A model generated the notes under the pieces. That model saw only the letters and a list, made by a program, of their open reading frames with translations. It had not been told where the DNA came from and made no database searches. A program made the position numbers and the translations under genes. Shown piece after piece: positions 1-64,000 of a DNA stretch of 64,000 bases. Source of the DNA: a virus; the IMG/VR virus record IMGVR_UViG_3300005527_000060; one strand, given 5' to 3'. Position 1 is the first letter of the stretch; every line of letters begins with the position of its first letter.

Positions 1-338
1 ATTGATATGTATCACAACTGTCTGGAAATATATTAGTTAATATATTCTCAAAGCACCAACTACCTTTTTTACTCCATGAAGTATCTTCTTTTACTTGATA
101 GACTCTAATCTCTAAAGCAGATTCATTATAGAACTCTAAATATAAATTAATATAAGCCTGAGTTAGATCAATACCCTGACTTCTCTTTTTATTAATCATA
201 GTAAAGTTATATTGATCTGAACCAAAGCCTCTATTATTCATTAGATTTTCTGCCAACTCTTGATAAAAAGGAATCTTACCTTCTTCTATATTTATAAAGA
301 AGGTAAGATTTGCTGTAACCATATAATATGTCTTCATT
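1..338 (-). CDS. hypothetical protein, N-terminal part only (ATG at 336-338, gene runs off window start)
   Basis: Open minus-strand frame from ATG at 338 to position 1 (MKTYYMVTANLTFFINIEEGKIPFYQELAENL...), with no stop before the window edge. Not in the supplied track because truncated. Confidence 0.3.
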
Positions 339-358
339 AAGTTATTAAGTATTTATGC

Positions 359-3300
359 TTAACGGACGGGACATGCCCCTTGACAAGAAGCACCTAAATC
401 AACATCATCAATATCAACATTAGCTCTTAAAGCTGCTTGTTCTAATTTAGCTAATAGATCTTCATTGACATAGAACTTGCCATCTTTAACCCACTCAGAC
501 TGCTTGAAAGAAGACATCATCTTGTTATAGACTTCTTCTGTTATTTCTTCATTAGGAAGAAGAGGATGATTACCACTGTAATAAGATAAGAAGGCCGCAT
601 TAATAAATCTAAACCAATTCTTTTCTTGATGTAACTCTTCTGCTAAGTTATCCCATTCATCTTCTTTAGCTGTAATAGTAGAAGACACCATATGATCAAC
701 ATAACAATCAGTAAATCTAAGTACATTTTGCAACTGTCTACTAGCACTTACACTACCTTGAGATTCAACCATACCAGAGTTAACAGGAAACTCAAATAAA
801 ACTGCATTAGAATTGTTAAAGGCTTCTTGTTTATCCTTATCAGTTAGAGATCTAAAGTGTTCAATTCTACTCCAAACATCTTTAAACTTTGGCTCATATT
901 TTGATTTAGTAATATTAAACCTAACTAATAACCTTTGAAATAATCTAATAACATTATTATTACTAAACACTTCAACTTGATCATTATATAGTTTAAGTAA
1001 ATCATAAGGAGTTGGAATCCAGCTAAAGCCCTGATCTTTTAATGTCTTAGCAAGAGCATCATTAGCGCCCATTTGAATTCTATTAATATAATAAGGTGCC
1101 CAATCCCAATGAACTCCACTAGAAGAGCCTAATACTTTAGAGCCAGTATTATGCGATTTAATACCACCTTGATAATACCAATGAGGATCATCTACTTCTA
1201 TATCATAAGTGTTAATTAACTCTTCTAATACTTCAACACTATCAACCTTATAAGGATTTTTATGACTCTTATCACTTGAAATAATAAAGCCATTTAATTT
1301 AGCTTTAATACTATTACTGTTAATAAAATCAATAGCTCTATTAGTTGAATAAGTTCTACTTAACTGTAAGTCATAATAAATGCCAATACTTTTAGTTGTT
1401 TCTCTTGTATAATCATAACAACTAAATGATAGCCCTACTGCTTCTCCAACTTCTTGTAACATTCTTGCAAAGTTTTCATTCTTTGTAGTAATACTACATC
1501 CTTTGTTTTTAAAGCAGCCATCATTATCTAAATAACCACAAATAAAAGATAGTAAAGCTTCTCTACTAGATCTTCTAATAATAAGAGGAATAGTAAAGTT
1601 TTTTGTCTTTAATAAACCATTAAGCTTTAAATATTCAACTAAATCTGTAGAATTAATATTTACCCTATACATATCTTTTATTTTATCTTTTGTAGCAACA
1701 GTAGAAATATTAAATAAACTATTGCTTAAATCAACAAACTTTTGTACTACTTCTATATATCCTGAATAGAAACTAATTGCATGATTAGTTACACTACCAT
1801 TAGCAAATACACTAGCAACCCACCAAGATAAATCATTAGTTATTTCTTTAGGAAATAATAAATCTTCTTTTCTTAAATGATTATATTTAGCACTGTAATT
1901 TGCTAGTAATTCATTAGTTACTTTATTATAAGTATCTAATTCAATATCTAATACATCGCCTTTCTTTAAATTAACAGCATTTTTCCATAAACCATTTACA
2001 CTAAAAGGATGTTGGAGTGTAAATACTAATTCTCTTCCATTGTTTAGTTTAATTTTTACAACTTTAGATAAGCCGTTATTATATACACTTCTAATAGAAA
2101 ATCCTTTAGTTGTTGTATTGTTTGTATCAACTTTATTAAAACCTAATTTAGATACATCTCCGATCTCATCAACTCTTAATAAACCTTCAGTTGTTGTTCT
2201 TATATGTGAAATTTTTCCGCACCCCTCTGGTTTAATACAACACACCATTAAGGGTCTTTCAATACCTAACTTATTAGCATATGTAGTTGCTTCATCATTA
2301 GCCCAGTCATTTAACTTAGTCATTAAGTCTTCTTGTTCTGTATAAGACAAATCTAGTTTATTAAATAATTGAATCCAACCAGTGACTGACACTCCCAACA
2401 ATCTTTCAGCTTTCTGAGTATCATCTAGTTCAGCTCTAGGCATAGTAACAAAGGTTTGTCTTGTAGCTATTCTAACTGTAAGTTTAATAGCTTGTTCTAA
2501 AGCTTTCTCATCTAGCTTATAACCAGTAACTGCACATAAATCATTATTATTACATTTTTTAATAACAAATTTATTAATTGGAAGAGTTGTTAAATTGCAA
2601 AATCCAGTTCCTTTACCATCTTTATAACCTACAGACAAAATTATTTCGTGGCATGGGTTCGTACAAATATCACAAAAATATTCCCAGATTTTCTTAACAT
2701 CAAAATCAGGTCTGTGCTTTCTAACAGCTAACCACTTCTTACCAACCATCTTCAAATAGTTAGCAAAGCCTGGATCACCAGCATTAGCAATTACTTTAAA
2801 TCTTTCTTTTAACCATTCAACAGAAGGTTTGTACTTATCAATAAACTTGAATAAATCTTCTTTAGAAACATCTGGATTGGCTTCTAGAAACTCTCTTAAT
2901 TCAGATAAATAAGGGGTGCCTAATGCTTCAGTATTATTACTTTGAATTCTATAATACTTACCCTTTAAAGTAGGATCATCAAATAGGTTTACCTTAGCAT
3001 TGGCCATTAGGTCATCACCTTCTTCAAAGAGACAAAGTAATGCAGATCTTCTAGTATTACCAGCTACAACACCCTTAGCAATAGCACAACAAATATCTAA
3101 ACAATCAATACTTCTAAGCTTACTATCCGGACATTCATTAAAGATATCAAAGACATCTTTAAGCAAATTCTTTAATGCTTCATGACCACTAGCCGTGCCA
3201 CCAAAACCATTAATTCTCTCACCTAATGGTCTAACAGAATCAAAATTAAATGAGATAGACGTATCTTTATTTATACAAAAAGCTATTTCTAAGAGAGCGT

Positions 3301-3880
3301 GTAAAGCATGTATCCATCCTTCTCTACTATCCCCAACCTGTACAATAGTTGCATTCTTAGAATAACTTACAATGGTACTTTCAATTCTCTCATGTTTAGG
3401 CTTTGGGTTATAAGAATCAAACAATATATCAAACTTCTTAATATTTGACAGCTCATTAATATCAGAGCCAAACACTCTAAATCCAACACCAGTACCAAGC
3501 ATTAACAGTTCAAATACAGTTGTAAAAGCTTCTATTCTATTAATAGCTAAAGCTGAACAATTGAAGGATGAAGCAGGATGTTTTTTATTAGCTTCAGTGC
3601 CTGCAATCCACATACTTCTACCAGAAGGCAGAGCTAGTAATTTATTCATATGATCCATCATAGTAGATCTTTCTAACTCATACTCTTGATCACTAATAAT
3701 ATCTTTAACAAGGTCTAAATTAGCATCTACTACTCTTGCATTTCTTTCTACAAATGTCTCTCTTCTTTTTTTATTTGGCAGCCATCTTCTATATGTTCTA
3801 ATATCAACAATAGAACCTACAGGACCAAAGTCAGGTTTAATATCTTGTTCTTCTTTATTTAACTCAAATTCAACTAACAT
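359..3880 (-). CDS. nrdJ: ribonucleotide reductase large subunit, class II-like (adenosylcobalamin-type), interrupted in-frame by an intein
   Basis: 1173-aa ORF. RNR active-site motif CDICTNPCHEI, C-terminal redox Cys pair CQGAC, conserved IKPEG|T(GSKVL) region split by a ~358-aa insertion. No nrdB-like gene nearby, consistent with class II. Confidence 0.8.
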   Translation of the reverse strand: MLVEFELNKEEQDIKPDFGPVGSIVDIRTYRRWLPNKKRRETFVERNARVVDANLDLVKDIISDQEYELERSTMMDHMNKLLALPSGRSMWIAGTEANKKHPASSFNCSALAINRIEAFTTVFELLMLGTGVGFRVFGSDINELSNIKKFDILFDSYNPKPKHERIESTIVSYSKNATIVQVGDSREGWIHALHALLEIAFCINKDTSISFNFDSVRPLGERINGFGGTASGHEALKNLLKDVFDIFNECPDSKLRSIDCLDICCAIAKGVVAGNTRRSALLCLFEEGDDLMANAKVNLFDDPTLKGKYYRIQSNNTEALGTPYLSELREFLEANPDVSKEDLFKFIDKYKPSVEWLKERFKVIANAGDPGFANYLKMVGKKWLAVRKHRPDFDVKKIWEYFCDICTNPCHEIILSVGYKDGKGTGFCNLTTLPINKFVIKKCNNNDLCAVTGYKLDEKALEQAIKLTVRIATRQTFVTMPRAELDDTQKAERLLGVSVTGWIQLFNKLDLSYTEQEDLMTKLNDWANDEATTYANKLGIERPLMVCCIKPEGCGKISHIRTTTEGLLRVDEIGDVSKLGFNKVDTNNTTTKGFSIRSVYNNGLSKVVKIKLNNGRELVFTLQHPFSVNGLWKNAVNLKKGDVLDIELDTYNKVTNELLANYSAKYNHLRKEDLLFPKEITNDLSWWVASVFANGSVTNHAISFYSGYIEVVQKFVDLSNSLFNISTVATKDKIKDMYRVNINSTDLVEYLKLNGLLKTKNFTIPLIIRRSSREALLSFICGYLDNDGCFKNKGCSITTKNENFARMLQEVGEAVGLSFSCYDYTRETTKSIGIYYDLQLSRTYSTNRAIDFINSNSIKAKLNGFIISSDKSHKNPYKVDSVEVLEELINTYDIEVDDPHWYYQGGIKSHNTGSKVLGSSSGVHWDWAPYYINRIQMGANDALAKTLKDQGFSWIPTPYDLLKLYNDQVEVFSNNNVIRLFQRLLVRFNITKSKYEPKFKDVWSRIEHFRSLTDKDKQEAFNNSNAVLFEFPVNSGMVESQGSVSASRQLQNVLRFTDCYVDHMVSSTITAKEDEWDNLAEELHQEKNWFRFINAAFLSYYSGNHPLLPNEEITEEVYNKMMSSFKQSEWVKDGKFYVNEDLLAKLEQAALRANVDIDDVDLGASCQGACPVR
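1148..2221 (-). mobile_element. intein with LAGLIDADG homing-endonuclease domain inside the RNR
   Basis: Insertion begins with Cys right after extein IKPEG (aa ~554) and ends ...GGIKSHN followed by Thr (+1) of extein TGSKVLG (aa ~911). Internal LAGLIDADG motifs LSWWVASVFANGSV and LLSFICGYLDNDGCF. Excising it restores the conserved RNR KPEGT motif. Confidence 0.65.
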
Positions 3881-3991
3881 ATAAATAAGTAATAATAATT
3901 TTATCTTTTAAAGACAAACTTAAATGTATTGATAAGTTAACACAGCTTTTATTACAATTTTATGTAATGTGTTAACTTATCAATTAGATCA

Positions 3992-4342
3992 CTATTTTAC
4001 TTTCTTTGTAGTTACTTCTTGTTCTTGTGTATTTTTATAGTCAATGGAAGCTGCAGCTTCCATTGGAATAAGTGTTACTACTCTTGTCCAATTTCTTTGA
4101 GCTACCGCTTCAATTACATCTTCTCTATTCTTATGAGTTGCTAGTTTAATAGCCTGAGCACCTGGCCCTTTAATTCTGATCTTTTCTTTACTAACAAAGG
4201 TTACTTTAAACCCATCAGGAGTAGACTCTCTACTAGAAATAATAGCAACATTTCTCTTTAGATTATTAAGATGTGCCGACTTAAGTCTTCTCTCATCAGA
4301 AGCTGGTCTTTTATTTTTATTACCTTTTACTGGTTTAGCCAT
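3992..4342 (-). CDS. hypothetical basic protein
   Basis: 116-aa ORF, Lys/Arg-rich N-terminus (MAKPVKGNKNKRPASDERRL). Ends in tandem stops TAG-TGA. Confidence 0.4.
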   Translation of the reverse strand: MAKPVKGNKNKRPASDERRLKSAHLNNLKRNVAIISSRESTPDGFKVTFVSKEKIRIKGPGAQAIKLATHKNREDVIEAVAQRNWTRVVTLIPMEAAASIDYKNTQEQEVTTKKVK

Positions 4343-4590
4343 GATATGTATTTCCTATTATTTTTATTAAATTATGTTCTTTGAGCTATATATTTTTTAA
4401 AGGTTACACTATTAAAACTTTTAGTTGTATTAGGTAAAACTGACAAACAAAAGTCTAAAATGATTTGTCTTTCCTTCTCATTGCTTATCTGACATATATG
4501 ATTTGCCAAATAAATAAAATCTTTTTCTAGTCACATTGTTATAGTAAATATAGTAATTTGCTACTTAACTAATAAAACTTAAAAAGCATA

Positions 4591-5385
4591 TTAAATGTCT
4601 AATACTTTTAAATCATATTTATCTAACAAAGTATTGTCATTTATATATAATAAACTATACTCTACACTGTATTTAAAAGATACATTGTCAAACAACTTAT
4701 CATTTATAAATTGTTTTTTAATTTTATATCTAATATGTGGATTTAAGTTTAAGGGTGACCAAGTATCCTCAGGGCTATATTTAAAATCTTTTAAGAGATA
4801 TCTATCTTTTAATTTAATTATAAAGCCTAGACTAGAACATTTCTCCTTATTATTTCTTTCACTGATCATATATACTAGATCAGTATTAAGAAACATAATT
4901 AAGCCAGTTAAATCTGATTCAGAATATGGCATTAATCTAACAAATAAATAAAGACATTCTTTATTTATTTCAAATGTCAAGTCACCATCTGCTGTATATA
5001 TGTTATTAAAAATAGAATCAGGTAGAAGATAATCTAACACTTTAACTTGATCCTTTGTAACAAGTCCTTTATAAAATGACTTGCTAGTTATTTTTATATA
5101 CTCTTCTATAGACATTGTAAAAGGAGCTGAATATGTATAATATTGAGCCTCTGAGTTTTGCATAAAATAATAATTATTATCTAATCTTACTTTTAGCAAT
5201 ACATTATAAACATCTCTACAAAAATCATGATCTAAAACATGATCCTTTAATTTTACATTGAGACAAAATAAAACTCCATCAATTTCTTCTAAAGTTATTT
5301 GTTTTTTCAGACGTAAAAAAACAGATGCTTTAATAGGAAACTGATTAATTTTATTTTTTATTGTATCTAGTCTTATTAACTTCAT
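4591..5385 (-). CDS. hypothetical protein
   Basis: 264-aa ORF in minus-strand gene series; no recognisable motif. Confidence 0.4.
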   Translation of the reverse strand: MKLIRLDTIKNKINQFPIKASVFLRLKKQITLEEIDGVLFCLNVKLKDHVLDHDFCRDVYNVLLKVRLDNNYYFMQNSEAQYYTYSAPFTMSIEEYIKITSKSFYKGLVTKDQVKVLDYLLPDSIFNNIYTADGDLTFEINKECLYLFVRLMPYSESDLTGLIMFLNTDLVYMISERNNKEKCSSLGFIIKLKDRYLLKDFKYSPEDTWSPLNLNPHIRYKIKKQFINDKLFDNVSFKYSVEYSLLYINDNTLLDKYDLKVLDI

Positions 5386-5442
5386 TATTTATAAGGATTT
5401 ATAAGGTTATTTTATGTCTATAACTATTAATATAAAACTCTT

Positions 5443-5964
5443 TTAATTTTTAGTTAAAAGAGTTTTATAGTATAGAGCAATTGCTATTGCATCTGCTTGC
5501 CCATCATTTTTAGGATTAAAATCTCTTGTTAATACCATACTCTTTCTTTTTGTTGGTTTAAGTTTAAGAGGCAATCCTGGATCAATAACATTTTTAAGAA
5601 CTATTGATTGCCAAACTCTAGGTTCAACTTCAATTATTTCAAAATCTAATGTAGACAATATTCCCAACAACATTCCAAAGTTTTTCATAGTGGTTTTTGC
5701 TGATTTAGTACCATCTCTACCACTCATTATAGTTTGAGTTTCAATAATAACTTTATTAGTTAATAAACTCCATTCTTGTAGTTTAGTATATATGTTTTTA
5801 CCATGTAGCCAAGTCTTTTTATCTTTTTTATAAGTAGGAGTATTAAGAACTTCTATTACTTTATCTGTAGTCAAATTATAAAGGCACAAGGCACCTTCTA
5901 AACCAGGATCTAAACTTATTACATACTTGTTATTATCTTTAACAATTTTATTACTAGATTGCAT
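5443..5964 (-). CDS. RuvC-like Holliday junction resolvase
   Basis: 173 aa. ISLDPGLEGAL (RuvC motif I D-P-G), IETQ, and DGQADAIAIALY (catalytic Asp with following Ala-rich helix), typical of the RuvC/A22 resolvase family. Confidence 0.65.
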   Translation of the reverse strand: MQSSNKIVKDNNKYVISLDPGLEGALCLYNLTTDKVIEVLNTPTYKKDKKTWLHGKNIYTKLQEWSLLTNKVIIETQTIMSGRDGTKSAKTTMKNFGMLLGILSTLDFEIIEVEPRVWQSIVLKNVIDPGLPLKLKPTKRKSMVLTRDFNPKNDGQADAIAIALYYKTLLTKN

Positions 5965-6019
5965 ACAAATACTTTACATATTGTTAATACTGTAGAGTAT
6001 ATATTAAATTAGAACAAAA

Positions 6020-6991
6020 GTGAAAAGATATTTATTCTTTCCAACATATCAATCTGATTGGTTTTTAGAACCACAGTATGTATTATGTGGCAGTCCCATA
6101 ACGGCTACTTTATCTCCTGTATCTAATGCAACTACTTATTTATGGGAGCAAATAGAGCCTAATCCCCTAACAGATCCTGTAACTATAATTCCAAATAACA
6201 CAAGTAAAAATGTAATTATTATTATTCCAAATAATATACAAAGTAATATTAGACTTAGAGTAACTTTAAATGGAGACACTAATAATTACAAATTTGTAGA
6301 TATCGTTCCTTTATTAGTTGATAACATTAATAATTTTAGTAAAGGAGGTTCTTTATTAGCTTATAACAATACATTAAATGATCCTATCACTATAACTTTA
6401 GCACCCTATCCTCCAGATGGTCCTCAAGTTATACAATATACTAATAATAATCAAACAACAGGAATTAGATTAAACAGTGTAAATTACACTTATAGAAATA
6501 CATTTGCACAATTTATTGATGTAATAGACTCAAATAACAATACAACTTCTGTATCAGTATTTAAATCAATAACAGACTTAACAACGCCTGACACTAGACT
6601 TAATTTAAATGTTAATACTAACTATACTTTTATAAAAAGATGGTTAGACATTAAAGTATTATCTCAAGAATTAGAAGGCAGTAATCAGCAAATATTAATG
6701 TCTTACCCTAATTATATAGCTGATGAATATGCTAAAACTTTTAATAAGGGCGCTTCTTTATTAACATTTAATAGAGTACCTTTTACAGTACAAAACATAT
6801 TTAACTTAGAAGATATAAGTAGTAGTAGTAATTTTAATAAAGGTGGCTCTTTATTATCATTTAATAGGGTACCTTTTACAGTACAAAACTTATCAGATAA
6901 TAATGATAATATAAGCAGTAGTAATTTTAATAAAGGCGCTTCTTATTTATCATTTAATAGGATACCTTTCACTTCAATAATTATAGGATAA
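6020..6991 (+). CDS. repeat-containing structural/fibre-like protein
   Basis: 323 aa, N/T/S-rich. C-terminus has three tandem ~32-aa repeats (NFNKGxSLLxFNRVPFTVQN). Confidence 0.45.
   Translation: MKRYLFFPTYQSDWFLEPQYVLCGSPITATLSPVSNATTYLWEQIEPNPLTDPVTIIPNNTSKNVIIIIPNNIQSNIRLRVTLNGDTNNYKFVDIVPLLVDNINNFSKGGSLLAYNNTLNDPITITLAPYPPDGPQVIQYTNNNQTTGIRLNSVNYTYRNTFAQFIDVIDSNNNTTSVSVFKSITDLTTPDTRLNLNVNTNYTFIKRWLDIKVLSQELEGSNQQILMSYPNYIADEYAKTFNKGASLLTFNRVPFTVQNIFNLEDISSSSNFNKGGSLLSFNRVPFTVQNLSDNNDNISSSNFNKGASYLSFNRIPFTSIIIG
6742..6985 (+). repeat. three tandem ~96-nt coding repeats at the 3' end of the 6020..6991 gene
   Basis: Near-identical nucleotide units aataa(a/g)gg(c/t)g(c/g)ttctttatta(a/t)catttaatag(a/g)gtaccttttacagtacaaaac seen directly. 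Confidence 0.55.
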
Positions 6992-7000
6992 AACAAATAA

Positions 7001-9859
7001 ATGAAATTATCAGGCCATTTAACTTTAGAAATAGTAGATGAAATTACTGGCAAAGTAATAGAAAAAAGAGAGCAAGATAATATAATTACTAATTTTGCTT
7101 ATACTGAAATGGTAAAGAATGATAATATATTTCAGTGGGCAGGAAGAAATATATTTATAAGCACAGAAACTGCTACTCCTGTGAGATCTAAAACATCAAT
7201 TCAATGTAGTGGAACCGCTTATCAAGGTTCTGGACAACCTGCAATTCAAGCTTTTCAAAATGCTAATCCACCTTATTTTGTAATAACACAAAGGTTAGAT
7301 GCAGTAGTAACTCCTAGAACATTTCAAACAGTTGGATTAACTCAATCTAGTGTAGGTCAAGTTGCAAATACAACAGTAGCTCCTTGGGCATATTTGTTAC
7401 TTAATACTCCTTGTACTCAACAGGCAGAACAAATTATAAATTTAACTTATAGAGTAACAGTACAAAATGCAACAGTTCCTGGAGTTTCTATAATTAAATA
7501 TCCAAGATGGATAAATGATGTTTGTGATGCATTAGTTAATACTACATTTGAAAGATATAACTTCTTATATAACACAGTAGTTCCAGCTTCTTTAGATGAA
7601 TATAACTGGCAGTTGTTGTTTGTAAGTAATAGGCTTAGTAGAACAGGAAGCACAGATGGTTTTAGCCAACCAGCATCTGGAACTTTTATATCAGGTCAGA
7701 ATCAAAATACTTTATTTTATAGATGTAAACAATATTGGACTATACCAAGAGACAATAATAATTCTAGATTTTCAAATGGAAGAATATTTAATGGTTATTT
7801 ATGTGGAAATAATTTTACAACAAAAACTGCAACAGGAAACAGACCAGAATCAGATCCTGGAAATACTTTTTCAGCTCATAAACATACAACTTTAAATAAT
7901 GTAACTTCCAGTTCTAATTTGCAGTCAGCTTTTGCTTATAGTGCAAATCCTAGAGATGATTTAGCTGGCATGTTTATACCTGATAATAATCCTAGTGGAA
8001 CAGGTGTTTTACAGTTTTCAGAAGATCCATGGACTGAAAAATGGCCTTCTATATATAGAATAAGAATAACTGAAGGAGGCCCTGTTGGAACTGCAAAATT
8101 TGTACTTGGAGTTAAAAGATTTGGAGGACATTCTGCTGATGCAAATTTTACTTATAGTGGATCTGGTACATCATTTCATCCATATATATATGCTGCATTA
8201 CAACCTTATCCTAATTGTCATGGTTGGCAATATGTAGCACCTATTATTGCTTGGGATAACTATTTAACAGTACAAGCAGATCAAAATGGACTTAGTATAA
8301 TTAATCAATTTACAGGTCAACATTGGGATTTTGACAGTACAAGACCTTCTCCATTTACATTATCTATTACACAATTTAGACAGTTTGCATTAGATCAAGC
8401 AAGAAACTTAATTTATGTTGCTGATTCTGTTACTGGATTATGGAAAATTAATATAACAAACATAAACAGTCCTGTTATAACACAAGAATCAACAACCCCT
8501 ACATATGCAGTTGATGTTAATGTTAATGGAGTAGTTTATGCTTTTATGAATTTAGCTACAACTGCTCTAACTTTAACTAGTTCTGCTAGTAGTTATACTA
8601 CTAATTTAAACTTTACAACTGTTGCTTTAACAACTTCTAATTGGCTTAATATACATATTAATAAAATACATGCTGATACTAGGATGGCTATCTGTGTTAG
8701 AGATAATACAGTTACTAATGGATTAAGAGGAGCTAGAGTATATTGGTGGAGTTTAGCTGGGGGCTCAAGTGCTAATAATATAACAACAGTACAAATATAT
8801 GTGGGAGAACATCAAGCTAATTATGCTTGGTCTAAAGGAAGTGATAATAGATTATGGAGTGGTGATGGCACTTTATTATCCTTTAACAGTAGTACTATTA
8901 TTAGACAGAATCCAGGAGATTTATCACAATTAAATTTATTACCTCAGTATGGAACTGAATCATATAGACAATTAGATGGAACAATAAATACGACTAACTT
9001 ATTTGGAAATGCTTGTGTTGCACAGGATTATTGGGGTAATTTTGTATCTAATAATGCTAATGGAAACATACAGTTAAGTAGTACAGGAGCTTCTGTTGGA
9101 AGTTATAATGAAAATACAAAATATCCTAGAATGCATATTAAAAGAGTGTCATTACCTAATGGTATAGTTTTAGCAGATACAGTTAGTTCAAATTATCTTA
9201 CAACTGGAAGTAGTAATACTTTATCTAGTTGGATTTGGTATAAATGGAATGGTACTAACTGGATTCCTTCTGTAACTTATAACAATAATACAGGAGATTT
9301 CACTGATACAACTGGAAGTGATACTAGAACTACTAGTAGTTCTTTTATAGATTTAATTGATGGAATAAATGTTAGATTTGAAAATACTGCAACTGGAACA
9401 TCATTTGTAGCTAATGAAGTATATGATCAATATGTATGTCAAGGTTTTATGAAAACAAATGATACATCTTTATATATTGAGAATATAACAGCATATATAC
9501 AACCCTATTTTGAAAAAGTAACATTAACTCCAACTATAATTACAGCCCCTAATAATTATGGAGTAGTAGTTGATGGAGCACCAGGAAACTTAGGATTAAG
9601 TAGTGCAGTTTCTGCTACAACAGAAAATGCTTTATGGCATTCAATATTACCAGAATATGCTCCAAACTTAATGAGATTTACTATAGATGGAACACCTATT
9701 ACAGGTATTTTTAGAGAAACTGTAGAAACAATTCCTACTCAAGCATCTCTTACAACTGGACAAGTAATTGTATATAGAAATGGTTTAATATTATGTTCTA
9801 CTGCTGATGTAGGTAAAACATTAGCTGGTTATTTCAGTTATGTAGCTAGGAGTGATTAA
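7001..9859 (+). CDS. large (952 aa) structural or tail-fibre-like protein
   Basis: Long N/T/S/G-rich ORF immediately downstream of the 6020 gene, plus strand, TAA stop. No enzymatic motifs. Confidence 0.45.
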   Translation: MKLSGHLTLEIVDEITGKVIEKREQDNIITNFAYTEMVKNDNIFQWAGRNIFISTETATPVRSKTSIQCSGTAYQGSGQPAIQAFQNANPPYFVITQRLDAVVTPRTFQTVGLTQSSVGQVANTTVAPWAYLLLNTPCTQQAEQIINLTYRVTVQNATVPGVSIIKYPRWINDVCDALVNTTFERYNFLYNTVVPASLDEYNWQLLFVSNRLSRTGSTDGFSQPASGTFISGQNQNTLFYRCKQYWTIPRDNNNSRFSNGRIFNGYLCGNNFTTKTATGNRPESDPGNTFSAHKHTTLNNVTSSSNLQSAFAYSANPRDDLAGMFIPDNNPSGTGVLQFSEDPWTEKWPSIYRIRITEGGPVGTAKFVLGVKRFGGHSADANFTYSGSGTSFHPYIYAALQPYPNCHGWQYVAPIIAWDNYLTVQADQNGLSIINQFTGQHWDFDSTRPSPFTLSITQFRQFALDQARNLIYVADSVTGLWKINITNINSPVITQESTTPTYAVDVNVNGVVYAFMNLATTALTLTSSASSYTTNLNFTTVALTTSNWLNIHINKIHADTRMAICVRDNTVTNGLRGARVYWWSLAGGSSANNITTVQIYVGEHQANYAWSKGSDNRLWSGDGTLLSFNSSTIIRQNPGDLSQLNLLPQYGTESYRQLDGTINTTNLFGNACVAQDYWGNFVSNNANGNIQLSSTGASVGSYNENTKYPRMHIKRVSLPNGIVLADTVSSNYLTTGSSNTLSSWIWYKWNGTNWIPSVTYNNNTGDFTDTTGSDTRTTSSSFIDLIDGINVRFENTATGTSFVANEVYDQYVCQGFMKTNDTSLYIENITAYIQPYFEKVTLTPTIITAPNNYGVVVDGAPGNLGLSSAVSATTENALWHSILPEYAPNLMRFTIDGTPITGIFRETVETIPTQASLTTGQVIVYRNGLILCSTADVGKTLAGYFSYVARSD

Positions 9860-10203
9860 TTAAATCTTCTTTTAGCTTTAAATAACCAATAAGTAGTAAT
9901 AATATAATTATCATAATCAATAATTACACACACTCCTCTCAATGTACTTATATATTTAATATATTTAGTATTTATTAAATCCTTATCATAAATAGTAAAA
10001 GAGAGGGCCTTTATAGCCCTCTTTTTAGTGCCATATACAATAGCAATCCAAATATATTCAATTGGGATTGCTCTCAAATCACTTCTTCTTTGAGCGTGTT
10101 CTACATCTTTAGGAACACCTCCAAACTCAGCCTGATTAACTAAACAATTTTCTTTTATTAGTTTATCTTTGTCAACCAACTGCTTTATCTTTTTCATACT
10201 CAT
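9856..10203 (-). CDS. hypothetical protein
   Basis: 115-aa ORF; start overlaps the next gene. Confidence 0.35.
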   Translation of the reverse strand: MSMKKIKQLVDKDKLIKENCLVNQAEFGGVPKDVEHAQRRSDLRAIPIEYIWIAIVYGTKKRAIKALSFTIYDKDLINTKYIKYISTLRGVCVIIDYDNYIITTYWLFKAKRRFN

Positions 10204-10555
10204 TTAATAACAGTCTCCGAGCTACTAAATATGCTATGTAATCTTGTATATTAGCAACCCTAACATTATTAAATGCCGCTTCTTTTATAAAGCTTATAGG
10301 TTCTTCTTCATTAATAAAATTATAACAATCATTAAATATAACACCATATTGCTTTAGAAGATCCTTATTTATATCCTTTTCAAATATATCAAGAACTGCT
10401 TTATCAATTTTGATTATATGATCAATAACATAATCCCATGTTATCTCTTCGTCTACAAAATTTAATAAATTTACATAACCAATAAAACAATTTAATGCAT
10501 TGGTTCTAGGCTGCAGTGTTAAAAAACTTAGTAGCTTATTAACTTTTGGGTTCAT
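10172..10555 (-). CDS. hypothetical protein
   Basis: 127-aa ORF, TGA stop, overlaps neighbours in phage-like fashion. Confidence 0.35.
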   Translation of the reverse strand: MNPKVNKLLSFLTLQPRTNALNCFIGYVNLLNFVDEEITWDYVIDHIIKIDKAVLDIFEKDINKDLLKQYGVIFNDCYNFINEEEPISFIKEAAFNNVRVANIQDYIAYLVARRLLLNEYEKDKAVG

Positions 10556-11235
10556 TTATTTCTACTATTCCTTAAATAATTATTAGCCATCCACAAGGGA
10601 CATTGTTTTAATCTATTCTTTATAGAAGCATTAATCAGAACAACTTTAGTTCTTTCTTTCATTATACATTTGGGAAATAAGCCAAGCTTTGATACTTCAT
10701 TTATGGTAAATCTAGGAACACCTAATAAAACACAATCTAATCTTATCTTTTCTAGTCTAAGTAATAAAGACCAGAAATATGTAAATAACATATAAGGATG
10801 TGTATCTCCATTTATTATTTGAGTAAAGCTATAACTATCTTTAACTATATGTTCATTCTTAACACTAAAATAATAATAGTTTAAACCTTCTTTATTTAAA
10901 GTCTTTTTTAATCTATTAAACCTTTTAAAAGTAACTTCCCACATATTACTGTAAAAAGAAACTTCATCATCAAATACTAGATCAACACAAGAGTGAGTTA
11001 ATAAATTTCTACTTATAATCTCATTTATTATAATTAAGTAGTGAGGATATAACCTATGTAATACTCTATGTTCATAGACGCACATCTTTTGTAATCTTGG
11101 TCTTAATAGATTATTAATTAAGTTTATTACATGTTCATCTTCTTTAATAGACACTGCAATTAATACAAAAGGTATATATAAATCATCAGCAGATCCACAC
11201 TGAACTGATATACAATTAATAATGTTTGGAGTCAT
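10552..11235 (-). CDS. hypothetical protein
   Basis: 227-aa ORF, 4-nt overlap with upstream primase gene. Confidence 0.4.
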   Translation of the reverse strand: MTPNIINCISVQCGSADDLYIPFVLIAVSIKEDEHVINLINNLLRPRLQKMCVYEHRVLHRLYPHYLIIINEIISRNLLTHSCVDLVFDDEVSFYSNMWEVTFKRFNRLKKTLNKEGLNYYYFSVKNEHIVKDSYSFTQIINGDTHPYMLFTYFWSLLLRLEKIRLDCVLLGVPRFTINEVSKLGLFPKCIMKERTKVVLINASIKNRLKQCPLWMANNYLRNSRNK

Positions 11236-12385
11236 AAAAGTCTAATATTTTAGTAGCATATTGATAGTTAGTTTTTCCTACACTATTATACATTACTTCT
11301 CTATTAGCCTCGTCATTAGTTACTTCTATTAATTTAATAAGTTCAACATGCTTAGATAAATCATCAATATACAACTGAACAAGAAAGTCATTAAATCTAA
11401 TCTTTTTAGATTCAACTAGCTCTTTTGTTAAAAGCCCCTTACATAATAACTCATTAATATCCTTTGCTCCATCAGGTAAAAATACATAATAGTTATTTTT
11501 AGGATTTAGTATAATCAGATTTATTATTTGAGGAATTAAACAATTATAAGATTTATAGTTACCTCTTTCATCTTTATCACTATCAAAACAAAAGCATATA
11601 TTATTAAATTTTTTAAGTTTACTAATATGATTTAATAAACCTTGAACACCTAATATTCCTACAGACTGCATACCTAATTGATATAAAGAAATAGTATCCA
11701 TAAAACCTTCAGCAATGTAAATACTATTACTATTATATAGATCTATAAATTGTTCTAATATTAATGTACTTATACTAGTTTGAAGGTTCTTATATCTAGG
11801 TATAAAATCATTTTCTGGTCCAACATATCTACCAACAAAAGATTCAATCTTATTTGACATTAAAGGGAAGATTATCCTATCAATAAAAAACTCTTTATTG
11901 TTTTTGAATAAACCATATTTAATTAAATCTGATCTATTAAATTCACCTCTAAGAGAAGTGCCAGTAGCATAACCAATACCTATTATATCTATTACATCTT
12001 TTGTAAGACCTCTATTAACTAAATAGTTTAAAGAGGGCCCTTTTAGATCATTAATATAAATACTGTTTATGCTTGTATAAAATAAATTCTTTTGCTTATC
12101 TTCTTCTGATAAAGAGTTTCTTCTTGCTATATTAAACTTAGTTGTTAAATCTTTTATAGAGTCTTTAAGTCTATCTTTATCACCAAAAGTTAGAAGAGCA
12201 TTTAGAGCAATTACATCTGCTTTAAAGTTACAAGAAGCACTATAACAGTATACAAACTCATTATTTATTACAGAGGCAGATTTAATCCTTTTACAGCAAG
12301 GACAGTCTATTCTTTTACTATATCCTGTTGATAATAGATCACTTATTTTTACCTTATTTTTAATATCATTAATTAGATTTCCCAC
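11216..12385 (-). CDS. DnaG-like DNA primase (zinc-ribbon + TOPRIM)
   Basis: N-terminal Cys4 zinc ribbon CPCCKR...CYSASC, and TOPRIM-like IYIAEGFMDTISL and D-rich CFCFDSDKDERG. Confidence 0.6.
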   Translation of the reverse strand: MGNLINDIKNKVKISDLLSTGYSKRIDCPCCKRIKSASVINNEFVYCYSASCNFKADVIALNALLTFGDKDRLKDSIKDLTTKFNIARRNSLSEEDKQKNLFYTSINSIYINDLKGPSLNYLVNRGLTKDVIDIIGIGYATGTSLRGEFNRSDLIKYGLFKNNKEFFIDRIIFPLMSNKIESFVGRYVGPENDFIPRYKNLQTSISTLILEQFIDLYNSNSIYIAEGFMDTISLYQLGMQSVGILGVQGLLNHISKLKKFNNICFCFDSDKDERGNYKSYNCLIPQIINLIILNPKNNYYVFLPDGAKDINELLCKGLLTKELVESKKIRFNDFLVQLYIDDLSKHVELIKLIEVTNDEANREVMYNSVGKTNYQYATKILDFYDSKHY

Positions 12386-13595
12386 TTATAAACCTTAAGT
12401 ATTCTGGATCAATGAAACAGCAGCTCTCAAAATAATCTGGATTACCAATAACTCTAATATTTTCTATATTAGTATTTCTAGAAAGCCCTACATATGCCAT
12501 GCCACTTGTTCTACCCATAAAGGTATCTTGTTGGCCCATACTAATTTGTAAAGCATCTGTAGTTATTCCTTGTGTACTATGAATGGTACAAGCAAAACTT
12601 AGTCTTAGAGGGATATAGTTAATACTACCTTCTTCTAACATAGTATCAGGATTTAACACCTTCTTCTTTACATATTTAACTAATATAGATTTGCCAGTTC
12701 TAAGTAAATTAACAAGAACACTATCCTTAAATAACTCTTCAACAACCCCCATATCTCCATTAGCTATAAGGCCCCCATCAGTTACAGTATTTGTAATACA
12801 TCTAACTAATACTCCAACCTTTAACACAACAGGATCTAGAAAAGAATTCCAACTATTATCAACCTTACCTAACTTATATCCTTTATAAGTATACTCTTGA
12901 TAGTTATCAATCGCCTTTAGTCTAGCTAAGTTATAGGCTTCAACTTTAGCTTTAGTACTAAATAAAGTTATGCCTAAAAAATCTGATTCAATGTCTTTAA
13001 CAAAACAATTATTATCTAATAACATTTGTTTTATCTTCTGTGTCTTTCCGAGTCTTAGATCATTTAAAGCGTCTTGAAAATCTTTATTTGTTTGTCTATG
13101 TATAACTGTTAGTACTTCAGTATTGAATCTATCTTTATACATACTTTTAAAGTATGGCTCTCCTTTAACAGGTGGTAGTTGAGCAATATCTCCAGTCAAG
13201 TATAACTCTAGACTTCTATGTGTTGTACCTCCATACATATCTAATACTTTAATCAAAGTATCAATATAGTCCCTAGGTAACATGCCAAACTCATCAATTG
13301 CAATACCATTATAATCTTCAAATAAGTTGTTTAATCTTTTTGTTAGCTTACCTGAAACAAAAGACTTAAGTAGATTTGTTGAATCAATGGCACCTAACAA
13401 AGAATGAATAGTACAAGCACTTTCACTTAAATTTACACTAGCAATTCCAGTACTAGCTGTCAATCTAAGATTATTAATACTCATCTCTTGCTTAAGCTTA
13501 AAACTTTTACCACTGCCACTAGGACCAGTTACAACCTTTATTGTAGTATTCATTAGTACTTTTATATTTAAATATTTAACATCCTTAATAACCAC
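12369..13595 (-). CDS. Dda/RecD-like SF1 DNA helicase
   Basis: Walker A VVTGPSGSGKSF, Walker B GIAIDEFGMLP, C-terminal motif FACTIHSTQGIT (SF1 motif V/VI). Confidence 0.7.
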   Translation of the reverse strand: MVIKDVKYLNIKVLMNTTIKVVTGPSGSGKSFKLKQEMSINNLRLTASTGIASVNLSESACTIHSLLGAIDSTNLLKSFVSGKLTKRLNNLFEDYNGIAIDEFGMLPRDYIDTLIKVLDMYGGTTHRSLELYLTGDIAQLPPVKGEPYFKSMYKDRFNTEVLTVIHRQTNKDFQDALNDLRLGKTQKIKQMLLDNNCFVKDIESDFLGITLFSTKAKVEAYNLARLKAIDNYQEYTYKGYKLGKVDNSWNSFLDPVVLKVGVLVRCITNTVTDGGLIANGDMGVVEELFKDSVLVNLLRTGKSILVKYVKKKVLNPDTMLEEGSINYIPLRLSFACTIHSTQGITTDALQISMGQQDTFMGRTSGMAYVGLSRNTNIENIRVIGNPDYFESCCFIDPEYLRFISGKSN

Positions 13596-13618
13596 TTAAT
13601 ATTTTTATAATAAATCTT

Positions 13619-14809
13619 CTAATGAAATACTATATTTTCTTTACCATATACTTCAGTATATGTATCTATTCTCTTTTTACTTTGGCTTGCAGGCCAGCCA
13701 ATAGGATCTATAAAGTCTATAACTTCCCCATATGTTTTAGTAAAACTCTTTCTTAAAACTCTACCAACTCTTTGTAATAACAATGTTGGAGAAGAGTTAG
13801 CTGCAGCTAATACAACTACTTCTAATGAAGGCATGTCTGTTCCTTCAGTTATTATATTAGGGCCTGCAATTAATATACAATTAGGGTTGCTTATACTACT
13901 AAGTCCTTTTGTATCTCCACCTTTAACAATGTATACAAGTTTATGTGGATAAGCTTTTTCTATTAAATCTTTTAATATTACCGCATGATTATTCTTTTCA
14001 GTATTAACCTTATTAACAATAATAACAGTAGACTTATCAAGTTGAACTAGTTCAACAATAAGATCATTTCTGCCCTTATTATTTATAATTAGACTATCTA
14101 TTTGTTTATTATAAGCAAAATTACTAAAGGTACAGTTAATAAACTTACGACTACAATAACCAATTGGAGCCTTATATATATTAATTTTTGGAGTAGATAT
14201 ACAACCTAATGCAATAGCTTGTTTCTCCGTTAGTTCATATAATAAAGGACCATATAACTTAGTAATTAAGTTATTAGTTTCTACATCTTCTGTATATGGA
14301 GTAGCTGATAAAGCTGTAATACATTTAACATTAACTAACATATTATATAAATCAATGCCAGACTGATTTATATATTTATGACACTCATCATATATGACAT
14401 AATCAATTAAATCTAAATTATTAATCTTAGTTAAAGTACCAACTAAACCCACAGTAATATTAGCCCATATAGGATATTTATTACCATCACCAATAGTTGT
14501 TATAGTTAAGTTTGTATCTTTTAGATAGTCAACCAAGACATCATTTATTTGAACTAATAAGTCTATCTTACTAACAACAACTAATATATGTTTTACTTGT
14601 GTTTTTCTACACAGTTCTGCAATTATTCTAGTTTTGCCTGTACCAGTTGTTAGTTTTAAAACACCACTACCCTTAGTTAATACTTCTACTATAGACTCCA
14701 TTTGATGTAAATATAAGTTAGAAGTCCAACCTTTTATAAAAGGTAAGGGGGAGTTTAATAGCTCCCCCTTAAAAGAAGTATTAGATAAATCTAATACTTT
14801 ATTATTCAT
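13619..14809 (-). CDS. SF2 (DEAH-type) helicase
   Basis: Motif I LTTGTGKTRI, motif II VIYDECHKY, motif VI LLQRVGRVLR. Ends with TAG stop. Confidence 0.6.
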   Translation of the reverse strand: MNNKVLDLSNTSFKGELLNSPLPFIKGWTSNLYLHQMESIVEVLTKGSGVLKLTTGTGKTRIIAELCRKTQVKHILVVVSKIDLLVQINDVLVDYLKDTNLTITTIGDGNKYPIWANITVGLVGTLTKINNLDLIDYVIYDECHKYINQSGIDLYNMLVNVKCITALSATPYTEDVETNNLITKLYGPLLYELTEKQAIALGCISTPKINIYKAPIGYCSRKFINCTFSNFAYNKQIDSLIINNKGRNDLIVELVQLDKSTVIIVNKVNTEKNNHAVILKDLIEKAYPHKLVYIVKGGDTKGLSSISNPNCILIAGPNIITEGTDMPSLEVVVLAAANSSPTLLLQRVGRVLRKSFTKTYGEVIDFIDPIGWPASQSKKRIDTYTEVYGKENIVFH

Positions 14810-15960
14810 TAAAAATTACTTATGTCTAACTTAGCTTCTGTTTGTTCTTTTTGTTCTTTAACTTCTTCTTCAGAAGGAGGTGCATAGTTTCCTCTTAACT
14901 CTGTAGTAAACTTATTAAATGGTACTTCTTGTAATACAAACTCAGGCTTATTAGCTTTCCAGTGTTGTACAATAAGACCTAATTCAGCAGTATCATATCC
15001 ACCATCTGAATTAAAAGACAGAGTTGAATAGCTTTGACCAGGCTTATTAAATACATTAACTTCTAATTTCCATTGAATCAAGTTAAAGAAGTTAGAAGCA
15101 GCAGATGCTTTCTTTACCTTTTCAAAGAAGCCACCAAAGCCATCAATTGCTTCTTGATTTGTAGCAGGATCAGCAAAGGAGCCTTGAATATGAGAACCAC
15201 TCAAATCAATATAAGTAGGAATAAAGTTCATTCTAATAGCTGTTTGATTCTTTGCAGCTAAATCCCAACTACTTGCAAAGAAAATATCAGAGACTGCAGT
15301 ATAAACAACTGACTGAGACTTCTTATTAAATACTCCAAGGTGTGTTATATACATAACTACTACACCCTTTTCTTTACACCAGTTTGGCTTACCATCTTTT
15401 GCCAAGTTTTGATTGCATCCTTGTTTAATACAATCAACACATAACATGCCATTAGAACCAACTGCATTTTGATTAGCAAATGAATCACTAGGAATTCTAT
15501 GTCCAGTAGTACTTCCCTTGCTATACATCCATTTAACTGGAACAATGATTGGTTCATTGGTAACCATATCTCCTACCTTTTGTCCAATAACAGAACAATA
15601 GTTAGTATATTTTCCATCACTAAACTCACTCAAACTATGTCTATCATTAAACTCTACAGCATAACCTTTGATAGAAGTTGGCACAATTTCTCTATCTAAC
15701 TCTTTATCATAGAAGGCTGTTAGTAAATTCTTACCACTAGCTTCTTGTTCAGGTGTAGAAGCCTTAACATAGGGATATTCAAAGGTAAATACTTTTTGCT
15801 TTGTAACCTTATAGAAATCTTTAGGAACTATATTATAAGGTGTAATTCCACCAAAATCCTTCTTTCCAGTACTAATATTAGTCTTACTAGATGTATCTTC
15901 AATACCTAGCTCAGCAGCTAGTCTCATAAATTCATCTACTTGTGCAATAGTTTCAGCCAT
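14809..15960 (-). CDS. hypothetical protein, Cys-cluster; possible ssDNA-binding or accessory replication protein
   Basis: 383 aa. CVDCIKQGCNQNLAKDGKPNWC cysteine cluster. Sits between helicase and clamp loader. Confidence 0.35.
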   Translation of the reverse strand: MAETIAQVDEFMRLAAELGIEDTSSKTNISTGKKDFGGITPYNIVPKDFYKVTKQKVFTFEYPYVKASTPEQEASGKNLLTAFYDKELDREIVPTSIKGYAVEFNDRHSLSEFSDGKYTNYCSVIGQKVGDMVTNEPIIVPVKWMYSKGSTTGHRIPSDSFANQNAVGSNGMLCVDCIKQGCNQNLAKDGKPNWCKEKGVVVMYITHLGVFNKKSQSVVYTAVSDIFFASSWDLAAKNQTAIRMNFIPTYIDLSGSHIQGSFADPATNQEAIDGFGGFFEKVKKASAASNFFNLIQWKLEVNVFNKPGQSYSTLSFNSDGGYDTAELGLIVQHWKANKPEFVLQEVPFNKFTTELRGNYAPPSEEEVKEQKEQTEAKLDISNF

Positions 15961-15962
15961 TA

Positions 15963-16655
15963 TTAAAATTGTTCTCTTGTTTGTGCATATATTTCTAAGT
16001 AAATTAATGCAAACTTAAGACTCAAATTATTATCTAACACTCTTAGTTTTAACAACTCAAAATAAGATAAAACCTGTGGATCTATATTTCTAACGGTGCT
16101 TAGTACACCTTTTATCATAAATAAATACCACAAAGTATTAGATTCCAAACTTAAAATAAGGCTATAATTATTACCATCTCTACCAATAGAATTGAGATAT
16201 TTCCACACATCTACTCTACTATTAACATATAAAATATTTAAAGTCTTAACAGTTATTACTTCATTTAAAGACTCCAAATATTCTAATTCTTCTACCCATT
16301 TTTTAGGGTTAGACCATTTTTTACATAGATCAGTAAAAAAGTTAAACCCTGCCAAATCAAATAGTTCTAACTTATCTTGCAATAAATAATTAAAGTCACT
16401 AAAGCCCAACCTACTTTTAGATAGCTTATCATCAACAACAAATATTAGATTATTTGATTTATGTTGTACAAGCTTTCCTTTATACTTTCTTATTAAATAG
16501 CAACTATAATTTATAAGCCCTTCATCATTATAAGAAGGGCTGCTTCTATTTATATTATCAATATAATTAGCTTCAACAGTAGTAGTAATTATAATAGGAT
16601 TATACTTATAGCAAAAGTATAAATCCTCAGAGGATTTAATATATACAATGCTCAA
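15963..16655 (-). CDS. hypothetical protein
   Basis: 230-aa ORF, overlaps clamp-loader start. Confidence 0.35.
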   Translation of the reverse strand: MSIVYIKSSEDLYFCYKYNPIIITTTVEANYIDNINRSSPSYNDEGLINYSCYLIRKYKGKLVQHKSNNLIFVVDDKLSKSRLGFSDFNYLLQDKLELFDLAGFNFFTDLCKKWSNPKKWVEELEYLESLNEVITVKTLNILYVNSRVDVWKYLNSIGRDGNNYSLILSLESNTLWYLFMIKGVLSTVRNIDPQVLSYFELLKLRVLDNNLSLKFALIYLEIYAQTREQF

Positions 16656-17688
16656 TATAATAATCCTCCAACGATTTAAAACTATAAAAGCTATCTAAAG
16701 TTCTTATCTTTTGGATAACTTCTCTATTTTCTTGTTGTTTGAAACCTCTTAACAAACTTATATAGTTTGGTAAAGAGACTTTAATATTGTTTGAATTATA
16801 TTTAATTAATAGATCTAAATCATGTATTAAATCTACTGAAGGATTATTAGTAATTTGTTCTATTATATCATCTATTAATATCTTAAGCAGCACTGTTGGA
16901 TTTGTATTTCTCAACCACAATTCACAAATATTAATTGCGGCTTTATAGTTTTTATTATATAAAGCGTGCCAAAAAGATTGTCTATCTGTAGCTCCACCAA
17001 TAAGGATGTTGCTAATACTTCTAGTACTATCAACTCCTGCACAATACTCTATCAGACTACTAATTTTTCTCATATTACCATCAGATAATAGAGCTAATAG
17101 TTTTGCATCTTTGTAGTTATATGGCCAGTTATCCAACACATAATCAATACAGTCTTTAGTTGTATGACTATTTAATTCTAGCTCCTTACATCTACTAGAT
17201 AAAGCATCTAAGATTGTATTAGATAGCTTACTTAGATCCATTGATATAAGAATCCAAGTGGTTGTTTCAGGAGTTGTATCTATATAACCTAACAGACTTT
17301 GTATGTGAGTACTATTTAACAACTGTATTTCATCTAACACAACAAACTTTCTGGTAAAGCCAATATCATTTAAATATAAAGGTGCTTCTTTAGCCCAGAG
17401 GTTTATTTCACCCAATAAGTCTGTCATGCCATCTAAGTTAGATATCTGTCTCCATTTAACATTATCTAACTCTCTAATATTAGTATTACAATAAACACAT
17501 TCTCCACAAGGCTTTTCTTCCTTACTAGAACACAATAAAGATCTAATACTTAACTCTGTTAATAAACTTTTACCCACCCCTGGTGGCCCAGTAATAAGCA
17601 ATGCAGAAGGAAACCTATTCTTACTAACACATTTCTTCATATAAGAAACAGCATTAGATTGTCCCTTATAATCATTCCAATTAATCAT
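16636..17688 (-). CDS. clamp loader subunit (RFC / DNA pol III gamma-tau-like AAA+ ATPase)
   Basis: Walker A LLITGPPGVGKSLL, Walker B FVVLDEIQ, SRC motif LSSRCKEL, Cys4 cluster CGECVYC as in gamma/tau. Confidence 0.65.
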   Translation of the reverse strand: MINWNDYKGQSNAVSYMKKCVSKNRFPSALLITGPPGVGKSLLTELSIRSLLCSSKEEKPCGECVYCNTNIRELDNVKWRQISNLDGMTDLLGEINLWAKEAPLYLNDIGFTRKFVVLDEIQLLNSTHIQSLLGYIDTTPETTTWILISMDLSKLSNTILDALSSRCKELELNSHTTKDCIDYVLDNWPYNYKDAKLLALLSDGNMRKISSLIEYCAGVDSTRSISNILIGGATDRQSFWHALYNKNYKAAINICELWLRNTNPTVLLKILIDDIIEQITNNPSVDLIHDLDLLIKYNSNNIKVSLPNYISLLRGFKQQENREVIQKIRTLDSFYSFKSLEDYYIEHCIY

Positions 17689-18314
17689 ATAACTCCAGCC
17701 AAAGTTAAAAATCTTATCATATCCTGTTTAAATAACCAAGTATGACTATATATTGGCACTGGTAAAACAGGAGTTTCATCTTCATTCTTTGGCAAGTATC
17801 TAAGAGGAGTAATTGGATTCCAAGTAACCACACATGGTCTGCCAGCATATGTCAATCCTACTTCATTTCTTAGCTTACTTATACTAGCTTTACTACCAAA
17901 TAATTGAGTAACAGCCTCTGAAGAAGCCACTAATATTGGAGCTTTACTATTACATTTAGATATTTCAAACTGTGTCCAATTACCACACTTCTCTATACAA
18001 GTTTTTGTTTCCTTCTTATTGTTTTTAACACTACAACTAAGAGCATTTGTAAAAAAGAAGTTATTATCTATATCAATATCATCTGTAATACTTCTAATAA
18101 CTCTTCTAAGAAATCCACCAGCATTCAAATATCCAGGCGCTTCAACTAATACTTTCTTTTCTTTCTCTTCTTCTTTGCCACTATAAGCAGATATAATAAT
18201 ACCTCTTATATTACTAAGAGGTATTTCTGCTTGCCCCCAAATTGGTGGTATTCTGGGATTAGATAAATGACAATTAGAACAAGTATTAGGTAATCCTATA
18301 GCTCTATAAGTCAA
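17685..18314 (-). CDS. uracil-DNA glycosylase-like protein (family 4-like)
   Basis: N-terminal Cys cluster, VLVEAPGYLNAGG resembling the UDG GE(A/G)PG motif. Weak. Confidence 0.4.
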   Translation of the reverse strand: MTYRAIGLPNTCSNCHLSNPRIPPIWGQAEIPLSNIRGIIISAYSGKEEEKEKKVLVEAPGYLNAGGFLRRVIRSITDDIDIDNNFFFTNALSCSVKNNKKETKTCIEKCGNWTQFEISKCNSKAPILVASSEAVTQLFGSKASISKLRNEVGLTYAGRPCVVTWNPITPLRYLPKNEDETPVLPVPIYSHTWLFKQDMIRFLTLAGVI

Positions 18315-18315
18315 T

Positions 18316-18540
18316 TTAAATACCTAAATATTTTATTAGTTCATCAGTTTTAATATCATGTGTCATTGCTCTAGCGCCAGTTATAACACTTTTTTCAATC
18401 CTTTGTTTAAAAGGATCTACTGCATCTTTAACTAGATTATCAATTAAAAATGTATCTAATAATTTAAGCTGCTCTGAAGTTAAATCAGTATTTAATAATT
18501 CTTTAAGCAAGTTAATACTTAATGTTGTATTATTCATCAT
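18316..18540 (-). CDS. hypothetical small protein
   Basis: 74-aa ORF in operon-like array. Confidence 0.3.
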   Translation of the reverse strand: MMNNTTLSINLLKELLNTDLTSEQLKLLDTFLIDNLVKDAVDPFKQRIEKSVITGARAMTHDIKTDELIKYLGI

Positions 18541-18745
18541 GACATTCTAATTTTTCCTTTAACAAGTTAATAATATCTTGTCTAGACATATCTTCTACTT
18601 CTCTATATACTTCATCTTTTATTCTAACAAGGGCAGTTTCTGCTCTCTCATTAATTAAGATATCTAGTAAAGCTTGTTCAACTATTGCTGCTTGATCTGT
18701 ATGCAATTTAGAGTCTAATAGTTGAACTAATAATTCATTTTTCAT
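18530..18745 (-). CDS. hypothetical small protein
   Basis: 71-aa ORF, overlapping neighbours. Confidence 0.3.
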   Translation of the reverse strand: MKNELLVQLLDSKLHTDQAAIVEQALLDILINERAETALVRIKDEVYREVEDMSRQDIINLLKEKLECHDE

Positions 18746-18963
18746 TTAGGCATGTCAGGAATTAAATTATAATTATCAGTTAATGCTTTATCATCTTGAT
18801 TAACAATCTGCCTTCTAATTTTAGCCATAGTATTTTCATCTTTATTCTTTTGCTTATTAAAGTAATAAGCAATTAACTGAGATCTATACAAAGCTCTTTG
18901 TTCTGGACTTAACATAAATTTATATACATGTATATACAATTGTTGTTGTTTCAATAGCCCCAC
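18742..18963 (-). CDS. hypothetical small protein
   Basis: 73-aa ORF, TGA stop. Confidence 0.3.
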   Translation of the reverse strand: MGLLKQQQLYIHVYKFMLSPEQRALYRSQLIAYYFNKQKNKDENTMAKIRRQIVNQDDKALTDNYNLIPDMPK

Positions 18964-20047
18964 TATCAGGACTATTTATTACTAAAATAGTAATATCTGT
19001 ATCAACTAGAGCTGTAACTCTTTGATTAATAGTAACTCCTGGACAGTTATTATTAGTAAGGCTAAGTGCTTGTTTAATGTGATTAACTTCTAATCTAACA
19101 TCAACAAAATTACCATCATATAACTCTGGCTTTAACTTTGCTGGCTCTTTACTAGTGGTACTAAAAACCTCTAGTAAAGTATTACTTTTATCACTATTTA
19201 AACAAATATAATCACCTTCAGTGTGAAAACCAATAGCCAAGTCTAACTCTGATCTCTTAACTGTAATACATCCACCAGCTTCTAATGCATATATATTATT
19301 AATAGTCTTTTCTATATTAACTATAGAACTAAGACTCTTATAACATACAACTCCTTTATCAGAGCTAAACATTAGCCACTTATTATTATTGTTATAACCT
19401 ATAGTTACAGAGCTGCCTAGAAAGGATAAACTACTATTTAATAGAACAGGTTTAATAGCAAAAGTTATATTTCCAATAGAGTCTAATTTAGACATAAACA
19501 AGTTATTACCTGTTATGCCAAACTTGCCACTAATGACTAACTCTTTGCTGTCACCTTTAAAGCCAATAACACTGCTATCACAAGTCTTAGCAATATCACT
19601 AACAGATAATAAATGAGGAATAAGAGTAGTATTGTCTTCATCTAATACAATATATTTATTCTCATCTAAGAAGTCTGAATTATGCAGACTAGTATTATCA
19701 ATCCAAATAGATTCACCAATAGAACCCATATTTAAAAGACTAAAGTTTAATACATTATTCTTTAAACTAACTTTTAAGTAAGATGCTTTTGTTGGTATTT
19801 TACTTAGTAACAATGACAACTTGGTAAAGTGAATTAAGCAGGTTCCATCTACATTGCTATTACCTTCTAAGGGATATAAGAACTTAGCACCATAATTACT
19901 ATTAACAGCAGTAAAGCTTAACTGATCACCTATGACAGTTACTTCTACACATTGTTCTAAGGAGGATGCAGTTTTATTATTTGCTAAGCTTATTGCCTGT
20001 TTAGCAGTATTTTTGAATCTAGTGATATCTGTAATTGTAAATAACAT
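18920..20047 (-). CDS. putative sliding clamp (beta-clamp-sized) - tentative
   Basis: 375 aa (DnaN size), located in the replication module downstream of the clamp loader. No strong motif; assignment by context only. Confidence 0.25.
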   Translation of the reverse strand: MLFTITDITRFKNTAKQAISLANNKTASSLEQCVEVTVIGDQLSFTAVNSNYGAKFLYPLEGNSNVDGTCLIHFTKLSLLLSKIPTKASYLKVSLKNNVLNFSLLNMGSIGESIWIDNTSLHNSDFLDENKYIVLDEDNTTLIPHLLSVSDIAKTCDSSVIGFKGDSKELVISGKFGITGNNLFMSKLDSIGNITFAIKPVLLNSSLSFLGSSVTIGYNNNNKWLMFSSDKGVVCYKSLSSIVNIEKTINNIYALEAGGCITVKRSELDLAIGFHTEGDYICLNSDKSNTLLEVFSTTSKEPAKLKPELYDGNFVDVRLEVNHIKQALSLTNNNCPGVTINQRVTALVDTDITILVINSPDSGAIETTTIVYTCI

Positions 20048-20616
20048 TAAGAATCTCCTTTTACGTCATAAGGACTTATAAGATCATCACTTAAGCCATC
20101 ATCATCTTCACTATCATCATCTTCATACTCATCACTTCTAGCTAAGTTCTTAGGATCTACAATCTTTAAGTTAAGCATATATCTAACATCTTCTTTAATT
20201 ATTTCAATTTGATCAAAGATAAGATTAAAGAAAGGAACTAAGTCCATACCTTGATATATGTTTGTCTCATAAGTTAGCTGTAAAAACACAACACCATTTG
20301 AGTTAATAGTCTCTGAAAAAAGATTAGCTATTAAATCAGGTCTTTCTCCATATTCCATAATCTTTTCAATCACCTGATCTAAGTCAGATTCAGTTGCAAT
20401 ATGAATAACTCCTACATTAAACTTAGTTCTTATAAAACTAACACCAGTAGAAACATTTAAATCAAAGAATATATTACTATCAACTGTTTTTAATTTCCAA
20501 TCATCTTTAGTTAAAAGACTGGTCAAATAATTATTAATCAGCCAAGTAGAAAACTTAGAGTTATAAATTGTATCTCTAATATAATCTAAGCTAGTAATTT
20601 TATTTAAATTTGTCAT
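20047..20616 (-). CDS. hypothetical protein with strongly acidic C-terminal tail
   Basis: 189 aa ending DEYEDDDSEDDDGLSDDLISPYDVKGDS. SSB-like acidic tail, otherwise unassigned. Confidence 0.35.
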   Translation of the reverse strand: MTNLNKITSLDYIRDTIYNSKFSTWLINNYLTSLLTKDDWKLKTVDSNIFFDLNVSTGVSFIRTKFNVGVIHIATESDLDQVIEKIMEYGERPDLIANLFSETINSNGVVFLQLTYETNIYQGMDLVPFFNLIFDQIEIIKEDVRYMLNLKIVDPKNLARSDEYEDDDSEDDDGLSDDLISPYDVKGDS

Positions 20617-20619
20617 AAT

Positions 20620-20956
20620 TTATTTCAAGTATTTTTCATTAAATACAGACTTAAAGTATAACTTATCTTTCTTCTAAATAGTCAAAAGGATTACAACCAC
20701 AAATATTAGTCTCTCTATTATTAGCATTTAATAAGTTTTCAATAGTAAGTTGACTTACATCTAACTCTATTAAATGGTCCTATTCTAAGACTTTTATAAC
20801 CTCACTATGTTTACCAGCAACTTCTCCTAAATATAAAGTAGAACCAATAATATTTTTAACTTCTACCTATGTTGAGACAAATAAACCTTCTAAGATACCA
20901 TAAAGATGGTTTAAGTTAAACTTATATAGTTTCTTAATACTTATATCTTCTGTCAT
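20620..20956 (-). other. candidate gene or pseudogene: 111-codon frame open except for two in-frame TAG codons
   Basis: ATG at 20956-20954 overlaps the polA exon-2 stop (TAATATG). Frame MTEDISIKKLYKFNLNHLYGILEGLFVST(TAG)VEVKNIIGSTLYLGEVAGKHSEVIKVLE(TAG)DHLIELDVSQLTIENLLNANNRETNICGCNPFDYLEER ends at TAA 4 nt before the next gene. No TAA/TGA in 111 codons of ~75% AT DNA. Confidence 0.3.
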
Positions 20957-20957
20957 A

Positions 20958-21119
20958 TTATTTCTTCCAACAAGGAGCAATTGTTAAACTACTAAAACCA
21001 CCAGTCTCACAATCAAAGTATTGCTTTAACATATCACCTTGTATTGTTTCCATCATATCTCTTAGTTTATTTCCCACTTCTTCTGCTGAGTCTTTATGCA
21101 ACTCATATACAATTTCATC
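20958..21119 (-). CDS. polA: DNA polymerase I-family polymerase, exon 2 (C-terminal 53 aa)
   Basis: Starts immediately after an intron-terminal G (..cataaatG|GATGAA). Encodes DEIVYELHKDSAEEVGNKLRDMMETIQGDMLKQYFDCETGGFSSLTIAPCWKK, which aligns with the Pol I segment after motif C (VH|DELVFEVHKDDVDAVAKQIHQLME...). Confidence 0.75.
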   Translation of the reverse strand, partial: DEIVYELHKDSAEEVGNKLRDMMETIQGDMLKQYFDCETGGFSSLTIAPCWKK

Positions 21120-22152
21120 CATTTATGTTACATGCTAAACGTTTCCTTTAACACTCTTATACTTTCATATAAGATCAGACTATATCATAGTATATTTCTA
21201 TACTCCCTGCTTTTCAGATACACTGTACCTTACTCTACTCAGTTATACATAATAATTATGTACCTTTTTGATAGTCGTTGAAGGAGATACAAGATCTTTA
21301 TATCCCCCTGCTGATTGCCCAATCTTCTTAGTTTTTATAACTATCAAGTATATTATTCCTAATTGCTTTGTAGTTAAGAAGCTCTAAGGGGTTTCCAGCA
21401 AAGCCACTTTAAAATAATCTTCTGCTTCTTGTTTGGTATGAAAATATTTACGCTTCATTTTGTTTCCATTCCAGGTTCTTACTTCCCATCTATTTCTTTC
21501 AGTTTTAAAAGAAAAGCCACCCTTTTTATCCCCATTTAACTTTCTAGAGTTTTTACCTCTTAGAGAAGTAATTCTACTTTCTTCTTCTAAAGAATTTAAT
21601 TCTTCTAAAGAAAATATTGTATCTGGGTTGTTTAAAACAGCACTGCTCTCAAATAATTCTAAAGCTTTTAAGTCATAATACTTTATTGCTGATTCAATAT
21701 TTGAGAAGGTTCTATGATAAGTAATTCCTGAATTAGCTATTAATACTGCATATGAAGTAGTACCATCTTTAAGAATCTTTTCTCTAATTCCATAATAACC
21801 ACTTAAAGGTTTAGCCCTTAATCTGTTATGTATGTTTACAGAATATGTAACTACTTTCAAATTAGAAAGACAGTTATTTAATTTATTTCTATCAAGATGA
21901 TCAACAACATATCCTTTTAAAGGACACATCAAAAATTGATGTAAATACATACTTCGTCTATTAAAGTAGCATCCTACATAATCTTCTGAAGGTGCAATAA
22001 ATAATTTGACATTTAATAAGTCAAGTAAATCTACTGTTGACTTGTCTAATAAAACTTCTTTTCCACGCAAATAAATTGTTTCCATTACATTAAACTAAAA
22101 CTATATTTTAATTATAGCATAACAGGGTTTAAAGTGCACAATGATAAGGGCT
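21120..22152 (-). mobile_element. group I self-splicing intron in polA, carrying an HNH-AP2 homing endonuclease ORF
   Basis: 5' exon ends ..GTG CAU (U before 5'SS), intron ends in G. On minus strand in order: P-like AATTGCTGGAAACCCC (21400-21387), Q-like GGCAATCAGCAGG (21320-21308), R-like TTCAACGACTATC (~21275-21262), S-like GATATAGTCTGAT (~21185-21175). Confidence 0.7.
21384..22085 (-). CDS. HNH homing endonuclease with two AP2 DNA-binding domains (intron-encoded)
   Basis: HNH_3-type motif GYVVDHLDRNKLNNCLSNLKVVTYSVNIHNR. AP2-like YYGIREK...YHRTFSNIESAIKYYDLKALELF and WEVRTWNGNKMKRKYFHTKQEAEDYF. TAG stop lies inside the intron P element. Confidence 0.75.
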   Translation of the reverse strand: METIYLRGKEVLLDKSTVDLLDLLNVKLFIAPSEDYVGCYFNRRSMYLHQFLMCPLKGYVVDHLDRNKLNNCLSNLKVVTYSVNIHNRLRAKPLSGYYGIREKILKDGTTSYAVLIANSGITYHRTFSNIESAIKYYDLKALELFESSAVLNNPDTIFSLEELNSLEEESRITSLRGKNSRKLNGDKKGGFSFKTERNRWEVRTWNGNKMKRKYFHTKQEAEDYFKVALLETP

Positions 22153-24255
22153 ATGCACTAAAGCTACAATACAATTTCTAACTTTGTATCTATTATTTAC
22201 TTCTTCTAAATACTTTCTAACATATGGCAGGGTTACTTTTAGTTGATCAGCACAAAATCCTTGAACATATCCATTTGGACCCTTTCTTTGAGCTGAAGCA
22301 TCATTTCCCTTTGAATTAGATTCATCTACCCATAACCATCTGCCAGTTGGTAGCCTTATTCTTTTACATCTAATTGCTTCTTTAGCACTATTATCAAGCC
22401 ACTCTTTAAGCTTAAAGAATTGACTAAAATAACTATGTAATACTTTAGCTGCATCTTCAACAGAACATTTTAAGTCTTCAGATAAACCTTGTTCAGTCTT
22501 ACCATAAATAACACTAAAGTTTAAAATCTTCCCTTGAAATCTGAAGTCTGTAGAAGAAGGTATACTACTTAATATATTAATAATATTAGTAGCTTCTTCA
22601 ATACTACATCCTAAATAGGTTTGTAGATCATTTATAGATTTATTATATACATCTAAATATAATAGATCTTTATTATTATAAGTATATTTAAAATTCTTAT
22701 GATTACCCTCAGCCATTTCTCTAATAAGTTCTGCTGGATAATTCTTTAAAGCTGGACATAAGCCCATAGCAGCTACAGTATGAGGATCAGTATAAGGATC
22801 TTCTACAGGTTTACCTTTCTTATTAAGTATTTGATTTCCATTATTATCTAATAGATATAACTGTTTTTTCTTTTGATAAAAGGGTGCTAAACCCGCTTCA
22901 TCTTTAGCATAAGCCATTGCAGTTAATACTTCTTGTGAACTAAAGTCAATGCCAGCAATAACATAATCTTGTCTAGCTATAAAACCGCTTCTAATGTCAT
23001 AATTGCCTCTAGCAATTACCTGTTGTAAATTCATCTTAAACTTTTTATCACCAACAATAATACTAGAAGAAGATGACATTCTACCAGTTCCAGCCCCCAC
23101 AGGATTAGTAGTAGCATGTAAAGCACCAGTTATTGGACTAACAATAGAGTTATATTTACTAATCTCTGTTATTAGTTTTTCCTGTCTTTTATATACAATA
23201 AAAGTATTTATAACCTCCTTTGCATCTTGCTTATTAGATATCATTTCTAAATCTACATCATCAGTGTCTTCCTCATCTTCATCATCATCTTGATTAGAAA
23301 GAAACTCTTTCATAATAGCAGCGTTCAAAGCAGTTAAATTAACTTTGAACTTACTATTAATAATAGTACCTAACTTCTTAGGATTATTAAAAATAGTTGT
23401 TACTATAGGAGATACTGTTAAAGATTGTTGTAAGATACCATCCTCATCTTCAACTAAAGACACTGATAATGGCTGATCTAATTGTCTTGCTAACTTAATC
23501 TTAGTATCATTAGATAGTTGTTCTAATTCTTTAATAAAGCTATTCATCTTAACTTTATCAATATTAAAACCAACATACTCAACAATAGCTAAGATTCTCA
23601 TTGCATCTTGATCTAGATTAAATGCATACTCTTGTTCATAATAACTTATAAGACTTTCTTTAACATTTATACATAATTCTAACCACTTAGTATTAACATC
23701 CATTGCTGAATATTCCAACTGAGCTTTACTAAGAATAGGGCTAGACCAATCAGATGTTTGTAATGTTTTATCCATTACAACTCCTGCAAAGTGTCTCATG
23801 ATAGAGCCTAAACTACTACCAATTGCCAACTTACTTTGTCTCCATCCAATAGATACATATAAAGTATTAAACATAACCATTGAACAGTATATATTGTTCA
23901 TTTCAATATTATAGTGATGTTTAATCTGTCTTATTTCAAAGGTTGCATTATGCGCCCATACAATAAATCTATTATTATTCTTTATTAGATTTAAGAAGGG
24001 CAGTATATCAACAGTATTTAATTCAACTACAACTGTTGGGCCATCATTACCAATCCAATTAATACTTATAAGTCTTAGCTTATTACAGTAGCAATCTAAA
24101 CCTGAGCTTACAAGTCTATATTCATCTTTAACATAGCCTTCAAAGTCAATACCAACATTTACCACTTCTTCTTTTGAAAGAGTTGTTAGAACATCTATTA
24201 TTTGTTCTAACAACTCTTGAGTAGTAATATAAGAATATATATTACTATTATGCAT
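22153..24255 (-). CDS. polA: DNA polymerase I-family polymerase, exon 1 (3'-5' exo + polymerase domains up to motif C ..ALVH)
   Basis: ORF 22129..24255 (708 aa) with exonuclease and family-A polymerase segments. Terminates 7 codons after ..IVALVH (motif C HDE missing its D-E); these codons (SPYHCAL*) are read-through into the intron. Confidence 0.8.
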
Positions 24256-24697
24256 CTTCTACTGAGCCAAAGATTTCTTCTAATACTTCAACTTCATCTG
24301 GCAGTTGTTCTGAAACCGTTTGTAAGAACAACTCATTTTGTGCTCTAGCCTCTGCTTCTGCATCATATAAACCAACTGCAGAAGTATCAAAATTACTTAT
24401 TGAATTAACTTGTGCTAACTCATTTCCAGTTGTTGAGGGTAATATTGGCTGCACAGAACCAGTTACATAAGAAGTATTATTCCTTGCATAGTTATTTCTG
24501 GCATTCTTATTAGGAGACACACCCAAAGATGCAGAAGAAAGTATCTCTGACAGTTCATTCAGCCTTTCATTTCCATAATCTAAAGTGGCTTTCAATAAAA
24601 GTAAATCATCAATAGAAATCTTCTTCAAGCCTTCTTTAGTAAAAAGATTTTTAAAATCTTTTATTGTTGTTTGAATTGGATTGCTTGTTTTAGCCAT
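24248..24697 (-). CDS. hypothetical protein
   Basis: 149-aa ORF overlapping the polA start. Confidence 0.35.
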   Translation of the reverse strand: MAKTSNPIQTTIKDFKNLFTKEGLKKISIDDLLLLKATLDYGNERLNELSEILSSASLGVSPNKNARNNYARNNTSYVTGSVQPILPSTTGNELAQVNSISNFDTSAVGLYDAEAEARAQNELFLQTVSEQLPDEVEVLEEIFGSVEDA

Positions 24698-24953
24698 CAG
24701 AATTATTCAACTCTTCAACGCCTTTAGCATAAACACTAGAAATTCTATTACCTTGAGTTTTAATACCTCTAATAGTATTAATAGGATAACTCATGATTTC
24801 CTCAGAAGTAAACTCTGACAATTGAGCAAGAATAGTAGTTAGATTAACTTGTCTAGAAGATTTAGTCTTTGAAGATTTAGCTTCAGCAACGGTAATAACC
24901 TCAGGGTCATTTTGAATAAGATCAACCAATGAAGTATTATTAGTAGGTTCCAT
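24690..24953 (-). CDS. hypothetical small protein
   Basis: 87-aa ORF. Confidence 0.3.
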   Translation of the reverse strand: MEPTNNTSLVDLIQNDPEVITVAEAKSSKTKSSRQVNLTTILAQLSEFTSEEIMSYPINTIRGIKTQGNRISSVYAKGVEELNNSDG

Positions 24954-24982
24954 AATTAAATTTCAGTCCTTATTTTTTTAAA

Positions 24983-25999
24983 TTAACATTTAGAATTAAC
25001 AGCATCTCTTAAAGCTTCAAATAGTTCAGGATCTTCTCTTAGTTTAGCTTCTAAGTTGTTTTCCCCTTGAACTTTAATTGGCTCTTCAGAGCTTAAATTT
25101 GGCAAACTTAATGTGATCCAAGAACCAGCAACCTTTATTAGTTCCTCCTTCTTGGCCATTCTAATTACATCTATATACTTATTGTAATTAGTATTAGTAA
25201 TAGTTTTATCAATACTATCTTGTTCAAGATCTACTTGCATTTCAATGCTTCTTAGTGCTTTACCATATTTAGATTTTATACATTTAATCTGAACATCAAA
25301 GTTATTAATGCCTTCTTCATCTGGTGATTTAAGAGCCTTCTTAGTTGTCATTAGTCTAATAGAAGCCCAATAAGGTAAACCCTTACCACCCATACTACCT
25401 TCTGGATTACCATATCCACTTAAGTTAGTATTTCTAACCTGATTAATAAGAATAAGTACTACATCATTCTTTTTACATTTAACACTAAACTGTGGAAGAT
25501 TTTCACTTAACAGTCTAGCTCTAATACCCATTACAAATACATCACCAATCTCTTTACTTTCATCTGTTAACTTCTCTGGAACTAAGCCAGCAACACTATC
25601 AATAATGACAGCACAGAAGTCTTCAGTAAGAAATGATCTAGTACATTGTAAGGCTTCTTCAGCACTTGTTGCATCTACTAATAATACTTTATCTGGGTCT
25701 AATCCTATATTAGTAGCATGACAAGAAGTATAGCCAAACTCTGCAGCCTGTACATAGCCAACAAATCTATCAGTTTGTTTTTGTAGTTGAGCTGCTATAT
25801 ACATAGCTAACAATGACTTAGTTGTTTGTTCTGGCCCATATATTTCAATAATAGTACCATGTGGAACGCCGCCACCTAACAAGTGATTTATAGAAGGAGA
25901 TTCAAGTTTAAATCTTTCAACTTCAACTTGGTTACCAATACAAACTTGCTTTTTACCAACTACCTTTTCAGTTAGCTTTACATACTCTTTTAAATCCAC
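24983..25999 (-). CDS. UvsX/RecA-like recombinase
   Basis: 338 aa. Modified Walker A IYGPEQTTKS (cf. T4 UvsX GPSKHFKS, RecA GPESSGKT), Walker B VVLILINQVR-type hydrophobic strand, L2-like GxG region. Confidence 0.55.
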   Translation of the reverse strand: MDLKEYVKLTEKVVGKKQVCIGNQVEVERFKLESPSINHLLGGGVPHGTIIEIYGPEQTTKSLLAMYIAAQLQKQTDRFVGYVQAAEFGYTSCHATNIGLDPDKVLLVDATSAEEALQCTRSFLTEDFCAVIIDSVAGLVPEKLTDESKEIGDVFVMGIRARLLSENLPQFSVKCKKNDVVLILINQVRNTNLSGYGNPEGSMGGKGLPYWASIRLMTTKKALKSPDEEGINNFDVQIKCIKSKYGKALRSIEMQVDLEQDSIDKTITNTNYNKYIDVIRMAKKEELIKVAGSWITLSLPNLSSEEPIKVQGENNLEAKLREDPELFEALRDAVNSKC

Positions 26000-26159
26000 T
26001 TACATAATACCTAATAAGATTAACCTTAAGAGGCAAACTTAATTATTCTAATGCATTATTAAAATCTTCTATAAAAGTATTAATACCTCCCTTGAAGTAT
26101 TTATTAACCCTTCCTTCACTACTCAACTCTATAAAAGCTTGTTGATAGTCTCTAACATC

Positions 26160-26525
26160 TTAAAGAGCTTCCATAGCTTTAATTATTTTATCCTCCTCTT
26201 GTTCAAAGTTGCAATCTTCATACACTTGATCACAATATTCTAACTCATCTTCTAATGTCCAAGTTCTTCCTAGATACCTTAACCAATCATCATGTTCAAG
26301 TGTATTATAATCTTGATAATTAGCGTCAGTAATCCGCCCACTCATAACTAAATCATCAACAGGATTTTTATCTAGTTCTTTAATTATTTCTCTATTTAGT
26401 TGAGCTTTTAATACTCTCTTATTTATTCTCTTTAACTTTCTTTTATACTTACCAGAAAGCTCTTTAAGGCTGTATTGTCTCTTGTTCTTGTCTGACATAT
26501 CCATTCTCCAACTGATCAAATACAA
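26160..26525 (-). CDS. hypothetical basic protein
   Basis: 121-aa ORF, K/R-rich N-terminus. Confidence 0.35.
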   Translation of the reverse strand: MYLISWRMDMSDKNKRQYSLKELSGKYKRKLKRINKRVLKAQLNREIIKELDKNPVDDLVMSGRITDANYQDYNTLEHDDWLRYLGRTWTLEDELEYCDQVYEDCNFEQEEDKIIKAMEAL

Positions 26526-26961
26526 GTTTAGACATTATAACAATAGTTCCATATTCTTTACTATTAATTAAATGTATTTCATCTATTCTATATTCTTTTG
26601 GAGTAATAGCTAACTTATTTACTGTAGTTCTACTCTTAATAGATATATGTATTTCATCACCATTAGGAAGTAGTAATATACCATCACCATCTCTAAACTT
26701 TGCTCCACTAGCTTCAGTGGCTTCTAAGCCAAAATCTTTTACTAATTGAGCCTCTACTTTTCTACCTCTTTTATTACATTCTTTACCTCTATTACTGGCT
26801 TTAATGTCTTTAGCAGGATGATCTTTTAAGTCCTTTATTTTTCTATTAAGGGGCTTATAATATAATTTACCAGTACCAACACCAGCAATACATTCAGAGC
26901 ATTTCTCTCCTGCATTAGTGCAATTCATTTCATATATATAAGGACAATTAACAAGCAGCAT
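26464..26961 (-). CDS. Zn-ribbon + PD-(D/E)xK-like nuclease (Hjc/Mrr-like), tentative
   Basis: N-terminal CxxC...CxxC (CPYIYEMNCTNAGEKCSEC), then ASGAKFRDGDGILLLPNGDEIHISIKSR resembling the Hjc SG...D...E-x-K core. Confidence 0.3.
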   Translation of the reverse strand: MLLVNCPYIYEMNCTNAGEKCSECIAGVGTGKLYYKPLNRKIKDLKDHPAKDIKASNRGKECNKRGRKVEAQLVKDFGLEATEASGAKFRDGDGILLLPNGDEIHISIKSRTTVNKLAITPKEYRIDEIHLINSKEYGTIVIMSKLVFDQLENGYVRQEQETIQP

Positions 26962-27029
26962 ACATTTGTATTGATTGAAAAAGTTATTTTATTTGTAGTA
27001 AATAATGTAGATAAATATTAGATAAATAA

Positions 27030-27449
27030 ATGCTTGTAAAGTATAACATAGCTAGTGAAATAACAGATGGAGTATCAACAAATATAAAGTGGGTATTACC
27101 TAAGACATTTGAGTTAACACCTGATCACCTATATCAATTTAACTCTGTAGCAATAGCAAAAGGAGATCCATTTACATTAACAGTAAACATAGATCCTTTA
27201 TACACTTTAAGATACTTAGTAATTAACAGTAATAACTCATTTACAATCAATATAAATGAGTCATTTGAACTATTAACTAATACATTTACGTTAGATGTTG
27301 GACCAAGTAGAACAGGCTTTACTAATCTAACTGAAATTGAAGAAGTACTAATAACTAATCCAACAGGATTCTCTGGACCTGTGGGCGCTCAATTTACAAA
27401 TCCAAATATAATTGAAGTCAAATATATATTAGTAATAGAAAAAAGATAA
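27030..27449 (+). CDS. hypothetical structural protein
   Basis: 139-aa plus-strand ORF starting a plus-strand block (27030-32789). Confidence 0.4.
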   Translation: MLVKYNIASEITDGVSTNIKWVLPKTFELTPDHLYQFNSVAIAKGDPFTLTVNIDPLYTLRYLVINSNNSFTININESFELLTNTFTLDVGPSRTGFTNLTEIEEVLITNPTGFSGPVGAQFTNPNIIEVKYILVIEKR

Positions 27450-27473
27450 TTATTAATATTAAAGAGATTTACA

Positions 27474-27812
27474 ATGCAAGTTACTATAAACGCTATTACA
27501 CAAAGAAATAATGTGACTGACGGTAACAAAGGAGATATTACAGTATCTTTGGAAGGTACTTTATGGACTATAAACCCTGCACAATTAGCTAATAAGTTTG
27601 TATATGCAGAGATACCAGCAGGTATAGTTAATGGCATTAATCCTGTATTTACATCAATAAATAGCTTTATACCAGCAACTTTAATAGTATATGTTAATGG
27701 TCTTAGACAAACTATTATAAATGATTACATTACAGCAGGAAATAATACTATAACATTTGTAAGTCCTCCATTAATAACAGATATTACAACAATAGACTAC
27801 ATAAAATTATAA
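27474..27812 (+). CDS. hypothetical structural protein
   Basis: 112-aa ORF, TAA stop. Confidence 0.4.
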   Translation: MQVTINAITQRNNVTDGNKGDITVSLEGTLWTINPAQLANKFVYAEIPAGIVNGINPVFTSINSFIPATLIVYVNGLRQTIINDYITAGNNTITFVSPPLITDITTIDYIKL

Positions 27813-27831
27813 TTATATAAAGTATAAGTAA

Positions 27832-28662
27832 ATGGCATTAACACAAATTGCAACAAGACAAATTCAAGATGGCGCTATTAATAATAGTAAGATTGGAGCA
27901 GGTGCTGGTATTACAACTAATAAGTTAGCTGAAGGTGCTGACTTTGTTAAAAGAGATGGTACAGTAACATTTACTGGTGCTGTTAACTTAGGTGGCCAAA
28001 GAATTACTAATTTAGCTTCACCTTCTAACTCAACAGACGCTGTAAACCAAGCTTATGTTGACACTCAAATATCTAATTTAAATAGCCTATTTGATTCTAA
28101 ACCAAGTGCTAAAGCAGCTACTACAGGTAATATTGCATTAACCAATCCAGCTACAGCAGTATTTGACACAGTTACTTTAAATCCAACTGAAATTCTATTT
28201 GTAAGAGCACAAACAGCTCCCTCTGAAAATGGTTTATATACATTCAATGGATCTAGTTCACCTTTAACTAGAATTACTCAAATGGATGTTTGGACTGAAT
28301 TCCCAGGCGCTTTATTTACAGTTGAATCTGGTGGTTCTGTTTATGGAAATACAATGTGGCTTTGTAATGTTGCTAGTGGTGGTACATTAGGTACAACACC
28401 TGTTACATTTATACAAGTTAATGCTGCTGGTTTAACAGGTAGTAACTTTGTTGATAAAGAGATACCAACAGGAGCTTTAAATGGGTCTAATACTACATTC
28501 ACATTAACTGCCACACCTGTTGCTGGCAGTGAACATGTGTATTTCAATGGTATATTACTAGATGTTGGCGCTAGCAATGATTATACAATTTCTAACGCCG
28601 TAATAACTACCTTATTTGCACCAACTGCTGCTGACAAGATTAGAGTATCATATAGAAAATAA
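27832..28662 (+). CDS. hypothetical fibre/structural protein
   Basis: 276 aa, A/T/G/N-rich, no catalytic motifs. Confidence 0.4.
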   Translation: MALTQIATRQIQDGAINNSKIGAGAGITTNKLAEGADFVKRDGTVTFTGAVNLGGQRITNLASPSNSTDAVNQAYVDTQISNLNSLFDSKPSAKAATTGNIALTNPATAVFDTVTLNPTEILFVRAQTAPSENGLYTFNGSSSPLTRITQMDVWTEFPGALFTVESGGSVYGNTMWLCNVASGGTLGTTPVTFIQVNAAGLTGSNFVDKEIPTGALNGSNTTFTLTATPVAGSEHVYFNGILLDVGASNDYTISNAVITTLFAPTAADKIRVSYRK

Positions 28663-28670
28663 TTAAATAA

Positions 28671-29081
28671 ATGGCTCCAACAACTGCAAGATTTAGTCAA
28701 TTAAATAGAGTAACAACTCTTACAGATGCAAGTATTATTAGTATAGATTCTAATACTACTATCATTGGAGTTTTGCCATCTTTATCACAAGCATGTACCT
28801 TTCAAACACCAACTGGAAATCCTACAGAGGGTCAATCATTACAAATAAGAATAACTAGTTCCTTACAGAGATCAATATCATTTGATAGCGGTTATTCAAC
28901 ATCTAGCAATAATGCTATACCAACTCTAACTACAGGATTAAATAAAGAAGACTATTTATTCTTTATATATAATGCAACTGATAACAAATGGAATTACATT
29001 AACAGCTCAATTCAACCAACAAATAGCAGTTCTAGTGGAATATCAGAGGAACTTGCAATAGCTTATTCAATAGCACTTTAA
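28671..29081 (+). CDS. hypothetical structural protein
   Basis: 136-aa ORF. Confidence 0.4.
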   Translation: MAPTTARFSQLNRVTTLTDASIISIDSNTTIIGVLPSLSQACTFQTPTGNPTEGQSLQIRITSSLQRSISFDSGYSTSSNNAIPTLTTGLNKEDYLFFIYNATDNKWNYINSSIQPTNSSSSGISEELAIAYSIAL

Positions 29082-29089
29082 TAAACAAA

Positions 29090-29671
29090 ATGAAACTAGC
29101 ACCTTTAAAAAACTATTCATTTAATGCATCAGCAAAAACCGTAACACTGTTAGATTATACTGATATTGATTTAGAATCAATATTAATAATTACTAATCTT
29201 GTTACTAATACACAAATATACAATTTTGCAATTAGTGGTAAAGGTGGAACTGTATTAAATAATGTATTAACATTACAATTTGATACAACTGTAATGAATG
29301 ATTCTGACACATTACAAATATACTATGATGATTCATCAAGAGACTTAACAGTTAATAATGAGGGTGAACTTAGAGTAACCTCTGAGGATAATATTGCAAT
29401 GTTAAGTAAAATATTAACAAGTTTATTACCTCTAACAAACACTGATTCTTCACAAAGAACTTTACAAACTGTTGATTCAATTAGTGCAGGTGTAACATTA
29501 CCAACAGTTACTAACGTTGGTACAGTAGCTACAATAACTAACGTTGGTACAGTAGCTACAATAACTAATCCAGTTGATACTGCTATTGGAGCTAATGGAT
29601 TAGGTGTTGGTTATGATTTATATATGATGAATCTCAGATCAGCTTATAATACAGCAATATTACCTAAATAA
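29090..29671 (+). CDS. hypothetical structural protein with short internal tandem duplication (TNVGTVATI x2)
   Basis: 193 aa; 27-nt perfect tandem duplication at ~29512-29565. Confidence 0.4.
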   Translation: MKLAPLKNYSFNASAKTVTLLDYTDIDLESILIITNLVTNTQIYNFAISGKGGTVLNNVLTLQFDTTVMNDSDTLQIYYDDSSRDLTVNNEGELRVTSEDNIAMLSKILTSLLPLTNTDSSQRTLQTVDSISAGVTLPTVTNVGTVATITNVGTVATITNPVDTAIGANGLGVGYDLYMMNLRSAYNTAILPK

Positions 29672-29677
29672 AAATAA

Positions 29678-32506
29678 ATGGCATTTATATCCTCTCTAAA
29701 AAAACATATAAACTTACCTCCTTGGGAAGCATTAAGACAAGCTCCAGTAGTTTCTAGTGCTATTAGTTGTGCTTGTAGTTCAGACAATTCAATGTTTCAT
29801 CCTACATTTGGTAGATACATTTACTACTTGTTAAATGCTACTAATTTTTGGAAATATGACACAATTACAGATACTTATTTACAATTATCCTCTCCACCTA
29901 TTGCCCCTACAACTTGGACCAATATAAGATTTAGTGGTGGTGCTGGAATAGAAGCAAACTTAATATCAGCCACATCATCTACTGCACAAATAGCTCCTTA
30001 TTTTGGCAAAACTTACAACACTTTTGATATAAAGATAATTAGTGGTACTGGTTCAGGACAAAGAAGATTAATTAGTGATGTATCAGACCCAATCATTGCC
30101 GATACAGGTGTAGCAACTGCTGTGTCTAATACAATTGGTTCTATATCTATAACTGATACAACAAAAACTTGGGCTATTAATCAATGGAAAGATTACTCTG
30201 CAAGAATTGTATCTGGATCAGGAGTAGGGCAAGTAAGAAGAATTATATCTAATACAGCTACTCAATTAGTTTTTGCGGATAGTACATTATCTTCTTATGA
30301 ACCCTTCTGTAATTCTCAGACATTTTCTCCTGCAATATCATCTACTGCTGGATCACAATCAATTTATCAGATAGAATCAGCCATAGTATCTATTGATTCT
30401 AATTGGGCTATTACACCTGATTCAACATCTAGATATAGAATAGAAGGTGGAACAGCTTATTTATTCTCTTCTGCTGCTGCAACACCTTTTTATACATTAC
30501 AGCAATATGATGTACTAACTGATACTTGGTATATTAAAACAGCTAACACTAATAATGTATCATCTGTTGCAACTGACTCTGCAATGTCATCTGTTGGAGA
30601 ACATGCATCTATTTGGTATAGAGGTACAGCTACAGGTACACAAACTACTAGTACATTACAAGACACTAATGCTAAGTGGTCACCTAATCAATGGGCTGGA
30701 TATTCAGTAAGGATTTACTCTGGTACAGGCGCTCAACAAATTAGATCTATTTTATCTAATACAGTAGATACATTAACTATAGATGCTATCTCTGGTTCTT
30801 CTGCTACTTGGACAACAATACCTAACTCAACTAGTAGATATTTTATTGATGGTTATGATGCTGGTATTGCATCTAGTGGAACTACAACAACACTTGTTGA
30901 TAGTAGTAAGAATTGGACAATAAATAGATGGAAGAATTACTCATTAAGAATAATTAGTGGTGCTGGCGCTGGTCAACTAATTCCTATTCTTTCCAACACT
31001 GCAACTACTCTTACATTCTACAAACCATTTGTTGCTCCAGACTCTACTAGTATTTACAAAATACAAGGTAACTCCAACAACTTATATCTAATGTTAGGTG
31101 GTCAAGCTGCTGTATTAAATCACAACATTGATGAAGACTTAGCTACGTATGGTAGAGTTGCTGATTTTGGTATAGCAAGTAATGCTTCAGTTAGATTTGC
31201 TGATAACAGACCAGTTAGTATTGCCTCTTTAAGCAATGCAACTACAACAGCAACAATAACAACTGCAATTGCACATAACTTTAAAGTGGGTCAGTCAGTT
31301 GTAGTTAGAGGAGCAACAGATGCAAACTTTAATGGGACATTTACAATTGCATCAGTTCCAAGTATTACTACATTCACTTATATAATGAGTAGTACACCAG
31401 CTTCTACTACATTAGCTAATACACAATCAACTACTACATTATCTGATTCAACCAAGAGTTGGACCACTAATCAATGGGCTGGTCATGTAGTTTATATGAA
31501 TACAACGGCTGTAACTGCTGCTACTGGTGTTGCTACAGGTCAAGCTTTACAAATAGTTTCTAATACAGCAACTACCTTAACATTTGTAGCTGGAAGTGCA
31601 CCTGTTAATGGAATTAGCAGATATATTATATGTCCTAGAGATGCTGAAGGACAAATGGCTAATGGACTAGCAACTGGAACACAGTCAACTACTACATTAC
31701 AAGATACTAATATATCTACATTCTCTGGCACGGGTTCTATTAGTGGAAACATATTAACAATTACTGCTGTAACAGCAGGTTATTTAACTATTGGCTCTGT
31801 AATTGTTGGAGGTACAGCAGGGACAACTGTTATTGGATATGGACCAAATACTAATGGAAGAATTGGTACATATGTAGTATCTATTAGTCAAACACTAGTA
31901 AGTACTACAATTACTTCTACTGGATGGGTTGTTAACTTTTTTGCAGGTAGAAGACTTAAATTAATTGGTGGAACTGGACAATCTGTTGAAGTTGCAATTA
32001 CATCTAATACAGCTAACACATTAACATTTAGTACTACAACTGCACCTGTAACTCTAGTTACAAGTTATGTAATATTGCAACAGCCAATTAGAGGTACTGG
32101 TATTGAATTAATACCTACATTTGGAGGTACTAATGCAACTAGAAGAGGTAGATATATCATTTGTGCAAGAGGCGGTGCCCAATTTGGATTTGACTCTTTA
32201 GACATAACTAATGATAAATTTGAAATGATGCCTGTAACACCTCAATTTGAAACTTTGTCCACTGGATCAATGTATGCTTATGATAATGTAGATAGAATAT
32301 ACTTTAATAAAGATGCAACTCAAAGATTATATTATTTAGATACAGTAACAAATAATATACATGGAGCTGGCTTTATGCCATTTGCAGCACCAACTGCAAC
32401 TATTGGTAACAAAATGGAAGTATTTACCTCTGAAGAAGGAAGCTCTTATTTATGGATAAATAGAAGTTCAAATACACAGTGCTTTAGAGTACCATTATTC
32501 TTTTAA
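29678..32506 (+). CDS. large (942 aa) repeat-domain structural/fibre-like protein
   Basis: Five ~90-100-aa internal repeats, each with W(x)N(Q/R)W(K/A)xYSxRIxSG(x)G(x)GQ...SNTATTLTF-type units. Confidence 0.45.
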   Translation: MAFISSLKKHINLPPWEALRQAPVVSSAISCACSSDNSMFHPTFGRYIYYLLNATNFWKYDTITDTYLQLSSPPIAPTTWTNIRFSGGAGIEANLISATSSTAQIAPYFGKTYNTFDIKIISGTGSGQRRLISDVSDPIIADTGVATAVSNTIGSISITDTTKTWAINQWKDYSARIVSGSGVGQVRRIISNTATQLVFADSTLSSYEPFCNSQTFSPAISSTAGSQSIYQIESAIVSIDSNWAITPDSTSRYRIEGGTAYLFSSAAATPFYTLQQYDVLTDTWYIKTANTNNVSSVATDSAMSSVGEHASIWYRGTATGTQTTSTLQDTNAKWSPNQWAGYSVRIYSGTGAQQIRSILSNTVDTLTIDAISGSSATWTTIPNSTSRYFIDGYDAGIASSGTTTTLVDSSKNWTINRWKNYSLRIISGAGAGQLIPILSNTATTLTFYKPFVAPDSTSIYKIQGNSNNLYLMLGGQAAVLNHNIDEDLATYGRVADFGIASNASVRFADNRPVSIASLSNATTTATITTAIAHNFKVGQSVVVRGATDANFNGTFTIASVPSITTFTYIMSSTPASTTLANTQSTTTLSDSTKSWTTNQWAGHVVYMNTTAVTAATGVATGQALQIVSNTATTLTFVAGSAPVNGISRYIICPRDAEGQMANGLATGTQSTTTLQDTNISTFSGTGSISGNILTITAVTAGYLTIGSVIVGGTAGTTVIGYGPNTNGRIGTYVVSISQTLVSTTITSTGWVVNFFAGRRLKLIGGTGQSVEVAITSNTANTLTFSTTTAPVTLVTSYVILQQPIRGTGIELIPTFGGTNATRRGRYIICARGGAQFGFDSLDITNDKFEMMPVTPQFETLSTGSMYAYDNVDRIYFNKDATQRLYYLDTVTNNIHGAGFMPFAAPTATIGNKMEVFTSEEGSSYLWINRSSNTQCFRVPLFF

Positions 32507-32513
32507 AAAAAAT

Positions 32514-32789
32514 ATGAAAAGGATTCTTAACAGTGTATCAATAAACTACAGTTCAAAGCTGCCTGAGGTTATTGTAGATATTCCAAAAATTACATTAGAT
32601 TTAAATAGTAATATGGCACTTGTAGAATTTAATCACAGTATTCCATTACATATACCTAATCAAATAGATACCTCAGTTCAAATTGAAAGTGGCACTATTG
32701 AATTACCTATACCTCAACAGTTATTAGATCTAATTATAAACTTTTATGAAGAATATACAGCAACAAAATATGGATATGAAGCTGTATAA
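32514..32789 (+). CDS. hypothetical small protein
   Basis: 91-aa ORF ending the plus-strand block. Confidence 0.35.
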   Translation: MKRILNSVSINYSSKLPEVIVDIPKITLDLNSNMALVEFNHSIPLHIPNQIDTSVQIESGTIELPIPQQLLDLIINFYEEYTATKYGYEAV

Positions 32790-32855
32790 ATAGATATAGT
32801 AAAAAGTACAAATAATAAAAACCTATTAGACATCTAATAGGTTTTTATTATTTAT

Positions 32856-33272
32856 TTAAACTACTTTATTATTTTCTATTTTATTAGTTTGTCTTGTACT
32901 ATTAGCATTCTTTAAAACTCTTTGCTTCTTAGTTTTACTATTCTTATCTAACTGATTAGACTTAGTAATAAAATAATCACAATTAGGATCTACAGCACTG
33001 CTTGTTTTCTCTGCTGTAATATTATAAGTAATGTAATTAAACTGATTAGTTAACCCTGTTGAAAGTGTAGGGTCCATTTTTATAGTCTGTCTTTCATCTA
33101 TGCTAACTTTAACCCATTCATCAGGCTCCACAGCTACAACAATAAACATTGGATGCTCATTACTAAGTTTAATAACTTGTGTTCCAAACTTAGTTGTATT
33201 TACAACGGCCACTTGTAAAACACCTCCCTGAGCTTTACAATTAATAGGTAAGATTACATCTGTCTGTTTCAT
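32856..33272 (-). CDS. hypothetical protein
   Basis: 138-aa ORF; ATG overlaps upstream stop. Confidence 0.35.
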   Translation of the reverse strand: MKQTDVILPINCKAQGGVLQVAVVNTTKFGTQVIKLSNEHPMFIVVAVEPDEWVKVSIDERQTIKMDPTLSTGLTNQFNYITYNITAEKTSSAVDPNCDYFITKSNQLDKNSKTKKQRVLKNANSTRQTNKIENNKVV

Positions 33273-33628
33273 TATTCATCTCTTATAATTTGTAATAAAT
33301 TACTTAAAACCTTATCTCTTAGAGAAGGAAACAACTTAAGATCATCTAAATTATGTATATAGGTTACCTTTAAATCTTTCAGATTATTAGGCGACTTAAA
33401 AACAAGTGATATATAATTTTCTTCTGTATTACATATAAATCTACTAAGTAATCTCCAGTGAAAATCTACTCTTTGGTTATATGGAGTGACTAGAGTATAT
33501 GCTATAGATTTGGCTAATAAATCTAAATCTTGCAAGCTATTTTTTAAAGGAATTACTTTTACTAAGTGTGGATAGGTAACTCTTTGATATGTGCCTGCCT
33601 TAGCAGCTTTAAACAAACTATTACACAT
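33272..33628 (-). CDS. hypothetical protein
   Basis: 118-aa ORF. Confidence 0.35.
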   Translation of the reverse strand: MCNSLFKAAKAGTYQRVTYPHLVKVIPLKNSLQDLDLLAKSIAYTLVTPYNQRVDFHWRLLSRFICNTEENYISLVFKSPNNLKDLKVTYIHNLDDLKLFPSLRDKVLSNLLQIIRDE

Positions 33629-34096
33629 TATAAAATATTAATCTGAGATAGTATTTAAGAAAATATTAAAAAAAATCTATATAGTGATATTATGACACCA
33701 GATTTAGGAAATAGAAGTTCAGCATTTAATATAGTATATCCAACTAACAATACTGGAGTCTTACAAATTGAAAATATTGGTACAGTAGACAACATAGACA
33801 AATAGGTAGTAATCCTCCTTAATATTATAACAATGATACAGTAATTAGAACTCCTAATCTTAATGATTTAGGACCGCTTTCTCTTGCAAATAATGTAATA
33901 GTTACATCTACAACTTTGTTAATAGGTGCAGCAGCAACAACAGCCCTACAAACAAATAGTAACATATTATTAAATGATATAGTTCAAGCTTTACCCACAG
34001 TTGGTACCAGCTTATTTAGCAGCTTATAATATACTTAAATCATTTTTAACAGAAGAACAGATTGAAGTAATAGATGAAGAAAATACCTGCTTTAAT

Positions 34097-34552
34097 CTAG
34101 TTTAAGACTAGTAGATCACTAGGATCATTTTGATAGTTTAAATAACCATCAAAACTATTATAAGCAAAGCCATCTTGTACTACTTCCATCTCTTGAGACA
34201 GAAGATATAAGATGGTTTTTGTTATATCTACATCTCCCAATAAATATACAAGAGGCCCTTGAATAGCTTCATCATTTACCAATAATAAATTAGGTAAATT
34301 ATTGTAATATAATATTGCCCAATTCCACACTTTATAGTAATCATAAGTATTAGAATAAGGCATACTTACAGTTAAAGAGTTATTAGACATCACTACTTTA
34401 ACTTCCATACTTGATAAAGTTAAAACAGGATCTTTTAAATTTAAATGACCTAAAAAAGGATTAAAGAATTTAGTTATTATTGGAGCCAAATCCTTAATTA
34501 TATATAGTGTTGGTAAATTTAATAGCTCAGTTTTTGTTAGTAATTTAGTCAT
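34097..34552 (-). CDS. hypothetical protein
   Basis: 151-aa ORF, TAG stop. Confidence 0.35.
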   Translation of the reverse strand: MTKLLTKTELLNLPTLYIIKDLAPIITKFFNPFLGHLNLKDPVLTLSSMEVKVVMSNNSLTVSMPYSNTYDYYKVWNWAILYYNNLPNLLLVNDEAIQGPLVYLLGDVDITKTILYLLSQEMEVVQDGFAYNSFDGYLNYQNDPSDLLVLN

Positions 34553-34587
34553 AATTTATAAGTAATAAAACAATAATAGTATAAATA

Positions 34588-35148
34588 ATGACATACACTA
34601 AAGCTCAAAATTTACTCATTAATAGTACTTCTCAGTATAGATCAACTAACTATGGTAAACATCCAATAAATGTGTTTAATATTGATGAAGCATTATTAAA
34701 CAATAAAACATATAACAACATAATGAACTCTTTAAATATGTTAGAGACTAATTATAATAATACTTTAGAAGAATTAGACAGTTTAATATCTGAAGCTCAA
34801 ACTAATTATAATAATATAAAACAGCAGATACTTCTACTAGATTTATTACCTACTTATACATATACTATTCCAGATAAACAAGATTATATTGACTTAATTA
34901 ATGAAATAAATACTTTAGTAGAAGAGTGTAATAAGATATTAGGTTCAATACTATTAGATACCCAATCTAATGTAGCAGTTTATACTAGTCAGCTTATTAT
35001 AAATGAAGTAGGAACTGGAATTAACTCAATAGTTAATAAACAATGGTTAAGCAACTATTTTAATTCTATATCTTTAATTCCTAAAATAAAACCAAGTAAT
35101 GCAGCCCTTATATGTAATAGTAGTGGAGAAATACAGTGGCAACAATAA
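34588..35148 (+). CDS. hypothetical protein, member of tandem paralog triplet
   Basis: 186 aa; C-terminus ..GEIQWQQ. Overlaps next paralog by 13 nt. Confidence 0.4.
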   Translation: MTYTKAQNLLINSTSQYRSTNYGKHPINVFNIDEALLNNKTYNNIMNSLNMLETNYNNTLEELDSLISEAQTNYNNIKQQILLLDLLPTYTYTIPDKQDYIDLINEINTLVEECNKILGSILLDTQSNVAVYTSQLIINEVGTGINSIVNKQWLSNYFNSISLIPKIKPSNAALICNSSGEIQWQQ

Positions 35149-35687
35149 GAAGTCTAAGAATTGGCAATGAAAACATAAAGTCTATAAATGAGTTAGAACA
35201 GTTTATAAACACTAACTACTTACAACAGATACAGGCAAAGATTCAACAAATAAGAGATAAGAAAAGACTTATTCAAGAAAAGCTTGATTTATATAACTCA
35301 CTTAATTCAACTAATACACTACTAAAAGAGCAACTCTTAACAGATGTTAAATATACAACTATATTATCTAATCAAGAAGAAGCTAATACTTTATTAGAAG
35401 ATTTCAATAAAGTATTAAAACAGCTAACAATAATTTTATCCTACAAAGATTTTATAACAACTAACAATCTATTACATAAACAAGATCTTTATGATAATAA
35501 CAAGGTTAGTATAGTTGAAGGAGAGTTTACAACCTTAGAAGTTATTAAACCAACCTCTGTTAAAGGAGCTATAAATAGAGAATTCTTAACCAAAGAATTA
35601 TTAAAGCTAGAACAGCCTCCAAAGCCATATCAGCCATTAAAGTATTTAGCAACAGATGAAGGAGGAAACCTTATATGGAAAGCTTAA
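35136..35687 (+). CDS. hypothetical protein, paralog 2
   Basis: 183 aa; coiled-coil-like; C-terminus ..GGNLIWKA. 13-nt overlaps on both sides. Confidence 0.4.
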   Translation: MATIRSLRIGNENIKSINELEQFINTNYLQQIQAKIQQIRDKKRLIQEKLDLYNSLNSTNTLLKEQLLTDVKYTTILSNQEEANTLLEDFNKVLKQLTIILSYKDFITTNNLLHKQDLYDNNKVSIVEGEFTTLEVIKPTSVKGAINREFLTKELLKLEQPPKPYQPLKYLATDEGGNLIWKA

Positions 35688-36190
35688 ATAATATATTTGA
35701 AAGACAAAGTTTAGTAGGTGATCAAGATACATCAACTATAAATAATTTGGATGATTATCTGGATTCATTACTAAACCCTTTTAATAATATGATTACTACT
35801 GAAATATTAGCTTTAAACGCTATGAAAAATACAATAGCTGAACCTATAACAACAGATAATAATACTGTTGCAAAACTACAGTCAGAAGACACAAGATTAA
35901 AAAACAAGTATACATTTATAGATGTATTATCTGATATAACCTTAGAAAGTAATGATTACATTAGTAGTTTAACAACTACTAAAGCATCTTTTATTAATAT
36001 ACTTAATGATAAAGCTTTAGCTGATTCTCCTCTAACTAGACCAATCCTTAAAACTATTTTAGATAAAGACAGCACTGCTATAACTAGAGGATATGTTAAT
36101 AATATACTTACTCTTTACACTCTTCCAACACCTATTCCAAATACAAAATTATATGTAAATAGAACAAGCACAGGATTTATTTGGGCTTAA
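35675..36190 (+). CDS. hypothetical protein, paralog 3
   Basis: 171 aa; C-terminus ..TGFIWA. Confidence 0.4.
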   Translation: MESLNNIFERQSLVGDQDTSTINNLDDYLDSLLNPFNNMITTEILALNAMKNTIAEPITTDNNTVAKLQSEDTRLKNKYTFIDVLSDITLESNDYISSLTTTKASFINILNDKALADSPLTRPILKTILDKDSTAITRGYVNNILTLYTLPTPIPNTKLYVNRTSTGFIWA

Positions 36191-36735
36191 ATAAAATTAT
36201 GATTAATGAGCAAAAACCACAAAACTTATTCTGTACAAAACACTTTTTAGCTGTAATGGCTGTGTTTTATATGACAACATTAAATCCAGCAATAGATAGT
36301 TGGATTGATGGAAATATGACTAAAAAGGATATAGGTAAACTATTTAATGCTTTGATTGTAACTATAGTTGGGGCATCTTTAAAAGTATTTGATAAAGATG
36401 TATACACTCCTAAGTTTATTCCTGGTAGAAATAAAGATAAAGCATTAGATAATATAAATGAGTTGTTATCTCCAACAGTAAATGAAGTAAGAAAAGTTGT
36501 ATTAGAAACAGTTAAAGAAGCTGTTAATAATAATAATATAAATACAGATATAAACAAATCAATTAATAATATTACAACTGATACTTTAAATACAATTATT
36601 CCTGCTAATAATATACAAAGTAATATTGCAAAAGATATTATAAACAATACAATTAGTTCAGCTACAGAGTCATTTACATCTAATATAAACACAGATATAA
36701 ATAATAAACCCAATAAACTACAAAATAAACATTAA
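36181..36735 (+). CDS. hypothetical membrane-associated protein
   Basis: 184 aa, hydrophobic N-terminal segment, N/I-rich tail. Confidence 0.35.
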   Translation: MGLNKIMINEQKPQNLFCTKHFLAVMAVFYMTTLNPAIDSWIDGNMTKKDIGKLFNALIVTIVGASLKVFDKDVYTPKFIPGRNKDKALDNINELLSPTVNEVRKVVLETVKEAVNNNNINTDINKSINNITTDTLNTIIPANNIQSNIAKDIINNTISSATESFTSNINTDINNKPNKLQNKH

Positions 36736-36801
36736 AAAACAACTTAGCTATTAATTAATAGCTAAGTTGTTTTTTAATGTTTATTTTGTAATTATAAATA
36801 A

Positions 36802-37704
36802 CTATACTTTCATAATATAAGCAAGAGCATAATAAGGAGGTAAATTAGTAGTAGTTGCAGTAGTTGCACTATATGTATGAGTATGTGCTTCATTAGCACC
36901 TGTTGAACCAATAGTAATATTAGTAAATGCACTATTTGTATTAATGGGACCTTCATTTCCATTATTACTATTTTCATAATAAGGGCCTGGTCTATTATTA
37001 TCTCCTGCATTTTGAAAGTGATAATGTCCTGGATCATTTAATGGATGAGTATGAGCAGGCATTTGATTAATAGTTAAAGCTGTACCACCAGTTGTTCCAG
37101 TAATAGTATGAGTATGATTACCAGAACCACCAATAGCATTAACAGCATAAGTAGAACCTGCACCAATGATAAATCTATTTCTTAAATCAGGTGTACCATT
37201 TGTACCATCTGTAAGTTGCCAACCAACAGGAATATTTGCAATAAGACCTACCCAAACAACAATAATACCACTAGCAATAGCTTCTTCTAAAGTAGTTAGT
37301 CTTCCTTCAACAGATAATAATCTGCTATTAAAAGAAGCAACTGTACCGCTTAAACTATTGAAACCTCCTATCAAAGTTGCAATTTGAGTGTTTAAATCAG
37401 CTATAGTAGTATTTTGATTATTAATTAAAGTAGTTAAAGAATTTATATTTCCTTGTAATGTAGTTTGAACATCAATTAAATCTTGAGCCACTTCTCCAAT
37501 AGCTGTCTCAACATTATCAATGTCTGCTTGTAAATCAATTATTACTTGATTAAGTAACAAGCAAGTTGATAAAGATAGTTGATTAATCTTTGCACAGTTT
37601 AATTCACCAACTGCATTTGCTAAGTCAAGTACAAAGTCAAAGTTATTATCTAACTCATCACAGGTTAAGTTTGTACCTTTAGTTGAGATTTTTATTAAGG
37701 CCAT
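36802..37704 (-). CDS. tail fibre protein with phage tail-collar domain
   Basis: GWQLTDGTNGTPDLRNRFIIGAGS...GGSGNHTHT matches the phage tail-collar / MdpB-like domain signature. N-terminal coiled-coil-like region. TAG stop. Confidence 0.7.
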   Translation of the reverse strand: MALIKISTKGTNLTCDELDNNFDFVLDLANAVGELNCAKINQLSLSTCLLLNQVIIDLQADIDNVETAIGEVAQDLIDVQTTLQGNINSLTTLINNQNTTIADLNTQIATLIGGFNSLSGTVASFNSRLLSVEGRLTTLEEAIASGIIVVWVGLIANIPVGWQLTDGTNGTPDLRNRFIIGAGSTYAVNAIGGSGNHTHTITGTTGGTALTINQMPAHTHPLNDPGHYHFQNAGDNNRPGPYYENSNNGNEGPINTNSAFTNITIGSTGANEAHTHTYSATTATTTNLPPYYALAYIMKV

Positions 37705-37767
37705 ATGATATATTTATATATTTTGTAAATACAATTATATATCATATGGCCTTAATAAATGTGCTAT

Positions 37768-37941
37768 AAAATCTCTATATAGGCTTCTTAATTAATTTTT
37801 GTGGAGCTGGTGCTGGATTATCTAAAGGAGGCTCAAATACAGTAGGAGTAGAAGTAGGAACAGGAGTGGTACTTATTGCACAACTACCTAAAGATCCAAT
37901 AAATAAACATCCAACAAATGACAAAAGAATCAAATATTTTT
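37768..37941 (-). CDS. small lipoprotein (57 aa), not in supplied track
   Basis: MNKKYLILLSFVGCLFIGSLGSC: signal peptide plus lipobox-like LGSC. ATG overlaps the upstream TGA (ATGA). Confidence 0.4.
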
Positions 37942-37944
37942 TAT

Positions 37945-39357
37945 TCATTTTACTAACAAAATTTCTCCAAAATTAACAGTACTTGAACAATGATCTTCTG
38001 GTACAACCCATAGAGTTGGAATAAAACCCTTACTATTGACAGGTTCTAATCTTTTATCAACAGCCTCTAACCACAGATCAGTTAGAACAATCAACATAGA
38101 TATATTATCTACATTAATTTCTATATCATAGTTAGAATAGCTATTAAAAAACTCTTCAAATAGAGGTATTACATCAGTACCACCGCCGCCAATTAAATAC
38201 TTACTCTTTTCTTCTATTAGAAGATCACCAAGAGGTTTATCTAACTCATTTATATCAAACAAATGACAACCAGTCATACCCACATCAAATGTGATAAGTA
38301 ATAAATTACCTACATACTTTGATATCTCTGTTATTTGAAATAAGAACTTAGATAAAGTCTCAGTGCAAGAGAAAATAGAACCAGATAGATCTATATATAC
38401 AACTACAGTATTTGGTTTTGGTAGAGGCTTATATGAATATTCAATAGGACATCTAGTAAAAGAACTTAAGCCTAAATCATAAGCATAAAAGTTATCTTGT
38501 ATAAGACTGTCGTAATTAGTTATAACTCTATCATTAACTGATGATATTGCAATCTGTTTTAATCTATCTTCCCAAGATATATTTGAAGATTTAGTTTCTT
38601 CAAACTCAGGGGGAATTATACCAGAGGATAAACTTCCTGGATTTTTACCTCTACTTCTTAGATTATTTGCAGCTTTCTTAGCAATCTCTTGTATAGCTTC
38701 AACAGCTTCTAATGCTTCTGAAGTATCTTTTGACAGTATTAAATCACAATCAATATTATCAAGATCAATTGTTTTACCACTAGGAAGTTTAATACAGTTA
38801 TCACTTAGTTCTCCGCCAGCACCAGCCCCACCAGAATCATTATTATTTGAAGTAGATTTTGACAATACCTCAAGTAATAATTCATCTTCAGTCCAACTAT
38901 TAATATTTAATTTTGGATGATCTGGGGGTAATAAATTGTTTAATACTGTTGGTTCTAAGCTGCCAAAAGAATAACCAGCATTTATTAGATTAGTATTAAT
39001 AATTGCATCTAAAACATAGTTTACTAATTTTGGTAAATTAGGCCTATTTCTATACTTAGAATATAGAGCATCATTATTAAAACCATATCTCCAATTATGA
39101 TGAAGATATATATGATATATCTCATGCAAAAAGATAAAAATAAACTCATCTAACTTACTTTTATCTTTTTGCACCTCTTCAATAAATTTCTCTTGTATGG
39201 AGATAGAAGAAGAAGTGCAAGCCATATATTCAAAGTCTTCATAATTTCCAAACTCAATTTTTATGCCACTTAGTAAGTAGCAAAAAAAGGGTTCATAGTT
39301 ATTGATCAAAAAACATATATTATCTACACTTCTTAAGTTAAAAGATAGGGGTGTCAT
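37945..39357 (-). CDS. VWA-domain protein with N-terminal putative metallopeptidase-like (HExxH) region, DUF2201-type architecture
   Basis: HEIYH motif near the N-terminus, MIDAS-like VVVYIDLSGSIFS in the C-terminal half. Adjacent to MoxR-type ATPase. Confidence 0.5.
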   Translation of the reverse strand: MTPLSFNLRSVDNICFLINNYEPFFCYLLSGIKIEFGNYEDFEYMACTSSSISIQEKFIEEVQKDKSKLDEFIFIFLHEIYHIYLHHNWRYGFNNDALYSKYRNRPNLPKLVNYVLDAIINTNLINAGYSFGSLEPTVLNNLLPPDHPKLNINSWTEDELLLEVLSKSTSNNNDSGGAGAGGELSDNCIKLPSGKTIDLDNIDCDLILSKDTSEALEAVEAIQEIAKKAANNLRSRGKNPGSLSSGIIPPEFEETKSSNISWEDRLKQIAISSVNDRVITNYDSLIQDNFYAYDLGLSSFTRCPIEYSYKPLPKPNTVVVYIDLSGSIFSCTETLSKFLFQITEISKYVGNLLLITFDVGMTGCHLFDINELDKPLGDLLIEEKSKYLIGGGGTDVIPLFEEFFNSYSNYDIEINVDNISMLIVLTDLWLEAVDKRLEPVNSKGFIPTLWVVPEDHCSSTVNFGEILLVK

Positions 39358-40637
39358 TATGATAGGCTATTAATTATACTACTCTTTAACTTCATTCTTT
39401 CTTTTAAGAAAGGTAGATGAAAAATGGTGTCAACTAAGCATGTATACTTAGCTATATCACTCTTATTACTAATAATTAAATCCCACGTATCAGCAACTAA
39501 AACATTAGCATTTATTGATTTAAATTTGGTGTTTCCAAGTTTATTTATAACTTTTGCTAAGTTATTTAGAGGTTCATATACATACATAGATCTTTGACTA
39601 TTAGGCGCTGCAACCTTTTCAACTTGACCTTTACTTAAAGCTTCTTGATATTTAATAACTTCTTTTCCAATCTCCTGATAGAGAGTAGATAAGACAGTAC
39701 TAATAGCTTCATTATCAGAACTAATAATAGTTGCATAGTCAAAACTATCATTACAATTTTGTATTAAAGTCTCAGTTGATGGAATATTCAAAGTTCCCTT
39801 CAGTGATTTCATAAACATAGGTGTAATTTCTTTACCTACTAAACCACTTACAGCACTACTAAAAACACCAATATAATCATCACTTAAGACATTACTTTGT
39901 TGTCTATACAGCATATGACTAACACCCTCCCAAGTTCTAGGAGAGGGTCTAATAGAATTAGAAGAACTATTAGCTGAATAAAAACCTAATAAATCTTTAG
40001 GTAATTGGTTTTCTTGTATATATTCTTCATCATTAGTAATTGCATACTTTCTAGCTTCAAGAAAGGCATAAACAGATGGATGAAACTTTTGTTTAGCATG
40101 TATTAGAAATTCATTAGCATCTAATCTAACATTTAAAACACAACATCTATTAAGAATAGCAGAGCTAATATTATAAACATTAGCTCTGTCATTCTGTCTA
40201 TTAGTTGCACCAATAATAAGAAATTTTTCTACTGGAAGATCATAGTTACCTAGTTTTCTATCCCCCAGGATTTGTTGGAGAACCATCATCTCCTGTGGTG
40301 AAGCATTACCAAAGTCGTCTAAAAACAGGATTGATTTATTCTTAGAATCCATTGCTTCTGAGAACCATTCTGCTGGATAATGGGTGCATCTATTTCTATC
40401 AGAGTCAATAAAATCAACTCCATAAATATTTGATCTTGTAATCAATCCACCTGTAAATGCAAAGACTTTGTAACCTTTTTGTTCTCCATATTGATAAACC
40501 ATTGCAGACTTACCATAACCAGGAGCAGACTGAAGTAACAAACTTCTTTTAGTTACTTCCATAAACTCTATAGCTTTAGGAACTTGTCCCAAGGTAATAG
40601 AACCACCATTAAAATTTAACAGATTATTTGATGCCAT
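39357..40637 (-). CDS. MoxR-like AAA+ ATPase
   Basis: Walker A LQSAPGYGKSAMV, Walker B ILFLDDFGNA. Paired with VWA protein. Confidence 0.55.
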   Translation of the reverse strand: MASNNLLNFNGGSITLGQVPKAIEFMEVTKRSLLLQSAPGYGKSAMVYQYGEQKGYKVFAFTGGLITRSNIYGVDFIDSDRNRCTHYPAEWFSEAMDSKNKSILFLDDFGNASPQEMMVLQQILGDRKLGNYDLPVEKFLIIGATNRQNDRANVYNISSAILNRCCVLNVRLDANEFLIHAKQKFHPSVYAFLEARKYAITNDEEYIQENQLPKDLLGFYSANSSSNSIRPSPRTWEGVSHMLYRQQSNVLSDDYIGVFSSAVSGLVGKEITPMFMKSLKGTLNIPSTETLIQNCNDSFDYATIISSDNEAISTVLSTLYQEIGKEVIKYQEALSKGQVEKVAAPNSQRSMYVYEPLNNLAKVINKLGNTKFKSINANVLVADTWDLIISNKSDIAKYTCLVDTIFHLPFLKERMKLKSSIINSLS

Positions 40638-40638
40638 A

Positions 40639-41184
40639 TTATATTATTGAAAAACTATCTTGAATTTGTTGTTTAGCATCTACTATAAGTAGATCTAAGT
40701 AATTTATATATTTAAAAAATATTAAAAGAGATTTTTGCCCTTTTAACTTCCAGGAACCTGTCTCATAATATATAAGATCATCCTTAATTAAATCATCTAA
40801 AGATATATCAAACATAATTAAAAGCTCAGATAAAATAATATCTTTTATCAATACTTTATCAGGTAAGTTATAGTTTATAAGAGTATAATAAAACTTTAAA
40901 TATTTTGTAAGTCTGCCTACTATTTCTAAAAATAGTAAAGACACTTCTTCTTTTGTATAAAGGGTTGTTTTATTTATATTCTTATAAGACAGACATAAAG
41001 AATTGAATAGATAAAATTCTTGAACTGACTTTTCCAAATCTAACCTACTTCCATTTTTTCCATATAATGTTATAGGCTCATTAATATCATAATGAGATTT
41101 TATAGTTTGTTTTATTGGTTTATATAGTTTAATTGGATATTCTCCACCTACTAACCTCAAACAATTATTCTGAAATACATTCAT
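40639..41184 (-). CDS. hypothetical protein
   Basis: 181-aa ORF. Confidence 0.35.
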   Translation of the reverse strand: MNVFQNNCLRLVGGEYPIKLYKPIKQTIKSHYDINEPITLYGKNGSRLDLEKSVQEFYLFNSLCLSYKNINKTTLYTKEEVSLLFLEIVGRLTKYLKFYYTLINYNLPDKVLIKDIILSELLIMFDISLDDLIKDDLIYYETGSWKLKGQKSLLIFFKYINYLDLLIVDAKQQIQDSFSII

Positions 41185-41197
41185 TAAAGCAGTTATG

Positions 41198-41773
41198 TTA
41201 TATTAAAAATGCAGTGCTTCTATTACTAATATGATCAGGCACTTTAACAATATTATTACTAATAATGTCAACTGCTTTATCTATATCAATTTTTCTAGTA
41301 TTTTGATTATCTTCCGTCCATAGATAATTACCTTCTTCACTAATACTAATAATACTATCTGCCCCCATAGAAAAATAATAACATTCAATATTAGGCTTTC
41401 CTTCTTTAGTTCTAGAGGTAACTGCAACTGGTTTGGTTGTATAAGATATGGCTAATACATATTCACTTTTTTTATGAGTTATATTATTAAATCTTTTATC
41501 CACAAATTTAAAGTTACTTAAGTTATCCATATCTGAGGGCATATCTTCAAGTTCTAACTCTAAGTATAGAGCAACTCTTTTCTTATGATTTTTATCTAAG
41601 TTATTAGATGGTAAATCATAATGAACTGTATCTTCCCCCACAAACCTATTAATTGCAAAGTGCAGTGTGATCATTTTCTTATTATCAACTACTTTAACAT
41701 ATGACCAACTTGTAAATACACCACATACATATGAATCTGAAACCTTATTAATACCCTTATTATTGTCTTGCAT
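41198..41773 (-). CDS. hypothetical protein
   Basis: 191-aa ORF. Confidence 0.35.
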   Translation of the reverse strand: MQDNNKGINKVSDSYVCGVFTSWSYVKVVDNKKMITLHFAINRFVGEDTVHYDLPSNNLDKNHKKRVALYLELELEDMPSDMDNLSNFKFVDKRFNNITHKKSEYVLAISYTTKPVAVTSRTKEGKPNIECYYFSMGADSIISISEEGNYLWTEDNQNTRKIDIDKAVDIISNNIVKVPDHISNRSTAFLI

Positions 41774-41868
41774 AAATAGCCTGAATACATTTTTTTATCT
41801 TAATTACATACTTAATATCCTATATATAATATTATTATTATTTCAACTTATAAAATTATTACAAATAT

Positions 41869-42594
41869 ATGGCTTCAAAGAAAATATCTCAATTACCTCC
41901 TGCATCTTCTGTAACTAATGCCAGTTTATTAGCAGTAGTTAATACAGTCTCAGGAGTTACAGAAAAAGCAACAGTAGATCAACTACCCATTGGTATTACA
42001 GTAGCTAACTTAGGAGGTGGCTCTACTATAGGCAGCATAACAGGAGCAGAGTTAAGATTAAAAACCCTACTTCCTGGAACAGCAACTACATTTACAGTTA
42101 ATTCAGATACTATAACTATTAATAATAATTTGAATATTACTAATGTAGGTTCTGGTGTTTCTTTACTTAATTCCTTTGCTAATCCTAATGTCGCCTTAAA
42201 GACAATAACAGGTAGTTCTGGAATAGTAGTAACTGATAACACCACTAGTATTAATATATCTTCTAGTGTTAATAGCTCTTTAGATTCTATAATTGGATCT
42301 ATTGAAATACCAACTGTAAAAGTATATGTATTAGAAAACTATATAACTAAAGCATATAATATTACTAAGTTATATTTAAATAATACTAGTGGTTCAGCAA
42401 CTGTTAGATTAGTTAAACAAGATGCTTTAGGAGCAACTTTAGCTAATAGTACAACATTCAACGTGTCAACTACTAGATCAACTAACATCATTAGTTCCTT
42501 TTCAACGGTAGTTGGAGAGCAGTTAGTTCTTGAAGTCTTATCAACATCAAGCTCTTTAAATCTAAACTTTACAATAGAAATAACTTATATTTAA
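41869..42594 (+). CDS. hypothetical structural/fibre-like protein
   Basis: 241 aa, S/T/N/G-rich plus-strand ORF. Confidence 0.4.
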   Translation: MASKKISQLPPASSVTNASLLAVVNTVSGVTEKATVDQLPIGITVANLGGGSTIGSITGAELRLKTLLPGTATTFTVNSDTITINNNLNITNVGSGVSLLNSFANPNVALKTITGSSGIVVTDNTTSINISSSVNSSLDSIIGSIEIPTVKVYVLENYITKAYNITKLYLNNTSGSATVRLVKQDALGATLANSTTFNVSTTRSTNIISSFSTVVGEQLVLEVLSTSSSLNLNFTIEITYI

Positions 42595-42857
42595 TATCTA
42601 ATATAGATTCTTTTTGGAAAGGCAAAATCAAAATAATCCAACAAATCAACTAAAAAAGGTTTATAATCATCAATTTTAATTTTGACTTGGCAGATTCCAG
42701 TTGAATTAGATTTTAAGAAGTCTAACATATGATGAGAGACGGTATTTCTCCAATTGGACTCAGTATTTATGTTTTCTTCTGAGACATAAATACTGAGTTT
42801 ATTTTTATCTTCATCTAAATGTATAAGAGGAATTTTATCTGACATTTGAATATCCAA
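42591..42857 (-). CDS. hypothetical small protein
   Basis: 88-aa ORF. Confidence 0.3.
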   Translation of the reverse strand: MDIQMSDKIPLIHLDEDKNKLSIYVSEENINTESNWRNTVSHHMLDFLKSNSTGICQVKIKIDDYKPFLVDLLDYFDFAFPKRIYIRY

Positions 42858-43125
42858 GAGGCATTTCTAAACTAGAACCTATATAAGTAATCTTTTCTTC
42901 TGGAGTTGATATAATAATAAACTCCTCAGAAATAAAATTATCATCTATCATATTATTATCATATCTAATGATTAAATAATCAATAAATACTTTTATAACT
43001 GTAGCAAAAACTAAATGAGCTGATTTAACTAATTGATCATTTAGTTTTAGCTCAGCAATTGCTATTCTATTGTTTGTTTGTACTGGTTTTCCCAATTTGT
43101 CTATAATCATTAAACAATTCCTCAC
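42835..43125 (-). CDS. hypothetical small protein
   Basis: 96-aa ORF. Confidence 0.3.
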   Translation of the reverse strand: MRNCLMIIDKLGKPVQTNNRIAIAELKLNDQLVKSAHLVFATVIKVFIDYLIIRYDNNMIDDNFISEEFIIISTPEEKITYIGSSLEMPLGYSNVR

Positions 43126-43411
43126 TTACATTAAAGTAATTTGCTAATAACCTCTTATGAGGAGTAATACCATTCAAACCACTAAGCATTTCATTTAGTT
43201 GTCTAGGTTTAATACCTAAATCATTTGAAATATCTTTTTGACTTTTGCCACTAATTTTTACCAACACTTGCAAATTATAACTACCAACAACAACCTGCCA
43301 GTGGGTTATATAAGTTTCAGCAGTCTTTACATCTTGTTTATTAAGATTACCTCTTAATAAATCCTTTCTCAGAGATTTGAACTCAACAACATTTCTAGGA
43401 TAATTAATCAT
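43067..43411 (-). CDS. hypothetical protein
   Basis: 114-aa ORF. Confidence 0.3.
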   Translation of the reverse strand: MINYPRNVVEFKSLRKDLLRGNLNKQDVKTAETYITHWQVVVGSYNLQVLVKISGKSQKDISNDLGIKPRQLNEMLSGLNGITPHKRLLANYFNVSEELFNDYRQIGKTSTNKQ

Positions 43412-43467
43412 AATTACATATTTTTTGTCATATTTTTATACTTAAAGTTTTCAAACTTAACACAAAC

Positions 43468-43824
43468 TTAATCCCAACTAAATATTATTAGCTCTAAATC
43501 AGCTACAAGCTCTTCAGTCTCTTTATAAGTATATAATTTAACGTTATTAATATAATCATTTAAATACTTTATTAATTTAATATATGTTGAATGAACTACA
43601 TCATAATTAACAGAAGTATATAGATTAAAGTTAACATCAATTGTTCTTCCACATACACTTACATCTTTTATAAAGGATAAATCATTTATAAATATACTTC
43701 TTCTATATTTATGTAGAGGGTTATCACTCTTTAAATAAAATAGAGGTTGTGTATTTATTAAGCTTTTTCTTGAATATAATTTATAAGCAAAAATATTATT
43801 CCCAACTAAATAAAGTAAATTCAA
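43468..43824 (-). CDS. hypothetical protein
   Basis: 118-aa ORF. Confidence 0.3.
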   Translation of the reverse strand: MNLLYLVGNNIFAYKLYSRKSLINTQPLFYLKSDNPLHKYRRSIFINDLSFIKDVSVCGRTIDVNFNLYTSVNYDVVHSTYIKLIKYLNDYINNVKLYTYKETEELVADLELIIFSWD

Positions 43825-43990
43825 ATAACTCTAAAATATATTTATTTAAATAGGGTATTAAAGATAAGTATATTTCTTTAAACTCCAAATATGATATCTT
43901 ACTATACTTAATAATATTGAATTGAACATCTTGTAGGCCAGAGATTCTAAAATCTTTAGACACTGCTATTGATGTAAATATTTTTACCAA
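43796..43990 (-). CDS. hypothetical small protein
   Basis: 64-aa ORF overlapping the previous gene by 29 nt; low confidence. Confidence 0.2.
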   Translation of the reverse strand: MVKIFTSIAVSKDFRISGLQDVQFNIIKYSKISYLEFKEIYLSLIPYLNKYILELFEFTLFSWE

Positions 43991-44100
43991 AAATCATAAT
44001 CTTGTACATATATTAAAAAAATAAGTCTGACGCACTAAGTTTAATATAACATTCTTCTTCATATTTTATTGATCTTTTATAAACTAGTATATTGTCCAAT

Positions 44101-44421
44101 TCATTTTAGCTTTGCAATAGCTCTTTTATTGTTATATAAATTCATTCTAGGAACAGCATCAATTTCTAACTGTTCTAGTATTAACAGTCTTTGTTTTGTT
44201 ATATTTCTCTCAGCCATTACTAAAACATTAAAACTAAAGTTAATTAGTCCATATTTGTTAAAGTCTGCTTGCAGTTTTTTATTAGAGTGTTTATTAATTA
44301 ATAAAGAGATTAAATGACTATTCCACCTAATCATCATATCAATAGAACTGCCAATATATTTTTTATTAGTAGGTATACAAGTAATACAATATATACCTAC
44401 TAATTTTATTCTTCTATTCAT
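44101..44421 (-). CDS. free-standing GIY-YIG nuclease-domain protein
   Basis: VGIYCITCIPTNKKYIGSSIDMMIRWNSHL contains GIY...YIG...R...H/N arrangement; 106 aa, TGA stop. Confidence 0.5.
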   Translation of the reverse strand: MNRRIKLVGIYCITCIPTNKKYIGSSIDMMIRWNSHLISLLINKHSNKKLQADFNKYGLINFSFNVLVMAERNITKQRLLILEQLEIDAVPRMNLYNNKRAIAKLK

Positions 44422-44477
44422 TGTTTATTAAGTTTGTATATAATATGTTTTATTAAAACACAAACTTAATATGTAGT

Positions 44478-45044
44478 CTATAAAGACTTAGCAACAGATG
44501 CTAATAACTTATTGTCATATTGATTGGGGTATGTTGTCTTAAAGTAATTCATGACATCTTTAATATTAGTTAAGTTATTATCTTTAATAATAGTTAACAT
44601 ATACTCTTTAGTAAAGGCTTTAGGAAGTAGGCTATTTAAATAGTCTAACTCTCTAATTAATGATTGAAGATTACTATTAGTTGGATTTAGAGACAGTATT
44701 TGTTCAAGGGTTAGTTGATTATAAGTATAAGATACTTGCACTTTTTCACCCTCCTCATTTACTTTATCTTCTGCTAAAGCAACTAAATCTCCAACATCTT
44801 TATCACTCTTACTAACAATAATTATTGCAGCCTTTCTTGCAACATTAAACCTTTGTTTAACCGTCTCCAAAAAGATATTCTCATCTATTGAAGTTATATC
44901 AATTAAACTACTTAAGCTTTTAGCTTTAGTTCTTAGAGAAGACAATAAAGATTGTTTAAATACAAACTCTTCATTGTCTTTAGTATTACTAGCTAATCTA
45001 ATTTGTTTTATAGATTCTAATAGTTGTTCAACTTGTTTAATCAT
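44478..45044 (-). CDS. hypothetical protein
   Basis: 188-aa ORF, TAG stop. Confidence 0.35.
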   Translation of the reverse strand: MIKQVEQLLESIKQIRLASNTKDNEEFVFKQSLLSSLRTKAKSLSSLIDITSIDENIFLETVKQRFNVARKAAIIIVSKSDKDVGDLVALAEDKVNEEGEKVQVSYTYNQLTLEQILSLNPTNSNLQSLIRELDYLNSLLPKAFTKEYMLTIIKDNNLTNIKDVMNYFKTTYPNQYDNKLLASVAKSL

Positions 45045-45838
45045 TATTTAGTTGTTGGTAGAGATGGAGCTTGAAGGATAATAGGAGTATTAGATGTTCT
45101 ATTACCAAACACAAAAGTGTTGCCATTCCACTTCTCAATTGCTTTTTGTTCTAGAATTTGTGGAGTTAAAGAATCAGACAAGATCTTATTTTGTTGAGCC
45201 AAGATCTTAGCAGTCTCAGCTTTAATAACTGCTGCTTCTTGTTCCTGTGTAGCAATAGCTTTAGCTTCAATTGAAGCCTGAACTTCTGGATCTAAAACAA
45301 TACCAGTAATTGCCAAATTCTGTAGATTAATAATAGCTTGATTAGCAAGAGAAACATTAATAAGTTCAATAATTTCTTGTGAAACTGCAGCCTGATTATT
45401 AATAATATGAGTCATTGAATACTTTGAGATTACTTGTTTCACGGCTGCTAGCAAATAAGGCTCAAGAGCTGTTGCATCAATATAAGCAGCATCTTTAGCA
45501 AGATCACCAGTAATAAGAAGGTTGTTCTTTACTGCAGTTGCAAGATGTGCAGGGTTTACATTATAAGTAGAAGTTGCTGTAATTGTGATTTTTTGACCAT
45601 CAGAACTTAAACCAGAAAAGCTTTCTGGTAGAGCTTTAATAGATACATCTACAGGCTTTGTAGCGGTAATAAAAGGCACTACAAAGTTTACACCAGGAAC
45701 AAGAATTTGAGGCTGAACCTCACCAAAAATATATTTTACATGCACAGTACCTTGTTGTACAGTAGCAACAGATCCAATTGCAGCAGCAATAACAACTAAA
45801 CCAGCAACACCCAAAGCAGAAAGAGTTAAATACTTCAT
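45044..45838 (-). CDS. SPFH/band-7 (prohibitin/HflC-like) membrane protein
   Basis: N-terminal TM helix (LSALGVAGLVVIAAAIGSV), then QQGTVHVKYIFGEVQPQILVPGVNFVVPFI (SPFH core), then Ala/Gln-rich coiled coil. Confidence 0.6.
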   Translation of the reverse strand: MKYLTLSALGVAGLVVIAAAIGSVATVQQGTVHVKYIFGEVQPQILVPGVNFVVPFITATKPVDVSIKALPESFSGLSSDGQKITITATSTYNVNPAHLATAVKNNLLITGDLAKDAAYIDATALEPYLLAAVKQVISKYSMTHIINNQAAVSQEIIELINVSLANQAIINLQNLAITGIVLDPEVQASIEAKAIATQEQEAAVIKAETAKILAQQNKILSDSLTPQILEQKAIEKWNGNTFVFGNRTSNTPIILQAPSLPTTK

Positions 45839-45868
45839 TTTTTTTATTTTTATAATTGATTAATTGTA

Positions 45869-46240
45869 TTACTTTAGATATAAGATACTAAAGTAATTAA
45901 TGAGTAAATGCATAGTTTGATCAGCAAGAATTAATAACCAGAAGCTTATATATTCTGGAGTACCCTGTGGATAAATTTCTTCTAATGATTGTGGATTAAA
46001 ACCACCAAATAAGTAGTTTTTAGCCTTAGTAACATAAACGGCCAATCTTAATCTATCAATGACAACATGTGTAAAAGCAATTACAAATAAAGCATTAGGA
46101 CTAGCTATAAATATAAAAGGAAGGCTATACATAATTCCATGATATACAGCCCACCAGTTAGATTTAGTTTTATTAATAGCCATATTATGACTTTGTAAAA
46201 CATAATCTCCAACTAAGTGAGCAAGAAGTTGTTCATACAT
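45869..46240 (-). CDS. hypothetical membrane protein
   Basis: 123 aa with hydrophobic segments. Confidence 0.35.
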   Translation of the reverse strand: MYEQLLAHLVGDYVLQSHNMAINKTKSNWWAVYHGIMYSLPFIFIASPNALFVIAFTHVVIDRLRLAVYVTKAKNYLFGGFNPQSLEEIYPQGTPEYISFWLLILADQTMHLLINYFSILYLK

Positions 46241-46245
46241 ATTTC

Positions 46246-46440
46246 TTATTTAATCTTTGATATTTTTTCTTGAAGAAGTTTAAAAAAGCTCTCATTGAGT
46301 ATAATATTAACAACATTATTTTCTTCACCAAAAGATAATGTAAAATCTTCTAAAGAATCATGTCTATCCGTGTTTTTTATTATTTCTAGCCTGTCAGCTT
46401 CAATTTCAATTATCTGAGAAGTTTTTGTTGTTGTTCTCAT
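46246..46440 (-). CDS. hypothetical small protein
   Basis: 64-aa ORF. Confidence 0.3.
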   Translation of the reverse strand: MRTTTKTSQIIEIEADRLEIIKNTDRHDSLEDFTLSFGEENNVVNIILNESFFKLLQEKISKIK

Positions 46441-46446
46441 ATATAT

Positions 46447-46647
46447 CTATTCATATAACCAACTAAAGGACCAAACAAGAACTATCAAGCCAGAAACAAA
46501 ATAAAGTAGAGATACAAGCTTTGCTGTCATAAATGGAGATAAACAAATTGCTGTTAATCCAACAATAAACCACATGCCAAAGCGTATTTGATTTAAAGTA
46601 AGACCATCAATAAAGTTAACAAGACGTTTAAGATGTCTTTTAATCAT
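46447..46647 (-). CDS. small membrane protein
   Basis: 66 aa, two predicted TM helices, TAG stop. Confidence 0.35.
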   Translation of the reverse strand: MIKRHLKRLVNFIDGLTLNQIRFGMWFIVGLTAICLSPFMTAKLVSLLYFVSGLIVLVWSFSWLYE

Positions 46648-46716
46648 AATAATCTATTCTCTTTTACTATTAAGGATACATATTTTTTAGAGTTAATTGA
46701 TTATGCTTATTCATGC

Positions 46717-46992
46717 TCAATTTTCCATTACAGACTTAATAATAGACATAATATCAAAGAAGTCATTATATTTAATAACCTCATTATTAATTATTTCAAA
46801 GTCATTATCATCTAACAATTCTTTATTACTTAAGGTATTAAATCTTATACTAATTAAGTTAAACTCTTGTAGTAATTTATAATAAACTTTATCAGTTAAC
46901 TTATATCTAAGTAAACCTGCAAGGTTAGAGTCTTTATGAAACTCTAACCACAGTTTACAACAAGTAACATACTTAATAAAACTATCATTCAT
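46717..46992 (-). CDS. hypothetical small protein
   Basis: 91-aa ORF fitting the minus-strand series. Confidence 0.3.
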   Translation of the reverse strand: MNDSFIKYVTCCKLWLEFHKDSNLAGLLRYKLTDKVYYKLLQEFNLISIRFNTLSNKELLDDNDFEIINNEVIKYNDFFDIMSIIKSVMEN

Positions 46993-47001
46993 TATTTATT
47001 A

Positions 47002-47307
47002 TTAGATCTTAATTTGACTGGGAGTAAATAGACTGCCTGAACAATAGTTAATAATAAGCACTGCGCCACTTGTATTTGTAACTTTAATTGGCACTCTATA
47101 AGTATGTCCACTACCACAGCCTAACCATTCTTTATCTAAAGTACTAACAAATGTTAGATTATAAGCAGTCACCTTAGTCTTTATCTCTTGTAATTGAGCT
47201 GATGTTAAAGGACTTGTTAGATCCTTATAAACTGAATGAACTGCAACAAAAGTAATAACAAGTGCTACTGCAATCCAGCCAGAAGCTTCTTTAATATCTT
47301 TCCACAT
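47002..47307 (-). CDS. hypothetical secreted/membrane-anchored protein
   Basis: 101 aa, N-terminal TM/signal-like (WIAVALVITFVAV). Confidence 0.35.
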   Translation of the reverse strand: MWKDIKEASGWIAVALVITFVAVHSVYKDLTSPLTSAQLQEIKTKVTAYNLTFVSTLDKEWLGCGSGHTYRVPIKVTNTSGAVLIINYCSGSLFTPSQIKI

Positions 47308-47309
47308 AT

Positions 47310-48077
47310 TTAATAATTGACAGCTAAGTACTGCTCAACATAGTTTTTATCTTTACTAAACTCAGGAATGTTATTATCAACAACCCACCTAGATCTATAA
47401 ACTGGTTTATCTCCAACATAACAATGAATGTAAGTTTCTTTGATAATACATCTACCTCTTTTATAACTAACAGGTAAATTATTCCAGTTATAGCCTTTCT
47501 CAAAGCACATATCTTGCACTTGAGACATATTCTTTCTATCTAGTTCATTATGACTATATAGAGTTTGTCCTAAAGCTTGGATGCTGTTTTTAATACAGTC
47601 TCTTTGTCTTGCAACAAAGTAATTATTAACCTCAGCTTCTGGATAGTTATTAAATCTGGAGTCAAACTTTGCAAACTTTTGGTTTTCAATTTTAGGTGTT
47701 TTATCACCCCAAATCTTCCAACTACTTAAGCAAAATCTACCACCAGCTTCACTTGCACTTTCGCTGAGCATTTTATTAAGGTTATAATTTCTCCAAGCTT
47801 GTGATTGAAGGTTTTTATAATCATGAAGAAAGACACTTATCTCATCAGATTGAATGTATATCAGTTGACAACCCTGCATTAACTTAGCTAAGAAAATGCC
47901 AGTTTCATCCATTACTTCCATAAATTCAGGACTGAACTTATCCTTTAACTCAGCAGTATAAGAACTAAAGGTAATTCCATCAAGCCTGCCAATAACAGGT
48001 ATTCTTCTTAATAAGTATTGAGTTTGTCTTTCCTCATAATTCTCTTTAAGACGCTTCATTATAGGACAATTAGACAT
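47310..48077 (-). CDS. Thg1-like protein (tRNA-His guanylyltransferase family, 3'-5' nucleotide addition)
   Basis: IPVIGRLDGITFSSYT (Thg1 VVRIDGKKFHEFS motif) and LIYIQSDEISVFL (Thg1 AFGESDEYSFIL motif); 255 aa. Confidence 0.65.
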   Translation of the reverse strand: MSNCPIMKRLKENYEERQTQYLLRRIPVIGRLDGITFSSYTAELKDKFSPEFMEVMDETGIFLAKLMQGCQLIYIQSDEISVFLHDYKNLQSQAWRNYNLNKMLSESASEAGGRFCLSSWKIWGDKTPKIENQKFAKFDSRFNNYPEAEVNNYFVARQRDCIKNSIQALGQTLYSHNELDRKNMSQVQDMCFEKGYNWNNLPVSYKRGRCIIKETYIHCYVGDKPVYRSRWVVDNNIPEFSKDKNYVEQYLAVNY

Positions 48078-48537
48078 AGTTTTTAACAGTATCTAAAATC
48101 AATGAAGCCTTCTTTAGATTGACCTCTTTTTCTTCTGGTGTTAAAGAGTCATAACATACACTAGCTCTGCTATTTTCTACAGGATTATTAGAACTTTCTC
48201 CAATATCTTCAGACCAAATGTTGTGACATACTGCGGCCAAATCAATCTTTAGCTCTGGATCATTTAAGGCATAAAGTTTATCTTCTAGCTCTTTAATGTA
48301 TTTGGAATCCTTGTAGGATGTCCAGCCATCTGTAACAATAATATAAAGTACAATAAAAAACCAAATTAAGCTTACTATGCTATATGTTACTGGATTTCTT
48401 GTAACTAGATACATAATAAACAAAGAAACTGTTTGAACCAGCCACAATAGATATACAACTTTAACATATCTATTATATGTTAGAAAGTCCATAATACTTG
48501 CAAGATTTCTCATCAACTTTCTTTTATTAAACATCAT
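48070..48537 (-). CDS. hypothetical membrane protein
   Basis: 155 aa with 2-3 TM helices. Confidence 0.35.
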   Translation of the reverse strand: MMFNKRKLMRNLASIMDFLTYNRYVKVVYLLWLVQTVSLFIMYLVTRNPVTYSIVSLIWFFIVLYIIVTDGWTSYKDSKYIKELEDKLYALNDPELKIDLAAVCHNIWSEDIGESSNNPVENSRASVCYDSLTPEEKEVNLKKASLILDTVKNYV

Positions 48538-48577
48538 AAAACTCCTATTTATTTTCTAATTTAAATCAAATCTATTT

Positions 48578-49162
48578 TTAAGGAAGGTGAACATTTGTAT
48601 TACAAGTAAAAGTATCACCCTGAGTTATAACTTCATCTAATATATTAGAAGTAATAAACTCTGCATTTTTTATAACGGTTTCTATATCTTCAGATTCTGT
48701 AAAATCTCCTAATACATAATCTAATATAGATGTGTCATTAAGAGGCTTTCCAATGCCAATCTTCAACCTATTAAAGCTTTCAGTTCCTAGCTCTTCAATG
48801 ATACTTTTAATACCATTATGACCGCCTGAACGTCCCTTCTCTCTAAATCTAATAGTACCTAAAGGAAGTGTTATATCATCATATATAACAAGTATATTAG
48901 ACGGATTAATCTTTAATTCTTTACAGATAGCTGAGACACATAACCCACTATTATTCATCATAGTAGTAGGTTTAGTTAATATAACTAGTTTAGTATAACC
49001 AACTCTAATAATACCTTCAAAGCGCTTATCAAAGAAATCTATAGAATGCCAAACACCATAGCTAGACATTAGTTGATCAATTACTTTATAGCCAACATTA
49101 TGTCTATTATTAATATATTGTTGGCCTGGATTACCCAGGCCAACAACCAAGTTTATTTTCAT
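48578..49162 (-). CDS. pth: peptidyl-tRNA hydrolase
   Basis: MKINLVVGLGNPGQQYINNRHNVGYKVIDQL matches the bacterial Pth N-terminal catalytic region (GLGNPG...RHN); 194 aa. Confidence 0.85.
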   Translation of the reverse strand: MKINLVVGLGNPGQQYINNRHNVGYKVIDQLMSSYGVWHSIDFFDKRFEGIIRVGYTKLVILTKPTTMMNNSGLCVSAICKELKINPSNILVIYDDITLPLGTIRFREKGRSGGHNGIKSIIEELGTESFNRLKIGIGKPLNDTSILDYVLGDFTESEDIETVIKNAEFITSNILDEVITQGDTFTCNTNVHLP

Positions 49163-49176
49163 TTGTTTATATAAAT

Positions 49177-49468
49177 TTAATCTTCTTCATCCTCTTCCCA
49201 GTCCCAATCATTCTGATCATCATATGTATTAGAACTAGATCTTACATTTTGATTTTCTTCAGAGATTTTAAATAAAACATCCTTTAATTCTCCCTCAGCA
49301 AACTTATACTCTGAAATAGGTATATACTTACAGACTCTTAGCTTACTATTATTATAATCTCTAGGAATAGCCACAATGTCTTGTGGATCAACTTCAACTA
49401 GAATAATTGCATCTCTTTCAGAAACAGCATTACCATAATGAGGTATATAGCCCCAACAACAAACATGT
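49177..49468 (-). CDS. exon 2 of an intron-split hypothetical gene (exon 1 = 50584..51159)
   Basis: Supplied ORF 49177..49374 extends in-frame upstream to 49468 (..HVCCWGYIPHYGNAVSERDAIILVEVDPQDIV|AIPRDYNN..) without any start codon. Begins right after the intron 3' motif GATAACAAAATTG. Confidence 0.5.
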
Positions 49469-50575
49469 CAATTTTGTTATCCTAAAGGTTTTTTATCCTC
49501 TAGTTCTATATCTTATTGCTTTGATATAGTTCAGCATATATCTTTATCCTTAATAATTAAGGATATCCCGCACTCTTGGGATTAGTAATATTACTAATAA
49601 GTTTTTTAAACTCTGGATTATATTCCTTTACAGGGTTCACCATACCTATGCGTTGCGATGTTATATAGCTTTTATTCTATATAATTATCTCAGTGTTGTC
49701 CTAATTAAATTAAATTTATCCTTCTTTCTTTGTAAATAAAAGTTAGCGTCTTTATAAATATAATTACCAAATTCAATAATATGACTTTGAGTTCTTATAT
49801 TTAAAGTAGCACAAGTCTTTCTATATAACATTGTTGATTTTATTGTTTTTGGTAAACATTCAGCAATGCTTTTTAGTATAGAATCTGACCCATTAACAAT
49901 TATAATATTAGCAAGTCCTGTTGCTTTTCTAAAAGAAATACAGCCATCTCCATCAAAATAACCTCTAATAACATGATGAATCAAATCATTATCTATTTTT
50001 GGAATTTCAATATCTGCATATGTTTTTCTAGGACCAACTCCATATTTTGCTAAAGCATTTACAATTCTAAAGGAATTAATTCTAAATATTATTTGAGGTT
50101 TTCTATTTAAAGCGCCTTTTGTATTATTAAGTATCTTTTTTAAACCTTTAGGATATATATAATCTCTATATAAATCAATAATATATTCATCAATGTTTGA
50201 TAAACAAATACCAATTCTATTTTTATCATATACACATCCATCTGCTAAAAAGAATCCAAATAAATAAGCTTTTATTTCATTATCAATGTTATCAAAAAAG
50301 TCATGAGCAACTTCTTTATTCTTAGGCCAACTAATAGGCAATTTCTCATTAAATTTCTTTAATAAAGACTGAATATTTTGATAACAAGTCTCATAATGAT
50401 TTGCTATTTCGTTTAAAGAAAAACCTTCTAAATTTAATTTAATTATTTCATTTAAAGTTTCTTGATTATATTTAAGCATATAAGTATCCATGTATTAATG
50501 GGTATATTATATGTAATATAAATATTACTTTAATGAGCAAAAGATTTTCACTGATATTGCGGGATTTATTACCTA
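49469..50575 (-). mobile_element. group I-like intron with LAGLIDADG homing endonuclease ORF
   Basis: 3' end GATAACAAAATTG| shared with two other introns. S-like AAGATATAGAAC. 7-bp long-range pairing AATCCCGCAAT (50565-50555) / GTGCGGGAT (~49580-49572) bracketing the HEG ORF. Hairpin ATCCTTAATTATTAAGGAT (~49555-49573). 5' splice site not located precisely. Confidence 0.5.
49685..50491 (-). CDS. LAGLIDADG homing endonuclease (double-motif), intron-encoded
   Basis: LFGFFLADGCVYD and IRGYFDGDGCISF motifs; 268 aa. Confidence 0.75.
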   Translation of the reverse strand: MDTYMLKYNQETLNEIIKLNLEGFSLNEIANHYETCYQNIQSLLKKFNEKLPISWPKNKEVAHDFFDNIDNEIKAYLFGFFLADGCVYDKNRIGICLSNIDEYIIDLYRDYIYPKGLKKILNNTKGALNRKPQIIFRINSFRIVNALAKYGVGPRKTYADIEIPKIDNDLIHHVIRGYFDGDGCISFRKATGLANIIIVNGSDSILKSIAECLPKTIKSTMLYRKTCATLNIRTQSHIIEFGNYIYKDANFYLQRKKDKFNLIRTTLR

Positions 50576-50583
50576 TTAATTAC

Positions 50584-51159
50584 TTAATAGGAGGCCATCA
50601 TGTTTAGCCCTTCACTGCAAGTATTATCAATATTATCATCTACCTTGTTTCTAGGCATTGATACTGGAACACCAAACTCATGTTTAAATGTATGAGTGTA
50701 CAAATCAAGAAATACATCTTTCTCTTTAGTTCTACCAACAATCTTATATAGAATTAAGTTACCATTTTCATTAATAACTACATTATTAGCTTCTATAAAC
50801 TCTGAAAGGAAGTTTAAAGGTCTATAAGAAGGATTAAGCTTTAACTTATTCCAAAAGTTAATTAGAGGTTGAATATTAGTTAGTCTTTGCTCATACATAG
50901 TAATAATCATTCTATTAAGAGCTTTTGGAAGATTCTCTCCATTATAAGTAACTAATCCATTAGTAATCTCAATGCCTAAATTTTCTGCAATAACACTAGT
51001 AACATTTAAAAGTTTATATAATTCTTCTTCTTCATTATTTAATGCTAATTCTAATACTTGTGCATACTTAGCATCTTCTCTATTAATTGTGTAAGTTTTT
51101 CCTTTTACAATTACAGACAATGTAGTAGGAAAAATAAGGTAGTTAACGATGTTAGACAT
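50584..51159 (-). CDS. exon 1 of intron-split hypothetical gene (3' boundary / 5' splice site uncertain)
   Basis: 191-aa ORF whose last codons (..LNMMASY*) probably read into the intron. Downstream exon 49468..49177 lacks a start codon. Confidence 0.45.
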   Translation of the reverse strand: MSNIVNYLIFPTTLSVIVKGKTYTINREDAKYAQVLELALNNEEEELYKLLNVTSVIAENLGIEITNGLVTYNGENLPKALNRMIITMYEQRLTNIQPLINFWNKLKLNPSYRPLNFLSEFIEANNVVINENGNLILYKIVGRTKEKDVFLDLYTHTFKHEFGVPVSMPRNKVDDNIDNTCSEGLNMMASY

Positions 51160-52755
51160 TAGTTTGATTTTTGTTGTAATAATCTGTTTGCTTAATATAA
51201 TTACTCATTAATATATTTTGAGAACTATTGTTTTTAATACTTTGTTCTATTAAAGGATATGTTTGTTTAATCTTTGCCACTAAATCTAATAAATCTATTT
51301 CAGCCTTCTTTATTTTTATTAAACCTGCCTGATATAGATTTTTAAGTAAGTAGTGTTTATGCAAATAAGGAGTATACTTATTAGACTCTAAAAATAAAGA
51401 GGTTATAATACTATCTGGATTTTCTCTAATAAATAAGTCTTTATTTTCTAAATGAAGTAGTGTTGATCCACCGTATATTCTTGAATAATATATAAAATAA
51501 TTTGTGTCAATCTTATCAGCTAGTTTTTGCTGTATCTCTTCAATTAAATCTTTCCAACAATGCTTTACTAAAGAGGGATCATTAACAACATATATATCTT
51601 CTTCATTACAATAGTCAATAAGCTCATGTTTAAATATGTAAAAACTGCTTAAGTTATATACTTGTTTAGAAATATAATAGTAACTTTTATTAGTATCAAT
51701 ATTTAACTCTCTACCTAATACTCCTGGATATGCTGACAATCTATTGCATTTAGCATTAATAGATACTCTTTTAGTAGTATTAGTTGTCTTTTTAACCTCA
51801 AGATCTACCTTAGGAATAACACTAGAAAGCAGTCTAAGATTAAATATTTTATTGTCAATATTATTAACTAAACAGGTGTTTTCTAGTTCTTCTGCAGGAA
51901 TGTATTTACTTAAAGCTTTGACAGTTAAAGCATAAGATACATCATTATAATAATAAGTATAAGTCTTATTAAAGTAATGATACTTATTCTTACATTGAAT
52001 TATATTCCCCTTCCCCTTCTTTGTCTTATTAAAACATATAACTTCTTTTAGCCAGCTATTATAAGATATAGGATTATCCTTCCACTTAATTGGCCCAAAG
52101 AGTAAATTACTACTTGATAAGAAAGATTGAACATCATCCCAATGTTCAAACATTTCCATTTGTTCTTTTACATATTCTTTATATTCTGCAACAATATTAG
52201 ACAAACACTCAGCAATATATACTTTAGTCTTCTGACTTAATTGTATATCTTTATCTGCTGATTGATCAACTCTACCAATTTCAATATCAAATATAAACTT
52301 TTTATTTGTATTGACTTTTGACAAGTAATCTAGGTCTTGTGAATTTAAAACTTCTTTATAATTAGATAGCTCTATTTTATTAGGTAAGCCGCCAATCAAG
52401 CCAAATAAATTATTAGGATAAGTATCACTTCTAACAATTTTAAAATGTCTTCCTTCTTTAATAACTTGTTCTGGGACAACTAATTCCTTATCAACTGCAA
52501 CTAAAACATTATATAAATATCTAGTATTATTAGTTACATATCTACAAATATTAATAACATCATTCTCTTTAATCTCAAAAGATATCTCTACCCCTGTATC
52601 TTGAGTTGTTTTCTCTTTAGATAGCAATGAACAAAAGACCTTATTATTGTCTTTAGATATTACATATTCACATCTAACTCTGCCTTCTTCTTCTTCTGTA
52701 ATACTAATTACCACATACATATCAGTATATGCTAAAGGAGACATTCTACCTAGAC
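51152..52755 (-). CDS. large hypothetical protein; probably the 3' exon of a multi-intron gene
   Basis: 544-aa ORF (51152..52786) whose first codons abut the S element/3' end of the upstream intron. Likely exon start ~52755 after ..CAAGATAAACATGTTG|. No recognisable catalytic motif. Confidence 0.45.
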
Positions 52756-52834
52756 CAACATGTTTATCTTGTATTACTACAAGCATGGACTATATCATCA
52801 TTAACTATAAAAATAGTTAATGCTGGACGCTTTA

Positions 52835-53443
52835 CTATATATTTATTGCTTTATACTTCATACATTCAATTTGATTAACATAAGGTCTTACTATTTCTAA
52901 GAATCTTCTACCTTCTTTAGTAGACATTCTTAGTCTGTATAGATTTTTATGCTTTGTTATCTTCCAAGTAATATCCCATTTATCTTGAAAATATTTAACT
53001 ATTGTTTCATTTTCTTCTTTTGATAAATAAGTACTAAGAATTAATTCCCAAGCATGTATCTTGCCATTTCTTTTTTTAGGATATAAAGAACCATCATCCA
53101 TCCACCAAATAGCTAATCCTATAGGAGTTAGTCTATTTAAAGCTTTAAGAGGTATAGTTTTTACTTTATTTTTATATAAATATCTATGTAAAACTCTAAA
53201 ATATTTATGTCCTTTTTCTAAGACAACGGCAGGATATCCATTATTAACTATTTGTCTAACATTTATATTAGATTGAAAGATATTTCTAATTAAATTAGCT
53301 TTCCACTCTAAATATTCTTTTTGTTTTAGACAGTGAGTAATACTTAATCTACCAGATAATGAAGCATGACTAGGTTTTGCAACACAACCATCTCCAAAAA
53401 TAATTCCCATCAATATTGAAATGTTTTCTTTTGTTTTTAACAT
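52835..53443 (-). CDS. LAGLIDADG homing endonuclease
   Basis: LMGIIFGDGCVAK and LAIWWMDDGSLY motifs; tandem TAG-TAA stops. Confidence 0.7.
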   Translation of the reverse strand: MLKTKENISILMGIIFGDGCVAKPSHASLSGRLSITHCLKQKEYLEWKANLIRNIFQSNINVRQIVNNGYPAVVLEKGHKYFRVLHRYLYKNKVKTIPLKALNRLTPIGLAIWWMDDGSLYPKKRNGKIHAWELILSTYLSKEENETIVKYFQDKWDITWKITKHKNLYRLRMSTKEGRRFLEIVRPYVNQIECMKYKAINI

Positions 53444-53570
53444 ATCTTTTCACACTCTTGGTGTGGATATAAAATAATATAGATAGTCTCTGAACCTTCT
53501 CTTTCCTACAGAGCTTGGCTGCTGATTGCCCTTAATCTTAATTAGTGGGGTTTCCAGCAATTCATCCAGT

Positions 53571-54233
53571 TTAAAGTGGACATGGTTTTTTGTTATACTG
53601 ATTATTTTTAGTATGTGCTGATTTCCAAGTAAGATTATTTATTACATCCCACTTTCTTTGCATATATAAAGCATCATTATTTGTCATTAGATTAACTATA
53701 TTTATCATACTAGCTTGACGACCTACTTTTAGTTCATATTGATTTCTTCTTGAAACCAAACTGTATCTAATATCATATTCATCATATATTCCAATTAAGT
53801 ATTTAAAGAAAGAAGCGCAGTTTCCATAAATTGTAATTTTTTTATTATTATTAGAATCTACATAAACATTGCCATCTCCGTCAAAAACACCTCTTAAGAA
53901 ATCTCCTGGATATAGTAAAATACCAGGATTACCTAAAAGATGTATATTTTTTATACTTTTGCTTGGCACTAAACCATGACTCATTAAATCAATAACATAT
54001 TGTTTACTATAACAATAGATATACCAACTCTTTTCATCTTTAGACTTTTTAGGGGCACAAAAGAAAGGGAAAACATCTATTATTTTATATAATAATTCAA
54101 CATCATTAATCTTTATTCTGCAAGCATATTGTTGTCCTATATTATTTATAATAGTTCCATCACTATATATAAGACCTAGTAAATAAGCTTTATTTGGAGT
54201 ATCAATACTTTTAAACTCATCAGTATATTTCAT
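53571..54233 (-). CDS. LAGLIDADG homing endonuclease (double motif)
   Basis: AYLLGLIYSDGTI and LRGVFDGDGNVYV motifs; stop 10 nt upstream of the intron P element. Confidence 0.7.
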   Translation of the reverse strand: MKYTDEFKSIDTPNKAYLLGLIYSDGTIINNIGQQYACRIKINDVELLYKIIDVFPFFCAPKKSKDEKSWYIYCYSKQYVIDLMSHGLVPSKSIKNIHLLGNPGILLYPGDFLRGVFDGDGNVYVDSNNNKKITIYGNCASFFKYLIGIYDEYDIRYSLVSRRNQYELKVGRQASMINIVNLMTNNDALYMQRKWDVINNLTWKSAHTKNNQYNKKPCPL

Positions 54234-54300
54234 TATTAGATAATAAATTTATTATCTAATTATATCAAAAAATACATAGTTAAACATCAACTATATATGT

Positions 54301-54489
54301 TTATCCACCTAATAGATCATTACTATTAGACTTTGTTGAGTAACCAACCTTAGTATAATAATTAGTCATAAAGTCCCTACTTAGACCTTTAGCATAATCT
54401 CTAATAACAAGATGATTATCAAAATGATTAGGTAGAAATATATCTATAGGTTTTTTAATATCATGCTTTATATGTTCATCTAATGCGTT
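54301..54489 (-). CDS. short exon/ORF between two introns (..LYDNKLNALDEHIKHDIKKPIDIF..LLGG*)
   Basis: Frame opens right at the 3' end of intron B (GATAACAAATTG|AACGCA) with no ATG (track used TTG). Ends in TAA just before the first LAGLIDADG ORF. Confidence 0.3.
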   Translation of the reverse strand, partial: NALDEHIKHDIKKPIDIFLPNHFDNHLVIRDYAKGLSRDFMTNYYTKVGYSTKSNSNDLLGG

Positions 54490-54830
54490 CAATTTGTTAT
54501 CATAAAGGCTCTTTATCCTTTATTTCTTTATATTTCTATAAAGTTCGGACTATATCATCATCCTAATTAGTTAGGATGTCCTGCGCTCTTGTCTCCTTAT
54601 CACCATATATTATAAAAAATACTTAGGCTCGTTATGTTTTTATAACATAATAGATTATTTAATCTAAGAGATAGTCTCTGAACATTCAAATACATTTCTG
54701 TATAAGCTTTGCTGCTGATTGCCTCGACTTAAGTATTTATGAATACTTGTAAGGGGTTTCCAGCAATTCACAGGATTTTTCAATAAGAATTACTTCTTAA
54801 AGCTCCAACTGTCTTATATTATTTATTTAC
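54490..54830 (-). mobile_element. group I intron (no ORF) with the same P/Q/R/S core as the two introns above
   Basis: P AATTGCTGGAAACCCC (54765-54752), Q GGCAATCAGCAGC (54723-54712), R GTTCAGAGACTATCTC (54684-54673), S GATGATATAGTCCGAAC (~54560-54546), terminal GGATAAAGAGCCTTTATGATAACAAATTG (54518-54490). Confidence 0.6.
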
Positions 54831-54835
54831 TTAAA

Positions 54836-55006
54836 TATAATAATATTTTTAGAGAACGTTTCTTTAAAAGCCGCCAATAATGGATTAGTATAAATATTAT
54901 TTCTTAGAATGCCTAATATTAAAGCAGTTTGACTTTCATCTATAGAAAAGAAACTCTGTTTTAAATTAGACTTAAACTCTTCTTGTACAACTGGTATCAT
55001 TGTTTT
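54836..55006 (-). CDS. small hypothetical ORF (57 aa) abutting the intron 5' side
   Basis: MIPVVQEEFKSNLKQSFFSIDESQTALILGILRNNIYTNPLLAAFKETFSKNIIIFK*. Not in track (<60 aa). All three frames closed before the P element. Confidence 0.25.
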
Positions 55007-55164
55007 ATATTAAGAACAAAATTAACTATTAATAAACAAACTTAAGATTACACTATCTTTCTTTTAAGCTAGGTAACTCTATTTCATTAAATCCTAAAGC
55101 TTTAACTTTAGCTTTATATTTATTATTAATGACTAATATCTCATCATTTACCCATTCAATATCA

Positions 55165-55632
55165 TCAGGTAACAATTTTAATATTTCCCCTGTTTAGATC
55201 ATCCTTAAGCTGCTGTCTTAAATGAGTTATATATTCTACAATCCATTTATGACCAGCATCTACTTGTTTGCCACTAAAAACATAATAATGATCAAATGGT
55301 AAAACAGATTCAACAAATTGAATGTGAAATGGGCTGCCACAAATCTTAGTTTTGATTGCAACTTTAATACATTCTTTAAACAGATCATCTGAAATATCTA
55401 CAACTTTTGGTAAAGATTTGCCTAACTTCTTAGCAGCAAAACCAGACATATTTCTCAATCTTTCATCTCTTGTGCTAATGTAATACCACAAGCCTTCAAC
55501 TGATTCAAATCTGCCTAATCCCCCAAGAACAATAGGATATCTATACCAATTGGATAAAAAACAACCTAGTACTGTTTTACCTTGAGAATAGATATTTATA
55601 TGATCTACACCATCATTATTACTGTTATACAT
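55165..55632 (-). CDS. NADAR (YbiA/DUF1768) domain protein
   Basis: INIYSQGKTVLGCFLSNWYRYPIVLGGLGRFESVEGLWYYISTRD aligns with YbiA INFYS..GDFSNFAAWPIKVDGKTWPTSEHYFQAQK. 155 aa, TGA stop. Confidence 0.55.
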   Translation of the reverse strand: MYNSNNDGVDHINIYSQGKTVLGCFLSNWYRYPIVLGGLGRFESVEGLWYYISTRDERLRNMSGFAAKKLGKSLPKVVDISDDLFKECIKVAIKTKICGSPFHIQFVESVLPFDHYYVFSGKQVDAGHKWIVEYITHLRQQLKDDLNRGNIKIVT

Positions 55633-55634
55633 AA

Positions 55635-56066
55635 CTAACTTTTATCCAAAATATTAATAATTTTAAAGGCTTCTATAGCTTCTGATTCAAAGTCTTGTTC
55701 TTGTTGTCTTTGCTCTAATATTCTTTTATCTATTGATACTAAAAAAGAATTAATCTCATCATTAAAGAAATTTAAAGCCGCAATTAGATCCTTTGAATTA
55801 TCAAAGGAACTAAATATTGTACAGACTTCATTAGAAACATTATAATCAATTCTAAATAGATGAACTGATTTTTCTTTATAGACAGTATAAAAGGTTATTC
55901 TTCTTTCTAAAGATCCTGTCCAAGTAGTATATTTAATATAAATATTTTTATTATAAAAATACTCTACAAAATCTTTATTTTCAAAGAAAGAAGAAATTGA
56001 TGTAATAAAAGTAAGAAATCTTTTTACATCAGTGTCAAAGTCATTTTTATGATAACAAGCTGCCAT
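55635..56066 (-). CDS. hypothetical protein
   Basis: 143-aa ORF, TAG stop overlapping the start region of the NADAR gene. Confidence 0.35.
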   Translation of the reverse strand: MAACYHKNDFDTDVKRFLTFITSISSFFENKDFVEYFYNKNIYIKYTTWTGSLERRITFYTVYKEKSVHLFRIDYNVSNEVCTIFSSFDNSKDLIAALNFFNDEINSFLVSIDKRILEQRQQEQDFESEAIEAFKIINILDKS

Positions 56067-56072
56067 AGTTAT

Positions 56073-56240
56073 TATTTCCTATGTGGACAGCCACCATTAC
56101 CACAATAATTCTCAGCAATATCTTCATCTGTTTCACCACATTTCCTACATTTAAAAGCTGTAATTCTTCTTTTAGTTAGAACTACTTTATATTGCTTTTT
56201 ACTCCTTGATACAGGCTTTGTTACTGTACAAATCATACAT
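56073..56240 (-). CDS. small zinc-ribbon protein (55 aa), not in supplied track
   Basis: MICTVTKPVSRSKKQYKVVLTKRRITAFKCRKCGETDEDIAENYCGNGGCPHRK* with CxxC....CxxxxC. Confidence 0.35.
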
Positions 56241-56249
56241 TTTTACCTA

Positions 56250-56486
56250 CTATTTAATAACTGTTAATACAATCTGATCATTCTTATTGAAGGAGAACTC
56301 AAGATTTAAAGTTATTGTCTTTTTATCAACAATAACTCTATCTTCTAAGTTAGTTTCTATGATAGCTAAAATACCATTGTGCAAGTCAGTTACACAATCA
56401 CAATCAGCACAAAACACAGAGTTAAGATGTTTTAATATCAAACATCTTAACTCTTCACCTATATCTCTAATCTCTGTCATTTGCAT
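56250..56486 (-). CDS. hypothetical small protein
   Basis: 78-aa ORF ending in tandem TAG-TAG. Confidence 0.3.
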   Translation of the reverse strand: MQMTEIRDIGEELRCLILKHLNSVFCADCDCVTDLHNGILAIIETNLEDRVIVDKKTITLNLEFSFNKNDQIVLTVIK

Positions 56487-57120
56487 AAATACTGATAAAT
56501 GCTTCAGTATTTTCTGATAGAAACTTAATTAAATTAATATTAAAATATTTATCTAGAAGATCTTTAAGATAAATAACAATCTGCTCTTTTATAGAAAGTT
56601 TAATTAAATTAATTAATCCTAAATTCCTTTCTACCTCTTCAGACTCTCCTAGATTGTGTTTTGTTTGATAATAAACAAAGTTACTAGCTGCCGTTAGAAT
56701 AGCTTTATTCTTAGACAGCTTTGCTAACGCTTCAAGAAATAATTCTCTTTTCTCTAGTTCTTTAGCATGAGCTTTATAACCTTTTAAAACATTGTCTTCC
56801 CAGTTCTCTGGTAAAGAAGTAGGAATTGTTACTTTATTTATATCTTCCTCAGGCAGAGCAGGAATATTTTTTAAATGACCTGATAAGGCTAATAGTTGGC
56901 AGGTCATTAAAGAAAGTATTTCAGTTGCTTCTATTGCTTTTATACTAAGACCCTCTTGTTCATCAGCTAATGCAATAACTAACATAAATGCACTTACAAT
57001 TTGGAACACATCTGGAGGTATTTCATTTACAGATCTGATGGAAAATAAAGAATACATTAACTTATATTTGTCATCATCAGAGTAGTTATCTATATTAGCT
57101 AGTAAATCTTTGATCTTCAT
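56467..57120 (-). CDS. hypothetical protein
   Basis: 217-aa ORF, TAG stop. Confidence 0.35.
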   Translation of the reverse strand: MKIKDLLANIDNYSDDDKYKLMYSLFSIRSVNEIPPDVFQIVSAFMLVIALADEQEGLSIKAIEATEILSLMTCQLLALSGHLKNIPALPEEDINKVTIPTSLPENWEDNVLKGYKAHAKELEKRELFLEALAKLSKNKAILTAASNFVYYQTKHNLGESEEVERNLGLINLIKLSIKEQIVIYLKDLLDKYFNINLIKFLSENTEAFISIYANDRD

Positions 57121-57390
57121 TTAGTTTTTAAAAGAGTAATTTTCTATTATTTGTATTTGTAATTCACTAATAAGACTAGTGTTTGGTTTTTCTGGTAATT
57201 TTGTATCAATAAAAGCTTTTTCTAATCTAGCTTCTAGTTGTGTTACATAAATTAATATTTCATCATATGTAACATTACCTTGTCTAATAGCTTTCAAATA
57301 GTCAACATCACCAACAGCCTTTCTGTCAACTAAGACTTGTTGACTTTCAACTATCTCACAAGCCATAGTATATAGCCTTACAGCGTGTCC
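57121..57390 (-). CDS. hypothetical protein; candidate 3' exon of the upstream nucleotidyltransferase gene
   Basis: Track ORF starts at TTG 57393, but the sequence immediately upstream is the conserved intron terminus GATAACAAAATTG|, so coding probably starts at 57390 as an exon (..GHAVRLYTMACEIVESQQ..). Confidence 0.35.
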   Translation of the reverse strand, partial: GHAVRLYTMACEIVESQQVLVDRKAVGDVDYLKAIRQGNVTYDEILIYVTQLEARLEKAFIDTKLPEKPNTSLISELQIQIIENYSFKN

Positions 57391-58425
57391 CAATTTTGTT
57401 ATCTTATAGGCTCTTTATCCTATAATTCTATATGTCACCATATAGTTCAGACTATTTCTTCGTGTTTATATTAGATAAACCGTTCCCCTGCGCTCTTGGA
57501 TAATTTTATTGGCATAGATTGCTCCTTAGCCTCATATCTAGTCGTTAGACCTTTCTACATTCTTTCAAATATAGCTTGGTAAGGAATTGTCTTTATTCAA
57601 AGAGTTTCTCCTTTTCACAGAGTTTTAACACCCCAGAGTATTCTAACTGATCATATATAGTTTGTTTACCAATTCTTTGATAATGTATTTCAATTAAATG
57701 AATATTTTGTTCTTTTAGCAATTCTCTTTTAATCTGATCAATTTTTCTAACATCATTTAGTCTAGATTTATCCCAAAATTTAGTTTCTTTATAATGTTGT
57801 TGACCTTGAATTTCTATAGCTACTTTAGCATCAAAATAATATCTATCTAATTCTAAAAACATATTAGTTTCAGGATTCTTTAGTAAAAGACCTTTTTCAA
57901 GTAATTGTTTTCTTCCATTATCAATAAAGTTTTTATCTAATATGAATTTATCAAGTAATGATTTTACATATATTTCAAGACAAGACTTAGTATTCTTAAC
58001 ATATAAATTTAATGCTTTTAAATGTTGTACTAGAGTTATGTTATGAAATTTAGGTAAACATGATACTAACTGAGATTTATGTTCTATACTTATTATTGAT
58101 GGATCTAAGGGAAAATACCCATACTTATCAACTAACTTATATATTTCAGTATTTACATTATTAATATCTTTATAATAATTCTTAGGTGTAAACTTAATCT
58201 CATAATTTATATAAGTTAAAAATTCACTAAATGATAATCCAGTTCTTTGTATAGCACAAAGTAAATAATTATAGCCATTATTTTTTTAAGAATGTATTAC
58301 TTAGATATTGATCTTCATGTTTTTCTGAAACTAACATAAATTCATTCTTGATATTTTCAATTTTAGTTAAATAACCCTTTTTGTGTAAACGCATAAACTA
58401 TATAATAAACAATAATATTATTATA
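57391..58425 (-). mobile_element. group I-like intron containing a frameshifted homing-endonuclease-like ORF
   Basis: 3' terminal module GGATAAAGAGCCTATAAGATAACAAAATTG (57420-57391) nearly identical to the intron B terminus. S-like AAATAGTCTGAACTATA (~57455-57440). Lies between the 58426 ORF and the 57390 exon. Confidence 0.5.
57593..58394 (-). pseudogene. intron-encoded endonuclease-like ORF disrupted by a +1 frame change in an A7 run (or sequencing error)
   Basis: MRLHKKGYLTKIENIKNEFMLVSEKHEDQYLSNTFLKK stops at TAA inside A7 (plus T7 58281-58287). The +1 frame continues open for ~230 codons into track ORF 57593..57862 (..YYFDAKVAIEIQGQQHYKE.., Vsr/DUF559-like). Confidence 0.4.
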
Positions 58426-59292
58426 CTATAGTTTAAGGTGTTTACCATCATAACCTACCTTAGCTTCTAGTTCAGCTCTCTTAGAGTTTCTATTAGCCTT
58501 CCAGGATTGATAGTTCTTATATTTATTTAACTCCTTAAGATACAATTTAGTTCTCTTAAGATAGTCCATATAATTAGAATCAGCCTTGACTAAATAGCCA
58601 ACATACTGTTCAACCTCATCTGGAACATAGTTTCTTATAAGCAGACCTTTATAGTCCACCTTACTAAACAGCTCTTCTAAGGTTGGCTCTCTATCTAGAT
58701 GAAATGTTTTAGCATCTAATAATAAGACATATAATAATTCTAAAAACATATTATAGTCTTTTCTTAATAGATTCTCATCTAGGCCAAAATCTTCTGGTTT
58801 AGGTTGTTCATTAAAAAAGTTAGGGTTCTTATTATATTCTAATAACCACCCTCTATGAGTGTTACACTTATTAATTTGGTCTTTAGCATACTGACCGTAA
58901 GACCATCTTGCTGTCTTACATAGAAAGGCATTTCTAAAATTAATTAGAGGATAAATAACTGGATCTAATACATCATATTCAGGGCTATAAAGTAAGTCTA
59001 AACAGTTTGGATTATTCTGTAATAGCAGTTCTATCATCTTTGTAAGTTCTAAGATCTTACTATCTTGGCCTGTTAAATAAGGATACATACAAGGCTCAGA
59101 ATCAGTAAATAATTGATTCTTTTCCTGTAAGTAGAAAGGTTCTGGGGTGATACCAATATAATATTGTTTAGGGGCAATACAAATGCCTCTTCTATCAACA
59201 TCAGAACCTTCTACACTTGTACCATATAAAGTAGAGCCAACTTTAGTTAGAAGAACAATACTCTGTTCTAACTCCAGTCTAGTATTAAACAT
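58426..59292 (-). CDS. Pol-beta-superfamily nucleotidyltransferase (GS-x10-DxD); possibly the 5' exon of a split gene
   Basis: N-terminal GSTLYGTSVEGSDVDRRGICIAP matches the minimal NTase signature G[SG]x9-13[DE]h[DE]h. 288 aa; TAG stop sits at the intron boundary. Confidence 0.5.
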   Translation of the reverse strand: MFNTRLELEQSIVLLTKVGSTLYGTSVEGSDVDRRGICIAPKQYYIGITPEPFYLQEKNQLFTDSEPCMYPYLTGQDSKILELTKMIELLLQNNPNCLDLLYSPEYDVLDPVIYPLINFRNAFLCKTARWSYGQYAKDQINKCNTHRGWLLEYNKNPNFFNEQPKPEDFGLDENLLRKDYNMFLELLYVLLLDAKTFHLDREPTLEELFSKVDYKGLLIRNYVPDEVEQYVGYLVKADSNYMDYLKRTKLYLKELNKYKNYQSWKANRNSKRAELEAKVGYDGKHLKL

Positions 59293-59295
59293 ATG

Positions 59296-59856
59296 TTATG
59301 GATAATTATAATTAGGAACACTTTCTAAAGAAGTATACTTCTTCTCATGCAATCTGTAAGCAAATATTTCATCATAACTACCATATTTTGTAATTGGATG
59401 AGTTGTTCCAAATTCTTGGTCACTATAACCAGAACCAACAACACCACCAGTGGAACGATTAGTCACAGAAAGAGATTTTAAAGACTCTTTTGAGAATGAA
59501 AAATCCTCTTTTTGTTGAAAATATTCATCTCTAAATCTGACACAGACAAGACCCCAATCATCTTCTTCAGTTGAAATAATTTGACTCAAGTCAGTCTCTC
59601 TCTTAGCTTTAAAAGTAAACTGGGAATGAGATTTTAAGCCTCTTTCAATCTCTCCACCACTAAAAGGGCTTAAGATTAGGCTGCTTACCCAAGCCTTTTT
59701 ATTACCAACCTTTCCATTCATATATAAGTCTAGCTGAACTCTTGTATATATATTGTTATATACTCTTACTTTAAATGTTTCATCATCCAGTAATTCTATT
59801 ACTCTATTAATAGGAGTAACTACTTTACCTTTACTATTTACAATTTCAAATCTCAT
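59296..59856 (-). CDS. hypothetical protein
   Basis: 186-aa ORF. Confidence 0.35.
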   Translation of the reverse strand: MRFEIVNSKGKVVTPINRVIELLDDETFKVRVYNNIYTRVQLDLYMNGKVGNKKAWVSSLILSPFSGGEIERGLKSHSQFTFKAKRETDLSQIISTEEDDWGLVCVRFRDEYFQQKEDFSFSKESLKSLSVTNRSTGGVVGSGYSDQEFGTTHPITKYGSYDEIFAYRLHEKKYTSLESVPNYNYP

Positions 59857-59897
59857 ATTAATCTCATTAATTTTATTATTTTTTTTTAATTACACAA

Positions 59898-60431
59898 TTA
59901 ATTTCTAGATAAAACATCTTGTTTATCAATCAAACGGAATAACTCTGAACTGTATTTAATTAGAGTATCATCCTCTAATAAATAATAAGTCTGCCAGTGT
60001 CTAATACAATATACTGTTGCAACATCAATAACTATATCAGGATAAGCTTTTTTGATTGAAGAGATAACATATTCTTCAATCTTTTTACCCTTAACAATGC
60101 TTTGTTCAAAGTCAGTATAAACAACTTCTTTGATAGTTGACATATATAAAGAGTTTGAATCAAACAAGCTTCTTTTAGTCTTAACAAGAACAGAATCACC
60201 AGCCTTAAACTCTTCCTCTTCAGGATATAAATTTATCTCTATTCCTTTAGTTAATTTTTTAGTTTGCACATCAAGTACTAAATCAACTAAGTATACTGGT
60301 TGATTATTAATGACATAGTCTTTACCATAAGCACGCTTAACATAATCAATTCTTTCATCCCAACAAGGAATAATTTCATCTGGATGCTCAGGATTAACTG
60401 CACCCTTAACTAAAATATATCTACCATTCAT
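59898..60431 (-). CDS. hypothetical protein
   Basis: 177-aa ORF; ATG embedded in ATGAATGGTAG overlapping upstream TAG stop. Confidence 0.35.
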   Translation of the reverse strand: MNGRYILVKGAVNPEHPDEIIPCWDERIDYVKRAYGKDYVINNQPVYLVDLVLDVQTKKLTKGIEINLYPEEEEFKAGDSVLVKTKRSLFDSNSLYMSTIKEVVYTDFEQSIVKGKKIEEYVISSIKKAYPDIVIDVATVYCIRHWQTYYLLEDDTLIKYSSELFRLIDKQDVLSRN

Positions 60432-60918
60432 AACTTTTTACTGTTTTATTTTTCTCTCTAAAGTGTCTAAGGAACTGCAATACATCTCGGTCTTTAAAAT
60501 CTAAATTGTATTCTAGCTGTTTTAAGTTTATTTTATTTTTATTACTAACTAATATATCTATTTCTTTATAAAACAGATTTAACATATCATCTACATCTTC
60601 TTTAGAAATGACAGAATCCATAGATAGAGCATATCTTTTATATCCAGAATTTACATATATTGCAAATAATTCAAAGGGTTTTAAATTATCAACAGTAAAA
60701 CATACTATCTTATTAACACTGTTATTATAACTATTTCTACCACCAACACCAAACTTAAATCCACCTGGCCCATAAGATATAAACTCTATTGCAAAGTTAT
60801 AATTACAAAGACAAACAGTACTTGCAGTTTCTAAGACATGTATATTAAAATAACCTTGCCACAGATGATCAATAATTCTAACTACTCTTCTTGGAAGTAT
60901 TTCTTCATTAACCCACAT
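60421..60918 (-). CDS. hypothetical protein
   Basis: 165-aa ORF, TAG stop. Confidence 0.35.
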   Translation of the reverse strand: MWVNEEILPRRVVRIIDHLWQGYFNIHVLETASTVCLCNYNFAIEFISYGPGGFKFGVGGRNSYNNSVNKIVCFTVDNLKPFELFAIYVNSGYKRYALSMDSVISKEDVDDMLNLFYKEIDILVSNKNKINLKQLEYNLDFKDRDVLQFLRHFREKNKTVKSYEW

Positions 60919-60931
60919 AATATATTTATAG

Positions 60932-60949
60932 TATATATATATATATATA
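60932..60949. repeat. (TA)9 microsatellite
   Basis: tatatatatatatatata seen directly; flanks the non-coding island. Confidence 0.9.
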
Positions 60950-60991
60950 AATTAAAAGCTGTTGTTATTTATTTAACAACAGCTTTTAATT
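60950..60991. promoter_or_regulatory. perfect 18-bp inverted repeat (hairpin, 6-nt loop)
   Basis: aattaaaagctgttgtta-tttatt-taacaacagcttttaatt; arms exactly complementary. Confidence 0.7.
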
Positions 60992-60999
60992 ATAAATAA

Positions 61000-61355
61000 A
61001 ATGTTCATATAGCAGCCAGAGGATAACTTAGGGTTGCTTTAAAGACACCACTAACCTTGATTCTGGATTTCAAATAGCTTTAAGATTTAAACTTATAAAC
61101 TTTGAGTGTATATACTGCCTGAGTAATACTTGTTTGAATTTTGAACTTATGAGCTTATAAACTTTAACCTTTAAACTTTGAGTTGGGTAATTGATCCTCA
61201 CCTATGTCGGCAAGCTCCAATCAAGTTGGTTGTATAATCCTACAATTTATAATAGCCCTGAGACAGCAGGGCCAACTGCTTCAAAATAATAAGTTTCACT
61301 ATATGAACAGATCTGGACATTTAGACAATTAGGTATTTAATATTCCTAATTCTAA
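61000..61355. other. ~360-nt non-coding island: candidate ncRNA gene or replication/regulatory region
   Basis: No ORF on either strand. Contains three copies of (c)TTA(T/A)AAACTTT(G/A)A(G/C) at 61092-61106, 61153-61168 and 61169-61184. GC-richer stretch CCTGAGACAGCAGGGCCAACTGCTTC. Bounded by (TA)n tracts on both sides. Confidence 0.35.
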
Positions 61356-61362
61356 TTTAACT

Positions 61363-61386
61363 TATATATATATATATATATATATA
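61363..61386. repeat. (TA)12 microsatellite
   Basis: tatatatatatatatatatatata directly abutting the TAA stop of the 61387 gene. Confidence 0.9.
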
Positions 61387-62049
61387 TTATACCACTTCTA
61401 ATAAAGTAGTTGCATTAAACTTAGATAAAGCTCTATCAATTTCACTTTCAAAAGTATCAATATACTCTTCATATTTAGCTATTTCTTTAGTTAAACCTAA
61501 AGGATCAAGTCTAAGAGGCTGATTAGCAGGACTAAATTCTCTTGTGCATTTATCAACAAAAGCTTCATCTCTTTTTGCACCTTGAGCGGCTACTGAATTT
61601 GCAATATGTCTTTCTAATTTATCTGCATATTCTACCTTTTTCAATTCAAGAGCTTTCTCAGTTTGATGATTAGCTTCTTTCATCTTATGAAGTAAATTCT
61701 TTTCTAATACTAAACTCTTCTTTCTCTCAATTAATTCAGCAGGTGTATATTCTTTACCAAGAATAGTAACAGTATTAATTAATACTGTACCTGGAGGAAT
61801 GCCAGCATTAACTTTAATAATTGCAGCCTTAATAGCATGTCTTGTCTCAATTAAAGCAGTTAAACTTTGATAGCCGCCTTTAATATCCTTTTCAGCTTGT
61901 TTAATCTCAGCTTCTAGCTTTGGAGAAACAACTTTTTCATATGTAATAACATCAAAGATTGCAATTTTAATAGCTGCTAAAATTCTTTTTTCAAGTAAAG
62001 TTACTTGAGCTAAACCATCTGTAACAGTATAATTTGTTGGGGTTGTCAT
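61387..62049 (-). CDS. hypothetical protein (coiled-coil rich)
   Basis: 220-aa ORF immediately downstream of prfB. Confidence 0.4.
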   Translation of the reverse strand: MTTPTNYTVTDGLAQVTLLEKRILAAIKIAIFDVITYEKVVSPKLEAEIKQAEKDIKGGYQSLTALIETRHAIKAAIIKVNAGIPPGTVLINTVTILGKEYTPAELIERKKSLVLEKNLLHKMKEANHQTEKALELKKVEYADKLERHIANSVAAQGAKRDEAFVDKCTREFSPANQPLRLDPLGLTKEIAKYEEYIDTFESEIDRALSKFNATTLLEVV

Positions 62050-62054
62050 TTTAT

Positions 62055-63111
62055 TTATTTTGAGTTTTGAGTTTTGATTTTTAAGTTTTCTAATATGAAT
62101 TCTGTTAGATATTTACCTTCCAGAAATCCATATACATCTGACGTTTGACATTCTGTTCTATCATCCTTTACAAGGGTATATGGATGAATAGAATATGTTC
62201 TTATTCTACTTCCAAATCCAGTGTCTAATACACCTTCTTTAGTACTTTGCAGCTCTGTAAATTCATCATTATCTTTTATTAGTTGTAGTCTAGAAGTTAA
62301 TAGTTTTAAGGCTCTTTGCTTATTCTCATGCTGAGATCTAGTCTCTTGACATTTAACTGCAATACCAGTTGGTATGTGAGTTATTCTAATAGCAGTTTCA
62401 ACCTTATTAACATTTTGTCCTCCTTTTCCACCACTTCTAAAAGTATCTATTATTAGATCTTTAGGGTTAATTGTTAATTGAGAATTAACAATTATAGGTT
62501 CAACTTCAACACCACAAAAAGAGGTATGTCTTTTATCCTTTCCACCATAAGGTGAGACTCTTTGCAGTCTGTGATTTCCTCTTTCATTCTTTAAATAACC
62601 ATAAGAATAATCTCCTTCAATAAGTACACAGGCTGATTTAATACCTGTTACATCTCCTTCTTGAATATCAATTAAACTATACTTATAGTTATTATCTTTT
62701 AACCAATTATAATACATTTGAAGTATTTGTTTGGCCCAATCACAAGCTTCAGTTCCACCAGCTCCTGCTATAACATATAACATACAATTATTAATATCAT
62801 ACTTAGCTGTGAATAGATTATTAATCTGCCAAGTATGTAAAAACAAATCTAATTTAGATGTAATATTTAACACATCTTGTTCTAGTTCTAGTTCTAGTTC
62901 TTCTGCAACTTCTAAATCTTCTATTAATTTAAAATTAGCTTTTATAGTATCAATTAAACTTGTTTTGTTACTTAGAATTTGAAGTAAGTCTAGATTAGAC
63001 CAATCATAATTTAATTCTAAATTAATATTAATTACATCTTCTTCTAATTGTCTAAAGACTTTGTAGAAGAGGTTGAATTTTATTATAATATGTAGAAGTA
63101 ATTGTTTTCAT
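62055..63111 (-). CDS. prfB: peptide chain release factor 2 homolog with programmed +1 frameshift (join 63111..63055, 63053..62055)
   Basis: Body: RF2-type tripeptide region RVSPYGGKDKRHTSF, GGQ motif RSGGKGGQNVN, CMLYVIAGAGGTEACDWA (cf. E. coli CYLDIQAGSGGTEAQDWA). Frame 0 from ATG 63111: MKTITSTYYNKIQPLLQSL then TAG. The +1 frame is open from 63053 for 333 codons into the track ORF. Confidence 0.8.
63051..63057 (-). promoter_or_regulatory. prfB +1 frameshift site CUU UAG A
   Basis: Same slippery CUU-U as the E. coli site CUU UGA C, but the zero-frame stop is UAG. Confidence 0.7.
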
Positions 63112-63125
63112 GATTTTATTGTTAT

Positions 63126-63389
63126 TTAAATAGTGTTTTTGCAATTAGTTACAAACTTAATTAAGTCCTCTGTAGGAATAGAAAAGTTTAAAGAATTCCA
63201 ATAAATAGTATCACCCAAGCTACTTAGTCCAACCTTGTCTAGATCAGAATGAGAAGCATGTTTCAAAGCAGGAACTATCTCAGGAGAGAATGTAATCTTA
63301 GTAGTATTACTAAGAACTAAAGTTAATAGAAAAGCAAATTTATCATATTCAATATTTACTACTCTTGGGCCAGCCAAAATATCTGTCAT
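63126..63389 (-). CDS. hypothetical small protein, tandem paralog A
   Basis: 87 aa; C-terminus ..LGDTIYWNSLNFSIPTEDLIKFVT similar to the next gene. Confidence 0.35.
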   Translation of the reverse strand: MTDILAGPRVVNIEYDKFAFLLTLVLSNTTKITFSPEIVPALKHASHSDLDKVGLSSLGDTIYWNSLNFSIPTEDLIKFVTNCKNTI

Positions 63390-63390
63390 A

Positions 63391-63729
63391 TTAATTATTA
63401 TTACTAGTTACACGTTTAATTAAATCTTCTGTATGAATATCAAAGTCTAAAGATTCCCAATGAATAGAATCTCCAGAATGACTAATCCACTGATCTTTTA
63501 AACTAATTTCATTAGCATCTTTAAGTTCTTTTACCAAATGAACTGGAAAACTAACTAAGGCACCATTAATTAAAGATAAATTAACAACAATGCTTTGCTC
63601 ATCTGTTTTAGTACAATAAACAGATTTTACTCTGGCAGTATTTAAAAGACTCTTTTTTGTAGCTTCTTTTGCATTAGTTATTTGAGTTTCCAATTCCTCA
63701 TCAGTAATGCTCCAATTTTTAGCAGTCAT
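63391..63729 (-). CDS. hypothetical small protein, tandem paralog B
   Basis: 112 aa; C-terminus ..SGDSIHWESLDFDIHTEDLIKRVT. Confidence 0.35.
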   Translation of the reverse strand: MTAKNWSITDEELETQITNAKEATKKSLLNTARVKSVYCTKTDEQSIVVNLSLINGALVSFPVHLVKELKDANEISLKDQWISHSGDSIHWESLDFDIHTEDLIKRVTSNNN

Positions 63730-63785
63730 ATTATTGTTATTGATTTGCTTTATTAATTACATAAAATAATACTCTTAGTAGAGTA

Positions 63786-63859
63786 ATCCTACATACCAGA
63801 TTTGAACTGGTGATACCCAACGTGAAAGGTTGGTGGCATAGACCGCTTGCCCAATGTAG
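63786..63859 (-). tRNA. tRNA-Glu (anticodon UUC)
   Basis: Minus-strand cloverleaf: acceptor CCTACAT/ATGTAGG, D arm GGCA-AGCGGTCTA-TGCC, anticodon arm CCAAC-CTTTCAC-GTTGG (anticodon TTC), T arm ACCAG-TTCAAAT-CTGGT. No encoded CCA. Confidence 0.65.
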
Positions 63860-63933
63860 GTTATTTATAGAGAACAAGATGATTTTGTTTTTTTTTAGCA
63901 TAAAAAAGTATTAATTGCTGAATCATCTTTATA

Positions 63934-64000
63934 TAGTCCTAGAAAGATTTGAACTTTCACTGAATAGATTCTAAGTCTACCGCCTCTTCCAATTGGGCTA
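63934..64000 (-). tRNA. tRNA, 5' end beyond the window; anticodon loop CTTAGAA (anticodon UAG)
   Basis: Minus strand: U8-A9, D arm GCCC-AATTGGAAG-AGGC, anticodon arm GTAGA-CTTAGAA-TCTAT, 5-nt variable loop, T arm GAAAG-TTCAAAT-CTTTC, acceptor 3' strand TAGGACT + A. Anticodon UAG would be Leu(CUN), but the short variable arm is atypical for bacterial tRNA-Leu. Confidence 0.45.

What the first reader, a model, noticed from the sequence alone, without database searches (positions are those of the whole stretch)
62055..63111. Release factor 2 gene keeps the classical +1 autoregulatory frameshift but the shift-site stop is UAG, and SPF is replaced by SPY
The supplied 272-aa ORF is an N-terminally truncated RF2. 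The missing N-terminus is encoded upstream in the zero frame: ATG 63111, MKTITSTYYNKIQPLLQSL, similar to the E. coli RF2 N-terminus ..NNRIQDL... It ends at TAG in the context CUU UAG A. A +1 slip on CUU-U joins it to a 333-codon open frame that continues into the RF2 body. In canonical prfB the in-frame stop is UGA, the codon RF2 itself decodes, which is what makes the site autoregulatory. Here the stop is UAG, which SPF-type RF2 does not read, and the specificity tripeptide is SPY. Either this factor has altered or expanded stop-codon specificity, or its synthesis is tuned to the cell's UAG-termination capacity (RF1 level) rather than to RF2. Both would be unusual for a phage-borne translation factor. 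Two unexplained ORFs with in-frame TAG codons (20620-20956, 33692-33844) make a UAG-related function worth considering.
Basis: partly seen in the sequence, partly recalled or inferred. Interest (0 to 1): 0.85.

Follow-up and report, generated by a model that had tools for sequence, protein, structure and literature searches.

The report
Release factor 2 with UAG frameshift
A large freshwater phage carries a release factor 2 gene that must be read through a +1 frameshift at a UAG stop instead of the otherwise universal UGA. It belongs to a rare clade in which that switch always goes with an RF1-like glutamine at the residue that checks the third stop-codon base, so the factor probably reads UAG.

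Summary
On the minus strand, ATG 63111 opens a 19-codon ORF that ends at CTT TAG A (63057-63051). Only a +1 slip joins it to the 332-codon RF2 body (63053-62055). Fourteen independent assemblies carry an identical 23-nt cassette. Two diverged phage relatives (88% and 81% protein identity) keep it invariant while the flanks diverge, so it is not a sequencing error. TAG is an ordinary stop elsewhere in the window. SPY is a red herring: it is common and also occurs with canonical TGA sites. The informative change is Val to Gln three residues before Ser-Pro-Tyr. That is the position where RF1 has the Gln that bonds the third stop base (A or G), and where RF2's Val disfavours G. The Gln-type RF2s form one rare clade: this phage group, a second phage-like contig, and chromosomal genes of beta-cyanobacteria such as a Chamaesiphon MAG. 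All 11 lineages examined use CTT TAG. The Val, Glu and Met relatives checked, including the sister lineage and six IMG/VR phage RF2s with a frameshift site, use CTT TGA. A 2025 survey found no TAG among 8,164 bacterial prfB motifs. Best reading: the autoregulatory cassette is retuned for a factor that reads UAG. That specificity is inferred, not shown.

The parts
63052..63111 (-). ORF0: ATG plus 18 codons plus TAG (MKTITSTYYNKIQPLLQSL*). This is the frame-0 N-terminus of the release factor.
   Evidence: The same length and terminal Leu-TAG are seen in L009 and L010. Bacterial Gln-type homologs have 20-36-codon ORF0s ending RSYL*, QAYL* or RSHL* (ATG-based lengths). The phage-like P0283 gene (L030/L031) has a 21-codon ORF0 ending LECL*.
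63051..63057 (-). Shift heptamer CUU UAG A. The P-site Leu codon CUU re-pairs on UUU, and the next codon read is AGA.
63037..63059 (-). 23-nt invariant cassette GTCTTTAGACAATTAGAAGAAGA. It includes 15 nt 3' of the TAG and may be a 3' stimulator. There is no SD-like motif 5' of it.
   Evidence: No conserved RNA fold was found. SD motifs lie upstream of only 10 of 63 genes in the window.
62055..63053 (-). RF2 body in the +1 frame: 332 codons plus TAA, with PCRF and RF-1 domains.
62547..62573 (-). Codon-recognition loop HRLQRVSPY. Gln183 (CAA 62564-62562) replaces the RF2 Val (E. coli V202). SPY is at 62555-62547.
62193..62219 (-). Switch-loop region GFGSRIRTY. It has RF1-like Arg and Thr (E. coli Q322R, S325T) and W319F.
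62415..62423 (-). GGQ peptidyl-tRNA hydrolysis motif.
63787..63860 (-). tRNA-Glu(UUC), upstream neighbour. Its link to the factor is unproven.
63934..64000 (-). 3' part of a 74-nt tRNA with anticodon UAG (reads CUN Leu codons), cut by the window end. Its link to the CUU shift codon is speculative.

Best explanation
The gene encodes a phage-borne member of a rare, single-origin RF2 subfamily, called Gln-type RF2 here. The full-length protein is made only when the ribosome slips +1 on CUU at CUU UAG N. The cassette has the architecture of the classical prfB autoregulatory frameshift, but its sensor codon has changed from UGA to UAG. That change goes together with a Val to Gln replacement at the residue that inspects the third stop-codon base. 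In RF1 this Gln hydrogen-bonds A or G at position 3. In RF2 the Val helps to exclude G. The most likely working is therefore as follows. The factor terminates at UAG, either in addition to UAA and UGA or in place of UGA. When the factor is abundant it terminates its own 19-codon leader at UAG. When UAG-termination capacity is low, the ribosome pauses and shifts, and more factor is made. In the phage this gives a self-limiting supply of a release factor that covers UAG, which ends about 16% of the window's genes, from a single gene. What is shown: the cassette, its conservation, the requirement for a shift, the clade, and the Gln/TAG association. What is inferred: UAG reading, the feedback loop, and the benefit to the phage.
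For: The cassette is real and constrained. Gln sits at E. coli V202 in 13 of 13 subfamily sequences, against Val in 113 of 113 canonical RF2s. Further RF1-like residues are Q322R, S325T and N276E. Shift sites were read from DNA. CTT TAG is present in all Gln-type lineages: the window, L009 and L010, L017, L018 and L019, L020, L021, L028 and L029, and L030/L031. The L030/L031 case was predicted beforehand from the Phe-Ser signature of the protein. CTT TGA is present in the controls: L022 with Val and SPY, L025, the Glu-type sister lineage, and six IMG/VR phage RF2s with Val or Met. The clade has 167/200 NJ bootstrap support. A profile search shows a score gap (439-618 bits, against 423 for the Glu-type sister and 404 or less for canonical RF2), and only about 12 clusters out of 5.8 billion belong to it. 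Literature: 0 of 8,164 bacterial prfB motifs use TAG (PMC12421855). RF1 Gln185 bonds A3/G3, and RF2 Val makes an unfavourable contact with the O6 of G (PMC3974865; PMC5776981). Both Gln-type proteins score below NCBI's prfB cut-off (331 and 335 against 370), while a canonical cyanobacterial RF2 scores 494. This fits functional divergence.
Against: No biochemical data exist, and the effect of Val to Gln in an RF2 scaffold has not been tested. The Gln/TAG association probably reflects one ancestral event retained in 11 lineages, so it is not 11 independent replicates. Ser of the tripeptide is kept, so a factor that tolerates A or G at both positions 2 and 3 should also hit UGG (Trp). That was toxic for laboratory UAG-reading RF2 mutants (PMC7530605), and how this would be avoided here is unknown. 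The residues mutated in those laboratory variants (E167, E170, E172) remain acidic in the phage protein. The phage cassette lacks the SD stimulator and the 3' C of canonical sites, so its frameshift efficiency is unknown.
Confidence: 0.58

Rival explanations
1. RF1-gated expression without a change of specificity. The factor still reads only UAA and UGA, and the UAG site makes its synthesis depend on host RF1 activity. More factor would be made when RF1 is scarce, giving a cross-regulatory or infection-timing device rather than autoregulation.
For: UAG is read by RF1 in standard-code hosts. The SPF-type Ser-Pro motif, GGQ and the alpha-5 GGTE tip are retained. E167, the site of the laboratory omnipotent mutation E167K, is Asp here.
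Against: It does not explain why the stop switch always goes with Val to Gln at the third-base discriminator and with other RF1-like residues. The Glu-type sister lineage, which already has the RF1-like switch loop, keeps TGA. Making more of a UGA reader when RF1 is low has no obvious logic. The same cassette sits in cyanobacterial chromosomes, so it is not a phage timing device.
Confidence: 0.25
2. No frameshift. The functional product is an N-terminally truncated factor started at GTG 62873 (the 272-aa call) or at another internal start, and ORF0 is an unrelated small ORF.
For: Gene callers in every source database called the truncated form.
Against: The 60 codons between 63053 and 62873 are open in all three lineages and align to RF2 domain 1, E. 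coli residues 36 onward. The joined Chamaesiphon protein aligns to TIGR00020 from profile position 3. The 23-nt block at the junction is the most conserved DNA in the gene start. There is no start codon in the +1 frame upstream of 62873.
Confidence: 0.05
3. TAG is a sense codon in this phage (stop-codon recoding, as in Lak and crAss-like phages). On this view the TAG is simply decoded, or the RF2 is part of a code-change module.
For: RF2 genes are known in TAG-recoded Lak and Agate phages (preprint 10.1101/2021.08.26.457843). One 106-codon frame (20663-20983) needs two TAG read-throughs.
Against: Reading TAG in frame 0 hits TAA eight codons later, so a shift is still required. Twelve genes end in TAG with short read-through extensions. 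Recoding TAG raises coverage only from 86% to 88%. No suppressor tRNA was found in the window plus 20 kb of flanks. The Lak RF2 is Val-type and unframeshifted. About 130 kb of the genome was not seen.
Confidence: 0.04
4. Adaptation to a host in which UGA is a sense codon (code 4 or 25), so that UGA cannot pause ribosomes and UAG is used instead.
For: The genome is very AT-rich (29% GC), and phages of such hosts have been proposed to carry RF2 (introduction).
Against: The same TAG cassette is present in beta-cyanobacterial chromosomes next to carboxysome, frr and dnaA-type neighbourhoods, that is, in standard-code organisms. Phage genes end in TGA and none needs TGA read-through. The phage tRNA-Trp has anticodon CCA.
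Confidence: 0.03
5. Sequencing or assembly indel, or a decaying pseudogene.
For: None beyond the interrupted frame.
Against: The junction is identical in 14 loci from at least a dozen samples and four assembly sources. It is conserved across lineages at 81-88% protein identity. The body is intact with all catalytic motifs.
Confidence: 0.01

Closest known systems
Canonical prfB +1 programmed frameshift (E. coli RF2 autoregulation)
   Same: A short ORF0 of about 20-25 codons, a CUU P-site codon directly before an in-frame stop, a +1 slip onto UUU, and the body in the +1 frame. The bacterial Gln-type members, apart from L029, also keep a GGAG- or AGG-like motif 3-4 nt 5' of CUU.
   Different: The stop is UAG, not UGA. 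Surveys report 0 of 8,164 bacterial motifs with TAG, and the 2016 recoding review calls a UAG counterpart unknown. In the phage there is no SD-like stimulator, the 3' base is A rather than C, and a 15-nt invariant 3' block is present.
RF1 (prfA) stop-codon recognition
   Same: The QR(V/I) triplet precedes the tripeptide, with the Gln that bonds A3/G3. Arg and Thr in the ...RIRTY... switch-loop region and Glu at E. coli N276 also match RF1.
   Different: The tripeptide is Ser-Pro-Tyr/Phe, not Pro-x-Thr. The overall sequence is RF2 (331 against 222 bits). prfA genes have no frameshift.
Laboratory UAG-reading ('omnipotent') RF2 mutants (E167K, E170K, E172K, K177R, D329A/G)
   Same: An RF2 scaffold proposed to terminate at UAG, with tight dosage control expected to matter.
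   Different: Different residues are involved. E167, E170 and E172 stay acidic in the phage protein. The natural clade changes the direct third-base contact instead. The laboratory variants also read UGG and are toxic.
Phage-encoded RF2 of TAG-recoded Lak and Agate phages, and other IMG/VR phage RF2s
   Same: A bacterial-type RF2 carried by large phages.
   Different: Those are Val-, Ile- or Met-type. They are either single ORFs or carry CTT TGA, and none is Gln-type or uses TAG. The present phage shows no sign of TAG recoding in the part seen.

Membership tests
Bacterial class I release factor RF2 (prfB, TIGR00020) | PCRF and RF-1 domains with a GGQ motif | tested here: met
   Pfam PF03462 at 8.8e-38 and PF00472 at 1.8e-35. 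GGQ lies at 62423-62415.
Bacterial class I release factor RF2 (prfB, TIGR00020) | Score above the curated equivalog cut-off (370 bits) | tested here: not met
   331.3 bits for the phage protein and 335.4 for the Chamaesiphon Gln-type, against 494 for a canonical cyanobacterial RF2. prfB is still the best-scoring family.
Bacterial class I release factor RF2 (prfB, TIGR00020) | SPF-type tripeptide | tested here: met
   SPY is a common functional variant. Other clade members have SPF.
Bacterial class I release factor RF2 (prfB, TIGR00020) | Val at the third-base discriminator (E. coli V202) | tested here: not met
   Gln in 13 of 13 clade members, against Val in 113 of 113 canonical sequences.
Bacterial class I release factor RF2 (prfB, TIGR00020) | Terminates at UAA and UGA but not UAG | not testable with these tools
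   Needs peptide-release assays.
prfB autoregulatory +1 frameshift cassette | Short ORF0 ending in CUU plus an in-frame stop, with the body in the +1 frame | tested here: met
prfB autoregulatory +1 frameshift cassette | The in-frame stop is UGA, the codon read only by the encoded factor | tested here: not met
   TAG in all 11 Gln-type lineages.
prfB autoregulatory +1 frameshift cassette | SD-like stimulator about 3 nt 5' of CUU | tested here: not met
   Absent in the three phage lineages (CAAAGT, CACTGT or CAATGT before CTT). Present in most bacterial Gln-type genes and in L030.
prfB autoregulatory +1 frameshift cassette | Frameshift efficiency falls as the encoded factor rises | not testable with these tools
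   Needs reporter assays.
RF1 (prfA) | PxT tripeptide and a score above the prfA cut-off | tested here: not met
   SPY, and 221.6 bits against a cut-off of 423.
Code-change module of stop-codon-recoded phages | Suppressor tRNA and in-frame recoded stops in phage genes | tested here: not met
   No tRNA(CUA) in the window or flanks. TAG behaves as a stop. Only about 84 kb of the 216-kb contig was examined.

The most novel reading that the evidence does not exclude
[quoted passage not shown] They would then be a natural solution to the problem that has limited engineered omnipotent RF2s. The UAG frameshift cassette would be their own dosage sensor. Phages would carry one so that a single gene can supply termination capacity at every stop codon in the infected cell.
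Probability: 0.25. Interest if true: 0.9.

Novelty: new variant of a known kind. Interest (0 to 1): 0.8.

Why it matters
The UGA in the prfB shift site is treated as invariant. Its invariance is the main comparative argument that the frameshift exists for RF2 autoregulation: a recent survey found 0 TAG among 8,164 genomes. Here is a clade that breaks the rule, and it breaks it together with a change at the residue that discriminates the third stop base. If the factor reads UAG, the exception confirms the autoregulation logic in a new way. It would also identify a natural specificity switch, Val to Gln plus switch-loop changes, in a bacterial release factor. That bears on an old question: why bacteria keep two factors, and whether an RF2 can read UAG without terminating at UGG. 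It also offers parts for genetic-code engineering. The claim can be tested directly with existing release and reporter assays. It also flags a systematic annotation failure, because these genes are called as truncated ORFs or as 'PCRF domain-containing protein'.

Tried and rejected
1. TAG or TGA recoding of the window. Coverage barely changes (86%, 88% and 88%), and TAG and TGA both end ordinary genes.
2. Suppressor tRNAs. None was found in the window, in 10 kb on each side, or in the relatives.
3. SPY as the cause. Rejected because SPY occurs with CTT TGA C (L022), in the unframeshifted Lak RF2, and is reported in about one third of bacteria.
4. The E167K-type omnipotence mutation. Not present; the residue is Asp.
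5. A conserved RNA structure around the site. The consensus fold is only -3.3 kcal/mol and is broken in L009.
6. Near-identical phages in INPHARED. None. IMG/VR contains no Gln-type RF2.
7. Exact DNA-pattern scans. They found only 2 genomes and 1 metagenome contig. The pattern was too strict and missed P0158, P0283 and P0388.
8. Walking the rest of the 216-kb contig. Not possible, because look-ups are limited to window proteins.
9. Whether the cyanobacteria that carry the gene also have canonical prfA and prfB.
10. Structure prediction. Not run, because it cannot report codon specificity.

Full report
**What is in the sequence**

On the minus strand, ATG 63111 opens a 19-codon ORF, MKTITSTYYNKIQPLLQSL. 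It ends with CTT (63057-63055), then TAG (63054-63052), then A. Continuing in frame 0 reaches TAA after eight more codons.

The +1 frame is closed just upstream by TGA 63110-63108 and TAA 63128-63126. It has no ATG, GTG or TTG before GTG 62873, the start that gene callers used for the 272-aa product. From AGA 63053 it is open for 332 codons to TAA 62057-62055.

The joined 351-aa protein has PCRF and RF-1 domains and a GGQ motif. It aligns to E. coli RF2 from residue 36 onward. It scores 331 bits on NCBIfam prfB and 222 on prfA, so RF2 is the best family, but the score is below the curated 370-bit cut-off.

**It is not an error**

The exact 272-aa body occurs on 21 contigs; the largest one retrieved is 216,004 bp, and the database records one of 228,503 bp. 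The window maps to about 125.7-189.7 kb of the 216,004-bp ENA contig.

The 23-nt string GTCTTTAGACAATTAGAAGAAGA (63059-63037) is present unchanged in 14 loci from ENA, JGI, Logan and NCBI assemblies.

Two diverged relatives keep a 19-codon ORF0, the TAG and the whole 23-nt block, while the flanks diverge. These are L009 (88% protein identity, 137-kb contig) and L010 (81%). The block is the longest invariant run among the three lineages. The next longest is 9 nt, only 53% of columns are invariant, and 0 of 20,000 permutations reach 23.

In L010 the +1 frame carries an extra stop inside ORF0. The shift site is therefore the only way into the body.

**The genetic code and the element**

- The window has 29% GC and 86% coding coverage under the standard code. 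Recoding TAG or TGA adds about 2%.
- Stops of 75 called genes are TAA 56, TAG 12 and TGA 7.
- For 11 of the 12 TAG-ending genes, read-through would add 0-20 codons; the twelfth would gain 46.
- The tRNAs in the window and in 10 kb on each side are Glu(UUC), a 74-nt tRNA with anticodon UAG, and Trp(CCA). There is no suppressor.
- The region encodes replication and nucleotide-metabolism genes. These include DNA polymerase A, a clamp loader, a UvsX-like recombinase, a primase, helicases and an intein-bearing class II RNR. A tail-fibre-like protein is also present.
- The best cultured matches to the polymerase are the Microcystis phage Ma-LMM01 group, at only 28% identity.
- SD-like motifs precede only 10 of 63 genes.
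- Samples include freshwater-type JGI metagenomes. That description rests on my own recognition of the accession series and was not verified.

**SPY is not the point**

Among the 120 best homologs, 110 have the loop H-R-x-V-R-x-S-P-F. Two have Val with SPY. Eight have Gln instead of the Val.

A Val-plus-SPY gene (L022) has a textbook GGACTAT CTT TGA C site. The RF2 of the TAG-recoded Lak megaphage is Val plus SPY in a single ORF with no frameshift. Duarte et al. report SPY in about one third of bacteria (PMC3472500).

**Gln tracks TAG**

Every Gln-type gene whose DNA I could read has CTT TAG at the junction of a short ORF0 and the body frame:

- the three phage lineages;
- L017, on a contig with ParA, NuiA and NucA;
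- L018, an uncultured-bacterium MAG, and L019, a Chamaesiphon sp. MAG. NCBI annotates the L019 gene as 'PCRF domain-containing protein' WP_309730385.1;
- L020 and L021;
- L028, on a 198-kb contig with the ccm carboxysome operon, frr and pyrH, which marks a beta-cyanobacterial chromosome, and L029;
- L030/L031, a more divergent Gln-type gene on a phage-like contig of 47% GC with a D12 methylase, SSB and DUF5131. Here I predicted the TAG from the Phe-Ser signature in the miscalled protein before reading the DNA.

The bacterial ORF0 peptides end ...RSYL*, ...QAYL* (L028) or ...RSHL* (L029), like E. coli ...RGYL*, and all but L029 keep a GGAG- or AGG-like motif 4 nt 5' of CTT; L030/L031 ends ...LECL* and has GGAG 3 nt 5' of CTT.

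The controls carry CTT TGA:

- L022 (Val), as above;
- L025, the closest outgroup, which has Glu at the column and already has the RF1-like switch loop. It lies near dnaA and dnaN;
- six IMG/VR phage RF2s with Val or Met.

The remaining IMG/VR phage RF2s in which the recognition loop could be read (27 loci in all) are apparently unframeshifted genes, and none of the 27 is Gln-type (single ORFs verified for five).

**One rare clade**

A neighbour-joining tree was built from 126 sequences and 300 columns with an RF1 outgroup. It groups the phage and bacterial Gln-type proteins with 167/200 bootstraps. Each subgroup gets 200/200.

A profile of the clade was searched against 5.8 billion protein clusters. 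It gives about 12 clusters at 439-618 bits, then the Glu-type sister at 423 bits, then canonical cyanobacterial RF2s at 404 bits or less.

A strict DNA pattern for the loop hits only 2 of 185,579 species genomes and no IMG/VR contig.

Columns that separate 13 Gln-type from 113 canonical sequences include the following (E. coli numbering):

- V202Q, Q322R, S325T and N276E, where the Gln-type residue matches RF1;
- V198N, S209G, W319F, V327S and V348F;
- loss of the Asp after SPF.

**Why the Gln matters**

RF1 Gln185 (T. thermophilus Gln181) and Thr198 hydrogen-bond the third stop nucleotide, which may be A or G (PMC3974865; PMC5776981). Gln185 lies three residues before the Pro of PxT. That is the same column as the Gln here and as E. 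coli RF2 V202.

For RF2, the same PNAS paper attributes rejection of a 6-carbonyl at position 3 partly to an unfavourable contact with the Val. That this Val is the same column rests on my own knowledge of the RF2 ribosome structures by Korostelev 2008 and Weixlbaumer 2008. I did not check it with a tool.

Putting Gln there is thus the single most direct way to let an RF2 accept G at position 3, that is, UAG.

**Mechanism proposed**

The cassette works like the classical prfB sensor but is tuned to UAG. With enough UAG-termination activity, the 19-residue leader is released. When that activity is short, the ribosome pauses with tRNA-Leu on CUU, re-pairs on UUU, and makes the factor.

Because the factor itself most likely reads UAG, this is autoregulation.

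The phage version has lost the SD stimulator, in keeping with the phage's general lack of SD sequences. It has an A after the stop and keeps 15 invariant nucleotides 3' of the TAG, which may act as a replacement stimulator. No conserved fold supports a structural element.

Steps shown: the cassette, its necessity and conservation, the clade, and the covariation. Steps inferred: UAG reading, the feedback loop, and the selective value for the phage.

**Caveats**

- The 11 lineages probably inherit one ancestral double change, so they show retention under selection and are not independent replicates.
- The Glu-type sister with TGA brackets the change but does not replicate it.
- If positions 2 and 3 both tolerate A or G, UGG should be at risk. 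Laboratory UAG-reading RF2 mutants do terminate at UGG and are toxic (PMC7530605). The altered switch loop or tight dosage control might compensate, but this is speculation.
- I could not determine whether the cyanobacteria that carry the gene also have ordinary prfA and prfB.
- About 130 kb of the phage genome was not seen.

**Comparison with what is known**

A 2025 survey found TGA in 98.6% and TAA in the rest of 8,164 bacterial prfB frameshift motifs, with no TAG. It used this to argue that autoregulation is universal (PMC12421855). The 2016 recoding review says a UAG counterpart is unknown (PMC5009743). Work on recoded phages reports RF2 genes in Lak and Agate phages but no frameshift. My full-text searches found no description of a TAG cassette or of a Gln-type RF2.

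I therefore rate it a new variant of a known kind. It works like prfB autoregulation but fails two defining features of the family, the UGA stop and the Val discriminator. It also falls below the curated prfB score.

The frame at 20663-20983 needs two TAG read-throughs and lies next to an HNH endonuclease gene (21384-22085). I could not reproduce a convincing gene at 33692-33844.

The window is full of mobile insertions: a group I intron, several LAGLIDADG and HNH genes, and an intein. Broken or exon-like frames are therefore expected. I do not count them as evidence for a UAG-related code change.

Noticed in passing
window 54526-54825 (-): Group I intron (Rfam RF00028, 75.7 bits, full-length model). 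It lies between LAGLIDADG endonuclease ORFs (52835-53443, 53571-54233) and short exon-like ORFs (54301-54519, 54827-55009). The interrupted gene was not identified.
   Followed up: partly
window 57593-58285 (-) and 49177-49467 (-): Long open frames without a usable start codon. One has 230 codons and its first ATG leaves only 89 aa. The other has 96 codons and adjoins the LAGLIDADG gene 49685-50491. They may be 3' exons of split genes or further recoding sites. Neither has a Pfam match.
   Followed up: partly
window 20617-21383, especially 20663-20983 (-): A 767-nt stretch with no standard-code ORF. One 106-codon frame is continuous only if two TAGs are read through. It lies beside an HNH endonuclease gene (21384-22085), just downstream of DNA polymerase A (22129-24255).
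   Followed up: partly
window 63934-64000 (-), complete in L001 1867-1940: A 74-nt tRNA with a short variable arm and anticodon UAG. ARAGORN calls it Leu, but bacterial tRNA-Leu normally has a long variable arm. It sits with tRNA-Glu(UUC) about 0.7 kb upstream of the RF2 gene. L010 has the same pair, and L009 has a class II tRNA-Leu(UAA) in its place. Whether it decodes the CUU shift codon is unknown.
   Followed up: partly
L015 18775-18848 (about 5 kb left of the window): The phage encodes tRNA-Trp(CCA). Extra Trp-tRNA would counteract UGG mis-termination by a relaxed release factor. This link is speculative.
   Followed up: no
window 359-3880 (-): A class II ribonucleotide reductase of 1,173 aa that carries an intein with a LAGLIDADG domain, according to precomputed Pfam hits.
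   Followed up: no
window 63126-63389 and 63391-63729 (-): Two tandem DUF2442 genes lie directly upstream of the RF2 gene. One or two DUF2442 genes are called at this position in all three phage lineages.
   Followed up: no
L030 / L031 (ENA ERZ28593075, ERZ27272744; GC 47%): A second, unrelated phage-like contig (D12 methylase, SSB, DUF5131, many small ORFs) carries a divergent Gln-type RF2 (HRIQRNSPF) with the site GGAGTGT CTT TAG C.
   Followed up: partly
L025 (JGI 3300038379, 180-kb contig): The sister lineage of the clade has Glu at the discriminator column (HRMERISPF) and an RF1-like switch loop, but a canonical CTT TGA C site. It may be an evolutionary intermediate.
   Followed up: partly
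P0388, P0399, P0368 (representative library): Further RF2-like proteins with unusual residues at the discriminator column: Gln with SPY, Lys with SPY, and Thr with SPY. Their DNA could not be fetched, so their shift sites are unknown.
   Followed up: no
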